Source: an uncultured Chloroflexia bacterium (GTDB lineage Bacteria > Chloroflexota > Limnocylindria > Limnocylindrales > CSP1-4). From it: a DNA stretch of 64,000 bases. The notes beneath the pieces were generated by a model, which had not been told where the DNA came from, ran no database searches, and saw only the letters and a program-made list of their open reading frames with translations. This document shows, piece by piece, positions 1 to 64,000 of this stretch (the first letter of the stretch is position 1; every line of letters begins with the position of its first letter). The stretch spans positions 20,164 to 84,163 of the forward strand of contig CAWKHN010000009.1 in the NCBI GenBank assembly GCA_963849495.1, given 5' to 3'. The position numbers were made by a program, and so were the translations under genes.

Positions 1-1531
1 TCTGCTTCCGGGTCAGGTTGCCCGCGCGATGCCACGCATCGCCGAACTCGCCGCCGCCCCGGATGTGGGCGACCGCGTAGACCGCGCCCTGCTCGAGCCA
101 GGCAAGGAGGACGGGATCGAAGGCGGGCTCCATGCTGAGCCCGTACCCGCCGTATCCGTACAGGAGCGTCGCGGTCGAGCCGTCGAGTGCGGTCCGACGC
201 GGCCGGAGGATGCTGATCGGGATCTTCGTCCCGTCCTTCGACACGGCCTCGTCGCGGACGACCTCGACCCCCGAGAAGTCGGCCGTCGAGGTGACCCGCA
301 GGGGCGTCGGCCGCGGCTCGCCCGAACCCGCCCAGCGGAAGAATGCCTCGGGCTCCGTGTAGCTGACCCGGCTGAACAGCACCTCGTCGCCATCGAGCCG
401 CACCAGCGACCGGATGGCCGAGACCTCGGGGCCCGGCGCGGTGCCGAGCAACCGGCCATCGGTGTCGAAGGCCTCGAGCCGGGACGGGCCGCCCTCGAGA
501 CGCGCCACGTAGATGCGGTTGCGCGTGACCGCCCATTTCGCGATCGACGCGCCCGTCTCGGCGATGACCACGGACGCGGAAGCGAGGTCGCCTTCGAACG
601 GCAGGCGGAGAAGCTTCCCGTTGGGCGCGCCGGCAAGGCTGCGGAGCCACACGGCATCGGACCCGAAGGCCCCGCCCACGACCTGGTCCTCGAGCGTCGA
701 CAGGCGCCGCCAGCGGCCATCGGGATCCCGGAGCCACGTCTCGGCATCGCCGCCGTCGCCGTTTGCGACGCGGGCGAACACGCGTCGCCCGTCCTCGGAC
801 GACACCATCGCCACCTCGGCGATCCGCGGGAACTCGCGGCCCACCTCGTAGGCATCCGACTCAACCGGCGTGCCGAGCTCGTGGCGCCAGACCTGCTGGT
901 AGAAGTGCAGGTCGGCCGCGGCCCGCTCGCCCTCGCCCGGATAGCGCGTGTAGAGCAGCGATCGTGATCCCTCGAGCCAGGCGACGCTCCCGCTGGCGGT
1001 CCCGTACTGGACGCGCGGGATCCGCTCGCCGACCTCCTGCGCCGTCCGGACGTCGAACACGTGGAGCGTGCCGTCCTCGCTGCCGCCGACCGAGAGCGAG
1101 ACGGCGACGAGGGCCCCGTCGAGCGATGGGACGGCCCAGTCGATCGCGGTGGATCCGGTCGGATCCAGCGTGTTCGGGTCGACGACGACGCGCTCGGTCG
1201 ACAGGTCGCCCACGTCGCCGAAGGCGACGAGGAGCATCTGCTGGAGCGGTGGCTGGAGCTTGTAGGCGAACAGGTCACCGCCGCGCGAGCCAATTGCGGC
1301 GTAGCGGACGGATGTGCCGAGGAGCTCGCCGACCCGCTGGCGAAGGATCGGGTGCGAGGGCAGCGCATCGAGATGCGCGCGCGCCACGCGGTTCTGGGCC
1401 TCGCTCCACGCACGGACCTCGGGGTCGGCGCGATCCTCGAGCCACCGGTAGTCATCGACCACCTCAACACCGTGATAGGTGTCGACGACGGGGCGGCGCG
1501 GTGTCGGGGGGAACTGGGGACGATCGCTCAT
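1..1531 (-). CDS. Prolyl oligopeptidase family (S9A) serine peptidase; C-terminus runs off the window start
   Basis: Manual translation from ATG 1531 (absent from the ORF track because no stop lies in the window): MSDRPQFPPTPRRPVVDTYHGVEVVDDYRWLED...LLYGYGGYG...VAHIRGGGEFGDAWHRAG, the classic POP N-terminus and catalytic-domain motifs. Confidence 0.93.
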   Translation of the reverse strand, partial: MSDRPQFPPTPRRPVVDTYHGVEVVDDYRWLEDRADPEVRAWSEAQNRVARAHLDALPSHPILRQRVGELLGTSVRYAAIGSRGGDLFAYKLQPPLQQMLLVAFGDVGDLSTERVVVDPNTLDPTGSTAIDWAVPSLDGALVAVSLSVGGSEDGTLHVFDVRTAQEVGERIPRVQYGTASGSVAWLEGSRSLLYTRYPGEGERAAADLHFYQQVWRHELGTPVESDAYEVGREFPRIAEVAMVSSEDGRRVFARVANGDGGDAETWLRDPDGRWRRLSTLEDQVVGGAFGSDAVWLRSLAGAPNGKLLRLPFEGDLASASVVIAETGASIAKWAVTRNRIYVARLEGGPSRLEAFDTDGRLLGTAPGPEVSAIRSLVRLDGDEVLFSRVSYTEPEAFFRWAGSGEPRPTPLRVTSTADFSGVEVVRDEAVSKDGTKIPISILRPRRTALDGSTATLLYGYGGYGLSMEPAFDPVLLAWLEQGAVYAVAHIRGGGEFGDAWHRAGNLTRKQ

Positions 1532-1672
1532 CCATCGAGTCTAGACCGCAGTCATGCCCCGGTGGGCTCGCCGAGCCCGATCCCGCCGTCGCCTCCGAGG
1601 GCTCACATCGGGCCAAGTCGCTCGCGGCTTCCGGCCACGTGGATCTGTTTCGAGCAGGGATCCCACCCAACC

Positions 1673-2590
1673 ATGACTGCCGTGGCAATCGTCGCGCACG
1701 GCATCGACGACCGGACCATCACGCTCGCGGACGGACGCCGGCTCGGCTTCGCGCAGTCGGGCATGGCCGACGGGGCGCCCGTTGTGCTCGTGCCCGGTTA
1801 CGGCCATTCGCGCCTTGCCTTTGGCGATCCTGCGATCACCGAGGCGGCTGGAATCCGTCTCATCTCGGTGGACATGCCGGGCGTTGGCCTCTCCGATCGA
1901 TGGCCCGGCTACACGCTGCTGCGCTGGACCGAGGATCTTGGCGCGCTCGCCGACGCCCTCAACCTTCCCCGGTTCGCGGTCGGCGGGTGGTCGTGGGGAG
2001 CCCCGTACGCGCTGGCGGCGGCATATTGCCTGCCCGAGCGCGTCTCCGTCGTCGGGATGATCTCGGGTCTCGCGGGCTGGCTGGCCGGGCCTGGCGCCGT
2101 CGACGACGTCCGACCGGAGTTCCGCACGTTCGCCACGTGGTGCCGACGCCTGCGGCCGGCGGCCCGCGCGTTCACCGCGTTCCAGGCGCGCGGGTTCCGC
2201 CGGGATCCGGACGGCACGGTACACCGGGAGGCCGCCGAGACCGGTGGCGACGACGCGGCTGTCGAGGCAGGGAGCTCGACCCATGCCATGCTCGTGGCGA
2301 GTGGCCATGAGGTTTGGGACCGCGGCGGAGCCGGCACATACGACCACAGCCTCGCGGTGACGCAGCCGTGGGGCTTTCCGCTTGAAGACATCCGGACGCA
2401 CGTGGAGATCTGGCAGGGGACGGCCGACCGGGAGATCCTGGCCGGGATGGCGGACAAGGCACGGGCGAAGCTCTCCGACGCGAACCTGCACCTGCGCGAG
2501 GAGCAAGGGCACCTACTCGTGTTCAAGGAGTGGGCGGCCATTCTGGCGACGCTGGCCCCGGAGCGGACATCGGTCCGCATTGCCGGCTGA
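1673..2590 (+). CDS. Alpha/beta hydrolase
   Basis: In ORF 1061..2590, start moved to ATG 1673. GxSxG nucleophile (GWSWG), DMPGVGLS and C-terminal His (QGHLL). Confidence 0.88.
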   Translation: MTAVAIVAHGIDDRTITLADGRRLGFAQSGMADGAPVVLVPGYGHSRLAFGDPAITEAAGIRLISVDMPGVGLSDRWPGYTLLRWTEDLGALADALNLPRFAVGGWSWGAPYALAAAYCLPERVSVVGMISGLAGWLAGPGAVDDVRPEFRTFATWCRRLRPAARAFTAFQARGFRRDPDGTVHREAAETGGDDAAVEAGSSTHAMLVASGHEVWDRGGAGTYDHSLAVTQPWGFPLEDIRTHVEIWQGTADREILAGMADKARAKLSDANLHLREEQGHLLVFKEWAAILATLAPERTSVRIAG

Positions 2591-2659
2591 CCCTGCCGGC
2601 AGCAGCGGCGAGCATCTCGACTTACCAACCGTCCTTGACGCACAAGAGGCGCTGCCTAC

Positions 2660-2689
2660 TTGACAGGTGACCATCTGGTCACATATTGT
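2660..2689 (+). promoter_or_regulatory. Sigma70-type promoter with palindromic operator in the spacer
   Basis: TTGACA 2660-2665, TATTGT 2684-2689, and inverted repeat GTGACC-ATCT-GGTCAC 2667-2682, directly upstream of an ArsR-family gene. Confidence 0.75.
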
Positions 2690-2696
2690 TCCGCTC

Positions 2697-3449
2697 ATGG
2701 ACGACGTGTTCAGAGCCCTCGCCGATCCGACTCGTCGGAGCCTGCTCGATGAGCTGTTTCGCGAGGACGGACAGTCGCTGGGCGAGCTCGAGGCCCGCCT
2801 CCCGATGTCGCGCTTCGGCGTGATGAAGCACCTGCGGATCCTGGAGGATGCGCGCCTCATCTCAACCCGCCGCAGGGGACGCCGGAAGCTCCACTTCCTG
2901 AACCCCGTCCCGATCAGGCTCGTCCACGACCGCTGGGTGAGCAAGTACGCCGAGCCCTGGGCGGCAGCGCTCAGTGGCCTCAAGGAGCAGCTGGAGCGCC
3001 CCATGGAAAAGGTGTTCGAGATCTACATCAAGACGACCCCGGAGCGCCTGTGGGAGGCGATCACGGACCCGGACATCCGCGCCAGGTACAACTTCGGTGC
3101 CCGCCAGGTCTCCGACTGGACGCCGGGATCCGAGTACCGGATGGGTGCGCCCGGCGCGCCCGGCCCCCTCGGCGAGGGGGTGAACCTGGAGGTCGATCCG
3201 CCGCGGCGGCTGGTCCAGACGATGGTCGCCCTGTGGGGCGAGGACGTGAAGGCCGAGGGGACGTCGCGGATCACGTGGGAGATCGAGCCTATCGGGGACT
3301 CGTGCCATCTCACCGTCACCCACGACCAGCTTCGCGAGGGGGCGAACGAGCAGCTGTACGGCGGCTGGCCGATGATCCTGTCCGGGCTCAAGACCTGGCT
3401 CGAGACGGGCGAGCTGCTCACGACCCCCGGCTCGCTCAGGTACGGCTGA
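2697..3449 (+). CDS. ArsR-family HTH regulator fused to an SRPBCC/AHA1-like domain
   Basis: VFRALADPTRRSLLDEL...VMKHLRILEDARLI (ArsR), followed by VFEIYIKTTPERLWEAITDP...GWPMILSGLKTWLETG (SRPBCC). Confidence 0.92.
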   Translation: MDDVFRALADPTRRSLLDELFREDGQSLGELEARLPMSRFGVMKHLRILEDARLISTRRRGRRKLHFLNPVPIRLVHDRWVSKYAEPWAAALSGLKEQLERPMEKVFEIYIKTTPERLWEAITDPDIRARYNFGARQVSDWTPGSEYRMGAPGAPGPLGEGVNLEVDPPRRLVQTMVALWGEDVKAEGTSRITWEIEPIGDSCHLTVTHDQLREGANEQLYGGWPMILSGLKTWLETGELLTTPGSLRYG

Positions 3450-3524
3450 CCGGGGCAACCAGCGACCCGATCGCCCATCAGGGCAGGACGGGGGCCGACG
3501 TGTCCTTGTGCTAGGCTCCCCCGC

Positions 3525-4997
3525 GTGAATTCAGGTTCGAGTGGTCGCCGAATGGCCACACCGCGGTCGCCGGGTCGCACCCCGCCCCGGTTGGCGATTC
3601 CGGCTGGACGCAGTCCAAGGGACAGGGCGCCGTTGGTCGGCGCACTCCTGTCATTCCTCTGGCCAGGGCTGGGCGAGCTCTACGCGGGCGCGCCGCGTCG
3701 CGCGGCGATCTTCGCTCTGCCGACGCTCGCGGTCGCGCTGTGGCTGGGTTGGCTGGCACTCGGGGGCTTGACTCGCCTCGCGTTCGACATGTTCGACACC
3801 GGCTTCTCGTCGCTCCTGCTGGGGGCGATCGTGCTCACGGGGATCCTCCGCGTTGTTTCCATCGTCGATGCGCACAGGATGCTGTCGCGGACGCGCCCGC
3901 GCTCGCGCTCATTCCCAGCGGCGACGATCCTGGTTGCGCTCGCGCTGCTCGCCCATGGCGTGGCCGGCTACTACACGGCCTCGTTCTATTCCGCGGGCAG
4001 CCAGATCTTCCATGGCGGGGGAAACGGCACGCAGGGGAACGGCGCCGGGGCCGGCTCGACCGCCGGTGACGCAACGCCCTCGCCCGGTTCGTCTTTTGAC
4101 CCGTTTGCGAACGCGAACCTGCCGACGCCGCCGGCACCGAGCTCGCGGATCAACATCTTGCTGCTGGGTGCCGACAGCGGCATGGGCTACAACCATGCTC
4201 TGACAGACTCGCAGATCGTGGTCAGCATCGACCCGACGACCAAATCGGTCGTCATGGCCAGCATCCCGCGCGACATGGCACAGTTCCCGCTCTACAGCGG
4301 CGGGACCTATAACGGCAAGATCAACTCGCTGATGTCGACGGCGCTCGCGGATCCCCGCAAGTACCCGGACGGAGGGGTGGGCACGCTCGCCAAGGAAATC
4401 GGATACCTGATCGGGATCCCGATCAACTACTACGCGTTTGTCAACCTGGCGGGGTTTGCCAAGGTCATCGAGACAGTGGGCGGCGTTGACGTCGTCAATC
4501 CCGCTCCAATTGCCGACGCCGGGTACCAGTTCCCCGACGGCAAGACCGGGTTCTACTTGAGCGCTGGCCCACACCACCTCGACAGCCGGCTCGCACTCGC
4601 CTTCGTGCGCACGCGCCAGGGAATCGGGGACAACGACTACACGCGGGCGAGGCGCCAGCAGCTCGTTCTCGAGGCTCTGCGACACGAGCTGGCAACTCCG
4701 GCCACGCTGCCCCGCATCCCTGCGCTCCTCGACGCGCTGTCCAAGACCATCCAGACGAACTTTCCTGTCGCCAGGCTGGCGGACATGATGGACCTTGCCC
4801 AGCAGATCCCGGATTCCGCGATCCAGAAGTTCGTTCTGGGGCCGCCGTATGCCGAGACACCGCCCCTTTCGACGACCGGCGGCGTCTGGCTCCTGCGCCC
4901 TAACATGACGGTGATCAAGAAGTGGTCCGCGACGACATTCGGCGCCGATAGCGTCTACTACGTGGCCCCGACGCCGAGCCCGCAGTCGTCGCCCTGA
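3525..4997 (+). CDS. LCP (LytR-CpsA-Psr) family cell-wall ligase with multi-TM N-terminus
   Basis: NILLLGAD, TDSQIVVSID, SIPRD, KINS, ALAFVRTR, NDYTRARRQQ motifs; several N-terminal hydrophobic segments. Confidence 0.9.
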   Translation: MNSGSSGRRMATPRSPGRTPPRLAIPAGRSPRDRAPLVGALLSFLWPGLGELYAGAPRRAAIFALPTLAVALWLGWLALGGLTRLAFDMFDTGFSSLLLGAIVLTGILRVVSIVDAHRMLSRTRPRSRSFPAATILVALALLAHGVAGYYTASFYSAGSQIFHGGGNGTQGNGAGAGSTAGDATPSPGSSFDPFANANLPTPPAPSSRINILLLGADSGMGYNHALTDSQIVVSIDPTTKSVVMASIPRDMAQFPLYSGGTYNGKINSLMSTALADPRKYPDGGVGTLAKEIGYLIGIPINYYAFVNLAGFAKVIETVGGVDVVNPAPIADAGYQFPDGKTGFYLSAGPHHLDSRLALAFVRTRQGIGDNDYTRARRQQLVLEALRHELATPATLPRIPALLDALSKTIQTNFPVARLADMMDLAQQIPDSAIQKFVLGPPYAETPPLSTTGGVWLLRPNMTVIKKWSATTFGADSVYYVAPTPSPQSSP

Positions 4998-5052
4998 TCA
5001 CCTTCCGGGCTGGCCTTGCGTCCGTTGTTCGGAGCACCCCCGCCGCGCTGGC

Positions 5053-6045
5053 TCAGGGGCTGACGGCCCAGGGGAACAGCGTGGCCGCTGTCTTGCGGAT
5101 CGCCGCAAGGTTCGGCTCGAGTGCATAGCCACAGGCGCAGGAGACAGAGCTCGAGTAGGTCTTCGGGCCGAACACCGTGCCCGTGACCACCGACCCGCTC
5201 GGCACGGATCCGATCGCCGTGATCAACGCGGGCACCTGGGACAGCGGGAAGTCCGTGATCATGTTGCTCGCAGCCGTCAGCAGCGCCGCGAGCAACGCCG
5301 GCTTGGACAGCAGCTGGTTGCCCGCGGCCGTGAGCAGGACCTGCTGCCGGCGGGAGCGCTCGAAGTCGTTGTCGCCCTGGCGGGTCCGGGCGTAGATCAG
5401 GGCACGCGCGCCTGGCATGACCTGGAAGCCCGCGTTGAAGCGGATACCGACGTTGTTCGTGGTGATCTGGTAGTAGGGATCGACGACGGTCTTGGGCACG
5501 TTGACGCGAAGCCCGCCCATCGCGTTCACCAGGTTGGTGAACCCCGAGAACGTCGTGGCTGCGAAGTAGTCGATGTGGATCCCCAGCAGCTTGCCCATCA
5601 GGTCCGCCGTTGCCCGGCCGGCACCCTGGGGGTAGCGCCCGGGGTTGGCTGCTGCGAAGTCGTAGAACGCGTTGACCTTCTGCCCTTTGAACACACCGCC
5701 GTCCGGCAACGGGACATCGATGGTGTCGCGGGGTAGCGACGCGTACGAGACCGTGCGCTTCACCGGGTCGATGCCGACAACGATGATGGCATCGGTGCGG
5801 AAGCCATTATCGCCGCCGAGGACGAGGACGGTGAACGGTCGCGTCGTCAAGTCGGCAGGCAGTGGCGTCGCGCTCGGAGTCGGGCTCGCCTCGATTGATC
5901 CCGATGGCGCCTGCGAGGCCGATCCAGAGGTGTCCGGCGAGGCGCTCGTGGCGGCGAGCGAGGGAGGAGCGGTGGGCGGCGTGCTGCCGCAGGCGGCGAC
6001 GATGAAAACCATCAGGGTTGCGAGCAGCACGCGGGCCTGTTGCAT
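5053..6045 (-). CDS. LCP family protein, predicted lipoprotein
   Basis: Start ATG 6045; lipobox VAAC; TDAIIVVGID, SLPRDT, LIYARTR, NDFERSRRQQ motifs. Confidence 0.88.
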   Translation of the reverse strand: MQQARVLLATLMVFIVAACGSTPPTAPPSLAATSASPDTSGSASQAPSGSIEASPTPSATPLPADLTTRPFTVLVLGGDNGFRTDAIIVVGIDPVKRTVSYASLPRDTIDVPLPDGGVFKGQKVNAFYDFAAANPGRYPQGAGRATADLMGKLLGIHIDYFAATTFSGFTNLVNAMGGLRVNVPKTVVDPYYQITTNNVGIRFNAGFQVMPGARALIYARTRQGDNDFERSRRQQVLLTAAGNQLLSKPALLAALLTAASNMITDFPLSQVPALITAIGSVPSGSVVTGTVFGPKTYSSSVSCACGYALEPNLAAIRKTAATLFPWAVSP

Positions 6046-6266
6046 GGGACGTAGGGTAGCAGCCGACCTCGCCGAGCCGCCGGCGTCACCGCGATCGCGG
6101 CCACCCACGACCCGGCCATGCTCGACGTTGCCGACCGGGTCCTCAGCCTGCACGACGGCCGTCTCACCGACCCGTCCTGAGCAGCCCTGCGCGAGCGGCG
6201 GTTCGGCACTTGGCCCGGCCGGCGCGCCAGACCATGATCGAAGACACGCGCAAAGGAGGTCCGGTC

Positions 6267-6881
6267 ATGGTGTTCAAGGCTGTGCGTCTTGTGGCAACCG
6301 GTGTCGCGATCGGGATCGTGGCCGACCGGGTCTGGTTCGAGCTGCAGAAGCCCGCCGCGCAGCAGTTCCCGTGGCTGCGCAAGGGCGTGAACGAGACCGT
6401 GAATCCGTGGCTGATGGAGCACGGCATCCCGGGCGGCGCCCATGCGGAGATCGCGACGCTCGAGCATGTCGGCCGAACGTCCGGCACCACGTACTACACC
6501 CCGGTCCATCCGACGGTCCGCGAGACCACCGTGCTCATTCCGGCACCGCTCGGAGTCGGGTCCCACTGGGTCCGCAACGTCCAGGTGGCCGGTCGCGCGC
6601 AGATGCAGTTCCACGAGATGCTGTACGAGCTGGATCGGCCGGAGCTGATCACCATCGGCGAGACGGGTATGTTCCCGTCGCGGGTCGCGGCGCCGTTCGA
6701 CCGGATGGGGTGGCGATACCTGCGCCTCAACCTCGCCGCGATGATCCCGGGGACATTTGCCAGCCACGCGGCGACGGTCCCGGCGGTCGACGGGATGCCG
6801 AGGATGGAGCCACCGCTCGACGGGGCGTACGACATCCCGGTTGAGCCGAAGATGGTGGACCGGGAGTCCTCGCCAGTCTGA
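6267..6881 (+). CDS. Nitroreductase/deazaflavin (F420)-dependent oxidoreductase family (DUF385-like)
   Basis: Strong SD AAAGGAGGT before ATG 6267; LEHVGRTSGTTYYTP and WVRNVQ motifs. Confidence 0.7.
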   Translation: MVFKAVRLVATGVAIGIVADRVWFELQKPAAQQFPWLRKGVNETVNPWLMEHGIPGGAHAEIATLEHVGRTSGTTYYTPVHPTVRETTVLIPAPLGVGSHWVRNVQVAGRAQMQFHEMLYELDRPELITIGETGMFPSRVAAPFDRMGWRYLRLNLAAMIPGTFASHAATVPAVDGMPRMEPPLDGAYDIPVEPKMVDRESSPV

Positions 6882-6922
6882 CCGCGGCCTGGCACCGGCT
6901 CGGGCCGGCGACCGACCTCGAC

Positions 6923-7435
6923 TCAGGACTGAAGGACGGGCGCGGTCTCCTTCTGCACGGTGGCCGCGATCTCCGTTGCCCATGTCTCGATCTCGGGCCA
7001 GGGCCGGAAATCCCCCTCGGGCGCGCGGACAGCGGCGAGGATCGCCTTCTCGCCGAGCCCCAGCAGCTTCTTGTCGATCCGGCCGGGGATCACGCGATGC
7101 TCCCGCGCACCCACGAGAGCGACCATCGCGGCCACGTCCACCGCCTCATCGAGGGGCTTGGGCGGATCACCGATCGGGCCGCTGGAGAACAGCCACACGG
7201 GCATCGTCGACAGGGCCGCGCGATGGCGCTCCAGGAGATCCCGGGCAGGCTCCAGCCAGCGGCCCACGTAGACCGCGCTGCCGAGGACGGCGGCATCGAA
7301 GCCATCGACGTCGCCGACGTCCGCCGGTGAGACGACGATCGCCTCCGCGCCCGCAGCGGTGAGCGCCGCCGCGATCGACGCCGCGACCTCTGTCGTCGCC
7401 CCGTGCCTCGAGGCCGCACTGACCAGCACCTTCAT
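6923..7435 (-). CDS. Flavodoxin-domain protein (HemG-like)
   Basis: MKVLVSAASRHGATTEVA, DAAVLGSAVYVGRW, VWLFSSGP and GDFRPW motifs. Confidence 0.85.
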   Translation of the reverse strand: MKVLVSAASRHGATTEVAASIAAALTAAGAEAIVVSPADVGDVDGFDAAVLGSAVYVGRWLEPARDLLERHRAALSTMPVWLFSSGPIGDPPKPLDEAVDVAAMVALVGAREHRVIPGRIDKKLLGLGEKAILAAVRAPEGDFRPWPEIETWATEIAATVQKETAPVLQS

Positions 7436-7606
7436 GACTGCCTCCCGAGCGTCGGTCGTGTCCGCGCTTCGCGTGGGCACAGTCTCCGGCGGGAGCGCAT
7501 CGGGAAGGAGGGCCGGATGGGGGGCTCCGAGGATCGGCTCGCCGGCACCGGCCCGGGCCGAATGGGCGCGCGCCGTGTCGCCCGTGCGTGAGCCCGACCG
7601 AGGCCC

Positions 7607-8308
7607 CTAGTTTCGCGTGCCGCCGGTCAGCCGGAGCAGGAACAGGAACAGGTTGATGAAGTTCAGGTACAGGTGGAGCGCCGCGAGGATGGAGGCACGC
7701 TCCTGGGTGCCGGCGAAGGCCGCATAGTCGCCGCGGGTGATGCGCTGAACGTCGTACGCGGTGAGGGCGGTGAACAGGATCACGCCGATGACCGAGATGA
7801 TCCAGCCGAGCGGGCTCGACGCCAGGAGCAGGTTCACGAGCGAGGCGATGATGATGCCGAACAGCGCCATGAACATCAGGCCGCCCAGGCCTGCCAGCTC
7901 GCGTCGGGTCGTGGCGCCGTAGAGCGCCGCGCCGCCGAACATCGCGGCGGCCGACACGAACGCGGTCACGACGGAGGCCCCGGTGTACAGGGACACGATG
8001 ACGCCAACGGTCAGGCCCATCGACGCCGCGTACACGAAGAACAGACCCAGGGTCGCGGTCGGCGACACGCGGTTGATGACGGCCTGGATGCCGATGATGA
8101 GGGCGAACTGGCCGATCACGATGAGGAGCAGCAGGTTGGTGGCGGCCTGGAGCAGCGCATCGCTGGTGTTCACGAGGTAGGCGACGCCGGCGGTCAGCAG
8201 CAGCCCTGCGAACATCCAGCCGAACGCTCCGACGAGCAGCTGCTGGACGAGAGCGGGTGACGGGCGAACGCCCAGTCGGGTGGGAGTCAACGGGGTTCCG
8301 AGCATCAT
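7607..8308 (-). CDS. Bax inhibitor-1/YccA family membrane protein
   Basis: About 7 TM segments; TAYDVQRI and ALHLYLNFINLFLFLLRL C-terminal signature. Confidence 0.92.
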   Translation of the reverse strand: MMLGTPLTPTRLGVRPSPALVQQLLVGAFGWMFAGLLLTAGVAYLVNTSDALLQAATNLLLLIVIGQFALIIGIQAVINRVSPTATLGLFFVYAASMGLTVGVIVSLYTGASVVTAFVSAAAMFGGAALYGATTRRELAGLGGLMFMALFGIIIASLVNLLLASSPLGWIISVIGVILFTALTAYDVQRITRGDYAAFAGTQERASILAALHLYLNFINLFLFLLRLTGGTRN

Positions 8309-8976
8309 GCGCTCCCTTCAGGTGACGGAGGTGCGGCGCGACCCGGACGACCGCGCGCGGCGCGGGCCGTGGTCGCTTCCCTGGCCTCGGCCTGCTCGGC
8401 GACCCGAGCGAGGATCCACAGCAGGTCCGCCAGGCGGTTCAGATAGGGCAGCAGGTGTCCGGCGGCGAGCGCGGGGTCCAGGGCAGCCAGCGTCACGGCC
8501 CGACGCTCGGCCCGACGCACGATCGTGCGTGCCAGCTCGAGCGAGGCGCTGACCCGGGTCTCGCCCGGGACGACGAACTCGCGCGGCAGCTCGATGCCGC
8601 GCTCCGTCTCGCGGAGCACGGTCTCCAGCCCCTCGAGCATCGCGACGGACACGCGCGTCTCCCCGTCCCGCTGCTTGTCACGCGCCTCCGGGTTGGTGGC
8701 GAGCTCGGCGCCGGCGACGAACAGCTCGCGCTGGAAGCGGAGGATGAGATCGCCCAGGCCCCCGAAGCCCGGCGACAGCACGCCGTACTGCTCCTTCATG
8801 CTGAGCTCGGCGCGGGCAAGCCCGAGGGCCGCCACACTCTCGTCGAGCGTCCCGTAGGCCTCCGTGCGGAGATCGTCCTTGCGCACCCGGTCGCCGCCGA
8901 ACAGGAGGCCGGTCGTGCCATCGTCGCCTCGGCCGGTCGCCACCGCGGAATCGAAGGAAAGTCGTCGGTTGGTCAT
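8305..8976 (-). CDS. ATP:cob(I)alamin adenosyltransferase (PduO type)
   Basis: TGRGDDGTTGL, RVRKDDLRTEAYGTLDE, ARTIVRRAERR and YLNRLADLLW motifs. Confidence 0.92.
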   Translation of the reverse strand: MTNRRLSFDSAVATGRGDDGTTGLLFGGDRVRKDDLRTEAYGTLDESVAALGLARAELSMKEQYGVLSPGFGGLGDLILRFQRELFVAGAELATNPEARDKQRDGETRVSVAMLEGLETVLRETERGIELPREFVVPGETRVSASLELARTIVRRAERRAVTLAALDPALAAGHLLPYLNRLADLLWILARVAEQAEAREATTARAARGRPGRAAPPSPEGSA

Positions 8977-9019
8977 CGTCGGGTCGTCATCGTCGGGTGC
9001 GCGTCGAGGGTGATCCGGG

Positions 9020-9361
9020 TCACCACATCAGGCCGGCGTCGCGCGGATCCCAGCGCTCGGCCAGCAGCGTCACCTTGACCGGATGCTCGACGACGCTCTC
9101 GGCCTGCTCCTTCACCTGCTGGATCATCGCTCCCGCATAGGGGCAGAAGGGCGTAGTGAGGATCATCTTCACCTCGGTGGAATCGGGACCGAGGATGATC
9201 TGCCGGATGAGCGCCAGCTCCACGACGTTCATCCCGATCTCGGGATCGACGACGGCCCGAAGGGCATCGAGGATGGCGAGCTCGGTGGCGCGGCGCTGTG
9301 GGTCGAATGCCGCGGCGGCGTCAGTGCCGGTGTCCGGGGCGGCGGGCTGCGTGTCGGTCAT
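9020..9361 (-). CDS. Metal-sulfur cluster assembly factor (SufT/DUF59)
   Basis: LRAVVDPEIGMNVVELAL and LTTPFCP motifs. Confidence 0.9.
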   Translation of the reverse strand: MTDTQPAAPDTGTDAAAAFDPQRRATELAILDALRAVVDPEIGMNVVELALIRQIILGPDSTEVKMILTTPFCPYAGAMIQQVKEQAESVVEHPVKVTLLAERWDPRDAGLMW

Positions 9362-9428
9362 GGTCGGGAAATCCTACCATCTTGCTCGGAAATGGCCGCC
9401 GAGGCGCGAGGCCGGGACGACCACCGGC

Positions 9429-9755
9429 TCACGCCGGTGCCGGGACCCCGATCACGACGCCGGGGACGCGCAACCGGTCCGGGAGCGCCGCCGCCTCTTC
9501 GTCCGTGAGGCCGGGGCCCGCGAGTGTGCCGGCGGGATCGAAGAAGTCAGCGTAGCGATCCCGATGCCCGGCCGCGTACACGAAGGCCTCGGCGATGCCG
9601 AGGAGCCGCAGCTCCGGGTGGTCCTTGAGCATGTCGACCGCAGTCAGCCCGTGGGCACGCAGCTCCAGGACCTGGCGCACGGTCAGACGGCTGCCGTAGC
9701 AGAATGGCTCGCCGTTCATCACGAGCGGGTCGACCTTGACCCACTTGATCGTCAT
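9429..9755 (-). CDS. DUF433 domain protein
   Basis: VDPLVMNGEPFCYGSRLTVRQVLE...DHPEL matches the DUF433 pattern; start ATG 9755. Confidence 0.8.
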   Translation of the reverse strand: MTIKWVKVDPLVMNGEPFCYGSRLTVRQVLELRAHGLTAVDMLKDHPELRLLGIAEAFVYAAGHRDRYADFFDPAGTLAGPGLTDEEAAALPDRLRVPGVVIGVPAPA

Positions 9756-9763
9756 CGGTGTCC

Positions 9764-10246
9764 CTATACGCCCCTGTAGATCGCGCTGAGGAGCCGGTTC
9801 CGCTTGCGCGCATCGCCGGCAAGGCGCCGATACCACCGGAACACGGCGATCGCCTCGTCCAGGGCGTGGTCGGCCGGAACGGCCTCCTCCTCGGACAGGG
9901 CGCTCCGGGCGCCGGCCCGCAACCCCTCGCAGATCTGCACGACATCGTCCATCGCCACCTCGCGGCGGCGGAACACGGTCGCCGTCTGGTCAGCGAACTC
10001 CTTGAGCCAGTGGGCATCGTTGCCGGCCACGCACAGCGCGAGACGGTCCACGAACACCTCGGCATCGCGGAGCAGGTTGCGAAGCCCGGCGTCGTCGTAG
10101 CGGGTCCGGAAGGTCGGGTCGCCGTCTACCGCGACCTCGAGGGCACGGGCGGCGAGCCGTCCGCGATCCGCCCGCAGGCGCGCCGCGGCCTCCGGGTACC
10201 CGGCGACCAGGCTGCGGGGCGGAAGACCGAGCGTGGGATGGCTCAC
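9764..10246 (-). CDS. Hypothetical all-helical protein, globin/phycobiliprotein-like fold candidate
   Basis: GTG 10246 lies 8 nt after TATCCT; the sequence aligns by eye with the allophycocyanin helical core (see findings). Confidence 0.7.
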   Translation of the reverse strand: MSHPTLGLPPRSLVAGYPEAAARLRADRGRLAARALEVAVDGDPTFRTRYDDAGLRNLLRDAEVFVDRLALCVAGNDAHWLKEFADQTATVFRRREVAMDDVVQICEGLRAGARSALSEEEAVPADHALDEAIAVFRWYRRLAGDARKRNRLLSAIYRGV

Positions 10247-10294
10247 GGAGTCGAAGGATACCGTCCTCGGCCGCCGGGCGCGTAGCATCTGGCC

Positions 10295-10798
10295 ATGACC
10301 GATCCGGCCCGCGAGCCCGGCGAGCGACGCCCGGGCGCCACGTCACGCCTCGATCGTGCCCCCGGCGAGCGGTACGCGCAGCGCACGCCGGGCGGCGCCG
10401 TGCCACCGTCCGCCATGCCGTCTCCCGGGCGCAGGGTGCGTGCGCTGGCTGCCGCTGCCCTGGCAGCCGCGGGGGGCGCCCTCGTGATCTTCGCGCTGGG
10501 GCTGGTGGAGATCGGGCCCGGCCTGATCGCCGTCTCCGCGGCAGTCGGCTGGGCGGTGGCGCTCGCGCTCGTGTGGGGCGGCGCCGGGACCGGCGTCGGG
10601 AACCGGGGCACCCGCATGGCGATCGCCGCCGCGCTCGGCGCGACCGGAATCATCGCCGGGTTCCTGCTCAACTGGGGCTGGTCACGCGGAGAGGGCGGCG
10701 TGCTCGACCCGGCTGCCTACCTCGACCAGCGCTACGGGCTGCTGGCCATCGCGGACATCGTCGTCGCAGCGTTCGCAGGGGCGCTCCGCGCCCGGTAG
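10295..10798 (+). CDS. Hypothetical membrane protein (about 4 TM)
   Basis: Several hydrophobic segments; TAGCAT -10-like element 6 nt before the ATG. Confidence 0.7.
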   Translation: MTDPAREPGERRPGATSRLDRAPGERYAQRTPGGAVPPSAMPSPGRRVRALAAAALAAAGGALVIFALGLVEIGPGLIAVSAAVGWAVALALVWGGAGTGVGNRGTRMAIAAALGATGIIAGFLLNWGWSRGEGGVLDPAAYLDQRYGLLAIADIVVAAFAGALRAR

Positions 10799-10800
10799 AC

Positions 10801-10823
10801 GCGGGCTTGTCCCGCAGGCCCGC
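10801..10823. terminator. GC-rich hairpin between convergent genes
   Basis: GCGGGCTT-N7-AGGCCCGC stem (one G-U pair); no U tract. Confidence 0.35.
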
Positions 10824-10859
10824 CCGGCCGCGGCTACCTCTCCGGGCCACCGCGCTCGC

Positions 10860-12146
10860 TCACGCGCCGCCGGCGATCTCCGCCTCGATCCGGAACGGCG
10901 TGAGCGGCTCACGCAGGAGCCGAGCGAACCGCGCCGGACGCGCGTCCACCGGGACCATCTCCAGCCAGCGGCGCAGCAGCGCTTCTCCATCCGGGTAGAC
11001 GAAGACATAGGTGCGCCACAGGCGGTGCTCGATGAACTCCAGGCGCTTCGCCGCCTCATCGGGGTCGAACCGGCCGACCTCGACCAGGTAGCCGAGCACA
11101 TCCTCGCGCGCGGCCCCGTCCTCATGCAGCATCAAGGCGGCGTTCACCCGGGTCTCGTCGAGGATCGAGCGCAGATCCTCGACCCGGCGACGGCGATCGG
11201 CGGCCTCGCGGAGGGCAGAGGGGTCGCCGCTCAGGCACAGGCCCGCCAGCGGGGCCAGCTCGACCAGGAGGTCGGCCAGCTCGGCCGGCGGCACCACCAG
11301 GTCCCGGCCCACCTGGGCCAGGCCCTCGGAGATCAGGCACTCCGGCGTGTTGATCAGCAGGATGCTGGCCTCGAGTCGCTCGAGACCCTCCACCAGGACC
11401 TGCTCCTTGAGTGCGTGCTCGAGGTGGTGGCCCGGATACGTCTCGTGGGCGATCGTCCCGATCAGGCCGGGCAGCCGCACCGGCAGGTCCAGGTTGAGGT
11501 CCACGCGGGAGCGGTACCCGCCGTCGTACCAGTTGTAGCCGGACCACGGCTGGTCGCGGACGAGCGTGACGCTCAGGTCCTCGCCACCCGGGAGATCGAA
11601 CAGCCCGGCCGTGCGCTCCCGGTCGCGACGAACGAGGACGTCGACGACGGGTCGCACCCGCTCCGGCGGGATCGTCCAGGCCGCGTCCTCCGCGGCGAGA
11701 CGCTGTGCGAGCGTGCCCGGTCCCGGCAGGGCCGCGGAGAGCTCCTCGGCGGCCGCCTCGAAGCGGGCCTCGGGGCGGCGTGCCGGTGAGTGCGCGAATG
11801 AGCGGGTGACGAGCTCGAGATACGGCAGCGGGGAGCCGGCCCGAGCGCGCGCCTGCGCCTCGAGCGCACCCAGCTGCAGGTCAAGCCAGTGGCGACGGTC
11901 CGGCTCGCGAACCTCCTCGTCCAGGCGGGCCCGGAGGGATGTCGCATCGTCCGCCAGCCGGGCGGCCGGCCGGAGCTGCTCCATGTCGACCCGCGCCTTG
12001 AGATCGGCCGGACCGTAGTACCCGTCAACGGTCCCCGGCAGGTGCTGGTCAAGGCGCAGCGCGAGGAGCAGGTAGTCACGGGCGATCGGGTCGGGAGCCG
12101 GAACGGTGCGGATGCCACCGACCGCGGGCACGCGACCGTTCGTCAT
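10860..12146 (-). CDS. DUF885-like putative metallopeptidase
   Basis: Real start ATG 12146 (ATGA overlap with the upstream gene); HETYPGHH motif and downstream EGLA. Confidence 0.75.
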   Translation of the reverse strand: MTNGRVPAVGGIRTVPAPDPIARDYLLLALRLDQHLPGTVDGYYGPADLKARVDMEQLRPAARLADDATSLRARLDEEVREPDRRHWLDLQLGALEAQARARAGSPLPYLELVTRSFAHSPARRPEARFEAAAEELSAALPGPGTLAQRLAAEDAAWTIPPERVRPVVDVLVRRDRERTAGLFDLPGGEDLSVTLVRDQPWSGYNWYDGGYRSRVDLNLDLPVRLPGLIGTIAHETYPGHHLEHALKEQVLVEGLERLEASILLINTPECLISEGLAQVGRDLVVPPAELADLLVELAPLAGLCLSGDPSALREAADRRRRVEDLRSILDETRVNAALMLHEDGAAREDVLGYLVEVGRFDPDEAAKRLEFIEHRLWRTYVFVYPDGEALLRRWLEMVPVDARPARFARLLREPLTPFRIEAEIAGGA

Positions 12147-12778
12147 CGTTGCAGTCGCTCCGGGCGCGGCGCGCGGCGCTCGCCATGGTCTCCGTGCTCC
12201 GCTGCGGCACGACGCGCCTCCTCGAGGCGGCGCTGCAGCTCCGGGTCGAGCGGGATCGAACGACGGGAACCCCGGGCAAGGTGTGCGTGACGTTCCGCGA
12301 CGGCCTCGATGCCCGGGCCGGACTCCTCCGCCGCGCCCGACCCCTCCGCCGCCCCTGGAGGGGCAACCGGATCGGTCGCCCGGTCCACACCGGCCGCACC
12401 CGCGGGCTCTCCCGTCGCCGGGACCTCGCCCATCCCCTGCCCGGCACTGATCCCGCCGGTCTCCCCGCGGAACGGCATGCCCTGCCGCTCCACGGCGTCG
12501 AGGCTCATCCGCAGTGCCGCAGCCTTCTGCGTGGCGACCTCGCGGACGTACGCCGCCTCCTCGTCCACGGTCATTCCGCGACCGCGCACGATGCCCTTGG
12601 GCTTGCCGACCATGAGCCACGCCAGGTGGTAGCGGTCCATGGTCCCCCAGGCCGAGGCGAGCAGGTCGTCGGACAGCTGGAGCCAGGTCTGGAGCGCGTT
12701 GAGGGACGGTTGCGCCAGGAGCCGCTCGCCCTCGGCGATCAGCTGGCGCGTGCGCAGGATGAGCTCGTCCCGGGTCAC
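12143..12778 (-). CDS. Hypothetical protein
   Basis: Ordered helical N-terminal ~105 aa plus low-complexity tail; TAGACT 6 nt upstream of the GTG; coupled to the downstream gene. Confidence 0.7.
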   Translation of the reverse strand: MTRDELILRTRQLIAEGERLLAQPSLNALQTWLQLSDDLLASAWGTMDRYHLAWLMVGKPKGIVRGRGMTVDEEAAYVREVATQKAAALRMSLDAVERQGMPFRGETGGISAGQGMGEVPATGEPAGAAGVDRATDPVAPPGAAEGSGAAEESGPGIEAVAERHAHLARGSRRSIPLDPELQRRLEEARRAAAEHGDHGERRAPRPERLQR

Positions 12779-12866
12779 CGCCTGAGTCTAGGGTGCCGGC
12801 GGCGGATAGGCTTTGTGGGTTCAGCCGGGGCGCAACTTCGCAAACCGGCGACCAGCCGGAGGTCCC

Positions 12867-13958
12867 GTGACGGACAGCCTGCTCGCCGAGAGCGTGATCG
12901 TGCTCGGCGCGGAGCCGGACGAGGTCGAGCGCCTCACCCACAGCGTCGTCGCGTCCGCCACGACCGGCGTCTTCCGGGTGCGGGCAGGCGCGCGCAGCGC
13001 AATCGTGAAGGTCATCGCGCCCCGCGGCTCCGACCCGGCGGATGCCTCCCGCTCTGCCGCTTCATTCCGGTACTGGCGGCGTGAGCCGGAGCTGCTCACC
13101 GGGCCGGTCCTCGACGTGTATCGGGAAGCGGGGCTGCGCCCACCCGCCGTGCTCGCCGCGATCGCGCGCGGCCCCGAGATGGTGGCCCTGTGGCAGGAGG
13201 AGGTCACCGGTGTGCGGGGCGATTCCTGGGACGTCGCGACGTTCACGGAATTGGCGCGCCGGCTCGGCCGGGCCCAGGGCGTGCTCGCGGCGGCGACGCC
13301 CGGCCACGCCCCCCTGAGTCGCGGCTTCCTGCGCGATTACCTCGCGGAGAAATCCGGCTCCGTTTCGTACGGGCTCCTCGGGCAACAGCACGCGTGGAAC
13401 CAGCCACGGGTCCGTGCCGCATTCCCCGCCGCCCTCGCGCACGCGCTCGCCGGGCTGCACAGGGACCAGTCCCGGCTCCTGGCATGGATGGAGGCCGCTC
13501 CGCGGACGGTGGCCCACCTTGATGTGTGGCCGCTCAACGTGTTCGCCGGGGCGGACGGGTTCGGGCTCGTCGACTGGGCGTTTGCCGGCGACGGGGCGCT
13601 GGGCGAGGATCCGGGAAACCTCGTGTTCGACGCCGTCCTGGATCTCCTCCACCCCACGGCGATCCTGCCGGATCTCGACATCGCGGTGTTCGGCGGGTAC
13701 CTCGACGGGCTCAACGATGCGGGCTGGGACGGGGACGAGCGGCAGGTCCGGCTGGCGATGTGCGCGTCCGCGGTCAAGTACGACTGGCTGGCGCCGGCAA
13801 TGCTCGCCCGGGCGGCCGATGTGGATCTCGTCGGGTATGGCGGTCTGCGGATCGAGGATGCCGAGCTCCTGTTCAGGGAGCGGGGCCGCGCCCTCGCGTT
13901 CATCGTCGCGCGGACCGATGAGGCCCGCCGCATCGCGGCCGAGCTCGAGATCGCCTGA
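12867..13958 (+). CDS. APH/choline-kinase-like phosphotransferase
   Basis: SD GGAGGT before GTG 12867; catalytic HLDVWPLN and VDW motifs. Confidence 0.82.
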   Translation: MTDSLLAESVIVLGAEPDEVERLTHSVVASATTGVFRVRAGARSAIVKVIAPRGSDPADASRSAASFRYWRREPELLTGPVLDVYREAGLRPPAVLAAIARGPEMVALWQEEVTGVRGDSWDVATFTELARRLGRAQGVLAAATPGHAPLSRGFLRDYLAEKSGSVSYGLLGQQHAWNQPRVRAAFPAALAHALAGLHRDQSRLLAWMEAAPRTVAHLDVWPLNVFAGADGFGLVDWAFAGDGALGEDPGNLVFDAVLDLLHPTAILPDLDIAVFGGYLDGLNDAGWDGDERQVRLAMCASAVKYDWLAPAMLARAADVDLVGYGGLRIEDAELLFRERGRALAFIVARTDEARRIAAELEIA

Positions 13959-13960
13959 GG

Positions 13961-14872
13961 TCAGCCCTCGCGGATGAAGGTCTCCCGGTCCGTCCTGGCG
14001 CGCAGCGTCCAGGGGCCGGGCCGCCCGGTGCCGATCGGATGACCGTTGAACCGGGTCACGGGCAGGATCCCGGCCACGGACGAGCACACGAAGGCCTCGT
14101 CGGCCGCCGCCAGCTCGTCGGGTGTGAGCCAGCCCTCGACGGGGCGGAGGCCCACCGTCCCTGCCCATCGCAGCAGCCAGGACCGGGTGGTTCCAGCCAG
14201 GATCGCGCAATCCAGGGCGGGGGTCGCCAGCTCCACGACCCGGTCGACACCGCGCCGCACCAGGAACACGTTCGCGGTCGTCGATTCGGAGAGGTGGCCC
14301 GAGACCGTCAGGAACAGGGCATCGTCGGCACCGGTTCGGCGGGCCTCAAGCCGCGCGTACACGTAGTCGGCACGGCTGGTCGTCTTGAGCGCCAGCATCG
14401 GGTTCTGGGGGTCCCGGCGGATCGCGCTCGCGACCAGCGACAGCCCGCGATCGAGGTGACCGGCCCGCGGCGCCTCCACGCGCCAGGCCTGGATGGCGAT
14501 CGTCGGTGTCAGCAGCTCTCCCGCAGCCGGCAGCAGGCCGCGCGAGGCCCACGCGCCGCGTGACACCGTGATCCGGACCGAGGCATCGATCCCCGGCTCA
14601 GCGAGGCCCTCGGCCGTGAGGAGATCGGCGATCCCGGCCGCGATGCGCGCCTCGACGTCGTCCGGAAGCTCGATCGACAGCCCGTCCGCCGAGCGACGCA
14701 GGCGGGCCACGTGCTCGGGCAGCTCGGTGACGTGCCCGCCGCGCGCCCGAAGCGTCTCGAAGATGCCGTCGCCCAGCTGGAAGCCGCGGTCGAACACGCT
14801 GAGGTGCGGGCCGTCGGCCGGCAGGACCACGCCGTCCAGCCAGACGTGGCGCGGGTCGGCAGCGACCATCAC
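13961..14872 (-). CDS. Aminotransferase class IV (4-amino-4-deoxychorismate lyase/BCAT-like)
   Basis: DRGFQLGDGIFET, LKTTSR (PLP Lys), ESTTANVF and LAGTTR; GTGA overlap with the pabB stop. Confidence 0.9.
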   Translation of the reverse strand: MMVAADPRHVWLDGVVLPADGPHLSVFDRGFQLGDGIFETLRARGGHVTELPEHVARLRRSADGLSIELPDDVEARIAAGIADLLTAEGLAEPGIDASVRITVSRGAWASRGLLPAAGELLTPTIAIQAWRVEAPRAGHLDRGLSLVASAIRRDPQNPMLALKTTSRADYVYARLEARRTGADDALFLTVSGHLSESTTANVFLVRRGVDRVVELATPALDCAILAGTTRSWLLRWAGTVGLRPVEGWLTPDELAAADEAFVCSSVAGILPVTRFNGHPIGTGRPGPWTLRARTDRETFIREG

Positions 14873-16338
14873 GCCATCACCTCGATGGCGCCGATCGCGC
14901 CCAGGGGACCTCGCGCCTTGGCCACCGTCTCCGCCCATTCCGCATCGGGGTCGCTGCGCCAGGTGATCCCGCCGCCGACGTGCAGGGTCAGCCGTGCCCC
15001 GTCAGCCACGAACGTGCGGATGAGGATGCTCGATCCCATCCGCCCATCAGGCCCGATCCACGCCATCGCGCCACAGTACGGCCCTCGCCGGACCGGCTCG
15101 ACCCGGTCGATGATCTGCATGGCGCTGACCTTGGGCGCACCGGTGATGCTGCCGCCGGGAAACGAGACGGCCAGGAGGTCGAACGGGTCATATCCCGCCC
15201 GAAGCCGTCCGGTGACGGTCGTGACGAGGTGCTGGACCGCGGCGGTCCGCTCCAGCCGGAGCAGGCGCGGCACGCGGACGCTGCCCGGCACGCAGACGCG
15301 TCCGAGGTCGTTGCGCAGGACATCCACGATCATCACGTTCTCGGCCCGATCCTTGCCGCTCGCCAGCAGCTCATGCGCCAGCGCCCGATCCTGCGACCGC
15401 GTCCGACCCCGCGGGCGGGTGCCCTTGATCGGATCCGTCGAGACGAGGCCACCGGCCGAGACCGAGAGGAATGGCTCCGGTGAGGCGGACATCAGCGCCC
15501 GGGGGGCACCGGTGGCGGGTGACGGGCCGAGGTCCAGGAACCCCGCGAACAGGGCAGGGTCGCCGGTCCGCAGCTGCCGGAAGACGGGCCACGGATCACC
15601 GTCGAAGGCGGCCTCCAGGCGACGCGACAGGTTCGCCTGGTAGATCTCGCCGCGTCTGATCGCGGCGCGCACCGTCTCGACACCGGTCGTCCAGGCTTCC
15701 CGTCCGGTCGCCGACACGAGTGCGGTCGGCACGGACGCGGCGGGTGGGTGGGCCGTAGCCGCCGTCGTGGGCTCGCCCGCGTCCGCCCGCACGAGCCCGT
15801 CGATCCGGTCGAGAACCCCCCGGACGCGTCGCTCCAGGCCGGCGCGGTCCCCGTCGACCGCCCGGGCAGCCAGCCACGCCGATCCCGTGCGGCGATCCCA
15901 TGCGAGCACCCAGTCATGGAGACCCAGCCGCAGCAACGGCAGGTGCTGGTCCACCCGGGCGTTCGTCGGCAGGCGCTCGAAACGCCGGCCGAGGTCGTAG
16001 CCGAGGTATCCGACCAGACCCCCGGCGAACGGCGGCACGTCGGGCGACGCCGGGGTCCCACCCCCCAGCCGCCGCAGCACGGCCCTCGCCTCCGCGAACG
16101 GGTCCGGACCCTCGGCGGGAGCATCAAGGACCAGCACGGGGTCAGCTGTCAGGTAGGTCCAGCGCCCGGTCCGACCGGGTCTGGCGCTCTCGAGCAGGAC
16201 GAGGCCCGGGAGCTCGCCGAATGCCTCCGCAACATCGAGCGGCGGGAGGCGGTCGAGCACGCGGAGGCGCTGCAGCAGCGGCTCCGCGCCGCGCTGGCCG
16301 CGGCGCTCTGCAGGACCGGCTTCCGGGATCGTGCGCAC
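14869..16338 (-). CDS. pabB: Aminodeoxychorismate synthase component I
   Basis: SPEPFL, PIKGTRPR (PabB-type, not TrpE PIAGT), KDRAENVMIVD..RNDL, FPGGSITGAPK and RRGPYCG; start GTG 16338. Confidence 0.88.
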   Translation of the reverse strand: MRTIPEAGPAERRGQRGAEPLLQRLRVLDRLPPLDVAEAFGELPGLVLLESARPGRTGRWTYLTADPVLVLDAPAEGPDPFAEARAVLRRLGGGTPASPDVPPFAGGLVGYLGYDLGRRFERLPTNARVDQHLPLLRLGLHDWVLAWDRRTGSAWLAARAVDGDRAGLERRVRGVLDRIDGLVRADAGEPTTAATAHPPAASVPTALVSATGREAWTTGVETVRAAIRRGEIYQANLSRRLEAAFDGDPWPVFRQLRTGDPALFAGFLDLGPSPATGAPRALMSASPEPFLSVSAGGLVSTDPIKGTRPRGRTRSQDRALAHELLASGKDRAENVMIVDVLRNDLGRVCVPGSVRVPRLLRLERTAAVQHLVTTVTGRLRAGYDPFDLLAVSFPGGSITGAPKVSAMQIIDRVEPVRRGPYCGAMAWIGPDGRMGSSILIRTFVADGARLTLHVGGGITWRSDPDAEWAETVAKARGPLGAIGAIEVMA

Positions 16339-16344
16339 CCGGCG

Positions 16345-17601
16345 ATGATAGGCGGGCCGCACGATGGCGGCCGAGACGGAGCTGGAGGCACGGTGGGCGC
16401 TCGCGAGCTGGGAATCCGCATCGGCAGGCTCACTCCGGGAGAGAACGACGCGATCACGGACGTCCCGCGGGTCCTGGTCGGGCACACGACTCTTGTTGCG
16501 GGCGATGGACCGCTCGTGGTCGGCCAGGGTCCGGTCAGGACCGGGGTGACGGTCGTCGTCCCGCACGGGGACGATGTCTGGACCGAGCCTCTGTTCGCGG
16601 GCTGCCACCGGCTCAACGGGAACGGGGAGCTGACGGGGCTGGAATGGGTTCGCGAGTCCGGCCTTCTCGGCGGTGTGATCGGGATCACGAACACGCACAG
16701 CGTGGGCGTCGTCCGGGACGCCCTCATCCGCCACGCGGCGCGCGATCGGTCCAACGAGTCGACGTTCTGGTCGCTGCCCGTCGTGGGCGAGACGTACGAC
16801 GGGGCCCTCAACGACATGGACGGGTTCCATGTGCGGCCCGAGCACCTGGATTCCGCACTTGCCGCCGCGGCCGGAGGACCGATTGCGGAAGGCAACGTGG
16901 GCGGCGGCACCGGCATGATCTGCCACGAGTTCAAGGGCGGCATCGGGACGGCGTCCCGGGCGATCCCGGAGGCCGACGGTGGCTGGATCGTGGGTGCCCT
17001 GGTCCAGGCGAACTATGGTTCGCGCGACCTGCTGCGGATCGACGGGGTGCCGGTCGGCGCGGCGATCCCCAGCAGCGAGGTTCCCAGCCCCTGGGATGAG
17101 ATCGAGCGCCGTGAGGCGGCGGCCGAGGCAGCGGCCGAGGCGGCCCAGAGAGGCAGCGCGCCCACCGGTGGATCGGGGCGATCCGGCGCCGGCGGCGGGT
17201 CGATCATCGTGATCCTCGCCACGAATGCCCCCCTGCTCCCTCACCAGTGCGAGCGACTGGCCCAGCGGGCCGGGCTCGGCATCGCGCGCATGGGCAGCAT
17301 CGCATCCCATGGGTCCGGCGACCTGTTCATCGCCTTCGCGACCGGCAACCGCGGCCTGTCTCGGACGGCGAGCGAACGCGACCCCCGCCTCACGGTCGAG
17401 ACCCGGATGGTCGTGGATCGCGCCATCAACCCGTTGTTCGAGGCAGCCGCCGAGGCGACCGAGGCCGCGGTCGTCAACGCGCTCCTGGCGGCGAAGACGA
17501 TGACCGGCCGGGATGGCATCACTGCCCATGCCCTGGACCACGAACGGCTGCTCGAGGTCATGGCGCGGTACGGCCGCGGCCCGCGTGCGAGCTCCGCCTG
17601 A
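16345..17601 (+). CDS. P1/DmpA-family (S58) aminopeptidase
   Basis: NDAITDVP..VGHTT, GPVRTGVT, EGNVGGGTG, G/SII autocleavage site and GSGDLFIAFATG; exact start uncertain. Confidence 0.9.
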   Translation: MIGGPHDGGRDGAGGTVGARELGIRIGRLTPGENDAITDVPRVLVGHTTLVAGDGPLVVGQGPVRTGVTVVVPHGDDVWTEPLFAGCHRLNGNGELTGLEWVRESGLLGGVIGITNTHSVGVVRDALIRHAARDRSNESTFWSLPVVGETYDGALNDMDGFHVRPEHLDSALAAAAGGPIAEGNVGGGTGMICHEFKGGIGTASRAIPEADGGWIVGALVQANYGSRDLLRIDGVPVGAAIPSSEVPSPWDEIERREAAAEAAAEAAQRGSAPTGGSGRSGAGGGSIIVILATNAPLLPHQCERLAQRAGLGIARMGSIASHGSGDLFIAFATGNRGLSRTASERDPRLTVETRMVVDRAINPLFEAAAEATEAAVVNALLAAKTMTGRDGITAHALDHERLLEVMARYGRGPRASSA

Positions 17602-17633
17602 GCGGGGCGGCCGACGGGCGTGAGGACAGATCC

Positions 17634-18485
17634 ATGACGCCGCTGCCGGCTATTCGCGCCGCGACCGCCGAGGACATCCCTGCCATCCGGTCGATCCTGG
17701 CGGCGCACGGCAACGACGGACCGATCGTGACCGTGGACGTGGTCGGGCCGTACGTTGCCCATCTCGTCCGCCACCACCGCACGCTGGTGAGCGCGCTGGA
17801 CGGGGACCTGGTCGCGTTCGGTGCCGTCGTCGATGCCGGGGTCTCGCTGCACCTGGCCGACTTGTTCGTGCGCCCGGACCGCCTGGGCCACGGGATCGGC
17901 CGGCCCCTGCTGGCGGCGCTGTTCCGGGATGCGCCGCGTCGCACGACGTTCGCTTCCAGCGATCCGCGAGCACTCCCGCTCTACGTCCGCTCCGGGATGT
18001 CGCCGCTGTGGCCGTGCCTGTACCTGGAGGGGGCGGCCACGGTGCTTCCCCGTGTGCCGCCACGGATCGATCTCGAGGCCGCGGACCCGACCCGGCTGGC
18101 GGCGCTCGAGCTCGCGTGGACCGGCGTCGACCGCACGGTGGACCACGCGTTCTGGGGAACCCGGGATCTGGCGGACCCTTTCATCGTCGCCGAGGACGGC
18201 GAGCCCGTGGCGATCGTCCACGCCCGCCCCCGGCAGGCGGCCCCGATCCGGATCATCGCCCGGCTGCTCGTCCGGCCGGGGGCGGACCCCCTGGCCCCGA
18301 CCCTGGCCGCCCTTCGTCGGGCTGCGCGGGGTGGGTCGGTCGAGGCGATCGTCCAGGGTCCGAGCCCGTTGCTGCGCACGCTCCTGGACGTGGGGTTCGT
18401 GATCCTGGACCGCGACCAGTACATGGCCAGCGCGCCGGGCCTGGTGGACCCGGCTCGCTTGATCCCGAACCCCGGGATGCTCTGA
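17634..18485 (+). CDS. GNAT-family N-acetyltransferase
   Basis: LADLFVRPDRLGHGIGRPLL acetyl-CoA motif A and ALPLYVRSG. Confidence 0.82.
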   Translation: MTPLPAIRAATAEDIPAIRSILAAHGNDGPIVTVDVVGPYVAHLVRHHRTLVSALDGDLVAFGAVVDAGVSLHLADLFVRPDRLGHGIGRPLLAALFRDAPRRTTFASSDPRALPLYVRSGMSPLWPCLYLEGAATVLPRVPPRIDLEAADPTRLAALELAWTGVDRTVDHAFWGTRDLADPFIVAEDGEPVAIVHARPRQAAPIRIIARLLVRPGADPLAPTLAALRRAARGGSVEAIVQGPSPLLRTLLDVGFVILDRDQYMASAPGLVDPARLIPNPGML

Positions 18486-18505
18486 GGTTCGCCTGGGGCG
18501 GACGA

Positions 18506-19363
18506 TCAGCCGGCCGCGACCGCCTTCTCGATCGGAACGCCGATCAGGCTGCCCCACTCCGTCCACGAGCCGTCGTAGTTGCGCACCCTCTCGAAGCCGA
18601 GCAGCTCGTGCAGCACGAGCCAGGAGTGGGACGAGCGCTCGCCGATCCGGCAATAGGCGATGACGTCCTTGTCGGCCGTGATGCCCCGGGCGGCGTACAG
18701 GGCGGCAAGGTCTTCGGGGCTCTTGAACGTCCCGTCCTCGCGCACGGTCTGGGCCCACGGGATCGATGCTGCGCCGGGAATGTGGCCGGCCCGCTGTGCG
18801 GTCTCGGTCATGCCGGGAGGGGCGATGACCTCGCCGTTGTACTCGGCGGGCGATCGGACGTCCACGAGCACGAGCTGCGGATCCCCCAGCCGGGGCAGGA
18901 TGTCATCCCGGAACGCTCGCAGCGAGAAGTCGGGCGCGCCGACCTGATAGCCGGTCGCGGGGTAGGACGGCACCTCCGTGGACAGCGGCAGGTTGTGGTC
19001 CAGCCAGTACTTGCGGCCGCCGTTGAGCAGCTTGACCGGCTCGTGCCCGTAGAGCTTGAGCTGCCAGTACGCCCAGGCAGCGAACCAGTTGTTGTTGTCC
19101 CCGTACAGCACGATCGTGGTATCGGCACCGATCCCGGAGGTGCTGAGCAGGTCGCTGAACTCCTCGCGGGTCGCAATGTCGCGCCGCACGCCGTCCGACA
19201 GCTGGCTGGTCCAGTCCCAGGCGACGGCGCCGGGGATATGGCTCTGGTCGTACGCGGTGGTGTCCACGTCGACCTCGACGAAGCGGACGCGCGGATCGTC
19301 AAGATGGGCCCTCGCCCAGTCGGCGGACACGAGGACGTCCTTGGCGTAGCCGGAAACGGACAT
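18506..19363 (-). CDS. Tandem-rhodanese sulfurtransferase (CysA/SseA type)
   Basis: HIPGAV/HIPGAA repeats, active-site YCRIGERS and YDGSWTEWG. Confidence 0.95.
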   Translation of the reverse strand: MSVSGYAKDVLVSADWARAHLDDPRVRFVEVDVDTTAYDQSHIPGAVAWDWTSQLSDGVRRDIATREEFSDLLSTSGIGADTTIVLYGDNNNWFAAWAYWQLKLYGHEPVKLLNGGRKYWLDHNLPLSTEVPSYPATGYQVGAPDFSLRAFRDDILPRLGDPQLVLVDVRSPAEYNGEVIAPPGMTETAQRAGHIPGAASIPWAQTVREDGTFKSPEDLAALYAARGITADKDVIAYCRIGERSSHSWLVLHELLGFERVRNYDGSWTEWGSLIGVPIEKAVAAG

Positions 19364-19530
19364 GGGGATGATGCTCCTGGGTTTCTCGGGACGGGTCAGT
19401 GTCGAGGCGGCGGGATCACGATCCGGCGGATCGTGCCCGCCGGCGACACGAGCAGCGGCCCGGAGCCGGTCCGCAACGCCCCGCGTGGGCGGCTCCGGTG
19501 GGCGGGACGGCGTTGGCTGCGGAGGTCACG

Positions 19531-19974
19531 TCAGCCACCCCCGTGCGGCCGATCGCGGAGGGCGAACTCGCCGAGCCGGCGGCGGCACTCGGTCGCCTCG
19601 CGCTGGGCCTGGCGGACGATCCACGGATCAACCCGGCTGGAGTCCTCGAGGGCCACCGTCGGTCCGTACGGTCCATCCGCGATGACGATGCCGGATGCGT
19701 TGCGATAGTCGGTCATCCAGTTCGCCTGGAGCTCCACGAGGACATCCGCCACGACGGCGCGCGTGAACAGCCAGTCGAGGTGCGTCGCGTTGAGGCGGTC
19801 GACGAGGTCGTCGACGCGGACGGCCCGGCCGCGGTCCATGCGCGCGACGAGGTCGATGACGCGCAGGGTTGCGAACGGATCGCCGGGTTCGGCAATCGTC
19901 GGAGGCTGGATGTGTGCGTCGGGGAGGCCGGCCGGGGCGGGGCGGCTGCCGACGACACCGGGCGTGGCGGTCAT
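19531..19974 (-). CDS. Hypothetical protein
   Basis: Globular amphipathic composition, unlike the shadow ORFs; no recognised family. Confidence 0.6.
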   Translation of the reverse strand: MTATPGVVGSRPAPAGLPDAHIQPPTIAEPGDPFATLRVIDLVARMDRGRAVRVDDLVDRLNATHLDWLFTRAVVADVLVELQANWMTDYRNASGIVIADGPYGPTVALEDSSRVDPWIVRQAQREATECRRRLGEFALRDRPHGGG

Positions 19975-20083
19975 CGGGTGGTCACGTGATATCCGAGTGC
20001 GTGGGTCGGGATTGGAAGGCTAACACAGGGGAGCCGGGAGGCGGCCCGGGCGGACCGCCGGCCGCCGGATCCGGGTCAAGCCG

Positions 20084-20323
20084 TCAGTCGCGGTGAGCTC
20101 CGGCATCGATGGCGGGTTCCGGGCCGGACGGCAGGACGGGCTCCTCGTGGTCCGGCAGCTCGATCGTCACGAACCCGCCGTCACCCGCGGGCAGCGGGTC
20201 GTCCGGGCGCGCGTGATGGACCAGCTCCTGCGCCGGCGGCATGGTTCGGAGCACCTGCTGCTCGAACCCGAACAGGACGCCGCCGATCGTCTGGCCGAGT
20301 GGCTGCTTCCTGCGCTTCGCCAT
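20084..20323 (-). CDS. Small hypothetical protein
   Basis: Starts 15 nt after the kamA stop; plausible protein composition (GQTIGGVLFGFEQQVLR). Confidence 0.6.
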   Translation of the reverse strand: MAKRRKQPLGQTIGGVLFGFEQQVLRTMPPAQELVHHARPDDPLPAGDGGFVTIELPDHEEPVLPSGPEPAIDAGAHRD

Positions 20324-20338
20324 GGACGGGACCCGGGC

Positions 20339-21835
20339 CTACTCGGCCGGTTCGGCGCCCGACTCGAGCACCGGCAGCGCGTGGCCGCCGTCCGCGGTCT
20401 TTCCCTCGATCGCGCCCACCCCGTACGGCACCCACTTCGACGGGTCGCTGAGGCGATGCGCCTCGGTGTTGCCCCGCTCGTGGACCTGGGTGAAGCCTGC
20501 CGGCTCGATCCACATCCGCTTTCCGTCCAGCAGGCCCGTGATGCCTTCCTGGCCCGGCTCCGGGCGCGGGTTCCGGCAGTAGGCGCACTTCGAGGAATCG
20601 TGGGGTGTGTACTCGGCCGGCTCCTCGTAGGTGGTGATGTAGCCCTCGTAGTTGCGGAGGATCACCTTATGGTCCGAGTAGCTGACGACGTAGTTGGGCA
20701 TCACCGGGATCTTCCCGCCGCCGCCGGGCGCGTCGACGATGAACTGCGGCACGGCATACCCGGACGTGTGCCCGCGCAGCCCCTCGATGATCTCGAGGCC
20801 CTTGCCCACCGGCGTCCGGAAGTGCCCGGCGCCCTCGACCAGGTCGCACTGGTACAGGTAGTACGGGCGGACGCGGTTCTCGACCAGCCGGTGGACCAGC
20901 TCGCGCTGCGTGTGGACGCAGTCGTTGATGCCGGCCAGGAGCACGGACTGGTTGCCCAGCGGGACGCCGGCGCGGGACAGCTTGTCGCAGGCGCGGGACA
21001 GCTCTGGGGTGATCTCGTTGGGGTGGTTGACGTGGATGTTCAGCCACAGTGGGTGGTACTTGGCGAGCATCTCGCACAGCTCATCGTCGATCCGCTGGGG
21101 CAGGAACACGGGCACCCGCGATCCGATCCGGATGATCTCCACGTGCGGGATCTCGCGCAGGCCGCGGAGCGCGGATTCGAGCAGCTTCGGCGCGAGCGTG
21201 AGGCCGTCGCCGCCGGAGATGAGCACGTCGCGGATCTGGGGCGTGCGCCGGATGTAGTCCAGCTGTGCCTCGTGCTCGCGGCGGTTGAAGTTCTGCGTGG
21301 CGTCCCCGACGATCCGGCTCCGCGTGCAGTACCGGCAGTAGCTGGCGCACTGGGTGGTGATCAGCATCAGCACGCGATCGGGGTATCGGTGGACCAGCCC
21401 CGGGACCGGGGAGTGGCGATCTTCCGCCAGGCTGTCCTCCATCATCCCGGTGAAGGACCGAAGCTCGCGGCCGAGCGGGATGATCTGCCGCCGGATCGGG
21501 TCGTTGGGATCCTTCGGGTCGATCAGGCTGATGAAGTAGGGGGTGACGTCGACCCGGAACTTGTCGGGGGCGGACAGGCCCTCGCGCTCCTCGTCGGTGA
21601 GCTCGAGGATCTCGCCGATCTCCTCCAGGTCGTTGACCCGGTGGCTGAGCTGCCAGCGCCAGTCGTTCCACTTCTCGTCGGGAACGTCCTGCCACTTCGG
21701 CGCCCGCCGGCTGACCGCAGGCCGTCCGTCCGGTCCGAGACGGCCGGCCGGGTCGCGCAGGTTGACGAAGGGCGCCGGGTCCGCCGGCGCCAGCGTGCCT
21801 GCTGCCGCCGCCGTCGTTCTCGCGTCCGTCTCCAC
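20339..21835 (-). CDS. kamA: Lysine 2,3-aminomutase (KamA radical SAM)
   Basis: GLVHRYPDRVL, CASYCRYC [4Fe-4S] motif, NDCVH, GGGKIP PLP Lys, RNYEG and C-terminal CAYC; SD GGAGGG before GTG 21835. Confidence 0.9.
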   Translation of the reverse strand: METDARTTAAAAGTLAPADPAPFVNLRDPAGRLGPDGRPAVSRRAPKWQDVPDEKWNDWRWQLSHRVNDLEEIGEILELTDEEREGLSAPDKFRVDVTPYFISLIDPKDPNDPIRRQIIPLGRELRSFTGMMEDSLAEDRHSPVPGLVHRYPDRVLMLITTQCASYCRYCTRSRIVGDATQNFNRREHEAQLDYIRRTPQIRDVLISGGDGLTLAPKLLESALRGLREIPHVEIIRIGSRVPVFLPQRIDDELCEMLAKYHPLWLNIHVNHPNEITPELSRACDKLSRAGVPLGNQSVLLAGINDCVHTQRELVHRLVENRVRPYYLYQCDLVEGAGHFRTPVGKGLEIIEGLRGHTSGYAVPQFIVDAPGGGGKIPVMPNYVVSYSDHKVILRNYEGYITTYEEPAEYTPHDSSKCAYCRNPRPEPGQEGITGLLDGKRMWIEPAGFTQVHERGNTEAHRLSDPSKWVPYGVGAIEGKTADGGHALPVLESGAEPAE

Positions 21836-21895
21836 CAGGCGAACCCTCCGCTGTCGCGTCGCGTGTGTGCGCCCGTGCCGTCGGGCGACGTCTCG

Positions 21896-21976
21896 ACGCA
21901 TAAATCCTATGCATCGTGAATGGAGTCGGATGATACCCGACGCCGCAGGGAGCGTCCATGTCGGTGTCCATGTCGG
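21896..21976 (-). promoter_or_regulatory. kamA promoter with candidate regulator sites
   Basis: Minus-strand TGGACG (21958-21953)-N17-TATCAT (21935-21930); inverted repeat around 21896-21914 and an 11-bp direct repeat at 21954-21976. Confidence 0.55.
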
Positions 21977-22145
21977 GGCCACGCCACCGGAGGGGCAGCG
22001 CGCGGCTGACCGCCACCGGACGGGGCACCACAGGGATCGCCTGTCCTGTCGCGGCGGCGGGTCGTAAGATGCGCGCGGTGTCGCCTCCAGGGGCACGCCC
22101 GGGGCCACACGGCGCACATCCTCTCGCTACCAGTGAAGGGACGTC

Positions 22146-22790
22146 ATGCAATTCGATCGGCGCCTGCTCGCAGGGGCGGTCGGCCTGGGCCTGCTGGTCA
22201 TCGCCTGCGGCGGCTCGCCCATCTCAACCGTCAGCCCATTCCCGGTCGCAAGTCAGCCGGCCGCGTCCCCCGCCGGCGGCGGGCCCGGCGCGTCCGATGC
22301 CGCGCCAGCGAGCGATGTTCCACCGGGAGCCGATCCCAGCTTCGACACAGGGGCGGCGCCCGACCTGGAGGCGATGCTCCCCGACTCCGCGGGTGGCGTC
22401 ACGTTCACCAAGGAGAGCTTCGACGGCGCGGGCATCAACGGCGCCGGGATGGGCGTTGACCCCGGCGAGCTCGCACCGATCCTGGATGCAAACGGCAAGA
22501 CCGCCGCCGACGTGCGGATGGCGATCGCGTCACCCGCCAGCCCGACTGCGACCGAAACCGCGGTCGTTCTCGCGCTGCAGATCCGTGGTGTTGATGCCTC
22601 GAAGCTCGTGGGCCTGGCCGAGAGCACCGCGTCCGCCACCTTCGCGCCGGCGACGGTCGGCGGCAAGCAGGTCCTCAGGTCGAGCGCGGCCGGGCTCAAC
22701 TCGGTGATCTACCTCAAGGGTGACGTCCTGTTCGAGGTCCTGATCGCCAGCGACGCGACAGTCGCCGCGATCGTCGCCGCCCTTCCCTGA
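22146..22790 (+). CDS. Hypothetical lipoprotein
   Basis: Signal peptide with lipobox VIAC, Pro/Ala/Ser linker and globular C-terminal domain. Confidence 0.78.
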   Translation: MQFDRRLLAGAVGLGLLVIACGGSPISTVSPFPVASQPAASPAGGGPGASDAAPASDVPPGADPSFDTGAAPDLEAMLPDSAGGVTFTKESFDGAGINGAGMGVDPGELAPILDANGKTAADVRMAIASPASPTATETAVVLALQIRGVDASKLVGLAESTASATFAPATVGGKQVLRSSAAGLNSVIYLKGDVLFEVLIASDATVAAIVAALP

Positions 22791-22819
22791 CCCGGTCGAC
22801 TCGCGCCTCCGTGAAACGT

Positions 22820-22842
22820 GAAGCCCGGCGCGGCCGGGCTTC
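22820..22842. terminator. Likely bidirectional intrinsic terminator hairpin
   Basis: Perfect 10-bp stem GAAGCCCGGC-GCG-GCCGGGCTTC between convergent genes. Confidence 0.6.
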
Positions 22843-22865
22843 CGGAACGTCGGACGCGGGGGCCT

Positions 22866-23201
22866 CTATTCCCCGATGACGCTCCAGATCAGCCCCATCA
22901 TGATGAAGAAGCCGCTGAACAGGGCGATCAGACCGAGGCCGCCGTACGGCGAGCTCGCGCCCTCGTGGGGGACCAGCTGCAGGCCGATGCCGAACACGAC
23001 CGCCCAGATGACGAACAGCGTCGCGAACAGGAGCTTGCTGTTCGGGCCGGTGATCCGGCGGGCCCAGCCCTGACGGCCGCCCTCGGCGACCATCGCGGAG
23101 CGGGCGAACACGAACACGAAGCTTCCCGCAATCGCGGTCGCGGTGATGAGGATCACGAGGTTGTTCGGGAAGTTCTGGAACCAGATCGTGAAGATCGTCA
23201 C
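22866..23201 (-). CDS. Small hypothetical membrane protein (3 TM)
   Basis: Three hydrophobic segments in 111 aa. Confidence 0.7.
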   Translation of the reverse strand: MTIFTIWFQNFPNNLVILITATAIAGSFVFVFARSAMVAEGGRQGWARRITGPNSKLLFATLFVIWAVVFGIGLQLVPHEGASSPYGGLGLIALFSGFFIMMGLIWSVIGE

Positions 23202-23448
23202 GCGGAAGGTCCTCGGAACGGGAGAACGGATGGGGCGTCACGCGGCCGGTCGGCGGTCGGTCGATGCTAGCAGAACGGGCGGCGGGCGTAGAACCACGAC
23301 CAGGAAGACGTCGCGGTCCACGGGACCCATGACACCGTCAACGGCATCGGCGGCTCCGGTATAACATGCTACTTCGCAGACGCACGTTGCGTGGATCCGG
23401 GCGCGATGCCGCCATCCGCGCGACCCGTCCGCCCGAACCGGAACACCG

Positions 23449-25716
23449 ATGACCTTCGATCACCTCGGGCGCTTCGCCGTTCGCCGCCGCTGGTGGATCG
23501 TCGCGGCGTGGGCGTCGCTGATCCTGCTCGCCATCCCCTTCGCGCCGCGAGCACCGGGCGTGCTGTCGGCGGGTGGCTTCACCCTCGATGATCTGGAGTC
23601 CGCACGCGCGAAGCAGGTGCTCCAGCAGGAGCTGGGCGTCGAGCCGTCGGCGTTCGTGCTCGTGTACACGTCGGACACGCTGACCGCGGGGACACCGGCA
23701 TGGATCGCGGCCGTCACGGCGGCCACGAAGGATGTTGCGAGCGCGCCGCACGTCACCCGTGTGCTGAGCCACATGCTCGCGCCGAGCCAGGTGTCGGCCG
23801 ACGGCCACACCGCATATGACATCGTGTTCCTCGATCTTCCGCCGGATGATTCGCCGGCGGCGATCCCGCCCGTGGAGGCACGACTGCATCCGGTGCCCGG
23901 CCTCACGGTCCGGATCGGCGGCGGGCCTGCCTTCTACGGCGACGTCCAGACGGTGACCGAGACGGACCTCCGCCGCAGCGAGCTGATCAGCCTGCCGCTG
24001 GCCGGTCTGGCGCTGCTGCTGGTGTTCGGCTCGGGGGTTGCCGCGGGCATCCCGCTGGCGGTGGGCGGCGCCGCCGTGCTCGTGGCATTGGCGGGCATCT
24101 TCGTCGTGGCATCGCTCACGCCGATGAGCATCTTCGTGCTCAACCTCGCGACTCTCCTGGGTCTCGGGCTGGGCGTCGACTACTCGCTGCTCATGACCAG
24201 CCGGTTCCGCGAGGAGCTCGCGCATCAACGCGGCCCGGACCGCGTCGCGGAGGCCGTCCGGATCACGGTGGCGACCGCGGGGCGGGCGGTGTTCTTCTCC
24301 GGGCTCACGGTGCTTCTCGGTCTCCTGGGCCTCGTCCTGTTCGAGTTCATGATCCTGCGCTCGGTGGGGATCGCCGGCGCGATCGTGGTCGGGCTGGCAG
24401 TCGCCGCCGCGATCACCCTGCTGCCCGCGATCCTCGCCATCATCGGCACCCGGATCGACGCGCTCGCGATCCGATCGGTCACCGTCGAGCCCGGGATGGA
24501 CGGGCCCTGGGCACGGCTCGCGCGGCGCGTGATGCGCCACCCGGTCAGGGTTCTCGTCCCCACGCTCACGATCCTGCTGGTGCTCGGCATCCCCTTCCTC
24601 CACGTGCGGTTCAACGCACCCGACGCGACCATCCTGCCGCCGTCCGTCCCGTCGCGGGAGGCCTACGACATCCTCGTCCGCGATTTCGGCGAGGGCGAGT
24701 TCGCGCCGCTCGTCGTGGCCGTGCGGACGACGGGCGACGCGACGACCCCGGACAACGTTGCGCGGCTCTACGACTACTCGCGACGCCTGGCCGCGGACCC
24801 ACGGGTGACCCGCGTCACCAGCCTGGTGGACGTCGACCCGCGCCTGACCCTGGCCCAGTACCAGCTCCTGTACGGATCGCCCGCCGGCCCGCCGGACCGG
24901 TATGTGGCGGCCACGCTCGCCGCGACGACCAGGGGCAACCTGACCGCCTTCACCGTCTACACGCCGTTCGGCCCGAATGTCGAGGAGGGACGCGCGCTCG
25001 TGCGCGAGATGCGCGATCCGTCCAGCCCGCTGGCGCCACCACCCGGCATCTCGATCCTCGTCGGGGGCGGTGCGGCCGATGTCGACGACGTGGTCACCCG
25101 CGTCTGGGCCGACTTTCCGCGCACCGCGGCGTTCATCGTGCTGACCACGTTCGCCGTCCTGTTCGTTCTGCTCCGCTCCCTGGTCCTGCCGGTCAAGGCC
25201 CTGGTGATGAACACCCTCTCGATCGTGGCCAGCTTCGGCGCCCTGGTCTGGATCTTCCAGGATGGCAACCTGTCGGCACCGTTGGGGTTCCAGCCTCTCG
25301 GCTTCGTCGAGACGACGCAGCCGGTGATCCTGTTCTGCGTCCTGTTCGGGCTGTCGATGGACTACGAGGTGTTCCTGCTCACTCGCATGAAGGAGGTCTG
25401 GGACCGGACCGGCAACAACACCGAGGCGGTGGCGCGCGGGATGGAGCGCAGCGGGCGCATCGTGAGCTCCGCAGCCCTGGTCGTGGTGGTGGTGGCCGGG
25501 TCATTCGCGTTCGCGGACATCGTGCTCATCAAGGCCCTGGGCCTGGGTGTGGCCATCGCGGTGGCGCTCGACGCGACGATCGTCCGGGCGCTGCTCGTCC
25601 CGGCCACGATGCGCCTGCTCGGCAAGTGGAACTGGTGGGTTCCGGCGAGGCTGGAGCGATCCCTGAGCCGTGTGCTGCCGCGCACCGAGGCGGACGTGGA
25701 GGCAACGATCCGATGA
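23449..25716 (+). CDS. MMPL family (RND superfamily) transporter
   Basis: Duplicated architecture; GLGVDYSLL...RFREE, TAGRAVFFSG and GLSMDYEVFLLTRMKE motifs. Confidence 0.95.
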   Translation: MTFDHLGRFAVRRRWWIVAAWASLILLAIPFAPRAPGVLSAGGFTLDDLESARAKQVLQQELGVEPSAFVLVYTSDTLTAGTPAWIAAVTAATKDVASAPHVTRVLSHMLAPSQVSADGHTAYDIVFLDLPPDDSPAAIPPVEARLHPVPGLTVRIGGGPAFYGDVQTVTETDLRRSELISLPLAGLALLLVFGSGVAAGIPLAVGGAAVLVALAGIFVVASLTPMSIFVLNLATLLGLGLGVDYSLLMTSRFREELAHQRGPDRVAEAVRITVATAGRAVFFSGLTVLLGLLGLVLFEFMILRSVGIAGAIVVGLAVAAAITLLPAILAIIGTRIDALAIRSVTVEPGMDGPWARLARRVMRHPVRVLVPTLTILLVLGIPFLHVRFNAPDATILPPSVPSREAYDILVRDFGEGEFAPLVVAVRTTGDATTPDNVARLYDYSRRLAADPRVTRVTSLVDVDPRLTLAQYQLLYGSPAGPPDRYVAATLAATTRGNLTAFTVYTPFGPNVEEGRALVREMRDPSSPLAPPPGISILVGGGAADVDDVVTRVWADFPRTAAFIVLTTFAVLFVLLRSLVLPVKALVMNTLSIVASFGALVWIFQDGNLSAPLGFQPLGFVETTQPVILFCVLFGLSMDYEVFLLTRMKEVWDRTGNNTEAVARGMERSGRIVSSAALVVVVVAGSFAFADIVLIKALGLGVAIAVALDATIVRALLVPATMRLLGKWNWWVPARLERSLSRVLPRTEADVEATIR

Positions 25717-26873
25717 CGACCCGTCGCCCGGTCCTGGCGCTGCTCGCCGTCCTCGCCCTCGCCGTGGCCTCCTGCGGGGGCCCCATCCTCGCCAACCCGC
25801 CGGCGGCCCACCCGGTCGTCACCCCGGGATCCTCGCCCGCGCCCCGGGCTGCTGACCCCGTCCCCATCACGTTCCCGCGCGACGATGCGCCCCATGACCG
25901 GCTCACCGAGTGGTGGTACTACACGGGCCATCTCCGGGATCAGGCCGGGTCCCGATGGGGCTTCGAGTTCGTGGTCTTCCGTGCCGAGCGTGGCGGCCTC
26001 CCGGTCACCTGGGCGTCCCACCTCGCGCTCACGGACGAGAGTGGCGGCGCGTTCCACTATGCGCAGCGGGCAGAGATCGGCCCACAGGTCGCCACCGCGG
26101 ACGTCCCGGGGTTCGCCCTCGGGATCCGAGGCCTCGACCCGGCCGATCCGTCCACGTTCACGCGATCACCCTGGTCGATGGTCGGGGCGAACGGCAGCGA
26201 CGTGCTGACGGCATCCGCCTCAGCATCGGAGGTCCGCGGCGACCCGGTTCCCGGCTTCGGACTGGCGCTCTCGCTGGGCGCAACGAAGCCGCCGGCGCTC
26301 CAGGGAGGGGATGGCTACATCGACTTCGGGCCGGCGGGTGGTTCCTACTACTACTCGCGGACGGCGATGACGGCCACCGGAGCGATCACGGTCGGCGGCC
26401 GAACCCTCACGGTCGACGGCAGCGCGTGGTTCGATCACCAGTGGGGCGACTTCATCGCCGTCGGCGCCGGCGGATGGGACTGGTTCGCTGTCAACCTCGA
26501 TGACGGCACGGACCTCATGCTGTCGCTGGTGCGTGCCGCGGACGGGACCGACCCGCTCGTCTACGGAACCCGGGTGGACGCAGGAGGCGCGACCCACAAC
26601 CTCGACGCGGCAGCGTTCTCGGTCGCCGTCACCGGCCACTGGACGAGCCCGGCGACGGGTACCACCTACCCGGCGGGCTGGACGATCACCGTTCCCGCGG
26701 AGCGCCTGGCGATCTCGCTCTCACCGACGGTGCCACAGCAGGAGCTGGACACGCGTGCGACCACCGGGGTCGTGTACTGGGAGGGCTCGCAGCGCGTGAC
26801 CGCGACCCGTGACGGCACCCCGCTCGGGGGCCGGGCCTACGTGGAGCTCACGGGATACGCGGGCGGGAGCTGA
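25713..26873 (+). CDS. AttH/CrtC-like (lipocalin-like) lipoprotein
   Basis: Lipobox VASC; HDRLTEWWYYTGHL, AWFDHQWG, GWDWFAVNL and YWEG motifs; ATGA overlap with the MMPL gene. Confidence 0.88.
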   Translation: MTTRRPVLALLAVLALAVASCGGPILANPPAAHPVVTPGSSPAPRAADPVPITFPRDDAPHDRLTEWWYYTGHLRDQAGSRWGFEFVVFRAERGGLPVTWASHLALTDESGGAFHYAQRAEIGPQVATADVPGFALGIRGLDPADPSTFTRSPWSMVGANGSDVLTASASASEVRGDPVPGFGLALSLGATKPPALQGGDGYIDFGPAGGSYYYSRTAMTATGAITVGGRTLTVDGSAWFDHQWGDFIAVGAGGWDWFAVNLDDGTDLMLSLVRAADGTDPLVYGTRVDAGGATHNLDAAAFSVAVTGHWTSPATGTTYPAGWTITVPAERLAISLSPTVPQQELDTRATTGVVYWEGSQRVTATRDGTPLGGRAYVELTGYAGGS

Positions 26874-26924
26874 CGTCCGGAGCAAACGCAGCCGTGCTCT
26901 GCCGCTTCCGCCCGCCGGGGCGGG

Positions 26925-28019
26925 CTATCGGAGCGCGTCGGGGATGGTGATCTCCGGCAGCACGATCGTTGTCCCGGCTGCGAGCGCCCGCGCCTCGGCA
27001 TCGAGGACGGCCACCTTGCGCAGGGTCGCCAGGATCGACGTGGTCGTCGCCTTGTACGAGGCCTCGTTGCTGGCCGCGGCAGCCAGGCCACCGTCGATCT
27101 CGGTCGTCAGCTCGTCGTAGAAGGCTGTGAGCGCCGCCTGGTGAGCCGGGGCGGCGGGCCACTCGCCGAGTGACGGCACCATCGCTGCGGCCGCGCGCGT
27201 GTCGATGCTCATCCGCCGCAGCACCGCGATCACGTCCTGGACCGGGAAGGTCTTGGCAGCCAGGGCGGCCGTGAGGGGATCGGCATCCGCTGCGAGGCGG
27301 CCGTTCAGGGCGGTCGTGCCCCGGAGAGCTGCGGCGGGGTTGCTGGACACCGGGACCAGGCTCGGCGCGGAGGTGGCGGGCCCGTCGGCGATCCCTGCCG
27401 GCGTCGCCTGGCGGGGCAGCGCGATCCCCACCAGCAGGCCGCCGACCACGATGCCGGCGACGACGCCGGCGCCCACGAGCATCGAGGCCTTGCGCGCCGG
27501 AACGTCGAGCAGGAGCCGCTGGCCACAGGCGTCACACCTGGATGCGTGCCGGCGGATCGCGCGACCGCAGGACGGACACGGGACCGTCGCAGGCGCGCTG
27601 ACCGCAGCCGTGGCCGCGCCATTCGGGACGGTGGGCGGCGCGACGACTCGGGGCGGCGTCACGGCGTCGGGGCTCGTCGCCGTTCCGGGCGTGGAATCGG
27701 TGGGCGCGCCCGGCGTCATCGGCAATCGCCCGGCGGGCGGGTAGCGGCGCGCGACCGGGTGACTGGCGGCTGTCGCGGCCGGGGGGGCCATCGGGCCTGG
27801 CGTCGCAGCGGCCGGTGTCGCAACGGCGGGTGTCACAACGGCCGGTGTCGCAGCCGAAGGCGCCGTTTCACGCTGGACCGCGGATCCGCCTCCGAGCACA
27901 CCGGTGCCTGCCGGAGGACCCCAGCGGACGACCCGGGTGCCGTCGGCGGCGGCACCGGACAAATCTTGTGTTGACTTCTCGCCGCGGTTGAAAGCCGATC
28001 GCAGGCCGCGGAGCGCCAT
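26925..28019 (-). CDS. Hypothetical single-pass membrane protein with zinc ribbon
   Basis: Pro/Ala/Thr-rich N-terminus, CPSC-x10-CDAC, one TM helix and helical C-terminal domain; SD GGAGG upstream. Confidence 0.72.
   Translation of the reverse strand: MALRGLRSAFNRGEKSTQDLSGAAADGTRVVRWGPPAGTGVLGGGSAVQRETAPSAATPAVVTPAVATPAAATPGPMAPPAATAASHPVARRYPPAGRLPMTPGAPTDSTPGTATSPDAVTPPRVVAPPTVPNGAATAAVSAPATVPCPSCGRAIRRHASRCDACGQRLLLDVPARKASMLVGAGVVAGIVVGGLLVGIALPRQATPAGIADGPATSAPSLVPVSSNPAAALRGTTALNGRLAADADPLTAALAAKTFPVQDVIAVLRRMSIDTRAAAAMVPSLGEWPAAPAHQAALTAFYDELTTEIDGGLAAAASNEASYKATTTSILATLRKVAVLDAEARALAAGTTIVLPEITIPDALR
27796..27855. repeat. Four imperfect 15-bp tandem repeats (coding, TPAxx units)
   Basis: cctggcgtcgcagcg / gccggtgtcgcaacg / gcgggtgtcacaacg / gccggtgtcgcagcc. 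Confidence 0.8.
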
Positions 28020-28154
28020 CGCTCCCTCCTGTCCGCGGCTCGATACCGACCGCGACGGACCGCCCGGACTGCCCCCGGCGGCCGCCTGATCCTAGATGCT
28101 TGCCGCGCAGCCCGCAGCCCGCCGATGGTCCCGGTGAGCCCCGTACCCGTCAGC

Positions 28155-28583
28155 TCAGCTGCGACGGAGCGCAAACCCCGCGGTCGCCAGCGAGCCAATG
28201 ACCGTGGCCGCGTAGGTGACGCACCAGGCGCAGATCGCATGGATGACGAACAGCTCGAGGAACGTGAGGTAGGCGACGGCCAGCGTCGCCAGCAGCAGGA
28301 GCATCCAGGCCGCCAGCAGGGCTCGCCGGTCAGCGCGCCGCCACCAGAGGACGGCACACCCGACCAGGACCAGCGACAGACCGAACCCGAATGCCGCGAC
28401 CGGGATGCCCGCCACGGTCGAGTACGAGGAGGTTGCGACCGTCTCGCAGCCGTGGACGGGTCCACACACCGGCGCCTCACCGAGCAGCCGGACCGCGACC
28501 AGGTACGCGGACACACCGAGCCCGGCCAGGGAGAGGACGATCAGTGGCACTCCGAGCGAACCGCGCCCGGTCCGCCCGGACAT
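28155..28583 (-). CDS. Vitamin K epoxide reductase (VKOR) family protein
   Basis: CGPVHGCETV loop cysteines, CAWC active site, 4 TM segments. Confidence 0.92.
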   Translation of the reverse strand: MSGRTGRGSLGVPLIVLSLAGLGVSAYLVAVRLLGEAPVCGPVHGCETVATSSYSTVAGIPVAAFGFGLSLVLVGCAVLWWRRADRRALLAAWMLLLLATLAVAYLTFLELFVIHAICAWCVTYAATVIGSLATAGFALRRS

Positions 28584-28591
28584 GGGTGGCG

Positions 28592-29467
28592 TCAGGGGGC
28601 GGTGCTCGGCGAGGCGTCCGGCGACGCGGAGGTGGACGGCGACCCGGCCGGCGAGGCGGACGCGGCAGCGGCCTCGATCAGGGTGCCGAGCTGCTGGGCG
28701 GACTGGAGCCCCACAATCTTCTGGCCGGCGATGTACATCGTCGGCGTGGAGTCGATACCCATGCCCAGCGCCTTCGTGCTGTTGTCGTTGACGGCCTGAA
28801 TCGTGGCGGCAGCGTCGAGGCACGTCCCGAACGCGGTGGGATCAACGCCCGCAGCCACGGCGATCTGGGTCAGCCGATCTCGATTGAACCCGCCGACGTT
28901 CTCGCCGGCCTGGTTCATGTAGACCCAGTGGGCGTAGTCCCAATACTTGCCCTGCTCATTCGCACAGTAGGCACCGGAGGCGGCGAGCTTCGACTCGTCG
29001 ACGGCACCGGCTGCGGGACGTCCCAGGATCCCAATGTCGTGATGGACGATCCGGAGCGTGCCCGGCTGGACGTACTGGCTCACCAGGACCGGCTCCACGG
29101 TCAGGTCGTAATCCGCGCACACCGGGCACTGGAAGTCCTCGTAGACATCGAGCGTGACCGGCGCGTCGGCCTTCCCGATCGTCGTCCCACTCAGGAGGCT
29201 CGCCGGGTACGCCATGCTCGGGTTCTTCAGTGTCCCGGTCACCGTGCCGCCGAGCTGGCCGGCGGCGATGACTGCGACGATGAGAACGCCGACAACGAGT
29301 GCCGCGATGGTGATGTTGCGCGTCGACATCAGTGTCGATGCGCCGCCTCCGCCACCGGTCGCGACGCGGTTCCGACGCTCCTCGCGGGCAACCTCGAATC
29401 GGTCGCGCCGCTCCGCCGCGCGGCGCTCCCTGCGCGTGGAGGGGGGTGTCTTCTGCTTGCCGCTCAG
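28592..29467 (-). CDS. Membrane-anchored DsbA-family thioredoxin-fold protein
   Basis: EDFQCPVC active site, cis-Pro loop STPT, one TM; start uncertain (CTG 29467 with SD, or ATG 29329). Confidence 0.88.
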   Translation of the reverse strand: MSGKQKTPPSTRRERRAAERRDRFEVAREERRNRVATGGGGGASTLMSTRNITIAALVVGVLIVAVIAAGQLGGTVTGTLKNPSMAYPASLLSGTTIGKADAPVTLDVYEDFQCPVCADYDLTVEPVLVSQYVQPGTLRIVHHDIGILGRPAAGAVDESKLAASGAYCANEQGKYWDYAHWVYMNQAGENVGGFNRDRLTQIAVAAGVDPTAFGTCLDAAATIQAVNDNSTKALGMGIDSTPTMYIAGQKIVGLQSAQQLGTLIEAAAASASPAGSPSTSASPDASPSTAP

Positions 29468-29607
29468 GGGGTGCCTCCGGTCGTGGTCGTGGCTGGACGC
29501 ACAGGCATTGTGGCGCAGATTTGCGTTCCGGGCCACGCGCGGCCTCCGCGATGCGGGACACTCAACCAGACCCACGGCCCAACGTGCACGGCGAAGCCGT
29601 CCGGCCC

Positions 29608-29642
29608 TTGCGTGTTCATCCGGTTATTGATACTGTGTCTCA
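29608..29642 (+). promoter_or_regulatory. Promoter overlapped by a Fur/Zur-type box
   Basis: TTGCGT 29608-29613, N17, TACTGT 29631-29636; 7-1-7 inverted repeat TGATACT-G-TGTCTCA 29628-29642. Confidence 0.7.
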
Positions 29643-29643
29643 T

Positions 29644-30561
29644 ATGACCTCGCTCGTCGATCCAGATCCTGTTGTGCCGGACGCCCGCCCGAATGTGGCC
29701 CCGCACGTCCATGCACACGAGGATCCGGCCGATCCTGCACACGCGCACGCTCATGCCGATGTCTGGCTGAGTGACGTCACCGCCGGCTACGGCGAGCGGA
29801 CCGCACTGGAGCATGTGACCCTTGCCGTGGAGCCGGGGAGCCTGCTCGCGGTGGTCGGTCCGAACGGCGCCGGCAAAAGCACGCTGCTGAAGCTGATGGC
29901 CGGGCTCCTCCGCCCCTGGACCGGACGGATCGAGGTGCTGGCCGCTCCCCCCGGTCGAGAGGCGCGGCGGGTGGCGTACGTCCCGCAGGCGGAGCTCGTC
30001 GATTGGGCGTTCCCCGTCACCGTGGAGGACGTCGTGATGATGGGCCGCTTTCCGCGGCTCGGCTCCTTCCGGCGGCCCGGTCCGGACGACCGCCGGGCCG
30101 TGACCGGCGCGCTCAGGCAGGTGGGCATGGCGGATCACGGGAACACGCAGATCGGGCGGCTCTCCGGCGGCCAGCGACGCCGGGTCTTCCTGGCCCGTGC
30201 GCTCGCGGCGGAGCCGGACCTGTTCCTGCTGGACGAGCCGGTCACCGGCATCGACGCGACCACGCAGGAGCTGCTGATGGATCTTCTCGAGGCGCAGGCC
30301 GCGCGGGGCAAGACGGTGGTTGCGACGACGCACGACCTCGCCTGCGCGGCGCAGCGGTTCCAGCAGGTGCTGGCGATCAACCGCACCGTGGTCGCGTACG
30401 GGCCGTCCAACCTCGTGCTCGATGCCGACGTCCTCGCCCGCGCGTACGGCGGCCACCTGCTCGTGCTCGAGGGCCGCACGGTGATCCTCGACGACGCCCA
30501 CCACCACGACCAGGCTGCGCCCGGCGAGCGCCACTTCCACGAGTCGGATGGAGACGGATGA
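29644..30561 (+). CDS. Zn/Mn ABC transporter ATP-binding subunit (ZnuC/MntA-like)
   Basis: GPNGAGKST, LSGGQRRR and LLDEP motifs; His-rich termini. Confidence 0.92.
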   Translation: MTSLVDPDPVVPDARPNVAPHVHAHEDPADPAHAHAHADVWLSDVTAGYGERTALEHVTLAVEPGSLLAVVGPNGAGKSTLLKLMAGLLRPWTGRIEVLAAPPGREARRVAYVPQAELVDWAFPVTVEDVVMMGRFPRLGSFRRPGPDDRRAVTGALRQVGMADHGNTQIGRLSGGQRRRVFLARALAAEPDLFLLDEPVTGIDATTQELLMDLLEAQAARGKTVVATTHDLACAAQRFQQVLAINRTVVAYGPSNLVLDADVLARAYGGHLLVLEGRTVILDDAHHHDQAAPGERHFHESDGDG

Positions 30562-31439
30562 TGGACGCCATCCTGGAGCCGCTCGCCCTCAGCTACTTCG
30601 TTCGGGCATTGATCGCGTCCACACTCGTCGGGGTCGTGTGCGCGGTGGTCGGGACCTACGTCGTCCTCCGCGGAGTGGCGTTCATCGGTGATGCGATCGC
30701 GCATGCCGGCTTCCCGGGCGTGGTCGCGGCGTACATGCTCGGCATCCCGACCTATTTCGGCGCCGCCGTGGCTGCGGTCGGCACCGCACTGGCCATCGGC
30801 CTGGTGACGAAGCGCGCGGGGATCCGGCAGGACACCGTGATCGGGGTGATGTTCGCGGGGACGTTCGCGTTCGGCATCTTCCTGTTCAGCGCGATCAAGG
30901 GCTACGTGGCCGACCTGTTCAGCTTCCTGTTCGGCAACGTGCTGGCCATCAGCCCGACCGATCTGGTGGCGCTCGTCGTCCTCGGCCTGGGCGTGATCAT
31001 GGTCGTCGCGCTGCTGTGGAAGCAGCTCCTGTACGCGACCTTCGACCCGCTCGGCGCTGCAGCCTCCGGGATCAGGGTGGATCGGCTGGAGTACCTGTTC
31101 CTCGCGCTGGTCGCGTTGACCATCGTCGTCAGCCTCCAGGCCGTCGGGATCATCCTCGTCGTCGCGATGCTGGTCACGCCGGCCGCAACGGCCCAGATGC
31201 TCAGCGTCCACTTCACGCGCCTGATGCTGCTCGCGGCGGTCGTCGGCATCGCGAGCGCGGTATTGGGCCTGTACCTGTCCTACTGGCTGGACGTCGCGAG
31301 CGGGGCCACGATCGTGCTCGTGGAGACTGCGCTGTTCCTGATCGCGCTCCTGATCGGTCCGCGGGGCGTGATCGCCCGCCGGCGGGAGACCCACCTGACG
31401 CCCGAGGCGAACGGCCCGTCGGCAACGGCGGCCGCGTGA
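30558..31439 (+). CDS. Zn/Mn ABC transporter permease (ZnuB/MntB-like)
   Basis: ABC-3 motifs GDAIAHAGFPG, LFGNVLAI, TFDP and VGIILVVAMLVTPAATA. Confidence 0.93.
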   Translation: MMDAILEPLALSYFVRALIASTLVGVVCAVVGTYVVLRGVAFIGDAIAHAGFPGVVAAYMLGIPTYFGAAVAAVGTALAIGLVTKRAGIRQDTVIGVMFAGTFAFGIFLFSAIKGYVADLFSFLFGNVLAISPTDLVALVVLGLGVIMVVALLWKQLLYATFDPLGAAASGIRVDRLEYLFLALVALTIVVSLQAVGIILVVAMLVTPAATAQMLSVHFTRLMLLAAVVGIASAVLGLYLSYWLDVASGATIVLVETALFLIALLIGPRGVIARRRETHLTPEANGPSATAAA

Positions 31440-31909
31440 TGCGCGGCGCATCAGTGACCCCGGCCGCCGAGAGCCCCGCCAGTGGGCTGGTCGAGGCCCT
31501 CACCGCGGCCGGCTGCAGGCTGACAGGGCCGAGGCTCACGGTCGCCGGGCTCATCGCCGGCCGGGAGGGCCACTTCACCGCAGCCGAGCTGGTCACGGAC
31601 GCGCGCCGGGGTCATCCGGGGATCGGCAGGGCGACCATCTTCCGGGCGCTCGAGCTGTTCACAAGCCTCAATCTGGTGGAGCGGGTCGATCTTCCGGGCG
31701 GGGACCACGCCTACGTCGCCTGCGAGGCCGTGCACCACCATCACGCCATCTGCACCCGCTGCGGTCGGGCACTCGACGTGGACGATCCGGGACTGGCCGA
31801 CGTGCTTGCGACCATCGGCGGTCGATCCGGCTTCCGGGTCACCGCGCACCGGCTCGAGATCTTCGGGCTGTGCGCAACGTGCCAGGCGGACGACGGCCGG
31901 ACCCGATGA
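31436..31909 (+). CDS. Fur-family transcriptional regulator (Zur-like)
   Basis: HFTAAEL, ATIFRALELF, HHHHAICTRC and C-terminal CATC. Confidence 0.9.
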   Translation: MMRGASVTPAAESPASGLVEALTAAGCRLTGPRLTVAGLIAGREGHFTAAELVTDARRGHPGIGRATIFRALELFTSLNLVERVDLPGGDHAYVACEAVHHHHAICTRCGRALDVDDPGLADVLATIGGRSGFRVTAHRLEIFGLCATCQADDGRTR

Positions 31910-32871
31910 TGCCGAGATCCTCCGGCTCCCCGAGACCCGCGCGGGCGCTGCGGCACAGCGGCGCCGCCCTGTCGCTCGCCGTCACCCTCCTCGTCGCCGC
32001 TTGCGGCCAGGGCACCGGCACGACTGCCTCCGGGCTCACGCCGGCTCCTGACGCCCTGCGCGTGGTCGCGACGTCCACGATCCTGGCCGACCTCGTGCGC
32101 CAGGTGGGCGGCTCGGCGGTCAGCGTGGAGAGCCTCGTGCCGGCCGGCGGGGAGGTTCATACCTTCGACCCCACGCCGTCCGACGTCCAGCGTGTCAGCC
32201 AGGCTCGGCTGATCATCGCCAATGGTCTGGGGCTGGACGACTGGCTGACGGCCCTGGCCGCCGACGCCGCCACGGGAGCCCCGGTCGTCCGTGTCGCCGA
32301 GGGGCTGTCGAGCGTGACGTACCTGAGCGGAACGGAGCCCGGCTCGACGACGAACCCGCACCTGTGGATGAATGTCGCCTACGCCTCGAAGTACGTCGAT
32401 CGCATCGAGGCCGCCCTGGCGGCGGCGGATCCCGCACATGCGGCCGACTTCAGCGCAGCGGCCGACACGTACCGAGCGACGCTGGCGACGCTCGACGGGG
32501 AGGTCCGCGCACGGATCGGCGCGTTGCCGGCAGCCAGCCGGATCGTGGTCTCGTTCCACGACGCGTTCCCGTACTTCGCCGCGGCCTACGGCATCACGGT
32601 GGTGGGCTCGATCGTCGGCGCTCCGGGCCAGGATCCGAGCGCCGGCGCCATGGCGGCCCTGGTGGCGACGATCCGATCCACCGGCGCGAAGGCCATCTTC
32701 GCAGAGGCCCAGTTCAGCCCGAAGCTCGCCGACGCGATCGCGGGCGAGACCGGCATCACGGTGGTGACGGACCTGTACACGGACAGCGTCGGCCAGCCGC
32801 CGGCCGACACCTACGTGGGCATGATCCGCTCCGACGTCGATCAGGTGGTCTCGGTCCTCGGCGGGAGCTGA
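31906..32871 (+). CDS. Zn/Mn ABC substrate-binding lipoprotein (TroA/ZnuA-like)
   Basis: Lipobox VAAC; VHTFDP, NPHLW, FHDAF and YTDS metal ligands (His, His, His, Asp). Confidence 0.93.
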   Translation: MMPRSSGSPRPARALRHSGAALSLAVTLLVAACGQGTGTTASGLTPAPDALRVVATSTILADLVRQVGGSAVSVESLVPAGGEVHTFDPTPSDVQRVSQARLIIANGLGLDDWLTALAADAATGAPVVRVAEGLSSVTYLSGTEPGSTTNPHLWMNVAYASKYVDRIEAALAAADPAHAADFSAAADTYRATLATLDGEVRARIGALPAASRIVVSFHDAFPYFAAAYGITVVGSIVGAPGQDPSAGAMAALVATIRSTGAKAIFAEAQFSPKLADAIAGETGITVVTDLYTDSVGQPPADTYVGMIRSDVDQVVSVLGGS

Positions 32872-33084
32872 GCGGGGACCCGGCGCGGCCGTGAACAGCT
32901 GACACGCCGGGACGCGGCGCACGGTACGCCCGGCGACCGGGACCATCGGCTGCCGCCGGGCTGAAACCATCAGGGCTTGCCCCGCCTCAGAACGGCACCG
33001 GAAGATACCTGGAGCCGTCATGACCCACCGCCGCGTTCCCCCTCGACTCGCAGCCGTCCCGTCGATCGCAGCGGGTGACCTGCG

Positions 33085-33801
33085 ATGCGCGTAGGCGCGG
33101 CGACGCTGATCGCCCTGGGCGCGATCGCCGCCCTGGTCGCGCTCGGCGTCACGGACCAGATCCTGCCGGCCACCCAGCCCCACATCGTCCAGGTCAGGCC
33201 CTGGATCGCCGCGCGGGCACTGGGCGTCACCGCCTACCTGCTGCTGGCAGTCGAGGTCGCCTCGGGCCTGGTCCTGAGCCACCCGAGGAACAGCACGGTC
33301 TGGCAGGTGACCAAGCCGGTCTTCCCGTGGCACGAGATGATCTCGGTGTTCACGGGCGCCTTCCTCACCCTGCACATCGCCCTGCTGGTCATCGACCCGT
33401 ACGCACAGGTCGGGGTCATCGGGGCGTTCGTGCCCGGCTTCTCCGTGTACCGGCCGCCGGCAGTGGCAATCGGCTCCGTCGCCCTCTATGCGCTCATCTT
33501 CACGGCCGTCACGGCGAAGTGGACGCGCCTCCTGCCGTCCGGGTGGTGGCTCAAGGTCCACCGCTTCGCTGCCCTGGCATTCCTTCTCGCCTGGGTGCAC
33601 GCCATCCTTGCCGGAACCGACGGCGGGGCGCTCACACCCCTGTACCTGGCAACCGGCCTGCCGATCCTGGCCGGGGTTGCACACCGCTGGTGGACCGCGA
33701 TGGGCCGCCCGCGGCGCACGGCTCCAACCGGTGACTCGTCGCCGGCCACCCCCTCGAGCACCCAGGCGGCAGCGCCGGGCGCCATCCTGGAGGACCTGTG
33801 A
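33085..33801 (+). CDS. Ferric reductase-like (MsrQ-like) heme-b membrane protein
   Basis: About 6 TM segments; four His positioned as heme ligands (PWHE, TLHI, KVHR, WVHA). Confidence 0.85.
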   Translation: MRVGAATLIALGAIAALVALGVTDQILPATQPHIVQVRPWIAARALGVTAYLLLAVEVASGLVLSHPRNSTVWQVTKPVFPWHEMISVFTGAFLTLHIALLVIDPYAQVGVIGAFVPGFSVYRPPAVAIGSVALYALIFTAVTAKWTRLLPSGWWLKVHRFAALAFLLAWVHAILAGTDGGALTPLYLATGLPILAGVAHRWWTAMGRPRRTAPTGDSSPATPSSTQAAAPGAILEDL

Positions 33802-34280
33802 TGTCTCGTAACGCCCTCAGCCGCCTGGTGCGGCGAGCAATCGTGCTCGGTGCGACCCTCGCCGTCATCGGGATCGGCGTCGGCACCGTGAAGATCGCCG
33901 GCGACTGGCGCTCCGCCGCAGCACCGCTCGACGCGGCACCGGTCGGGATGGACACCGTCAGCGCGCAACTCGTCTCCGAGACCCAGCGCACGGGCGCCCT
34001 GTCGGATCAGATCGGCTCGGTTGCCGGGCAGGTTGCCACGCTGCAGGCCGCGCTCGTCGAGGCCGACCAGCATGTGAGCGGAGACACCAAGACCGCCGTG
34101 ACTCTCAAGCAGCAGCTGGCGGATGCCCGGGTCAAGCTGGATGCCCTGCAGGCACAGCTCAAGGCCGCCCAGACGCGGCTCGCCAGCCTGAACCAGGCCG
34201 CCGCCCGGCAGGCCGCCCTGAACGCGGCTGCCCCGGTCACGACCACGACCACGACCAGCGGTGAGCACGATGGCGACTGA
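33798..34280 (+). CDS. Hypothetical membrane-anchored coiled-coil protein
   Basis: N-terminal hydrophobic segment, heptad-like Ala/Gln/Leu helix, Thr run and GEHDGD tail; GTGA overlap with the upstream gene. Confidence 0.75.
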   Translation: MMSRNALSRLVRRAIVLGATLAVIGIGVGTVKIAGDWRSAAAPLDAAPVGMDTVSAQLVSETQRTGALSDQIGSVAGQVATLQAALVEADQHVSGDTKTAVTLKQQLADARVKLDALQAQLKAAQTRLASLNQAAARQAALNAAAPVTTTTTTSGEHDGD

Positions 34281-34809
34281 GCGAACCCTTCCCGCCGTCG
34301 CCCTGCCGATCCCTGCACTCCGGCGCGATGCTGCACCGCGCGCCGAGACAAAGGCACCCGACCGTGCCGTCACCGGGCGAGGGGAGACGTGGGTCACGAC
34401 ACCGGCCCGTGCGGGAATGCTGCTGGGCGCATCCGCCGCGATCTACGCGGTGACGCTTGCCGGCGTCTCCGGCCTGCAGGCCGGCAGCGACGCAGAGGTG
34501 ACCGCCCGACATCAGCCGTACCTCGAGACCCTCGCGACCGTCCGGGCAGCGAACGATCAACTCCAGACCGCGGTCAAAGCGGCCGATACGGAGGCCCAGG
34601 CGCTGGGCGAGCTCTATGCGCGGACCGGCGACACGGTGACCGCCTACGAGGCACGTCTCGACGCCCTCGCGAGCCTGGTGGCCGAGGTCCAGGGCTCAGC
34701 GGCCTCGCTGCCGTCGCGCCTCAGCCTGCCGGCCGTCTCGGTACGGAGCTCGGTCGGGAGCACGGCACCCGCGACCAGCGCCAAGACCGGCGCGTCGGGC
34801 GCGCCCTGA
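34270..34809 (+). CDS. Hypothetical membrane-anchored coiled-coil protein, candidate flavinylation substrate
   Basis: One TM segment, coiled-coil, Ser/Thr-rich tail ending KTGASGAP. Confidence 0.75.
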   Translation: MATERTLPAVALPIPALRRDAAPRAETKAPDRAVTGRGETWVTTPARAGMLLGASAAIYAVTLAGVSGLQAGSDAEVTARHQPYLETLATVRAANDQLQTAVKAADTEAQALGELYARTGDTVTAYEARLDALASLVAEVQGSAASLPSRLSLPAVSVRSSVGSTAPATSAKTGASGAP

Positions 34810-34865
34810 GATCAGGGACGGCAGCTGCCACGCTCGGGCCGCACGCCGGAGAGCAGCACGACCGC

Positions 34866-35864
34866 GTGATTGCTTTCTCGGCCCGTGCGCTGGGCTCCGC
34901 GCTGTGCCTCCAGGTGCGGCTCTCCGAGCCCGCGTCGCCCGATGCCCTGGGCGCCGCGGAGGTTGCCTGGACCGGCGTCCGTGACGAATTCCACGCGGTG
35001 GACATCGCGATGTCCAGGTTCCGCGCCGACAGCGAGCTCACCGCGCTCAACCGCCTGGCGGGCAGTGGGATCTCGGTCCAGGCCTCGTGGCGGCTGCGGA
35101 CGGCGCTCGCGGCCGTCCACCGGGCACACCGCGTGACCGACGGGCGCTTTGACGCCCGGGTGCTGGCTGCGCTGGAGCGTCTCGGTGAGCATGGGGTGCC
35201 GCTCGACCCCTTCAGCACCACCACGGAATTCGCCGCTGCGGCATCGCCGGACCACGTCGAACGCACCGGGCCCCGTGAACGCCGTGAGCCCGGAAGACGG
35301 AGGCAGCGCGTACAGGTCCCGGAGGCACCGCTCGACATGGGCGGCATCGGCAAAGGGCTGGCGCTCCGCTGGGCCGCCGCTGCGGCCGTGCGGCGATTGC
35401 CGGCTGGTGCGGGGTTGCTGCTCGAGGCCGGGGGTGATCTCGTCCTCGGTGGGGTTCCGCCGGCCGACGGGTGGCTTGTCGGGATCGAGGATCCTGTTGC
35501 CGATCCAGGGCCGGAAGCCCAGCCTGTCGCCGTCGTGGCGGTGCACGCCGGTGCCGTCGCGACGTCCTCGATCCGCGTGCGCCGCTGGGTCGGACCGGAC
35601 GGGCGTCCGGTTCACCACCTGGTCGACCCTGCCACGGGCGAGCCGGCACGGACGGGGCTGATCGCGGTCACGGTCGCGAACGCGGATCCGGCCTGGGCGG
35701 AGATCTGGAGCAAGGCCCTGTTCCTCGCGGGGCAGGCGCGGATCGGCGAGGAGGCGAGAACGCGGGGCCTCGCCGCGTGGTGGGTGGACGATCGCGGACA
35801 CCTGGGGATGACCCCCGAGGCACGGCTGCGCAGCGCCTGGGTGGCCGAGGGGCGCCTCGGCTAG
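34866..35864 (+). CDS. apbE: FAD:protein FMN transferase
   Basis: MSRFRADSELTALN, FDARV, DMGGIGKG, AGGD, VATSS and HHLVDPATGEP motifs. Confidence 0.92.
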   Translation: MIAFSARALGSALCLQVRLSEPASPDALGAAEVAWTGVRDEFHAVDIAMSRFRADSELTALNRLAGSGISVQASWRLRTALAAVHRAHRVTDGRFDARVLAALERLGEHGVPLDPFSTTTEFAAAASPDHVERTGPRERREPGRRRQRVQVPEAPLDMGGIGKGLALRWAAAAAVRRLPAGAGLLLEAGGDLVLGGVPPADGWLVGIEDPVADPGPEAQPVAVVAVHAGAVATSSIRVRRWVGPDGRPVHHLVDPATGEPARTGLIAVTVANADPAWAEIWSKALFLAGQARIGEEARTRGLAAWWVDDRGHLGMTPEARLRSAWVAEGRLG

Positions 35865-36931
35865 GTTTCGGTCCCGCCCGCCGTCGGCGGGGCGTCCGCC
35901 GCCGGACCGGGGTCGACGGGTGCCGTGGGGACCTCCGCGGGTGTGGTCGCAACATGCCTCGGTCGTGGCTCCCCGATCATCGCCTCCAGCTCTTCCCGCG
36001 TGGGCATGCCTTCGCGTGCACCGGCGCGCGTCACCGAGATGCTGGCCGCGACAACCGCGCGCCGGGCCGCGACCACGAGGTCGAGCCCATTGGCCAGTGC
36101 CGCCGCGAGCGCACCGTTGAGGGCGTCGCCCGCACCGGTCGCGTCGACCGCCTTGACCTTCGGGGGCTTGATGTCGATGGGGGCTCCGTCCTTCCGGACG
36201 AGAACTGCGCCGCCAGGCCCCAGCGACACCAGGATGGCCCGCGCGGGCCCGGGACCCTCACTCGTCGTCTCGAGGAGCGACCGCGCAGCGTGGATCGGAT
36301 CCTCCATGCCGGTGGTCGCGCGTCCGGAGCGATTCGCGTCGTCGGCGGCGAGGCGTGCCAGCTCCCCCCGATTCGGCGTGAGGACGTCCGCCAGGGACAG
36401 CACCGACCGGTCCAGGCCATCGGCAGGCGCCGGGTTGAGAACGGTCCACGCCCCTCCAGCACGACCGACCCGCAGAGCCTCGCGCGCCGCTGTCGTGGGG
36501 ATCTCGTGGGTGACGATCACAACGTCGCCCGCGTGTGGGGCCAGCCGGCCGAGCGCCTGGCGGACATGGGCCGCGGTAAGACCCGCGTTCGCGCCCGGAG
36601 CGACGGCGATCTGGTTCTCGGCCTTTGCGTCCACGAGGATCAGCGCGACCCCCGTTGCCGTCTGCTCGAGGGTCACGAGGACGTCTGTGCCGACGCCCGC
36701 GCGCAACAGGGCGGCCCGGGCCTCGGACCCGAATGCGTCGTCACCGAGCGCCGCGACCAGCATGACCGGCACCCCGAGACGGGCGGCCGCGACCGCCTGG
36801 TTCCCACCCTTGCCGCCGTGGAAGCGGGTGAAGGTGCCGCCCACCACCGTCTCGCCGGGCAGCGGCAGGCGTTCCCCCTGGACGACGAGGTCCACGTTGA
36901 CCGATCCGACCACCAGGACCCGACCGCTCAT
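35861..36931 (-). CDS. rbsK: Ribokinase (PfkB family)
   Basis: VGSVNVDL, GGKGGNQAVAAARLG, TGVALI, NPAPA and DATGAGD motifs. Confidence 0.88.
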   Translation of the reverse strand: MSGRVLVVGSVNVDLVVQGERLPLPGETVVGGTFTRFHGGKGGNQAVAAARLGVPVMLVAALGDDAFGSEARAALLRAGVGTDVLVTLEQTATGVALILVDAKAENQIAVAPGANAGLTAAHVRQALGRLAPHAGDVVIVTHEIPTTAAREALRVGRAGGAWTVLNPAPADGLDRSVLSLADVLTPNRGELARLAADDANRSGRATTGMEDPIHAARSLLETTSEGPGPARAILVSLGPGGAVLVRKDGAPIDIKPPKVKAVDATGAGDALNGALAAALANGLDLVVAARRAVVAASISVTRAGAREGMPTREELEAMIGEPRPRHVATTPAEVPTAPVDPGPAADAPPTAGGTET

Positions 36932-36970
36932 CGGCGCGGCTCCCCTCTCCGTGCGGCGTCGCGTGCCGCG

Positions 36971-37792
36971 CTACGAGCCGGTGACGTACTCGCCGCCATC
37001 GACTCCAATGACCTCACCGTTGATGAACTCAGTGCCGTCGCCGGACAGCGCGAGGATCGCGTTCGCCACGTCCCGCGGTGTCGTCATCCGACCGGTCGGG
37101 TTGCGCTTCGTGGCGGCCGCGATGATGGCGTCCTTCTCCGGGATCTTCATCAGGGCAGGCGTGAGGGTCACGCCCGCGCGGATCGCGTTCGCCGTGACGC
37201 CTGTGTCGAGGCGGGCCAGCTCCATGGCCAGCTGCCGGATGTGCGATTCGAGCGCCGCTTTCGCAGACGACACGACCCCGTAGCTGGGGACGACCCGTGT
37301 GGAGCCCTCGGATGTCATGGCGAAGATCTTTGAGCCGGACTCGAGGAAGCCGCCGCGCCACAGGTCCTGGACCCAGTAGACGAGGCTGTTCGCCATGACG
37401 TCCTGGGTCATCTCCATCTTCTTGCGGTCGACGCCCGCCTTCGGGTCGCCGGTCAGGAACGGGACCAGGGAACCGAACGCGAGCGAGTGCATGACGACCC
37501 GGACATACGGGTGCCGGCCCGCGGCGCGTGATCGCTCGAAGCGCTCGCTGAGCGTCGACAGCGCCGTCGCCCGCTTCTCGTCGTCGGCCGCGTTCATGTT
37601 CAGGTACAGCGCCTCGGATCCGGCGGCGGCGATCTTCGCCTTGACCTCCTCGACGTGTCCCACCGCCGCGCGAAAGTCCAGGTGGATGCCGGCGATCCGG
37701 TATCCGGCGGCCGCGAGGGTCAGCGCCGTGGCCTCGCCCATGCCCGAGGATGCACCGAGGATCAGAGCCCATCGCTCGCGGTCGTCGGTCAT
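36971..37792 (-). CDS. SDR oxidoreductase, enoyl-ACP reductase (FabL/FabI)-like
   Basis: LGASSGMG Rossmann motif and Y-x6-K catalytic spacing (YGVVSSAK). Confidence 0.82.
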   Translation of the reverse strand: MTDDRERWALILGASSGMGEATALTLAAAGYRIAGIHLDFRAAVGHVEEVKAKIAAAGSEALYLNMNAADDEKRATALSTLSERFERSRAAGRHPYVRVVMHSLAFGSLVPFLTGDPKAGVDRKKMEMTQDVMANSLVYWVQDLWRGGFLESGSKIFAMTSEGSTRVVPSYGVVSSAKAALESHIRQLAMELARLDTGVTANAIRAGVTLTPALMKIPEKDAIIAAATKRNPTGRMTTPRDVANAILALSGDGTEFINGEVIGVDGGEYVTGS

Positions 37793-37892
37793 GCTGGCAC
37801 CTCCGGGGCGTCTCATGGAAACCCGCCGGTCAGGGGGCGACGGCCGGGCCGTCCGAGTCTACCAGCGCCACCTGCCGGTCCGGCCCTGTTGG

Positions 37893-37930
37893 TGCTATTT
37901 TGTCATCTACCTAATTCGTCACTTGCCGAA
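37893..37930 (+). promoter_or_regulatory. Extended -10 plus two tandem 16-bp operator-like sites for the SdpR-type repressor
   Basis: TGcTATTTT 37893-37901; TTTGTCATCTACCTAA 37899-37914 and TTCGTCACTTGCCGAA 37915-37930 (11/16 identical). Confidence 0.6.
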
Positions 37931-37941
37931 GCCGGAGCCTG

Positions 37942-38223
37942 ATCACGAACCGCGTCTATCGGGCGCTGGGCGATCCCACGCGACGCCGGGTCCTGTCGCT
38001 GCTCCGGGAGCGGCCGATGACCGCGGGCGAGCTGGCCCGCCAGTTCGATCTCACCTGGCCCACGATGTCGGGCCATTTCGCAGTGCTGCGCGAGGCGGGC
38101 CTTGTGCAGGCTGACCGGACCGGCTCGACGGTCACGTACCGCCTCAATCAGACGGTGCTCCAGGAGGCATTGATGGCTCTGCTCGATGCACTCGGCGTTG
38201 ATCCGGGGGTTCGCACGTCGTGA
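37942..38223 (+). CDS. ArsR/SdpR-family autorepressor (non-canonical start)
   Basis: In-frame extension of track ORF 38017..38223 gives (I)TNRVYRALGDPTRRRVLSLLRERPMTAGEL; there is no ATG/GTG/TTG after the in-frame TAA at 37912-37914. Confidence 0.85.
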   Translation: MTNRVYRALGDPTRRRVLSLLRERPMTAGELARQFDLTWPTMSGHFAVLREAGLVQADRTGSTVTYRLNQTVLQEALMALLDALGVDPGVRTS

Positions 38224-38897
38224 ACCTTCGCGTCTTCTACCGCGTGGGCGCCATCGCCCTGTTCGTGATGGTCGTCACCGGCGCATGGGGCCTGCTCGTG
38301 GTGGGGCCGGGCGCCACCGTGCCGATTCACTGGAATGTGAACGGCGACGCCGACGGCTACGCCCCGGCGCTGGTCGCCTTCGCGTCAACGCCCCTGATCA
38401 CGCTGGGGCTGATCGCGCTGCTCGCGATCGTACCCAGGATCGAGCCCCGGAGGGCCAACCTGCGGCGATCCGCGGCCGCGTACCAGACCGTCGGGACCTC
38501 GCTTCTGGCGCTGATGGTGGTCGTCCATCTCGTTGTCCTGCTTGCCGCGATCGGATCCCCCGTCGCGATGGGAACCGTGATCGGCGGTGCGGTCGGTGTC
38601 CTGTTCATCGCCCTCGGCAACGTGCTGGGAACGGTGCGCAGCAACTTCCTGTTCGGCGTTCGCACCCCCTGGACACTGTCGAGCGACCTGGCCTGGGATC
38701 GGACCCACCGTGTTGTCGGCCGGCTGTTCGTCTGCGCCGGCGTCCTGATGGTGCCGCTCGCGCTGACCGGTCGAATGGTGCTCGTTATCGCCACCATGGT
38801 CGTGTTCGTGATTGCGATCCTCGTTGTTGCGGTCGTGTATTCCTATCGCGTCTGGAAGGGCGACCCGGACCGGCGATCCTTCGGAGGTAGCTCGTGA
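38220..38897 (+). CDS. SdpI family immunity membrane protein (with DUF1648 N-terminus)
   Basis: VPIHWNVNGDADG, LGNVLGTVRSNFLFGVRTPWTLSSDLAWDRTHR motifs. Confidence 0.92.
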   Translation: MNLRVFYRVGAIALFVMVVTGAWGLLVVGPGATVPIHWNVNGDADGYAPALVAFASTPLITLGLIALLAIVPRIEPRRANLRRSAAAYQTVGTSLLALMVVVHLVVLLAAIGSPVAMGTVIGGAVGVLFIALGNVLGTVRSNFLFGVRTPWTLSSDLAWDRTHRVVGRLFVCAGVLMVPLALTGRMVLVIATMVVFVIAILVVAVVYSYRVWKGDPDRRSFGGSS

Positions 38898-40285
38898 GCC
38901 TGAATGGGTTCGACTCCCTGACTCCCCAGTTGCTGTTGCTGCTCGTACCCCTGGTCATCCTTCAGTTCGGGCTGCTCGTGATCGCGGTGATCGACCTGCT
39001 GCGGGACGATCGGCAGGTTCGCGGGGGCAACAAGGGCGTGTGGGCTGTCGTGATCGTGTTCGTGAGCATGATCGGACCGATCCTGTACTTCCTGATCGGG
39101 CGTGAGGACAGGCCGGTCGACACGCAGGCACCCGGACCGGGCGCGATGCCCGGATGGGGAAGCCCCAACGACCCCCCGTTGATCATGAGCCGGCCCGGGG
39201 TGCGCCCGGAGCCACCGGCAGCGTCAGCCGGGACGCCCGCGCCCGCTTCACCCGGGGTGGTCCCAAACCCGCTCGAAACCGGGCCGGTTGTCCCGCCTGC
39301 GGCCCAGCGACGGGCCGAACCGCGGCCGGACGCGCCCCCGGCGATCATGGTCGAAGGGCTCAGCAAGCGCTACCCGGGCGGTGTCCTCGCTCTCGATACG
39401 CTGACGATGGTCGTCCCGGCCGGCTCCGTGTTCGGGCTCCTCGGACCCAACGGTGCAGGCAAGACCACGTGTCTCCGGCTGCTGGCGGGCCTCACTCGTC
39501 CGACCGCCGGGCGGGCGGTGGTCGCGGGCATCGCGGTTGCCTCGAATGTGCTCGAGGCTCGCCGACGGCTCGGCTACCTGGAGCAGGATCCGCGCGCCTA
39601 CGGCTGGATGACGGGCCGGGAGCAGCTTCGGCTGCTGGGACGTCTCCACGGGCTGGAGGGAACATCCCTCGAGAGAGCGATCAGCGACGCGCTTGCGCGC
39701 GCTGACCTTGCCGACGCTGCCGACCGGCGCGCCGGGACCTACTCCGGGGGCATGCGGCAGCGACTCGGCATCGCCGGGGCGCTCGTGCACCGGCCGCCGA
39801 TCGTCATCCTCGACGAGCCGGTGAGCGCGCTCGATCCCGAAGGCAGGCGCGATGTCCTGAACCTGATCGCCGAGCTGCGAGGCGAGACCACCGTCCTGTT
39901 CTCCACGCATGTCCTCGCGGACGTCGAGCGGATCTGCGATCGGGTGGGGATCCTCGCTCACGGGCGGCTCGTCGTGGAGGGCACGCTGTCGGAGCTCCTG
40001 GATCGATATGCGCTGCCCGTCTATCGGGTGGAGGCCGAGCCCGGTCAGGGCGCCGCCCTGGACGCGCTCGCTCGACGGCTGGGCGGGCTGCCGTGGGTCA
40101 CCGGCACCGGCGTCGAGCACGGACTGCTCACGGTGGCCGTGTCCGATCCCGGCCTTGCAGCACGCGAGCTTCTGCCGGCGATCAGTGCGGAGGGGATCGG
40201 CGTCATCTCGGTGGCACGCGCGCGCCCCACCCTGGAAGACGTGTTCCTGCGCCTGACCACCGAGAGCCGGGAGTCGGCGGCATGA
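38894..40285 (+). CDS. PLDc_N-like 2-TM domain fused to an ABC transporter ATPase
   Basis: N-terminal IAVIDL...GNKGVWAVVIVFVSMIGPILYFLIGR, a Pro-rich linker, then GPNGAGKTT, YSGGMRQR, LDEP and STH in one uninterrupted frame. Confidence 0.88.
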   Translation: MSLNGFDSLTPQLLLLLVPLVILQFGLLVIAVIDLLRDDRQVRGGNKGVWAVVIVFVSMIGPILYFLIGREDRPVDTQAPGPGAMPGWGSPNDPPLIMSRPGVRPEPPAASAGTPAPASPGVVPNPLETGPVVPPAAQRRAEPRPDAPPAIMVEGLSKRYPGGVLALDTLTMVVPAGSVFGLLGPNGAGKTTCLRLLAGLTRPTAGRAVVAGIAVASNVLEARRRLGYLEQDPRAYGWMTGREQLRLLGRLHGLEGTSLERAISDALARADLADAADRRAGTYSGGMRQRLGIAGALVHRPPIVILDEPVSALDPEGRRDVLNLIAELRGETTVLFSTHVLADVERICDRVGILAHGRLVVEGTLSELLDRYALPVYRVEAEPGQGAALDALARRLGGLPWVTGTGVEHGLLTVAVSDPGLAARELLPAISAEGIGVISVARARPTLEDVFLRLTTESRESAA

Positions 40286-41055
40286 ACGGCCTGGCGATCC
40301 TGATCCGCAAGGAGTTGCTCGAATCCTGGCGCACCCGCCGGCTGCCGGTCGTGGGCGCCCTGTTCCTCGTCGTCGGGATGGCATCCCCGCTCACCGCCAA
40401 GTACCTGCCCGAGATCCTCAAGTCGGCCCTCGGCGATCAGCTCACGATTCCGGTGCCGACACCCACCGCGACGATGGCGCTCGAGCAGCTCGCGAAGAAC
40501 CTCTCGCAGCTGGGGGCGCTGGTGGCCATCGCGATTGCGATGGGCAGCATCTCCGGCGAGCTGGATCGAGGCACCGCCGCGCTCGTCCTCGCCCAGCCGG
40601 CGACCCGGGCCGCGTTCGTGGTCGCCAAGCTGATCGGGATCGCCATCCTCCTGGGCGTGTCAACGCTGCTCGCGACGGCGGCGGCCTGGATCTACACGGC
40701 CGTGTTGTTCGAGCCGCTGCCGATCGGCGGCTGGGTCGCGATGGCGGTGCTGTCGTGGCTCGCGCTCGCGACGTGGGCTGGGTTGACCTTCCTGGCCTCC
40801 GCGGCCACCGGCTCCACCACGGCCGCAGCCGGCCTCGGATTCGTGACCTGGATCGTGGTCAGCATCGCCGCGGTCGTCCCGGCTCTCGACCGGCTGCTGC
40901 CGACCGGCCTGACCGTTCCCGCGATCCAGCTTGCGGCCGGCACGACCGGGGACCTCGACGCGGGGCGGTTGACCACGGCTGTCATTGGGACGGTCGTCCT
41001 GATCGGAGCGTCGCTGGCCGCGTCGGTGATCGCCTTCCGTCGCCGGGAGCTGTGA
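40282..41055 (+). CDS. ABC-2 type permease (YxlG-like)
   Basis: LIRKELLESWRTRR, SISGELDRGTAALVLAQP; about 6 TM segments. Confidence 0.88.
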   Translation: MNGLAILIRKELLESWRTRRLPVVGALFLVVGMASPLTAKYLPEILKSALGDQLTIPVPTPTATMALEQLAKNLSQLGALVAIAIAMGSISGELDRGTAALVLAQPATRAAFVVAKLIGIAILLGVSTLLATAAAWIYTAVLFEPLPIGGWVAMAVLSWLALATWAGLTFLASAATGSTTAAAGLGFVTWIVVSIAAVVPALDRLLPTGLTVPAIQLAAGTTGDLDAGRLTTAVIGTVVLIGASLAASVIAFRRREL

Positions 41056-41164
41056 GCGGCGAACAGGCGGCAGGCTCCGACCCTGACCAACTGGGACCAG
41101 CCCGAGCAGCCGCGGGGCGCTGGCTTGCCGCTTCGTCCGGGCGCCGGCGAGCACCGGAATCAGA

Positions 41165-41189
41165 ACAGCCCCGCCGTCGGCGGGGCTGT
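41165..41189 (-). terminator. Intrinsic terminator downstream of rpmE (probably bidirectional)
   Basis: 11-bp stem ACAGCCCCGCC-GTC-GGCGGGGCTGT, followed on the minus strand by TTCTGATT. Confidence 0.7.
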
Positions 41190-41213
41190 CATCGCAGTCG
41201 CGAGAGGAGCTGG

Positions 41214-41426
41214 TCAGGCGCGCGCCTGGCGCTCCATGCGGCGCTGGAACCGTTCGACCTGGCCCGCGGTGTCGATGATGTTCTGCTTGCCCGTGAAGAA
41301 CGGGTGGCAGTTGCTGCACACGTCCACGCGAAGCTCCTGGCGGGTGGACCCGACGACGAAGTCGGTACCGCACGAGCCGCAATGGACGGTTGCCTGGAAG
41401 TACTTGGGATGCGTGTCGTTCTTCAC
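41214..41426 (-). CDS. rpmE: 50S ribosomal protein L31 (Zn-ribbon type)
   Basis: MKNDTHPKY, CGSC and CSNCHPFFTGKQ...DTAGQVERF. Confidence 0.97.
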   Translation of the reverse strand: MKNDTHPKYFQATVHCGSCGTDFVVGSTRQELRVDVCSNCHPFFTGKQNIIDTAGQVERFQRRMERQARA

Positions 41427-41500
41427 CGGTGCTCCTTCGACGCCGTCCGCACGGGCCTCGTGCCCGCCGGTGGTCGCCGCTGTTGGTCAGCGCCCGATCG

Positions 41501-41785
41501 CTACGCCTCGGCGACGGCCGCCTCGGCGGCGTCGACCGGGATGACGCGAATGCGCTTCTTGTCGCGGGTCGCGTGCTCGAAGCGCACCTTCCCGTCGACG
41601 GTCGCGAAGACCGTGTAGTCGTGGCCGAGCCCCGCCCCTTCGCCGGCCTTGAAGGTCATGCCGCGCTGGCGAACGATGATCGTCCCGGCCGTCACGAGCT
41701 GGCCGTCACCGGCCTTCACGCCGAGGCGCTGGCCGACGCTGTCGCGGCCGTTCTTGGAGCTCGACCCGGCTTTCTTGTGCGCCAT
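41501..41785 (-). CDS. rpmA: 50S ribosomal protein L27
   Basis: [22 protein letters not shown] and IIVRQRG. Confidence 0.98.
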
Positions 41786-41787
41786 GG

Positions 41788-42519
41788 CTAGTCGTCCTTC
41801 TTCGTGCGCGTCCGCTTCCGCGTCGCCGCGTCGGTGGTCTCGTCGGTCGCGGCCGCCGCGTCATCAGAAGCTGCCGCCTTTGCCCGCGGCTTTCGGGCCG
41901 GCTTGGCGGGCGCGTCCGCGGCGGCGTCGCTGGTGGCGGTCTGCGGATCGGCCGGAGCCACCGCGTCTGTCGTCGTGGCCTCCGTCTCGGCAGAAGCGAC
42001 ATCGTCGGTCGTCGCCGCTTCCGCGACCGCAGCCTTGGAGCGCGCGCGCTTTGGCGCCGGTGCCTCGGCCGGGGCCGTGCGGGCAGCGAGCTTCGCGGCG
42101 AGGGCCGCATCCTCGGCCGCCTGCCGTGCGGCGGTTTCCTGCAGACGCTGGCGCTCGGTCTTCTTGGCGTCCTCGGCCTTGGCCTCGGTGGCTGCCGCGC
42201 TCTTGCCGTTGAACCGGATGTCTGCGATGCGAAGGACCGTGTAGTCCTGGCGATGTCCCTTCTTCACCCGTCGGCGTGCCTTCGGGCGGTACTTGAAGGC
42301 GATGACCTTGTCACCGCGATCACGGCCGATGACCTCGGCCTCCACGGCTGCATCGGCAACGACGGGGGTTCCCACCGCTGCCTCGGCCCCGTCGGCGACC
42401 AGGAGCACCCGGTCCAGCGTGATCGACTGGCCGGCCTCGACGTCGAGCAGCTCCACCTCGAGCTCGGTGCCGACCTCGACGCGGTACTGCTTCCCGCCGG
42501 TCTCAATGACTGCGTACAT
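41788..42519 (-). CDS. rplU: 50S ribosomal protein L21 with long C-terminal extension
   Basis: [14 protein letters not shown]...KGHRQDYT, followed by ~140 extra low-complexity residues. Confidence 0.96.
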
Positions 42520-42605
42520 GGGTCCTCGGAACATCGTGGCGGCCGCGGAATGGCCGCAGCGTGGACAGGAAGGGACGCCGCGCGGTTTCGCGGGCGCGAA
42601 CGGGG

Positions 42606-42635
42606 ATTGTAGGGTGGATCCGCGAGCCCCGTCAA
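42606..42635 (-). promoter_or_regulatory. Sigma70-type promoter of rplU-rpmA-rpmE
   Basis: TTGACG (42635-42630)-N18-TACAAT (42611-42606). Confidence 0.7.
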
Positions 42636-43435
42636 CGATGGGGCGGTTCACGTCTCACGGGCAGCGGTCCGACCCCGTTCACCGGGCGGCCCGCTCTGTC
42701 CGAGGTGAGGATCAGCCGCTCGCGGGTGGTCGACACGGCGGCGAGATGTGCCTCGAGCCGGTCGCCCAGCTCGGCGAGCACCTCCTCGGGACGGCCGACG
42801 CCTCGCTCGGGGTCGTGGCGGAGCTCCATCCGGATCACGAGGTTGGCAGCCGCCTCCCGACCGGCCGGCTCGACCACCTCCACGTCGGCGACGAACGGGC
42901 GGAGGTCGTAGGCCACGGCCTTGTCGCCCCTGCGACGTGTCCGGGGAAGCGTCGGCATGGCGAGGATGCCGGCCACGGCCCCACGGAGGGCGTCGCTGCC
43001 GACCGGGGACGGCGCCAGCTCGACGCGATACAGCGACGCGACGACCTGGCCGGGCAGCGCCGCTTCGCCGAGCCAGACGTCGAAGACCTCCAGGAGGCGG
43101 CTTCCCGCGGGCAGGCACCCGCCGAGCGCCTCGCGCACTTGCCACCGGGGCAACCGCTCGCCGAGCCACACGTCGACGAGCTCCGCCTCACCCGGGACGC
43201 CGACGGGAAGGGGCGCCGCGATCGCGAGCCGCGGCTTGGGAGGATCGGCATCGAGCCCCGCGACCGGAAGGCCGGATCCTCGCAGGGCGTCCTCCAGGGC
43301 GGAGAGGGTTGCCCGCTGCGGCTGATCGGGCAGAGGCGCATCTCGGGACACCACCAGGCGCCATCGCTGCACGGCTTCCCGGAGCGGTCTCGGGCGCGGA
43401 GCCGGCTGGGCGGAGGAGCTTGGGCGGTCGGTCAC
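42632..43435 (-). CDS. DUF2344/TIGR03936 radical-SAM-associated protein
   Basis: KPRLAIAAPLPVGVPGEAELVDVWL and GVGRPEEVL; start GTG 43435. Confidence 0.82.
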   Translation of the reverse strand: MTDRPSSSAQPAPRPRPLREAVQRWRLVVSRDAPLPDQPQRATLSALEDALRGSGLPVAGLDADPPKPRLAIAAPLPVGVPGEAELVDVWLGERLPRWQVREALGGCLPAGSRLLEVFDVWLGEAALPGQVVASLYRVELAPSPVGSDALRGAVAGILAMPTLPRTRRRGDKAVAYDLRPFVADVEVVEPAGREAAANLVIRMELRHDPERGVGRPEEVLAELGDRLEAHLAAVSTTRERLILTSDRAGRPVNGVGPLPVRREPPHR

Positions 43436-43454
43436 GTCTGCTAGTCTGCCGGGG

Positions 43455-44774
43455 ATGGAGCCAGCCGTCGCGCGCGATACGCATCCCGTCGCGCTCCCCT
43501 CGCGGAGGATGGGCGCGCCGACCCCGCGGGTCGCCACGGTGATCGCGGCGGCCGCCCTGCTGGTGCTGATCGCCATGCTCGCCTCGGGCGCGATCAAGCC
43601 GTTCCTGCTTGGCGTGCTCCTCGTGTACCTGCTCGGACCATCGGTGGACCGGCTCGCGCGCCTCGGCATCCCGCGCAGCCTTGCCGTTCTGATCATGTTC
43701 GCCGTGGTGATCGCGGTGGTGGCGGTCGTGGGCGCCGTCGCGCTGGCTCCACTCATCGCGCAGGTCCAGCTGTTCATCGCCGACCTGCCGAGCATCGCGA
43801 CGGACCTGCGCAAGGCACTCGTGGACTCCTACCAGGGATTGAACCTGGCGCCCGATGTCCGACGTGCCCTCGACAACGCGCTGAACAATGCCGGCTCAAG
43901 CCTCGGGGGCGTCGATGTCGGCTCGATCGTCGGCGCGATCGTCTCGCCGCTGGTCAGCTCGATCGTCGGCGTGCTGAGCACCATCACTGCCTACGCGATC
44001 CTGCCGGCATGGCTGTTCTTTGTGCTGAAGGACCGGCAGCGGCTGAGCGCCGCGCTCGAGCGGTCGCTTCCCCCGTCGTGGCGCGGCGATGTGTTCGCCC
44101 TGCTCGCGATTGCGAACCGGGTGTTCGGCAACTGGGTGAGAGGCCAGCTGATCCTGGGTGCCACGGTCGGCGTCTTCTCGTACGTCGGCCTGATGGTCCT
44201 CGCGACCTACGTGGATCCAGTGTTCGGGCGGTACGCGGTGCTGCTCGCGCTCGTCGCCGGGGTCATGGAGCTGGTGCCGTTCATCGGACCGATCATTGCC
44301 GCCATCCCCGCAGTCCTGATCGCCCTGACCACCGGACCCGGCGGGGTCCTGGCGGCCCTCGCGCTGTATGCGGCAATCCAGCTGCTCGAGAACAACATCC
44401 TCGTCCCGAAGATCCAGGGCGACGCCGTGGAGCTTCATCCATCGGCCGTCATGCTCGCGCTGGTTGTCGGGGCGGCGATCGCGGGCATCCTTGGGGCCAT
44501 CCTGTCGCTGCCGGTCGCCGCGGCCTCGCGGGACATCTTCCGATACGCCTTCCATCGCGTCGGCGAGCCGCCGGCGTCCGTGGACGAATCCCTCGCCCGC
44601 ATCTCTCCCCGGTTGACGTCCGCGGTGCGACGATCCGCCGTGGAAGCGTCCTCACCTCGACCTCCGGCGGCCTCTGTCGCGACACCCTTCGCGACGAGCC
44701 CTCCTCCGGGCCCGGGTTCGGTGTCTGCTCCGACGTCCCCTGAGCCGTCACCCTCGAACGAGGCGGTCCTGTGA
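43455..44774 (+). CDS. AI-2E (PerM/UPF0118) family transporter
   Basis: WVRGQL, MELVPFIGP, IQLLENNILVPKIQGDAVELHP and GILGAILSLP motifs. Confidence 0.93.
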   Translation: MEPAVARDTHPVALPSRRMGAPTPRVATVIAAAALLVLIAMLASGAIKPFLLGVLLVYLLGPSVDRLARLGIPRSLAVLIMFAVVIAVVAVVGAVALAPLIAQVQLFIADLPSIATDLRKALVDSYQGLNLAPDVRRALDNALNNAGSSLGGVDVGSIVGAIVSPLVSSIVGVLSTITAYAILPAWLFFVLKDRQRLSAALERSLPPSWRGDVFALLAIANRVFGNWVRGQLILGATVGVFSYVGLMVLATYVDPVFGRYAVLLALVAGVMELVPFIGPIIAAIPAVLIALTTGPGGVLAALALYAAIQLLENNILVPKIQGDAVELHPSAVMLALVVGAAIAGILGAILSLPVAAASRDIFRYAFHRVGEPPASVDESLARISPRLTSAVRRSAVEASSPRPPAASVATPFATSPPPGPGSVSAPTSPEPSPSNEAVL

Positions 44775-45538
44775 GCATCCCCGACCCGTACAAGGTCCTG
44801 CAGGTGGATTCCGAGGCCGAGATCGAGGTGATCGAGGCCGCCTACCGGCGTCTGGCGCGCAAGTACCACCCGGACGTGTCCTCGGGTCCCGACTCGGACG
44901 CCCGCATGGTTGCCATCAACCAGGCCTGGGAGGTGTTGCGCGACCCGACACGTCGGGCGGCAGTGGACCGCGCCCGTCTGCGCTCGACCGGTGCGGCCGC
45001 GCAGGCCGCCTCGGTCGAGAGTCGCGAGCGGACCGCCACCGGCGGTCGCGACCGATCTCCATCGGTGCCCCGGGCGGCTCGATCGGGGAGTGGCGCCGAC
45101 GAGCCGCCCGGTGCTCGCCGGCCATCCGCTCGCACGCACCAGGCACCCCCCGACTGGCCCATCCCGGGCATGCGCGATCCTTCGCACGAGGAGCCGGCGG
45201 ACCCGCGTCCGGATACGGTGTCACGAGACTGGACGACCGGCCGGTCCACAACCGGCAGCACGTATGATCCCGCGACCATGAGGTCGCCACAGGGTCAGGG
45301 GGCCGCCGGCCCGCCGCCGGGCCGGCCGTCCGGCGCCGTCCTCAACTTCGGCCGCTACTCGGGCTGGTCGCTGGGTGAGATCGCCCGTACGGACATCGAG
45401 TACATCGAGTGGCTCGACCGAATGCCGATCGGGCGCATGTACCAGCAGGAGATCGACGGGCTGCTCAGGTCGGCTGGACGGCGCAGGAGCGCCTCCGCCG
45501 CGGACACGAAGCGGCACGGGCTGTTCCGCCGGCGCTGA
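44771..45538 (+). CDS. J-domain protein with C-terminal FGRY/EYIEWL module
   Basis: DPYKVLQV...YRRLARKYHPD (HPD motif); C-terminal LNFGRYSGWSLGEIARTDIEYIEWL. Confidence 0.88.
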   Translation: MSIPDPYKVLQVDSEAEIEVIEAAYRRLARKYHPDVSSGPDSDARMVAINQAWEVLRDPTRRAAVDRARLRSTGAAAQAASVESRERTATGGRDRSPSVPRAARSGSGADEPPGARRPSARTHQAPPDWPIPGMRDPSHEEPADPRPDTVSRDWTTGRSTTGSTYDPATMRSPQGQGAAGPPPGRPSGAVLNFGRYSGWSLGEIARTDIEYIEWLDRMPIGRMYQQEIDGLLRSAGRRRSASAADTKRHGLFRRR

Positions 45539-45541
45539 ACG

Positions 45542-46888
45542 TCAGGTCGCGGGCCGTCCCGGCAGACGCTCCGTCCGAGCCGCCTCCGCCTCTGCTCGCG
45601 GCACCGAGTAGGCGAGCAGGTACGGCGCCACCACGGTCGTGAGCACCACCGCGACGAGGATGGCGGCGAACAGCGACGCATCCACGACGCCCGTCAGAAG
45701 CGCCAGGTTCGCGACAACGATCCCGACCTCGCCGCGCGGCACCATTCCGAAGCCGACGGTCGCGGCACCCCACCTGCCGATCGAGCGGGCGCCGATCAGC
45801 CCACCCAGCGCCTTGGTCACGACGCCGACGACCGCCAGCGTGACGGCCAGTGCGAGGATCGAGGGGTCTCCCAGCGCCGAGAGATCCAGCTGGGCTCCCG
45901 TGACCGCGAAGAAGAACGGGGTGAAGATCGCCGCAAGGGGCCGGATGTCGCGCTCGACGTCCTCGCGAGCCTCGGTCTCGGCGACGATCAGACCCGCCAC
46001 GAAGGCGCCGATGATCGCAGCGAGCCCGATGGCGGCCGCCAGCAGAGCGGCGAACAGCATCACGATGAAGGCAGGCACCAGCGGCGTGTCGGCAAATCGC
46101 GGCCAGGTGAAGACCGTCGCCGGAAGGCCGCGGGCACGTCGCGCGGCGAGGAAGCCCAGCAGGACGAGGCCGACCCCGGCGACTCCCACGACGACCGTGT
46201 TTGCCGAGACGTTTCCTTCGGCCAGTCCCACGCCCAATCCGATCAGGACCAGGGCCAGGATGTCGTCCACGAGAGCGGCGCCGATGACGATCCGGGAGAA
46301 CGTGCGGTTGAGCACGCCCAGGTCACGCAGGACGCGGCTGGTGATACCGATGCTCGTGGCCGCCAGCGCAAGCCCGACGAACAACGCGGCCGTCGGCGTG
46401 GACCCCAGAGCCGCAGCAACGCCGAAGCCGGCGAGGATGGGCAGGATCATCGCGATGACCGCGGTGAGGACCGCGGGCCGGCCGACCTTGAACAGGTCGT
46501 CCGTGCGCACCTCCAGGCCGACCGAGAACAGCAGCAGGACGACACCGAGCTCGGCGAACACGAGCGCCGTGTCCCCGGGGGTGACCAGGCCGAGACCGAA
46601 CGGGCCTACGATGAAGCCGCCCATCAGCTCGCCCACCACGCCGGGCTGTCCGAGCCGACGGAGCACCTCCTCGCCGACCTTCGCCCCCATGAGCAGCACG
46701 AACAACGCGATCAGGGTGTCGACGACCTGCTCTGGTCCGCCGGCTGCGGGCGGGCTCACACCACCGCCGCCACCGATTGGCGCGAACCCGGCCAGCACCG
46801 GCGCCACAGGCGCGACAAGAACAGCCGCGCCCAGCAGAAGGACCACGATCGGGATCCTGCGACGGCTCGCCGGCGGCCGGGAGCTCAC
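45542..46888 (-). CDS. Cation:proton antiporter (CPA2, NapA-like)
   Basis: LFSVGLE, ATSIGIT, LVDDIL and PRGEVG motifs; GTGA overlap with the upstream gene. Confidence 0.9.
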   Translation of the reverse strand: MSSRPPASRRRIPIVVLLLGAAVLVAPVAPVLAGFAPIGGGGGVSPPAAGGPEQVVDTLIALFVLLMGAKVGEEVLRRLGQPGVVGELMGGFIVGPFGLGLVTPGDTALVFAELGVVLLLFSVGLEVRTDDLFKVGRPAVLTAVIAMILPILAGFGVAAALGSTPTAALFVGLALAATSIGITSRVLRDLGVLNRTFSRIVIGAALVDDILALVLIGLGVGLAEGNVSANTVVVGVAGVGLVLLGFLAARRARGLPATVFTWPRFADTPLVPAFIVMLFAALLAAAIGLAAIIGAFVAGLIVAETEAREDVERDIRPLAAIFTPFFFAVTGAQLDLSALGDPSILALAVTLAVVGVVTKALGGLIGARSIGRWGAATVGFGMVPRGEVGIVVANLALLTGVVDASLFAAILVAVVLTTVVAPYLLAYSVPRAEAEAARTERLPGRPAT

Positions 46889-48153
46889 TGGAGGTACCTG
46901 AGCCAGATGTATGCGGTCGCCATGAGGAGCGACATCACGGTCACCAGGACGCCGTACCGGAGGAAGGCAAGAAACCCGATGCGATGTCCCCCACGTGCCG
47001 CGAGGCTGGCCACCACGACGTTCGCCGACGCGCCGACAAGCGTCGCGTTTCCACCGAAGTCTGCGCCCATGGCAAGCGCCCACCAGCTGGGCTCGAGCGG
47101 CACTCCCTGACGACCCAGGTCGTGGACCAGAGGGATCATCGTGGCCGTGTACGGGATGTTGTCCACGATCCCCGATGCGATGCCGCTCAGCCACAGCAGT
47201 CCGATCACCGTCACGTTGCTGTCGCCCTTGGTCACGCGCAGCAGCAGCTCCGCGGCTCCTTCGATGATCCCGACCCGGACCACACCGGAGACGAGCATGA
47301 ACAGGCCGACGAAGAAGAACAGGGTCGGCCACTCGATCTCCCGCAGCACGGGTCCGGGCTCGATCCGCCCCACCAGCAACAGCACCGTGGCACCCAGCAG
47401 GGCAATCGTCGCTGCCTCGAGGCCGAGCGTGCGGTGGAACAGGAACCCGACGATCGTCACGCCGATCACCACGAGCGCGATACGCATCGTCCGGATGTCG
47501 TTGATGACCTCCAATTCATCGAGGCCCATCACCGCTTCCCGGACCCGTGCGTTCACGGCGAGGTTCCCCCGGAACATCACCCTGAGCATGACCAGCAGCA
47601 CTCCGAAGGTCAGCACGGCGATCGGTGCAAGGTTCGTCAGGAATGCGCCGAAGTCGAGTCCGGCAGCGGAGCCGATCAGGATGTTGGGAGGATCGCCGAT
47701 CAGGGTCGCCGTCCCTCCGACGTTCGAGGCGAAGATCAGCGTGATCAGGAACGGGATGGGTGACACCTGGAGCACGGACGCGACGTAGAGCGTCACCGGA
47801 GCCAGGAGCACCACGGTCGTCACGTTATCGAGGAACGCCGACAGGACGCCCGTGATGACGGCGAGGATCGCCATCAGCACATACGGGCGCCCGCCGGCCA
47901 GCTTCGCTGCCCGGATGCCCACCAGGGCGAAGAACCCCGTCCGTCCGAGGACATTGGCGAGCGCCATCATCCCCGCGAGCAGGAAGATGACGTTGAGGTC
48001 GATTGCGGCGAAGGCCTCCTCCTGGCTGACGATGCCGAAGGCGACCATGAGCAGGCCACCGAGAAGTGCCGCCACGGTCTTGTCGAGCCGGTCCGTGGCA
48101 ATGGCCGCGTAGGTCAGAAGGAACAGGACGGCCGCGATCCAGACGTCCATCAT
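46885..48153 (-). CDS. ArsB/NhaD (IT superfamily) transporter
   Basis: SAFLDNVTTV, ASNVGGTATLIGDPPNI, SGIVDNIP and GGNATLVGASAN motifs. Confidence 0.92.
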   Translation of the reverse strand: MMDVWIAAVLFLLTYAAIATDRLDKTVAALLGGLLMVAFGIVSQEEAFAAIDLNVIFLLAGMMALANVLGRTGFFALVGIRAAKLAGGRPYVLMAILAVITGVLSAFLDNVTTVVLLAPVTLYVASVLQVSPIPFLITLIFASNVGGTATLIGDPPNILIGSAAGLDFGAFLTNLAPIAVLTFGVLLVMLRVMFRGNLAVNARVREAVMGLDELEVINDIRTMRIALVVIGVTIVGFLFHRTLGLEAATIALLGATVLLLVGRIEPGPVLREIEWPTLFFFVGLFMLVSGVVRVGIIEGAAELLLRVTKGDSNVTVIGLLWLSGIASGIVDNIPYTATMIPLVHDLGRQGVPLEPSWWALAMGADFGGNATLVGASANVVVASLAARGGHRIGFLAFLRYGVLVTVMSLLMATAYIWLRYLQ

Positions 48154-48710
48154 GCCGCGCCGGTCGGCGATGGCCCCCCAGGCTGGGACGGCTTGGGCTC
48201 ACCCGCCTCCGGAGACGCCTCGAGTGCCTCTTCGAGCGCTCCCACGTAGCGCATCGCCAGCTCCTGGAGGTCCAGGTACCCGGTTGAGCGGCCGGCCGCG
48301 TCCACGACGTAGAGCCCGGAGAGGTGGCGCTGGTGCATCAGCCGGAAGGCCTCGGCGATCGTCGCGCGAGGTTCGATCGTCGCCGGCGGCAGCATGATCT
48401 CGGCGAGCGTCTTCGCTTCCATCGCGTGGCCGAAGTGCGCGACCTCGTCGATGTTCGGCAGATCGGCGAAGAAGGCCTCCGGAACGGCATGGGCGACCAC
48501 GGCCTCGGCGAGGCCCGAGACCGGGAGCACGCCCACGATCCGGCCGTCCGGACCGGCCACCGCGATCAGCCGCGTCGACGGCTGACGCGCGGAGCGGCGC
48601 AACGCATCGAGCAGGTTCGAATCCGCAGGAACGATGAGAGGCTCGATCGCGAGGAGGCCCTGGCAGTCCGCGACGGGCGTCCGCCGGGCGAGCGTCACTC
48701 CTTCGGTCAC
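48150..48710 (-). CDS. Tandem CBS-domain protein
   Basis: IAVAGPDGRIVGVL and LYVVDAAGRSTGYL CBS motifs; start approximate. Confidence 0.8.
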   Translation of the reverse strand: MTEGVTLARRTPVADCQGLLAIEPLIVPADSNLLDALRRSARQPSTRLIAVAGPDGRIVGVLPVSGLAEAVVAHAVPEAFFADLPNIDEVAHFGHAMEAKTLAEIMLPPATIEPRATIAEAFRLMHQRHLSGLYVVDAAGRSTGYLDLQELAMRYVGALEEALEASPEAGEPKPSQPGGPSPTGAA

Positions 48711-48858
48711 CCGTCCCGCTTGCCGCGGGCCGCCACCACCCACGACGCTGGACCGGCCCGGTCCGCGCCCATCGTCTGCGGCTCGGCCGCCGTTCGCGGC
48801 CCTGAATGAGAGAGTGTGCTCACCGCGCCAGTGTACGGGGCAGAGAGCCGCTGCTCCA

Positions 48859-50019
48859 CTACCACTCCGCCCTGCGCTGTCTGATGTTGACGCTCTGGAC
48901 GACCCCGAGGCCGATCGCGATGCTGACCAGTGATGCGCCGCCATAGGTCACGAACGGCAGCGGGATGCCCGTCACCGGCAGGATGCCGATGACCATCCCG
49001 ACATTCACGAACACCTGGAACAGGATCATCGACGCGAGGCCTGCGCCGAACAGGGTGCCGAACGGATCCTTCGAGCGCCACGCTGATACGAGGACGCGCC
49101 ACAGCAGTGCGGCGAACAACAGGAAGACCACGACGGCGCCGATGAACCCCAGTTCCTGGGCCAGGACGGCGAACACGAAGTCACTCTCCTGCACCGGCAG
49201 GAACTGCCCGCGCGTCTGCGAGCCATTCGTCAGCCCGGTGCCCAGGAACCTGCCCGATCCGACGGCGATCTGTGACTGGAGGACCTGCCAGCCGGACCCC
49301 TGTGTGTCGGCGGCGGGATTGAGGAACGAGAGGATCCGGTCCTTCTGGTAGTCGCGCAGCACATAGGTCCATGCGAGCGGGACCGCCGCGACGGCAGCGG
49401 CGACCATCGCCATCAGCCACTTCAGGCTGGCACCGGACATGAACAGCATCCCGGCCAGGATCGCGGCCAGCACCACGGACGTGCCGAGGTCCGGCTGCAT
49501 CATCACGAGCACGAGCGGCGGGGCCATCAGGATGCACGCGCCGGCGATCGAGGCCAGGGAATCGAGCCGCCGCTCACGGTCGCCGAGATAGCCGGCGAGC
49601 ACCGCGATCATGAGGATCTTCGCGAGCTCGGAGAACTGGAATGTGAATGGGCCGACCGAGACCCACCGCGCGGAGCCCCCGACCCCGTCACCGATGGCCA
49701 GGGTCATCACGAGCAGCCCGACGTTCGCCACGTAGATCGGCCAGCGCAGCGTCTTGAGCCAGCGGTAGTCGAACGCCGTCACGAGGACGAACACGACCAT
49801 CGCCAGGCCGGACCACATCAGCGCCCGGGAGAACACGGATCCATCGCTCAGTGCGGACTGCCCTGTCTCGACGCTGTTCACGTAGGCCATCACGAGGCCG
49901 ACCGCACCCAGCAGCGCCGCGTATGTCGTCAGCTGCAGGTCGTACGCGCGCCACACGGCCCCGACGGACCTCGCGGTCATGTCGGCGAAGCGGCTCGGCT
50001 CGGCTCGCATCACGCGCAT
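48859..50019 (-). CDS. rodA: Rod shape-determining SEDS protein RodA
   Basis: GSARWV, FQFSELAK, QPDLGT, YQKDRI, IAVGSG, FLPVQESDF and PLPFVTYGG; follows mrdA. Confidence 0.95.
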   Translation of the reverse strand: MRVMRAEPSRFADMTARSVGAVWRAYDLQLTTYAALLGAVGLVMAYVNSVETGQSALSDGSVFSRALMWSGLAMVVFVLVTAFDYRWLKTLRWPIYVANVGLLVMTLAIGDGVGGSARWVSVGPFTFQFSELAKILMIAVLAGYLGDRERRLDSLASIAGACILMAPPLVLVMMQPDLGTSVVLAAILAGMLFMSGASLKWLMAMVAAAVAAVPLAWTYVLRDYQKDRILSFLNPAADTQGSGWQVLQSQIAVGSGRFLGTGLTNGSQTRGQFLPVQESDFVFAVLAQELGFIGAVVVFLLFAALLWRVLVSAWRSKDPFGTLFGAGLASMILFQVFVNVGMVIGILPVTGIPLPFVTYGGASLVSIAIGLGVVQSVNIRQRRAEW

Positions 50020-50029
50020 CGTCGTCGGC

Positions 50030-51931
50030 TCAGTTGCTGCCGTAGAAGTTGGTCTTCGTGAGCAGCTGGGGCAGCAGGTAGTTGTGCTTGATCTTGAAGT
50101 GGTACTGGAGGAAGGCCTTCACGATCTCGGTGCCCGCGTTGCCCAGCGTCTGCGAGTCGTACGCGAACGCAAGGAACACGAGCTGCGAGTCGGTCTTGGT
50201 GAAGTCGGCCTTGTAGGGGTCCTTGGGGACGAAGCCGACGAACCACGAGTGGTACGGGAGACGGCCCTTCGAGTCGCGCAGGCCGAACTCCGCCGTTCCG
50301 GATTTGCCGGCCACCTTCACGGGCATGTCGACGAGGTTGTACGTGTGGCGGAGGAGGACGGTGTTGCGGGCCGCCAGGCGCATCGTGAGCAGGGTCTGCT
50401 GGGACACGTTCATCGTCCGGACGAGGTCCGGCGTGAACGGCTTGATCACCGTGCCATCCGGGCCGAGGACATCCTCGACCAGCTGCGGGCGGTAGATCTT
50501 GCCGCCGTTGGCGAGGGCCGCGTAGGCGTTGATGAGCTGGAGGGGGGTGACCATGTCGTACCCCTGCCCGATGCCGGCCTGGTAGACCTCGCCCGGGAAC
50601 ATCGGCTGGCCCAGCGTGTCCATCTTCCACTGGTTCGACGGGACGATGCCCGCGACCTCGCCCGGCAGGTCGATCCCGGTCGGGGAGCCGAACCCGAACT
50701 GGTCGCCCCAGTACGCGAGGCGATCTGCGCCCAGCATCCCGGCGACCTGGTAGAAGAACGTGTCCGACGAGTGTCCGAAGCCGCAGTAGATGTCGCACTG
50801 CCCGAAGCCCAGGTGGTTCCAGTCCCAGAACTTCGTCGACCCCAGGGTGAGATAGGGGCGCGTCGTCAGGCGCGTCGTCGCGGTGATCTTCTTGTCCTGG
50901 AGGGCGCCCGCCCCCGTGACCAGCTTGTAGGTCGATCCGGGCGGGAAATACGCCTGCACGGCCTCGTTGGTGAGCGGTTTGTTCGGGTCGTTCACCAGGG
51001 AGGAGAACTCCTTGCTCGAGATGCCCTTCGCGAACAGGTTGTCGTCGTAGGAGGGCAGGCTGACCATCGCGAGGATCTCGCCCGTCTGCGGGTTCATCGC
51101 GATGAACACACCGCGCTTCAGGCCCGCGGTCTTCATGCCCCATTCGAGCGCCTTCTGGGCATCCTCCTGGACGGTGGTGTCGATCGTGAGCTTGAGGGAC
51201 GCACCCGGGACGGCCTGCTTGAGCGTCTGCAGGACCTGCACGTCCTGGCCCGTTGCGTCCCGCTCGACGAGCTCCATGCCATACGTGCCCCGAAGCGTCG
51301 ACTCGAACGAGGCCTCGAGGCCCGCCTCGCCGATCAGGTCGTCGGGCAGATATCCATCCGGGGCGAGCTTGGCGAGAGAGGCAGCGTTGATCGCGCCCGT
51401 GTACCCGAGGATGTCGGCCATCAGCGCGCCCTCGGGATATTCGCGGCGCGTCTCGACGACAACCTGGACGCCGGGGAGCTGGTCGGCGGATTCGGAGATG
51501 AACCGCGCGGTCGCCTCCGGCACATCCTGCGCGACGCGAACCGGGTCGAAACGTGAGCCGGGCGCGTTGTCGAGCGTGGCGAGGATGTCCGATGGATCCA
51601 GGCCAAGCAGGCCTGCGAGTCGCTGCGCGACATCTTCCCGCTGACTGAACGGAAGATCCGCAGGCGTGATCTTGACGCTGAATGAGGCGACGTTCGCGAC
51701 CAGGACGCGGCCCTGCGAGTCGTAGATCAGCCCGCGTGGCGCCGGCAGCGGCACCTCGACCGTCCGGTTCGCCTCCGCCTGTGCGGCATACGCGGAACCA
51801 CTCGCGATCTGGAGGTAGGCCAACCGGGTTGTCAGCAGCCCGAAGACCAGGATCGTCACGATCCCGAACGTCAGGAACCGGATTGGGCGACGATCGCGTT
51901 GCGGTCGCGGCCCGAGATAGTCGTCGATCAC
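50030..51931 (-). CDS. mrdA: Penicillin-binding protein 2
   Basis: APRGLIYD, GSTYK (SxxK), SSDTFFY and KSGTAE motifs. Confidence 0.95.
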   Translation of the reverse strand: MIDDYLGPRPQRDRRPIRFLTFGIVTILVFGLLTTRLAYLQIASGSAYAAQAEANRTVEVPLPAPRGLIYDSQGRVLVANVASFSVKITPADLPFSQREDVAQRLAGLLGLDPSDILATLDNAPGSRFDPVRVAQDVPEATARFISESADQLPGVQVVVETRREYPEGALMADILGYTGAINAASLAKLAPDGYLPDDLIGEAGLEASFESTLRGTYGMELVERDATGQDVQVLQTLKQAVPGASLKLTIDTTVQEDAQKALEWGMKTAGLKRGVFIAMNPQTGEILAMVSLPSYDDNLFAKGISSKEFSSLVNDPNKPLTNEAVQAYFPPGSTYKLVTGAGALQDKKITATTRLTTRPYLTLGSTKFWDWNHLGFGQCDIYCGFGHSSDTFFYQVAGMLGADRLAYWGDQFGFGSPTGIDLPGEVAGIVPSNQWKMDTLGQPMFPGEVYQAGIGQGYDMVTPLQLINAYAALANGGKIYRPQLVEDVLGPDGTVIKPFTPDLVRTMNVSQQTLLTMRLAARNTVLLRHTYNLVDMPVKVAGKSGTAEFGLRDSKGRLPYHSWFVGFVPKDPYKADFTKTDSQLVFLAFAYDSQTLGNAGTEIVKAFLQYHFKIKHNYLLPQLLTKTNFYGSN

Positions 51932-52428
51932 CAGTCAGCCCGTTCCGTTTGCTTTCGTCGCGCCACGATCGCCACGATCAGCGGCCCGAAGGCGGCTGCC
52001 AGGAGAGTGTCGTACACAGCCGAGGGAACAACGGCGGCCAGTGACACATCGGCGAGGGAGGCGTTGGTCAGCGTGGTCGTGGTGATCAGCAGCAGCATGG
52101 AGTACAGAAGGCTCGTGACGATGGTGGCAGCAATCGGAGCAGCGATCCTGACCCGGCCCATGACGCCGCCGATGAGATAGGCGACGCCGATGGCGATCAA
52201 GAGCGAGAAGGCCGACGACCCGAGTGGTCGTTGGCTCAGGATGTCCAGCGCAAGGCCGCCAACAAAGGCCCACGAAAGGCCGGCTTCGAGCCCGCCCGCG
52301 ATAACCCAGATGACGCCGAAGGCGAGCACCGGGTGAAGGGTGGCCTCGCCGATCTTGAGATAGGGAACAACCGTGAACTCGGCGAGCGCAGCCACCACGG
52401 CAAGCGCCGCGGCGATTGTCATTTGCAT
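51928..52428 (-). CDS. mreD: Rod shape-determining protein MreD
   Basis: Hydrophobic ~165 aa with WAFVGGLALDILSQRPLGSSA; overlaps the mrdA start. Confidence 0.88.
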   Translation of the reverse strand: MQMTIAAALAVVAALAEFTVVPYLKIGEATLHPVLAFGVIWVIAGGLEAGLSWAFVGGLALDILSQRPLGSSAFSLLIAIGVAYLIGGVMGRVRIAAPIAATIVTSLLYSMLLLITTTTLTNASLADVSLAAVVPSAVYDTLLAAAFGPLIVAIVARRKQTERADW

Positions 52429-52581
52429 GTGGCGTTCGATCCTCGGCAGACGAGCCGACGGTCTGGCGCAGGCGGTTGGCGTCCGCGACGACGGAGTGGC
52501 AGCAACGTCGTGCGAAGTATCCCACGAGCCTTGGGATCGAGCAATCGCCGGAGCTCCCTTCCGATGGGTATGGCGGCCCAA

Positions 52582-52597
52582 CGTTTCACGTGAAACA
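52582..52597. other. parS: parS centromere-like site
   Basis: CGTTTCACGTGAAACA, 15/16 match to TGTTTCACGTGAAACA, 225 bp upstream of parA. Confidence 0.9.
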
Positions 52598-52777
52598 TCG
52601 GACTCCGGGCACGTTGCGTGACTGATTCCCTCGTGCCCACTCGCCTGCAGCCAGATGCCTCAGGTCGCACACGGGCCCGGCCTCGGTCGTGCTGGGCGGA
52701 ACGTAAGTCGCAGCCAACTGGCCGCAGGCAGCATGCAGCCACCGGCCTGCCCCATCCGGTGGGCAACGGGGCGCCAA

Positions 52778-52786
52778 TGCTAGAAT
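52778..52786 (+). promoter_or_regulatory. Extended -10 promoter of the parA operon
   Basis: TGcTAGAAT, with SD GGGAGG at 52812-52817 before GTG 52822. Confidence 0.6.
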
Positions 52787-52821
52787 TTGAGTTCATGAGC
52801 ACGATTTGGACGGGAGGCTGA

Positions 52822-53681
52822 GTGGGCCAGACGATCGCCTGCACAAATCAGAAGGGCGGCGTCGGGAAGACCACCACCGTGGTCAATCTCGCAACCTATC
52901 TCGCACTCCTCGGTGACCGCGTCCTCGTCATCGACCTCGATCCACAGGGCAACGCAACGAGCGGGTTCGGGATCGATCGGACCATGCTGACGGCGTCGAT
53001 CTACGACGCCCTGGTGAACGGAAGACCCCTGTCATCGCTGCATGTCGCAACACCCGTGGAGGGTCTGCGGCTCGTCCCCTCCTCGATCGCGCTCGCAGGG
53101 GCAGAGGTGGAGCTGGCGGTCGAGGAAGGTCGGGAGCGACGCTTCGGTCGAGCGGTCCGGGCGGAGCAGGATGCCTGGGACTGGGTCCTCGTCGATTGCC
53201 CGCCGTCGCTCGGCCTGCTGACGGTCAATGCCCTCACGGGCTGCGATGCCGTGCTCATTCCCATCCAGTGCGAGTACTACGCGCTCGAGGGTCTGACGCA
53301 GCTGATCGCGACGGTGAACCTCGTTCGTGATCACCTGAACCCGGACCTCGCGATCTCAGGCGTCGTGCTCACCATGTTCGATGCGCGGACCAACCTGTCC
53401 AACGACGTTGCTGCAGAGGTTCGCCGTCACCTGCGCGACGCGGTGTTCGACACGATCGTCCCAAGGAGCGTGCGTCTCTCGGAAGCCCCGAGCCACGGGC
53501 TTCCGATTGCGCTCTACCGACCCGACTCCAAGGGAGCAGAGGCCTACGCCGCGCTTGCCGTGGAACTGCGCGCGCGACGTTCGCGCGCCACCGGCGTGTC
53601 GCCGGTTCCGGTCGGCGGTCTGGTCCGGGGGGCGTCCGGCACGCACGCTCCAACGGCATCCATGCTCGCGGGTTCTCCGGC

Positions 53682-53685
<4 letters not shown>
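52822..53685 (+). CDS. parA: Chromosome partitioning ATPase ParA/Soj
   Basis: NQKGGVGKTTT, IDLDPQGNAT, DCPPSLG, PIQCEYYALEG and RSVRLSEAPSHG motifs. Confidence 0.97.
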
Positions 53686-57037
<3,352 letters not shown>

Positions 57038-57041
<4 letters not shown>

Positions 57042-58009
57042 TCGCGACCGGTGTCGCCACCGAGCGTGCTCGTGCCCTGGTCGCCGAGCGCCGGCTCGCC
57101 GCCCTCGATCTGGGGCGGCGAGCGGGCGACCTTGCGCAGGATCCGGGTGCGGTGGTGTCCGTCCTGCGTGCCGGCCTCGCCGGCCTCGCCGACGGCGAGT
57201 ACCTGGACGGGCAGCGTCGCGTGGCGCCCGGGATCGGCCCCATCCTCGGGGTGCGCCGACCGCTTCTGACCGCCGTCACCGCCGGGCTGCGCGCCGCGAC
57301 GCGCCGCGATTCAACCACGACCCTGCTCGCCATCGCCGAGCGCTTGATGCGTGAGGATCTGCTCGATCTCCATTGGCTCGCGTTCCCGCTCCTCGACCGG
57401 TCGATCGCCCGGGACCCGGAACAGACATGGCAGCTCGTCCGCGCCGAGGCGCGTCGCGCCGGCGACTGGATCACCGTGGACTCGCTGGCCCATGTCGCCG
57501 GTGGCGGCATCCTGCGCGAGACCTACCGGTGGGCGGAGCTGGAGCAGCTCGTCTACTCGCCGTCCCGCTGGGAACGCCGGCTCGTCGGCTCGACCATCGC
57601 TACGATCCCGTACATCGACCGCACGGCCGGTCGCGGACCCCAGGTATCGAGCCACGGGCTGGAGATCCTGCGGGGACTCATCGGTGACGCGGAGCCGGAT
57701 GTCCAGAAGGCCATCTCGTGGGCGCTCCGGTCCCTGTCGCTCGTGGACGAGGCGGCAACGGTCGCATTCCTCCGGCGCGAAGCCGAGCTCGCCGCACGAA
57801 CCGGTGACGGTCACCGCGCCTGGGTCATCCGCGACGCGCGCGAAAAGCTGGCGCCGCGGACGCAGGCCGAGCTCGGCGCCATCCTCGCCGGCATCCGCAA
57901 GAGACCGGGCGCCGGATCCACGTCCCGTGCCGCGGAAGCCGCCGCGGGCTTCGTCGACCTCGGCATCACGGTCCACCCGGCCGAGCGGCCCATCCTTCCG
58001 CGACCGTGA
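57038..58009 (+). CDS. DNA alkylation repair protein (AlkD-like HEAT repeat)
   Basis: GDWITVDSLA, SRWERRL and DVQKAISWALR motifs. Confidence 0.8.
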
Positions 58010-58052
58010 CCACCCCGACCCCTGATCCCACCCGACGGAGGAGAGCCACCTC

Positions 58053-60623
58053 GTGACCGACGACCTGGGCGAAGTCCGCGCGATCCGCATCGAGGACGAG
58101 ATGCAGACCTCGTACCTCGATTACGCGATGAGCGTCATCGTCGCTCGTGCGCTGCCGGACGTCCGTGACGGCCTCAAGCCGGTGCACCGGCGGATCCTGT
58201 ACACGATGGGCGAGATGGGGCTGTCCGCCACCAGCTCGTTCCGGAAGTGCGCCGCGATCGTCGGCGAGGTCATGGGCAAGTACCACCCGCACGGCGACGT
58301 CGCTCTGTACGACGCGCTCGTCCGGCTGGCCCAGGACTTCTCCATGCGCTACCCGCTCGTGGACGGGCAGGGCAACTTCGGCTCGGTGGACGGAGACTCC
58401 GCGGCCGCGATGCGGTACACCGAGGCCCGGCTGACGGCCATCTCCGCGGAGATGCTCGCCGACATCGACAAGGACACCGTCGACTACGTCGACAACTACG
58501 ACGGCACGCAGAAGGAGCCGTCGGTCCTGCCCGCGAGGCTGCCCAACCTGCTGATCAACGGGTCCTCGGGGATCGCGGTGGGCATGGCGACCAACATTCC
58601 GCCGCACCACCTGGGCGAGATCGTGGACGCCGCGATCGGCCTCATCGACGACCCGAGCGTGACCAACGACGACCTCTGCCGGTTCGTGAAGGGCCCGGAC
58701 TTCCCGACCGGCGCCTCGATCTTCCGTTTCGAGACGCGGCGCAACCCGCTCACCGGTGAGCAGGAGACGATCGACGCGATCCGCGAGATGTACGCGCACG
58801 GCCACGGCCGCGTCGTCGTCCGCGCGCAGGTGGCGTTCGAAGAGACGCGTCTCGACCGGACGGCGATCGTCGTCACCGAGCTGCCGTACCAGGTGAACAA
58901 GGCGACGCTGCTCGAGAAGATCGCGGACCTGGTCAAGGACAAGCGGATCGACGGGATCGCGGACCTGCGCGACGAGTCGGACCGCGACGGGATGCGCATC
59001 TATATCGAGATCAAGCGCGACGCCAACCCGCACAAGGTGCTGAACAACCTGTTCAAGCACACCGCGCTCCAGACGGCGTTCAACCTGAACATGCTCGCGC
59101 TCGTCGACGGGCAGCCGCAGACGCTGTCGCTCAAGAGCGTCCTGAGCCACTACATCGACCACCGGCGCGAGATCGTCCGTCGCCGGACCGAGTACGACCT
59201 CGAGAAGGCACGCGCCCGGGCGCACATCCTCGAAGGGCTCAAGATCGCGCTCGACAACCTGGACGCGGTCATCAAGACCATCCGCGAATCGGCCGACGTC
59301 GAGGCGGCGCGCAACAACCTCATGAGCCGCTTCGGGCTGTCGGAGCTGCAGGCGCAGGCCATCCTCGACATGCGTCTCGCCCGCCTTGCCGCCCTCGAGC
59401 GCCAGAAGATCGAGGATGAGTACCTGGCCATCATCCAGCTCATCGCGGAGCTGGAGGACATCCTCGCCAACCCCGCCCGCGTGCTGTCGATCATCAAGGA
59501 CGAGCTGACGGGGCTCAAGCGCAAGTACGCCGGCGAACGCCGCACCCGTGTCGTCGAGGACTCCAACCGCGAGCTGACCGACGAGGACCTGATCGCCGAC
59601 GAGGACGTCGTGGTCACGATCAGCCGTCGCGGCTACATCAAGCGGCAGCCGGTCGCAACCTATCGTCGTCAGCATCGCGGCGGGCGGGGGATCATCGGCC
59701 ACGTCACGCGCGAGGAGGACGCGATCGAGCACCTCCTGGCCGCGAACACGCACGACTGGGCCCTGTTCTTCACCAACCGCGGTCGCGTGTTCTCGGCCAA
59801 GGTCCACGCGATCCCCGACGCCTCCCGCCAGGCGAAGGGCATGGCGATCATCAACCTGCCGGGTGTCCAGGTCGAATCCGGCGAGGTCCCGATGGCGACC
59901 ATCTGCCTGCCCAACTTCGAGCCCGGGCACTACCTGGTGATGGCGACGCGGAACGGGATCATCAAGAAGTCACCGCTCGAGCAGTTCGAGCGCGTCCGCT
60001 CCACGGGCATCCGCGCGATCACGATCAACGACGACGACGAGCTCGCCTGGGTCGGCGTGTCGAGCGGCGAGGATGACGTGATCATCGCCACGGCGCAGGG
60101 CATGCTCGCTCGCTTCTCCGAGCGGGAGGTGCGCCCGATGGGCCGCGACGCCGCGGGTGTGATCGGCATCCGGCTGGCACGCCTGGGGGACGCCGTGGTC
60201 TCGATGAGCGTGGTCGAACCGGACGCCGACCTGCTCGTCCTGTCCGAGACCGGCTACGGCAAGCGCGTCCCGATCACGGAGTTCCGGCTCAAGCATCGCG
60301 GCGGACAGGGAGTCCGCCTGATCGCGCTGGAGGGACGCAAGACGGGCCTCGTCGCAGCCGTCCAGCAGGTGACGCCGGAGGACGAGGAGCTGCTGCTGAT
60401 CTCCGCGCACGGGCAGGTCATCCGGACGGAGACCAACACCATCAATCGCTATTCGGCGGCCGCCCGCGGCGTGATCGTGATGCGCCTCGCCGAGGGCGAT
60501 CGGGTCGTGGCAATCGCCGCGTTCAGGCCGGGGCTGGCGGAGCGTGGTGCGATCGGCGACAATGACGACCCCCAGCCCGATGGTGACGCACCGGAGGACT
60601 CGGACCAGGGTCGCTCCTCTTGA
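58053..60623 (+). CDS. gyrA: DNA gyrase subunit A
   Basis: [24 protein letters not shown], GyrA-box QHRGGRG, beta-pinwheel repeats and acidic tail. Confidence 0.98.
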
Positions 60624-61741
60624 CCGCCTTCGGCGCACGTGAGGCAGGCGTGTACGCGGACCAGTACGAGATCTACCACGGCAACGCCAACCCGGAGCTG
60701 GCGCGCAAGATCGCGCACTGGCTGGGCAGCGAGCCGGGTCAGGCCGAGGTCTTCCAGTTCGCCAACGAGAACATCTTCGTCCGGATCCTGGACAACGTCC
60801 GCGAGAAGGACGTGTTCGTCGTCCAGCCCACGTCCCGCCCGGTCAACCAGTCGATCATGGAGCTGCTGATCATGATCGACGCCTTCAAGCGGGCGTCCGC
60901 CGGCCGGATCACCGCGGTGGTCCCGTACTACGCCTACGGCCGATCCGACAAGAAGGACCAGCCGCGGGTACCGATCACCGCCCGTCTTGTCGCGGACATG
61001 ATCTCCGTGGCCGGCGCGGACCGGATGCTGACGATGGACCTGCACCAGGGCCAGATCCAGGGGTTCTTCAACATCCCCGTGGACGAGCTGACGGCAGTGC
61101 ACATGCTGTCGCGCTACTTCGTCGAGAAGCATCTCGACGAGTGCGTGGTCGTCACGGACCTCGGCTTTGCCAAGCGGGCGCGGGCGTTCGCAGAGCTCGT
61201 GGATGCCCCGCTGGCGATCGTCGAGAAGCGGCGATACGGAAACCTCGACCGGGCCGAGGTCACGAACGTCATCGGTGACGTACGCGGTCGCCGCGCGATC
61301 ATCGTGGACGACGAGATCGACACCGCGGGCACGCTGATCGAGATCACGCGCGCTCTCGAGCGCGAGGGCGTGACGGAGATCTATGCCTGCGCGACCCACG
61401 GCGTGCTGTCCGATCCGGCCATGGAGCGGATCGCGAACTCCGACCTGCTGGAGGTCGTGATCACCGACACGATCGCCCTGCCGCCCGCGAAGCATCTGCC
61501 CAAGCTCAAGGTTCTCTCGGTTGCTCCGCTCATCGGCGAGGCCATCAAGCGGATCCACCGCGGTGAATCGGTGGGCGCGCTGTTCTCCTCCGAGGTCTCG
61601 TTCACCCAGGAGATGCTCCTGTGGGAGGACGGCCTGGACAACGGAGGCAGCCATGTCGGCGGCGGCCACGGGGGCGAGGGCGACGAGCCGGCCGGCGAAG
61701 ACGACGTACCATCGGCGATGACCGCACCCGCCGGCTCGTAG
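60620..61741 (+). CDS. prs: Ribose-phosphate pyrophosphokinase
   Basis: [32 protein letters not shown] and HGVLS; TTG start overlaps the gyrA stop. Confidence 0.96.
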
Positions 61742-61762
61742 CCGGCCACCACTCGGAGACCC

Positions 61763-62014
61763 ATGAGCCTGCAGCTGCATCGCCCGGACGGCAAGGGCGG
61801 ACTCGAGATCCGGCCCGTCACGGACCAGAATTGGCGCAACCAGCTCCGCTCCTCGCGCTGGGGCGCGGGCCTCAAGGGTGGCAGGCTGCCGGACCTGGCC
61901 AACCCCGAGATGAACCCGACCTCGACCCGTGCGTCGGTCCTGTTCTGGCTCGTTCTCGGCGTGATCACCTTCCTGTTGGTCGTCGTCGGATACGGAACGG
62001 GCTTCTGGGCCTAG
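61763..62014 (+). CDS. Small hypothetical membrane protein
   Basis: GGAG SD before the ATG; single C-terminal TM helix. Confidence 0.65.
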   Translation: MSLQLHRPDGKGGLEIRPVTDQNWRNQLRSSRWGAGLKGGRLPDLANPEMNPTSTRASVLFWLVLGVITFLLVVVGYGTGFWA

Positions 62015-62232
62015 GGGGGGCCGTCCGGCGTCGGAGGCCACGACGCGCCCGGCCCGCGTCTCGAAGCGCCGTCCGGGAGACGCCTGCGCTGAGCCCGCCT
62101 GCGCTTTCGGCGACGCCGCGCGGGTAGCCGATCCTCCGGCCGCGCCGAGTGAACGGATCGCCGGTCGTGGCCCTCACGGCCCGTGCCCCTGCAGCCGGGA
62201 GCCACCGCCGTCCACCCTATACTCAGCCGGCC

Positions 62233-64000
<1,768 letters not shown>

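Follow-up and report, generated by a model that had tools for sequence, protein, structure and literature searches.

A candidate flavin-attachment site on the C-terminal tail of an anchored coiled-coil protein in an MsrQ-like gene cluster of a soil Chloroflexota bacterium

Which protein would receive the flavin when an apbE gene lies next to a ferric-reductase-like gene and no FMN_bind protein is encoded? This question is raised by four genes of a soil Chloroflexota bacterium, g1, g2, g3 and ApbE, which lie on the + strand at 33085-35864 of a 64,000-nucleotide stretch of DNA (the window, Table 1). In MsrQ-like flavinylation clusters, a PF01794 di-haem membrane protein is encoded together with apbE and is proposed to pass electrons to an extracytosolic, covalently bound FMN (PMC8238504). 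The cluster falls within the operational definition of an MsrQ-like flavinylation system given by Meheust et al. (2021), and lacks the FMN_bind substrate gene that is typical of such systems and the C-terminal NAD-binding domain that their haem protein frequently has. A sequence-only reading of the window had proposed an MsrQ-like protein, two overlapping coiled-coil genes and apbE, and all four were found on the + strand as placed, with overlaps of 1-4 nt (g1/g2) and 11-20 nt (g2/g3). Judging from sequence, we consider it probable (about 0.6) that the cluster represents a version, particular to this lineage, of the MsrQ-like transmembrane electron-transfer systems that accompany ApbE, in which FMN would be carried on the g3 tail at Ser179.

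Table 1. Features of the cluster and of the region upstream of it, in window coordinates
Feature	Coordinates	Strand	Description
Cluster A-I metal ABC uptake operon	29632..32871	+	Pfam: ATPase, ABC-3 permease, Fur-family regulator, ZnuA-type binding protein
Promoter-like motif TGAAACC-N17-CCTCAGA	32962..32991	+	Resembles an ECF-sigma promoter
Short upstream ORF, 24 codons	33020..33094	+	GGAG ribosome-binding site; TAG stop overlaps g1 codons 3-4
g1	33085..33801	+	238 aa; PF01794; six predicted helices; MsrQ/NOX-type ferric-reductase domain
g2	33798..34280 (start 33798/33801)	+	160 aa; no family; N-in single-pass anchor
g3	34261..34809 (start 34261/34270)	+	179-182 aa; no family; N-in single-pass anchor
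T176-G177-A178-S179 codons (g3)	34786..34797	+	Ser179 is the predicted FMN attachment residue
ApbE (FAD:protein FMN transferase)	34866..35864	+	332 aa; PF02424

The only Pfam matches of g1 were PF01794, PF01292 and DUF4405, and the match to PF01794 (Ferric_reduct) passed narrowly, at 30.8 bits against a gathering cut-off of 28. Precomputed PF01794 matches are also recorded for most g1 homologues, for which the source annotations read 'methionine sulfoxide reductase heme-binding subunit'. No substitution of His83, His97, His159 or His172 was seen in 26 orthologues or in the three paralogues from the same genome, and together with the PF01794 match this fits the earlier proposal of four haem-ligand histidines in a ferric-reductase-like protein. 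The pairs His83/His97 and His159/His172, spaced by 14 and 13 residues, respectively, are predicted to form two haem b sites. A Pfam search over the 238 residues found no FAD or NAD domain, including no C-terminal NAD-binding PF00175, and no match was obtained when the g1 profile was searched against PDB sequences. The helices were read from the secondary structure of an AF2 model of low confidence (pLDDT 54), which was too poor for a fold search.

For g2 and g3, no Pfam or NCBIfam family was found, the matches being coiled-coil noise only. Residues 50-136 of g2 and 75-149 of g3 each follow a single unbroken heptad register (z of about 6 compared to shuffles), with bulky hydrophobic residues in the ectodomains at 67-68% of the a/d positions versus 6% of the others. 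The two genes hence do encode membrane-anchored coiled-coil proteins without a recognisable family, as had been read from the sequence, and by the positive-inside rule their tails lie outside the cell. In g2, the anchor is followed by the coiled-coil ectodomain (residues ~50-136), a linker and an acidic, His-containing C-terminal tail (...SGEHDGD). In g3, which probably starts at the ATG at 34270, the anchor is followed by the coiled coil (residues ~75-149), a conserved LPxRxxLP segment and a disordered tail ending in T-G-A-S-G-A-P; AlphaFold2 modelled a single helix over residues 48-149 (pLDDT up to 98) and then the disordered tail. The g2 tails listed for the 43 close and the divergent loci are all acidic, most of them with a terminal Asp, and in two loci (L087 and L090) TTGASG precedes the acidic end. 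The possibility that g2 and g3 are paralogues was rejected (hhalign probability 0.5%); the two proteins probably pair in a stalk.

The end of g3 carries what looks like an ApbE motif. Among 30 g3 homologues, Ser179 and Gly180 never vary, and more than 90% keep Ala178. Within nine residues of the C-terminus, [ST]xAS[GA] is present in 114 of the 120 nearest homologues, the other six having [ST]GGSGG, and the exact [ST]GAS occurs in 70 of the 120. A profile search added further representatives (50% identity clusters), 133 of 147 with the motif at the C-terminus; among the 14 without it, at least eight look like fragments or out-of-frame products, being short or having Arg-rich ends foreign to the family, and four more have close variants of the motif at their ends. 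The canonical ApbE motif is D-x-x-[S/T]-G-A-[S/T], in which the change of Asp to Ala has a minor effect, and the best place for a 7-residue tag is the end of a protein (PMC12052999). Two departures from it weigh against g3: the canonical Asp at -6 is absent, the position being mostly Thr, Pro or Ser, and ~40% of the homologues have K, R, S, T or A instead of the motif Gly (-2). The final residues after the motif vary (G, AP, VP, R, KP or H) while T-x-A-S-G stays constant. In one subgroup the tail reads N-A-C-T-T-A-S-G-K-P-C, and the Cys on either side of the Ser would be compatible with an extracytoplasmic disulfide loop. The strict form [ST]GA[ST]G was found at the C-terminus of only five of 12,103 ORF frames genome-wide, two of which lie directly upstream of ApbE genes.

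The earlier expectation that the coiled-coil proteins serve as ApbE substrates is thus supported in part, as the motif is conserved in g3 and g2 normally has an acidic tail without it. Nor would the flavin sit at the tip of the coiled coil, as had been proposed, since in the AF2 model the motif ends a ~33-residue disordered tail that follows the helix. As a conserved ApbE motif lies on a floppy tail, the flavin is probably borne by a tethered peptide rather than by a folded flavin-binding domain. A counterpoint to the flavinylation of g3 is that a flavin on a disordered peptide would lack any evident pocket to bind in.

The enzyme itself is readily recognised. ApbE matches PF02424 over profile positions 16-263 of 266 (3e-39, 135.6 bits) and the solved ApbE structures 3PND, 1VRM and 4XGW at 1e-14 to 1e-13, and it retains the HHLVDPATG motif, whose H-x-[IV]-D-P-x-T-G segment was aligned with the solved structures. 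Its most likely start is the GTG at 34866, 56 nt past the g3 stop. ApbE has no signal peptide or lipobox, although a lipoprotein or secretion signal is typical of ApbEs that act outside the cytosol, and neither it nor any of 42 orthologues has a hydrophobic leader before the first beta-strand; with the tails placed outside the cell, this speaks against g3 as its substrate. Canonical MsrQ-like clusters are present in same-genus relatives, however, and in the relatives L054 and L067 the ApbE of the canonical cluster likewise has no signal and stands beside a membrane-anchored FMN_bind protein carrying DGVSGAT; therefore, the lack of a signal is not peculiar to the g3 case. The idea that the tail proteins are exported by the Tat route, which would suit a cytoplasmic ApbE, was dropped because the twin-Arg of g3 is not conserved.

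We also looked for other candidate substrates and related loci in the genome. FMN_bind (PF04205) was detected neither in the four proteins nor in the whole 3.8 Mb genome at E<=1, and DUF2271, DUF3570 and NqrB/RnfD were likewise not found in the genome. The predicted absence of FMN_bind therefore holds, and the genome offers no canonical ApbE substrate elsewhere among these families; a canonical FMN_bind substrate elsewhere that proved to be the ApbE target had been named as a finding that would speak against the proposal. ApbE genes and FRD-like genes number exactly four each in the genome and are adjacent in every case, and in front of each pair lies the gene of a small anchored protein whose conserved C-terminal tail contains Ser. 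The N-in anchored proteins before the other three ApbE genes end in ...PTGASGTPPP, ...T[RK]QSGxP and ...AHASTGGS; the last two tail types recur in same-genus relatives, among which no orthologue of the first (D-type) protein was found. At these three paralogous loci, the anchored proteins are low-complexity or beta-like and their tails analogous, so the coiled coil, on which the system had been thought to be built, is not essential.

The cluster also holds as a unit among relatives, as a synteny survey suggested earlier confirmed for 43 close and 20 divergent loci with differing flanks. All 43 close loci retain g1, g2 and g3, and 42 of them ApbE. Both ApbE and a g1 homologue are kept, with the gene order unchanged, in 18 of the 20 divergent loci (g1 identity 45-50%, flanks unrelated), which have two small ORFs at the g2 and g3 positions; by BLAST, g2 was detected in 13 and g3 in 15. 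The exceptions are L076, where no g1 homologue was detectable, and L086, which lacks ApbE; g1-g2-g3 without an adjacent ApbE is seen in L086 and L095. The FRD-g2-g3-ApbE order is common to two families of the host's class, the flanking genes differing, and the g3 family is present in 58 of 301 genomes and 21 of 57 genera of that class. Apparent in-frame g3-ApbE fusions in two long-read MAGs (L029 and L047) look like indel errors and were left out of the analysis.

Upstream of g1, ABC_tran, ABC-3, FUR and ZnuA genes were identified on the same strand, in agreement with the metal-uptake operon read earlier, and 213 nt separate the stop of ZnuA from the start of g1. Among solved structures, those closest to the binding protein are of the Mn/Fe type and the AztC type, and its ligand pattern, read from an alignment as His-His-His-Asp, leans toward Zn. 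The adjacency on which a link to metal uptake had been based is thus real, but the association is weak, as family f4 loci lack the operon and a promoter-like motif lies in between; the link of the cluster to a Zn/Mn-type uptake operon is accordingly a weak one. The promoter-like motif is kept 5' of g1 in the close loci and in most divergent loci, including most of family f4; genome-wide it has two matches compared to 0.55 expected, the second preceding the paralogous ApbE_D operon, and it would give the g1-ApbE genes their own transcription start. An ORF of ~23-25 codons occurs at the place of the short upstream ORF in ~40 of the 43 close loci and in about half of the divergent ones; its peptide sequence is not conserved, and it is probably a translational coupler or leader. 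In the 213-nt gap, an Rfam search for riboswitches returned a noise match only, and a scan for sigma-70 promoters and terminators gave nothing useful.

In the reading that we favour, g1 would carry electrons across the membrane through its two haem b groups, the donor presumably being menaquinol or a separate cytoplasmic reductase. ApbE would transfer FMN from FAD onto Ser179 within T-G-A-S-G, at the end of the ~33-residue flexible tail, and the coiled-coil stalk of ~75 residues (~11 nm) would stand outside the membrane. The tethered flavin would pass electrons from the outer haem to an extracytoplasmic acceptor. Probably paired with g3 in the stalk, g2 would bring its acidic tail, which often contains His, close to the flavin, where it may bind a cation. 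On the best reading, two small bitopic coiled-coil proteins would thus replace the usual FMN_bind domain protein. The flavinylation of g3, the direction of electron flow and the compartment in which ApbE acts are all inferred here.

It is also conceivable, with a rather low probability, that a cytoplasmic ApbE modifies some other protein and that g2 and g3 are a stalk or scaffold that organises or regulates the haem protein, the tail serving, for example, in docking. The missing signal peptide of ApbE and all its orthologues would fit this, as would the existence of cytosolic ApbEs (PMC12052999) and the two loci that hold g1-g3 without an adjacent ApbE. However, relatives pair a signal-less ApbE with an anchored FMN_bind substrate, and FMN_bind, DUF2271, DUF3570 and NqrB/RnfD are all absent from this genome. 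Moreover, the stretch of g3 that does not vary coincides exactly with the ApbE motif, and a tail protein stands directly upstream at four independent ApbE loci.

These four paralogous loci, with their strict co-location of ApbE and a di-haem protein, would also be left unexplained if g2 and g3 were an envelope tether and the motif served cell-wall attachment, glycosylation or phosphorylation instead of flavin. In architecture, g2 and g3 do resemble Lpp, the Braun lipoprotein, in which a membrane anchor leads into a long coiled coil with a functional C-terminus; the motif is also followed by a terminal Arg, Lys or His in many f4 tails. A sorting signal of the sortase type or similar is absent from the tail, though, and it is the final residues that vary while T-x-A-S-G is constant, which makes such a tether very improbable. 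More improbable still is that g1 is a true MsrQ that feeds an MsrP-type molybdoenzyme encoded elsewhere, with the ApbE and coiled-coil genes as accessories. The annotations of the g1 homologues point that way and the genome does encode two Oxidored_molyb (PF00174) proteins, but these genes, on contigs C15 and C11, do not adjoin any FRD-like gene, whereas all four FRD-like genes adjoin ApbE.

The favoured reading, with FMN on the g3 tail, can be set against known systems. Like the MsrQ-like clusters (Meheust et al. 2021, PMC8238504), the locus combines a PF01794 protein, predicted to be di-haem, with apbE; unlike them, it has no FMN_bind protein and a g1 without an NAD/FAD-binding domain, and the substrate proposed for ApbE, a C-terminal tail without a domain, belongs to a coiled-coil protein with an acidic-tailed partner. 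E. coli MsrQ (YedZ) is, like g1, a PF01794 membrane haem protein without a fused NAD(P)H-binding module, but g1 has no adjacent MsrP-type partner and is paired with ApbE instead. Outside the FMN_bind family, FMN reductase and Flavodoxin_4 proteins are ApbE substrates, and flavinylated FMN reductases carry their modified Ser within an extension at the C-terminus (Huang et al. 2024, mSystems, PMC11334425); these have a folded flavin-binding pocket, whereas g3 is modelled as a helix and a disordered tail. A further parallel is an engineered one. As described in PMC12052999, a terminal peptide of ~7 residues ending in [S/T]GA[S/T] suffices for FMN attachment by ApbE (the flavin-tag of Tong et al. 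2021). The g3 motif shares the terminal position and the [S/T]GA[S/T] core with the tag so described, which is artificial and keeps the leading Asp, whereas a g3 tag would be natural, Asp-less and used for electron transfer.

A more tentative suggestion, which we consider less likely than not, is that the tail proteins are natural 'flavin tags', redox carriers without a cofactor-binding fold, the flavin acting as a swinging arm on a ~11 nm coiled-coil mast. By our own estimate tail and mast are of similar length, which would let the flavin reach back to the outer haem of g1 as well as out to acceptors past the surface of the membrane. The signal-less ApbE would load the last tail residues, possibly in the cytoplasm before export, and the acidic tail of g2 would hold a cation for reduction. 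The four modules of the genome, each with a different mast, would then be a family of domain-free extracytoplasmic electron outlets.

To our knowledge, the ApbE substrates so far are folded domains, namely FMN_bind, NqrB/RnfD, DUF2271, DUF3570, some flavodoxins and FMN reductases. If the tail is indeed flavinylated, a peptide at the end of a disordered tail would be a new kind of ApbE substrate, and the principle of the engineered flavin-tag would already be present in nature. It would also raise the question of how a tethered flavin without a pocket works in electron transfer, and would sharpen the puzzle of signal-less ApbEs that serve exported substrates. ApbE genes that lack a signal peptide were set aside in the survey of Meheust et al. 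2021 (eLife), and 4% of genomes were left with 'orphan' apbE genes that have no known target (PMC8238504); if the natural flavin-tag suggestion is true, many of these 'orphan apbE' genomes would be explained.

The four genes described in the sequence-only reading were confirmed (see the table), in a window with a G+C content of about 72%. The names of homologues assign the organism to the Chloroflexota, within the lineage labelled Candidatus Limnocylindrales. On the plus strand, genes for an ABC ATPase, an ABC-3 permease, a Fur-family regulator and a ZnuA-type binding protein lie upstream and end at 32871, 213 nt before g1; a convergent pfkB-family kinase gene overlaps the ApbE stop. The g1 protein matches the ferric-reductase domain (FRD, PF01794) narrowly (30.8 bits, cut-off 28) and has no FAD/NAD module in a Pfam search. 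Its His83/His97 and His159/His172 pairs do not vary across 26 orthologues and three paralogues of the same genome, and show the 14- and 13-residue spacing of NOX-type bis-haem sites. In both g2 and g3, an Arg-rich N-terminus precedes one transmembrane helix and an ectodomain that keeps a single heptad register without a break; Pfam and NCBIfam returned no family for either, only low-scoring coiled-coil noise, and no kinship was detectable when the two were compared. By its sequence, ApbE (FAD:protein FMN transferase) is a clear member of its family.

Coordinates of the cluster, of the elements near it and of the related loci in the same genome (C5 and C21 are contigs of that genome)
Feature	Position	Strand	Remarks
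g1	33085-33801	+	
g2	33798 or 33801 to 34280	+	
g3	34261 or 34270 to 34809	+	
ApbE	GTG 34866 (start)	+	only plausible start, just before first beta-strand; frame open from 34389
Promoter-like motif before g1	32962-32991		TGAAACC-N17-CCTC[AG]GA
Upstream ORF	33020-33094		23-25 codons; conserved; own GGAG site
ApbE/FRD-like operon	C5:249282-251452		with small anchored tail proteins
ApbE/FRD-like operon	C5:286017-288473		with small anchored tail proteins
ApbE/FRD-like operon (ApbE_D)	C21:76179-79102		with small anchored tail proteins
Promoter-like motif before ApbE_D operon	C21:79140	-	TGAAACC-N17-CCTC[AG]GA
ECF sigma factor and RskA-type anti-sigma genes	C21:73087-74579		just downstream of ApbE_D operon

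The C-terminus of g3 reads ...A-K-T-G-A-S-G-A-P, and among 30 homologues Ser179, the predicted FMN attachment residue, and Gly180 are invariant, with Ala178 conserved in more than 90%. [ST]-x-A-S-[GA] lies within the last nine residues in 114 of the 120 nearest homologues, the remaining six having [ST]GGSGG. When 1.84 billion cluster representatives were searched with a profile, 280 family members were found, and the motif occupies the extreme C-terminus in 133 of 147 further representatives from this search (consensus H/N/Q-A-T-T-G-A-S-G); of the 14 without it, at least eight resemble fragments or sequences read out of frame, and a further four have a close variant at the end. At the sequence level, this tail corresponds to the core of the motif D-x-x-[S/T]-G-A-[S/T] of ApbE substrates, in which mutagenesis found the Asp to be dispensable, and flavinylation of a seven-residue tag works best when the tag stands at a protein terminus (2025 review, PMC12052999). 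AlphaFold2 models g3 as one helix over residues 48-149 (pLDDT 88-98), with residues 150-182 disordered. The predicted site is thus the terminal peptide of a disordered tail, and the proposal that the flavin is displayed at the tip of the coiled coil was abandoned.

Some g3 tails form a subgroup with the sequence N-A-C-T-T-A-S-G-K-P-C (loci L085, L089 and L090; representatives P0294, P0299, P0323, P0331, P0367 and P0373) and, because two Cys residues stand one on each side of the predicted flavinylated Ser, may form a disulfide-closed mini-loop outside the cytoplasm. The g2 tails listed are all acidic, most with an Asp end and many with His. At two loci from two genera, g2 itself (about 4018-4509 in L087, about 3700-4205 in L090) carries TTGASG immediately ahead of the acidic C-terminus, and in this type both stalk proteins may be flavinylated. 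In L095 the g3 tail has degenerated to HATSGGSAKP. In L029 and L047 the g3 frame enters ApbE without a stop and the tail sequence is lost, which probably reflects indel errors in the long-read MAGs and not genuine fusions.

The positive-inside rule would place the tails outside the cell, and no leader was found on ApbE, in the window copy or its orthologues. The ApbE of the canonical cluster of relatives (L054, L067 and L057 in genomes G002, G006 and G012), which encodes an FRD-FAD/NAD fusion, a membrane-anchored FMN_bind protein with DGVSGAT and ApbE, is likewise leaderless, so the puzzle is lineage-wide and provides no specific argument against g3. The tails would be flavinylated before export, or else ApbE would get outside by some other route.

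Of 301 genomes sampled from the class, 58 encode a member of the g3 family; they represent 21 of 57 genera and two families. The genes g1, g2 and g3 are retained throughout the 43 close loci, and ApbE in 42 of them; since the entire neighbourhood is conserved there, retention of the cluster in these loci alone says little. Among the 20 divergent loci, 18 have a g1 homologue (45-50% identity) and ApbE in unchanged order, two small ORFs standing where g2 and g3 would be expected; the synteny survey thus upheld the gene order across two families. No g1 homologue was detectable in L076; L086 (genome G060) and L095 keep g1-g2-g3 with ApbE absent downstream. In family f4, the flanks read (L072, L075 and L077) hold methylmalonyl-CoA-mutase-like and 5'-3'-exonuclease-like genes, judging from translated ORF ends, and no Znu-type operon lies near the f4 loci; the g3 tails there read ...ATTGASG[R/K/H].

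Upstream of g1, TGAAACC-N15-18-[CG]CTC[AG][AG][AT] is present in the close loci and most of the divergent ones. The promoter-like motif of the window occurs twice in its own genome, against 0.55 occurrences expected, and the two copies, together with the nearby ECF sigma/RskA pair, suggest a small ECF-type regulon. The upstream-ORF peptide is variable in sequence and rich in Pro and Arg; because the stop overlaps the g1 start, the ORF may be a translational coupler or a regulatory leader. On these grounds, the four genes probably have their own promoter. In family f1 the cluster stays beside a metal transporter of cluster A-I, the arrangement taking several forms, one of them with a divergent paralogue, and this neighbourhood makes a functional tie to metal uptake possible. 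The nearest solved relatives of the upstream binding protein are of the Mn/Fe and AztC types; metal reduction is a conjecture.

The window's own genome (3.8 Mb assembly, 96.7% complete) holds four ApbE genes and exactly four FRD-like genes, each ApbE adjoining an FRD. FMN_bind, DUF2271 and DUF3570 are absent from it, and NqrB/RnfD gave a noise hit only; it is an 'orphan apbE' genome as Meheust et al. use the term (PMC8238504). Before each of the three other ApbE genes comes the gene of a small N-in anchored protein that belongs to no known family, and the tails of these proteins end in ...PVPTGASGTPPP (with internal TGAT and AGAT), ...VVTTTRQSGVP (the preceding partner protein ending in HHGDDGAEGDND) and ...NAHASTGGS. 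The last two types recur in same-genus relatives, where a search for orthologues of the D-type protein (...PTGASGTPPP) found none. Of 12,103 ORF frames across the genome, 5 carry the strict pattern [ST]GA[ST]G at the C-terminus, and two of these five lie directly upstream of ApbE genes. Two of the three paralogous operons adjoin OmpR-type two-component genes, and the first gene of the C21 operon encodes a 240-aa anchored protein with a Pro/Thr-rich linker and a beta-rich C-terminal domain without a Pfam family.

A literature search found no description of such tail-tagged ApbE substrates. The core of the sequence-only reading, in which ApbE and a haem protein act with coiled-coil proteins that replace the FMN_bind domain, stands on the comparative evidence, except that the coiled coil is optional in the wider module. 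As defined by comparing the sequences of the four loci, the module is a haem protein, ApbE, a Ser-Gly-tail protein and, in two of the four, an acidic-tail protein, and the window's copy has the coiled coil as its own kind of 'mast'.

Follow-up and report, generated by a model that had tools for sequence, protein, structure and literature searches.

Gene organization of the locus

Examination of a 64,000-nucleotide stretch of DNA from an uncultured Chloroflexia bacterium, called the window in what follows, revealed a cluster of four genes on the forward strand. These genes code, in this order, for a MsrQ-like membrane protein, an anchored coiled-coil protein, a small protein with a Ser-containing C-terminal tail (the target of this analysis) and a homolog of the FAD:protein FMN transferase ApbE. 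The assembly that contains the window amounts to 3.8 Mb and is 96.7% complete, and its named relatives are Chloroflexota or Limnocylindrales MAGs. Ahead of the cluster lie metal-uptake genes (29800..32871, +) coding for an ABC ATPase (PF00005), an ABC-3 permease (PF00950), a Fur-family regulator (PF01475) and a ZnuA-type binding protein (PF01297). Such a neighbourhood is found beside the module in 8 of 12 relatives, with a rearranged internal gene order, and these genes possibly share a regulon with the MsrQ-like/ApbE module.

The first gene of the cluster (33085..33801, +) encodes a MsrQ-like, ferric-reductase-like membrane protein of 238 amino acids, which matches PF01794 with an E-value of 3.3e-7 and 30.8 bits (cut-off, 28 bits). 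Six TM helices are predicted, together with two bis-His haem sites (H83/H97 and H160/H174), and all four MsrQ-like paralogs of the genome retain the four haem-ligating histidines and their spacings of 14 and 13. The second gene (33798..34280, +) encodes an anchored coiled-coil protein of 160 amino acids with an N-terminal TM helix. Its AlphaFold2 model consists of helices 4-25, 51-91 and 97-144 followed by a disordered end, which is acidic and His-containing (...TTTTTTSGEHDGD), and its Pfam matches are weak and of coiled-coil type only. The gene is kept in synteny and its relatives end in ...DDD or ...GDD; three of them bear a TTGASG of their own ahead of the acidic end. A relationship as paralogs between this protein and the target was discarded, as BLASTP found no similarity between the two.

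The last gene (34866..35864, +) starts 56 nt downstream of the target and encodes an ApbE-family protein of 332 amino acids (PF02424, E-value 1e-39, 137 bits), which can be aligned to the ApbE structures 3pnd, 1vrm and 4xgw of the PDB. The motifs HHLVDP, which holds the catalytic His, DMGGIGKG and ATSS are all retained.

Structure of the target protein

The open reading frame of the target spans positions 34261-34809 (+) and its translation yields 182 amino acids ending in ...SSVGSTAPATSAKTGASGAP (C-terminus also written ...PATSAKTGASGAP). Its true start is probably the ATG at 34270, which gives a protein of 179 amino acids: this is the length of a 96%-identical relative (P0001), and the ATG overlaps the stop of the upstream gene. 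The GTG at 34261 is the alternative start that yields 182 amino acids, on which the residue numbering used here is based. The gene (34270..34809, +) codes for a bitopic protein: a conserved MTERxLP motif marks its N-terminus, a TM helix and a long helix come next, and a disordered tail closes the chain.

The TM anchor (residues 51-72, AGMLLGASAAIYAVTLAGVSGL; 34411..34476, +) has its 19-residue Kyte-Doolittle hydropathy peak, of 1.74, at residue 51. It is highly conserved, and L54, G56, A59, Y62, A63 and L66 are invariant in an alignment of 39 sequences. The same alignment served as input for an AlphaFold2 model, in which one continuous helix runs from residue 48 to residue 149 and spans the TM segment, with pLDDT values of 89-98 from residue 61 on. 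The remaining Ser/Thr/Ala-rich tail (residues 150-182; 34708..34806, +) is predicted to be disordered, with pLDDT values of 53-71 and no secondary structure. It contains a conserved LPxR[IL]xLPxV segment and a linker that differs among homologs in length and sequence, while both ends of the tail are kept.

A search against Pfam and NCBIfam attributed no family or domain to the target, and a cryptic FMN_bind domain was rejected for it and for the three paralogous tail proteins of the genome, none of which gave a match up to an E-value of 10. The initial annotation, made from the letters of the DNA, had described a domain-less protein encoded directly upstream of apbE, with a flexible tail following a long helix, and the database searches and the model agree with it on each of these points.

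Conservation of the C-terminal tail motif

The same annotation had pointed to a perfect TGAS at the end of the target as a candidate FMN attachment site and as the sole terminal motif of its kind in the cluster. Translation bears out the former: codons ACC GGC GCG TCG (34786..34797, +) encode residues 176-179, the candidate FMN acceptor being Ser179 of 182 (TCG, 34795-34797), shortly ahead of the stop codon at 34807-34809. The latter is also correct, no second [ST]GA[ST] being present in the four cluster proteins. The MsrQ-like protein does possess a conserved H-x3-[AS]-G-[TS]-D loop, predicted on the outer face; it was considered as the true acceptor and set aside, as most paralogs lack an S/T at its position -3 and its G/A order is inverted.

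Taken alone, a single TGAS is only suggestive; it is its conservation across the family that makes it more than a matter of chance. A word-indexed search returned 195 relatives of the target, and a profile search of 1.84 billion cluster representatives returned 284 at E<=0.001. The C-terminus has the form [ST]-x-[AG]-S-[GA]-x(0-4)-stop in 135 of 150 family representatives (132 of 147 in the motif tally), placing the motif 1-5 residues from the end of the protein across the family. In the window the extended motif reads P-A-T-S-A-K-T-G-A-S-G (34768..34800, +), and the family logo is P-x-[TV]-[HNQ]-A-T-T-G-A-S-G. Counted from the acceptor over 135 representatives, the positions are occupied by P at -9 (113), A at -5 (102), T at -4 (94), T or S at -3 (135), G at -2 (90), A or G at -1 (135), S at 0 (135) and G or A at +1 (135). 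The expectation that the motif would recur at homolog C-termini therefore stands for the form [ST]-x-[AG]-S-G, with the Ser in 135/150, and only in part for the strict core: [ST]GA[ST] is complete in 79 of 147 representatives, about 55-60% of relatives, since about a third of relatives have R, T, S, A or K in place of the Gly at -2. The Asp of the canonical ApbE motif, expected at -6 (three residues before the [S/T]), is never present in the family. This position is occupied by Ser in the window and mostly by H (57), N (24), T (13) or Q (12) in the 135 aligned representatives.

Closer relatives give the same picture. Among 39 aligned homologs sharing 50-75% identity, Ser179 never varies and Ala178 and Gly180 hardly do, and [TS]-x-[AG]-S-[GA] is kept in 32 of 32 species-level genomic loci. 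The tail Ser is encoded in these loci by TCG, TCC, TCA or AGT, and the use of four different codons argues for selection at the amino-acid level, on the residue itself. No other feature of the 284-representative family is conserved as strongly as this tail motif.

A C-terminal sorting signal of the LPXTG, PEP-CTERM or GlyGly-CTERM type was also considered for the tail and dismissed: the chain stops 1-5 residues past the motif, and neither a TM segment nor a basic stretch is present. Another open reading frame of the genome ending in ...STGASGA (contig C8, 50733-51104) turned out to be a spurious frame opposite a real gene. In some relatives the motif is bracketed by two Cys (ACTTASGKPC), an arrangement that fits an oxidising exterior.

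Association of tail proteins with ApbE clades

Four ApbE genes were found in the genome, each beside a MsrQ-like paralog and each directly following a gene for a small anchored protein with a Ser-containing tail. The four tails end in ...KTGASGAP (window), ...PTGASGTPPP, ...TTRQSGVP and ...AHASTGGS, and the proteins share one layout: the N-terminus is basic, a single TM helix follows, then a spacer that is either helical or of low complexity, and the chain closes with a short stretch that contains Ser. Canonical ApbE substrates of the FMN_bind (PF04205), NqrB/RnfD and DUF2271 families are absent from this 96.7%-complete genome; the absence covers these three families, the DUF3570 search having been uninformative on account of silent control genomes. 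The four enzymes are thus left with no canonical substrate and with one tail protein each.

Of 301 sampled genomes of the class, 60 encode a member of the target family. The order MsrQ-like protein, coiled-coil protein, target and ApbE is kept in 28 of 30 loci, one of which runs off the contig end just where ApbE begins, and a tail protein without an adjacent ApbE occurs in the other 2 of the 30. A MsrQ-like gene is the upstream partner in 29 of the 30. Much of this synteny is inherited vertically within one class, so that the 28 loci do not represent independent events.

A maximum-likelihood tree was built from 57 ApbEs of the class. One clade of 30 enzymes (support 100/99) has a TGASG-type tail gene upstream in 30 of 30 cases, and other clades pair with tails ending in ...xGGS or ...QSGKVV[PK]. 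The group sister to the TGASG clade contains L063, an ApbE adjoining an ordinary FMN_bind protein that ends in ...DLVSGATYTSEAY... (...DLVSGATYTS). In two members of the TGASG clade, L048 and L049, the partner is instead an unrelated soluble CxxC protein; it has about 95 amino acids, no TM helix and no MsrQ-like neighbour, and ends in ...[ST]SASGH. The occurrence of the same tail on this unrelated protein, as well as the TTGASG carried by some coiled-coil partners, indicates that the short peptide, and not the protein body, tracks the enzyme. The L048/L049 pairs can be counted as an independent point amid vertical inheritance, and on the evidence of the sequences tail classes co-vary with ApbE clades.

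Predicted membrane topology and localization of ApbE

The net charge across the 39 homologs averages +2.1 over the 15 residues on the N side of the TM helix and -0.5 over the 15 on its C side, and the N-termini of the paralogous tail proteins hold 6-13 Lys/Arg. By the positive-inside rule, this basic N-side flank predicts an N-in/C-out orientation for the target, with its tail outside the cell. A twin-arginine motif was looked for in the tail proteins and is not conserved.

No signal peptide or lipobox was detected on the ApbEs of the TGASG clade and of its sister tail-linked clades, in all relatives examined. A Tat or Sec leader was looked for and not found, nor does any relative have a hydrophobic leader. 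The mature-domain motif F-S-A-R-A-L-G-S of the window occupies residue 4 onwards, and in several loci its conserved form F-x-x-R-A-[LM]-G-S begins 3-17 residues after the upstream stop codon. Export of ApbE by stop-codon read-through or by fusion to the tail protein was rejected too. In some relatives (e.g. L009) both genes share a reading frame, but in the window and in most loci they do not, which leaves no consistent fusion.

With a signal-less ApbE and a tail predicted to be extracytoplasmic, enzyme and acceptor are predicted to lie in different compartments, unless modification precedes export. For a C-terminal end that is unfolded, modification in the cytoplasm ahead of export is conceivable in principle, and the soluble partner of L048 and L049 fits this order of events. 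Alternatively, the interpretation may be wrong in some respect. This mismatch is the main difficulty of a flavinylation of the tail, and, if the tail is flavinylated, it raises the question whether a cofactor bound covalently in the cytoplasm can afterwards leave the cell on an unfolded chain.

Proposed mechanism and alternative explanations

We find it fairly probable that the invariant Ser of the tail carries an FMN put on by the adjacent ApbE. Published facts on ApbE and on engineered Flavin-tags make this the most likely explanation (PMC12052999, PMC9400968). ApbE transfers FMN from FAD to the last Thr/Ser of D-x-x-[S/T]-G-A-[S/T], and seven residues are enough. Engineered tags work best at the N- or C-terminus, and Ser is accepted as acceptor. 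Mutation of the Asp to Ala has a minor effect, while about 50% of flavinylation is left after Gly-to-Ala or Ala-to-Val changes, and cytosolic ApbEs exist (PMC12052999). A C-terminal tag on MBP was fully flavinylated in E. coli by a co-expressed soluble ApbE (PMC9400968).

In the proposed mechanism, the ApbE encoded 56 nt downstream would move the FMN moiety of FAD onto the Ser hydroxyl of ...T-G-A-S-G-A-P-COOH, forming a phosphoester bond like the one ApbE makes on Thr/Ser of FMN_bind domains. Through its conserved TM helix and its long helix, the target would join the coiled-coil and MsrQ-like di-haem proteins, and the two haems would carry electrons across the membrane to the tethered flavin. 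These electrons would probably come from quinol, as no NAD(P)H-binding domain is present. Held at the end of the helical stalk on a flexible leash of about 30 residues, the flavin would then hand electrons to an external acceptor. The Fur, ZnuA and ABC importer genes are conserved neighbours and make reductive metal acquisition, most likely by Fe(III) reduction, the most likely role. We likewise lean towards regarding the target as a small membrane-anchored stalk protein whose function-defining element would be solely a natural flavin-tag at its C-terminus.

A broader version of this proposal is held only tentatively and is, in our estimate, on the doubtful side. A clade of cytosolic ApbEs would flavinylate the C-terminus of bitopic proteins before it is threaded through the translocon, and the FMN would leave the cell interior already attached, so that neither FAD export nor a folded flavin-binding domain would be needed. 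The leash of about 30 residues, borne on a coiled-coil stalk of about 10 nm, would act as an extracellular shuttle charged by the MsrQ-like protein. Tails of this kind would form a widespread and unannotated class with at least three dialects (...TTGASG-x, ...QSGKVV-x and ...xGGS, each at the stop codon), every dialect having its own ApbE clade.

Among other explanations, the one that survives best, which we nevertheless regard as unlikely, is that the tail is conserved for another reason: it could dock onto the MsrQ-like protein or onto the acidic end of the coiled-coil protein, or be a site of another modification such as O-glycosylation or phosphorylation, while ApbE acts elsewhere or serves as a FAD-binding subunit. 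In its favour are the signal-less ApbE facing a tail predicted outside, the missing Asp, the variable -2 position and the distance of the paralogous tails ...TTRQSGVP and ...STGGS from [ST]GA[ST]. Against it, none of the other cluster proteins bears an [ST]GA[ST], and the genome yielded no canonical substrate family. The co-variation of tail class with ApbE clade, the presence of the same tail on an unrelated soluble partner and the identity of the motif with the known ApbE core (PMC12052999) also speak against this explanation.

It is quite improbable, in our view, that the tail Ser is a target of the ApbE-like enzyme but receives some group that is not FMN, or receives its group by an altered and possibly metal-independent chemistry. 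The idea comes from the metal-ligand motif A-D-x-x-[SA]-T, which is changed to AEIWSK in the window, to AE[VI]WSK throughout the TGASG clade and to AE..AK or AN..(S/A)T in other tail-linked clades, whereas the ApbE beside a canonical FMN_bind protein in a related genome retains ADAYAT. The Glu and Lys align with the canonical Asp and Thr, at positions reported to hold the metal ligands in T. pallidum Ftp. The transferred group or the chemistry could on this basis differ from the canonical one. Yet the change from Asp to Glu is conservative, the catalytic His (HH[LI]xDP), DxGG[IV]xKG and ATS[SG] are retained, and we know of no member of the ApbE family with an activity beyond FMN transfer or FAD hydrolysis (see also PMC12052999).

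The last explanation, a chance match in a low-complexity Ser/Thr/Ala/Gly tail, can be regarded as effectively refuted and has a negligible probability: shuffles that keep composition do produce the motif anywhere in the 33-residue tail in 5.9% of cases, and within the last 10 residues in 1.4%, but the Ser is invariant through synonymous codons, and the motif persists in 135/150 representatives despite a variable linker. Genome-wide, 44 of 17,961 open reading frames of at least 80 amino acids (0.25%, mostly spurious frames) have the motif in their last 10 residues; of the four ApbE genes, two are directly preceded by one of these 44.

Flavinylation by the adjacent ApbE remains the reading we retain, and its consequences would be several. 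The catalogue of flavinylated electron-transfer systems would have gaps for soil and freshwater lineages, these Chloroflexota among them, and the module would provide a concrete model for the passage of electrons in a monoderm cell from a membrane cytochrome, through the wall, to metals.

Comparison with known systems

MsrQ-like clusters combining a PF01794 protein with apbE have been described by Meheust et al. (2021, eLife, PMC8238504) and Huang et al. (2024, mSystems, PMC11334425), and an assimilatory iron-reductase role was proposed for some of them (PMC8238504). Having both PF01794 and apbE, the window cluster falls within the operational definition of such flavinylation-associated clusters, with which it shares a di-haem protein, apbE and a small extracytosolic protein proposed as flavin carrier. 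It differs from them in several ways. The published clusters carry FMN_bind (PF04205), in place of which a TM anchor, a helix and a disordered tail are found here. They were selected by a signal peptide or lipobox on ApbE or FMN_bind, a filter that the signal-less ApbE of the window does not pass. The window cluster is also devoid of the NAD-binding or NuoF-like partner of the published clusters and belongs to a Limnocylindria-like lineage of the Chloroflexota, not to the Actinobacteria.

With canonical substrates, such as the FMN_bind domains of NqrC, RnfG, PplA and NosR, among others, the tail shares the core acceptor motif and the linkage to apbE, and presumably also the role of retaining a flavin covalently for electron transfer outside the cytosol. 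In all natural substrates described so far (FMN_bind, NqrB/RnfD, DUF2271, DUF3570, FMN_red and Flavodoxin_4) the flavin sits within a fold (PMC11334425). In the target, where no domain is detectable, the isoalloxazine ring would either face the solvent or bind to a partner subunit. Searches of the full-text literature returned no description of a natural tail-type or disordered ApbE substrate, and a natural fold-less flavin carrier would be of a kind not yet described. Genome surveys have been built on folded domains and secreted ApbEs, to which a tail-only substrate with a signal-less ApbE would be invisible. Signal-less, cytoplasmic ApbEs comparable to that of the window are known from the fumarate reductase system of Klebsiella pneumoniae and from the ApbE domains of trypanosomatid fumarate reductases (PMC12052999), but their substrates are folded, cytosolic FMN_bind domains of soluble reductases and not tails of anchored membrane proteins with a predicted outward orientation.

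The nearest functional analogue of the tail is the engineered Flavin-tag (Tong et al. 2021; PMC9400968), likewise a short, unstructured terminal peptide with [S/T]GA[S/T], which suffices for ApbE-dependent attachment of FMN in the cytoplasm with a soluble ApbE (PMC9400968, PMC12052999). The engineered tag (e.g. GVDGLSGATLTS) was cut from NqrC, keeps the Asp and uses Thr as acceptor, whereas the natural tail has H, N, Q or S in place of the Asp, always offers Ser and ends 1-5 residues after it. Unlike the engineered tag, the natural tail also appears to have an ApbE clade of its own. Taken together, these comparisons suggest that the tail of the target is probably a natural flavin-tag, in which ApbE flavinylation operates with a fold-less C-terminal acceptor and a cytosolic enzyme. 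If the tail is indeed flavinylated, the engineered Flavin-tag gains a natural counterpart, and the different tail classes (TGASG, QSGKVV and GGS-COOH) may supply orthogonal enzyme-tag pairs for labelling.

Tail-linked modules and the ApbE active site

Examination of the genome from which the window derives (G000) revealed three more modules, each composed of a tail protein, a signal-less ApbE and an MsrQ-like paralog. Their tail proteins terminate in ...AHASTGGS (L001, C5:249279-251434), ...TTRQSGVP (L003, C5:286014-288473) and ...PTGASGTPPP (L004, C21:76176-78261). In relatives, the first of these types takes the form ...xGGS, in which Ser is the very last residue, and the second the form ...QSGKVV[PK]; a separate ApbE clade was found for each tail type.

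In the ApbE clades linked to such tails, the AD..(S/A)T of canonical ApbEs is replaced by AE[VI]WSK, AE..AK or AN..ST; this region contains the Asp residue belonging to the proposed catalytic triad and metal site. The position of the Thr ligand is occupied by Lys in AE[VI]WSK. The corresponding stretch of the window's ApbE, residues ~272-285 (window 35680-35720), reads DPAWAEIWSKALFL.

Two ApbEs belonging to the same clade as that of the window (L048 and L049, from the related genomes G030 and G027) have as partner a soluble CxxC protein of ~95 aa ending in ...[ST]SASGH. This protein shows neither a TM helix nor a Pfam family, and an MsrQ-like gene is absent near both ApbEs.

Conserved ends of the module proteins

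At the cytoplasmic N-terminus, the family of the window's tail protein conserves the motif M-T-E-R-x-L-P-A-[IV]-A-x-P (window 34270-34305), on which the cytosolic ApbE or the MsrQ-like protein could dock. Outside the window's genus (loci L016-L033), the MsrQ-like C-terminus bears a conserved cytoplasmic motif, Y-R-Y-W-x-x-R-x-x-R-P-T-F-[SA]-T-S-L-P-E; the MsrQ-like protein of the window lacks it.

The 160-aa coiled-coil protein has a conserved acidic/His tail, ...TTTTTTSGEHDGD (window 34236-34277), its relatives ending in ...HDDD or ...GDD and a paralog in the same genome (C5:288057-288473) in ...HHGDDGAEGDND. This end may serve in metal binding or docking. At three loci (L014, L015 and L031), the coiled-coil protein has its own TTGASG ahead of the acidic/His tail.

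Genomic neighbourhood

Directly upstream of the module lie genes for an ABC ATPase, an ABC-3 permease, a Fur-family regulator and a ZnuA-type binding protein (window 29800-32871). The recurrence of this neighbourhood beside the module in 8 of 12 relatives, with gene order shuffled, suggests that the metal-uptake genes and the module form a common regulon. On the - strand, a VKOR-family protein is paired with a DsbA-like thioredoxin (window 28155-29575), and this pair co-occurs with the module in several relatives. Some relatives also have the tail motif flanked by two Cys (ACTTASGKPC).

Comparison with the canonical arrangement

In a genome of the same family (G023, locus L063), an FMN_bind-type protein ending in ...DLVSGATYTSEAYAQSLQGAIDQALA is encoded directly upstream of an ApbE. 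The ApbE of this ordinary pair has the canonical motif, in contrast to the AE[VI]WSK of the window's clade; the tail-type and ordinary FMN_bind designs therefore coexist in the lineage.
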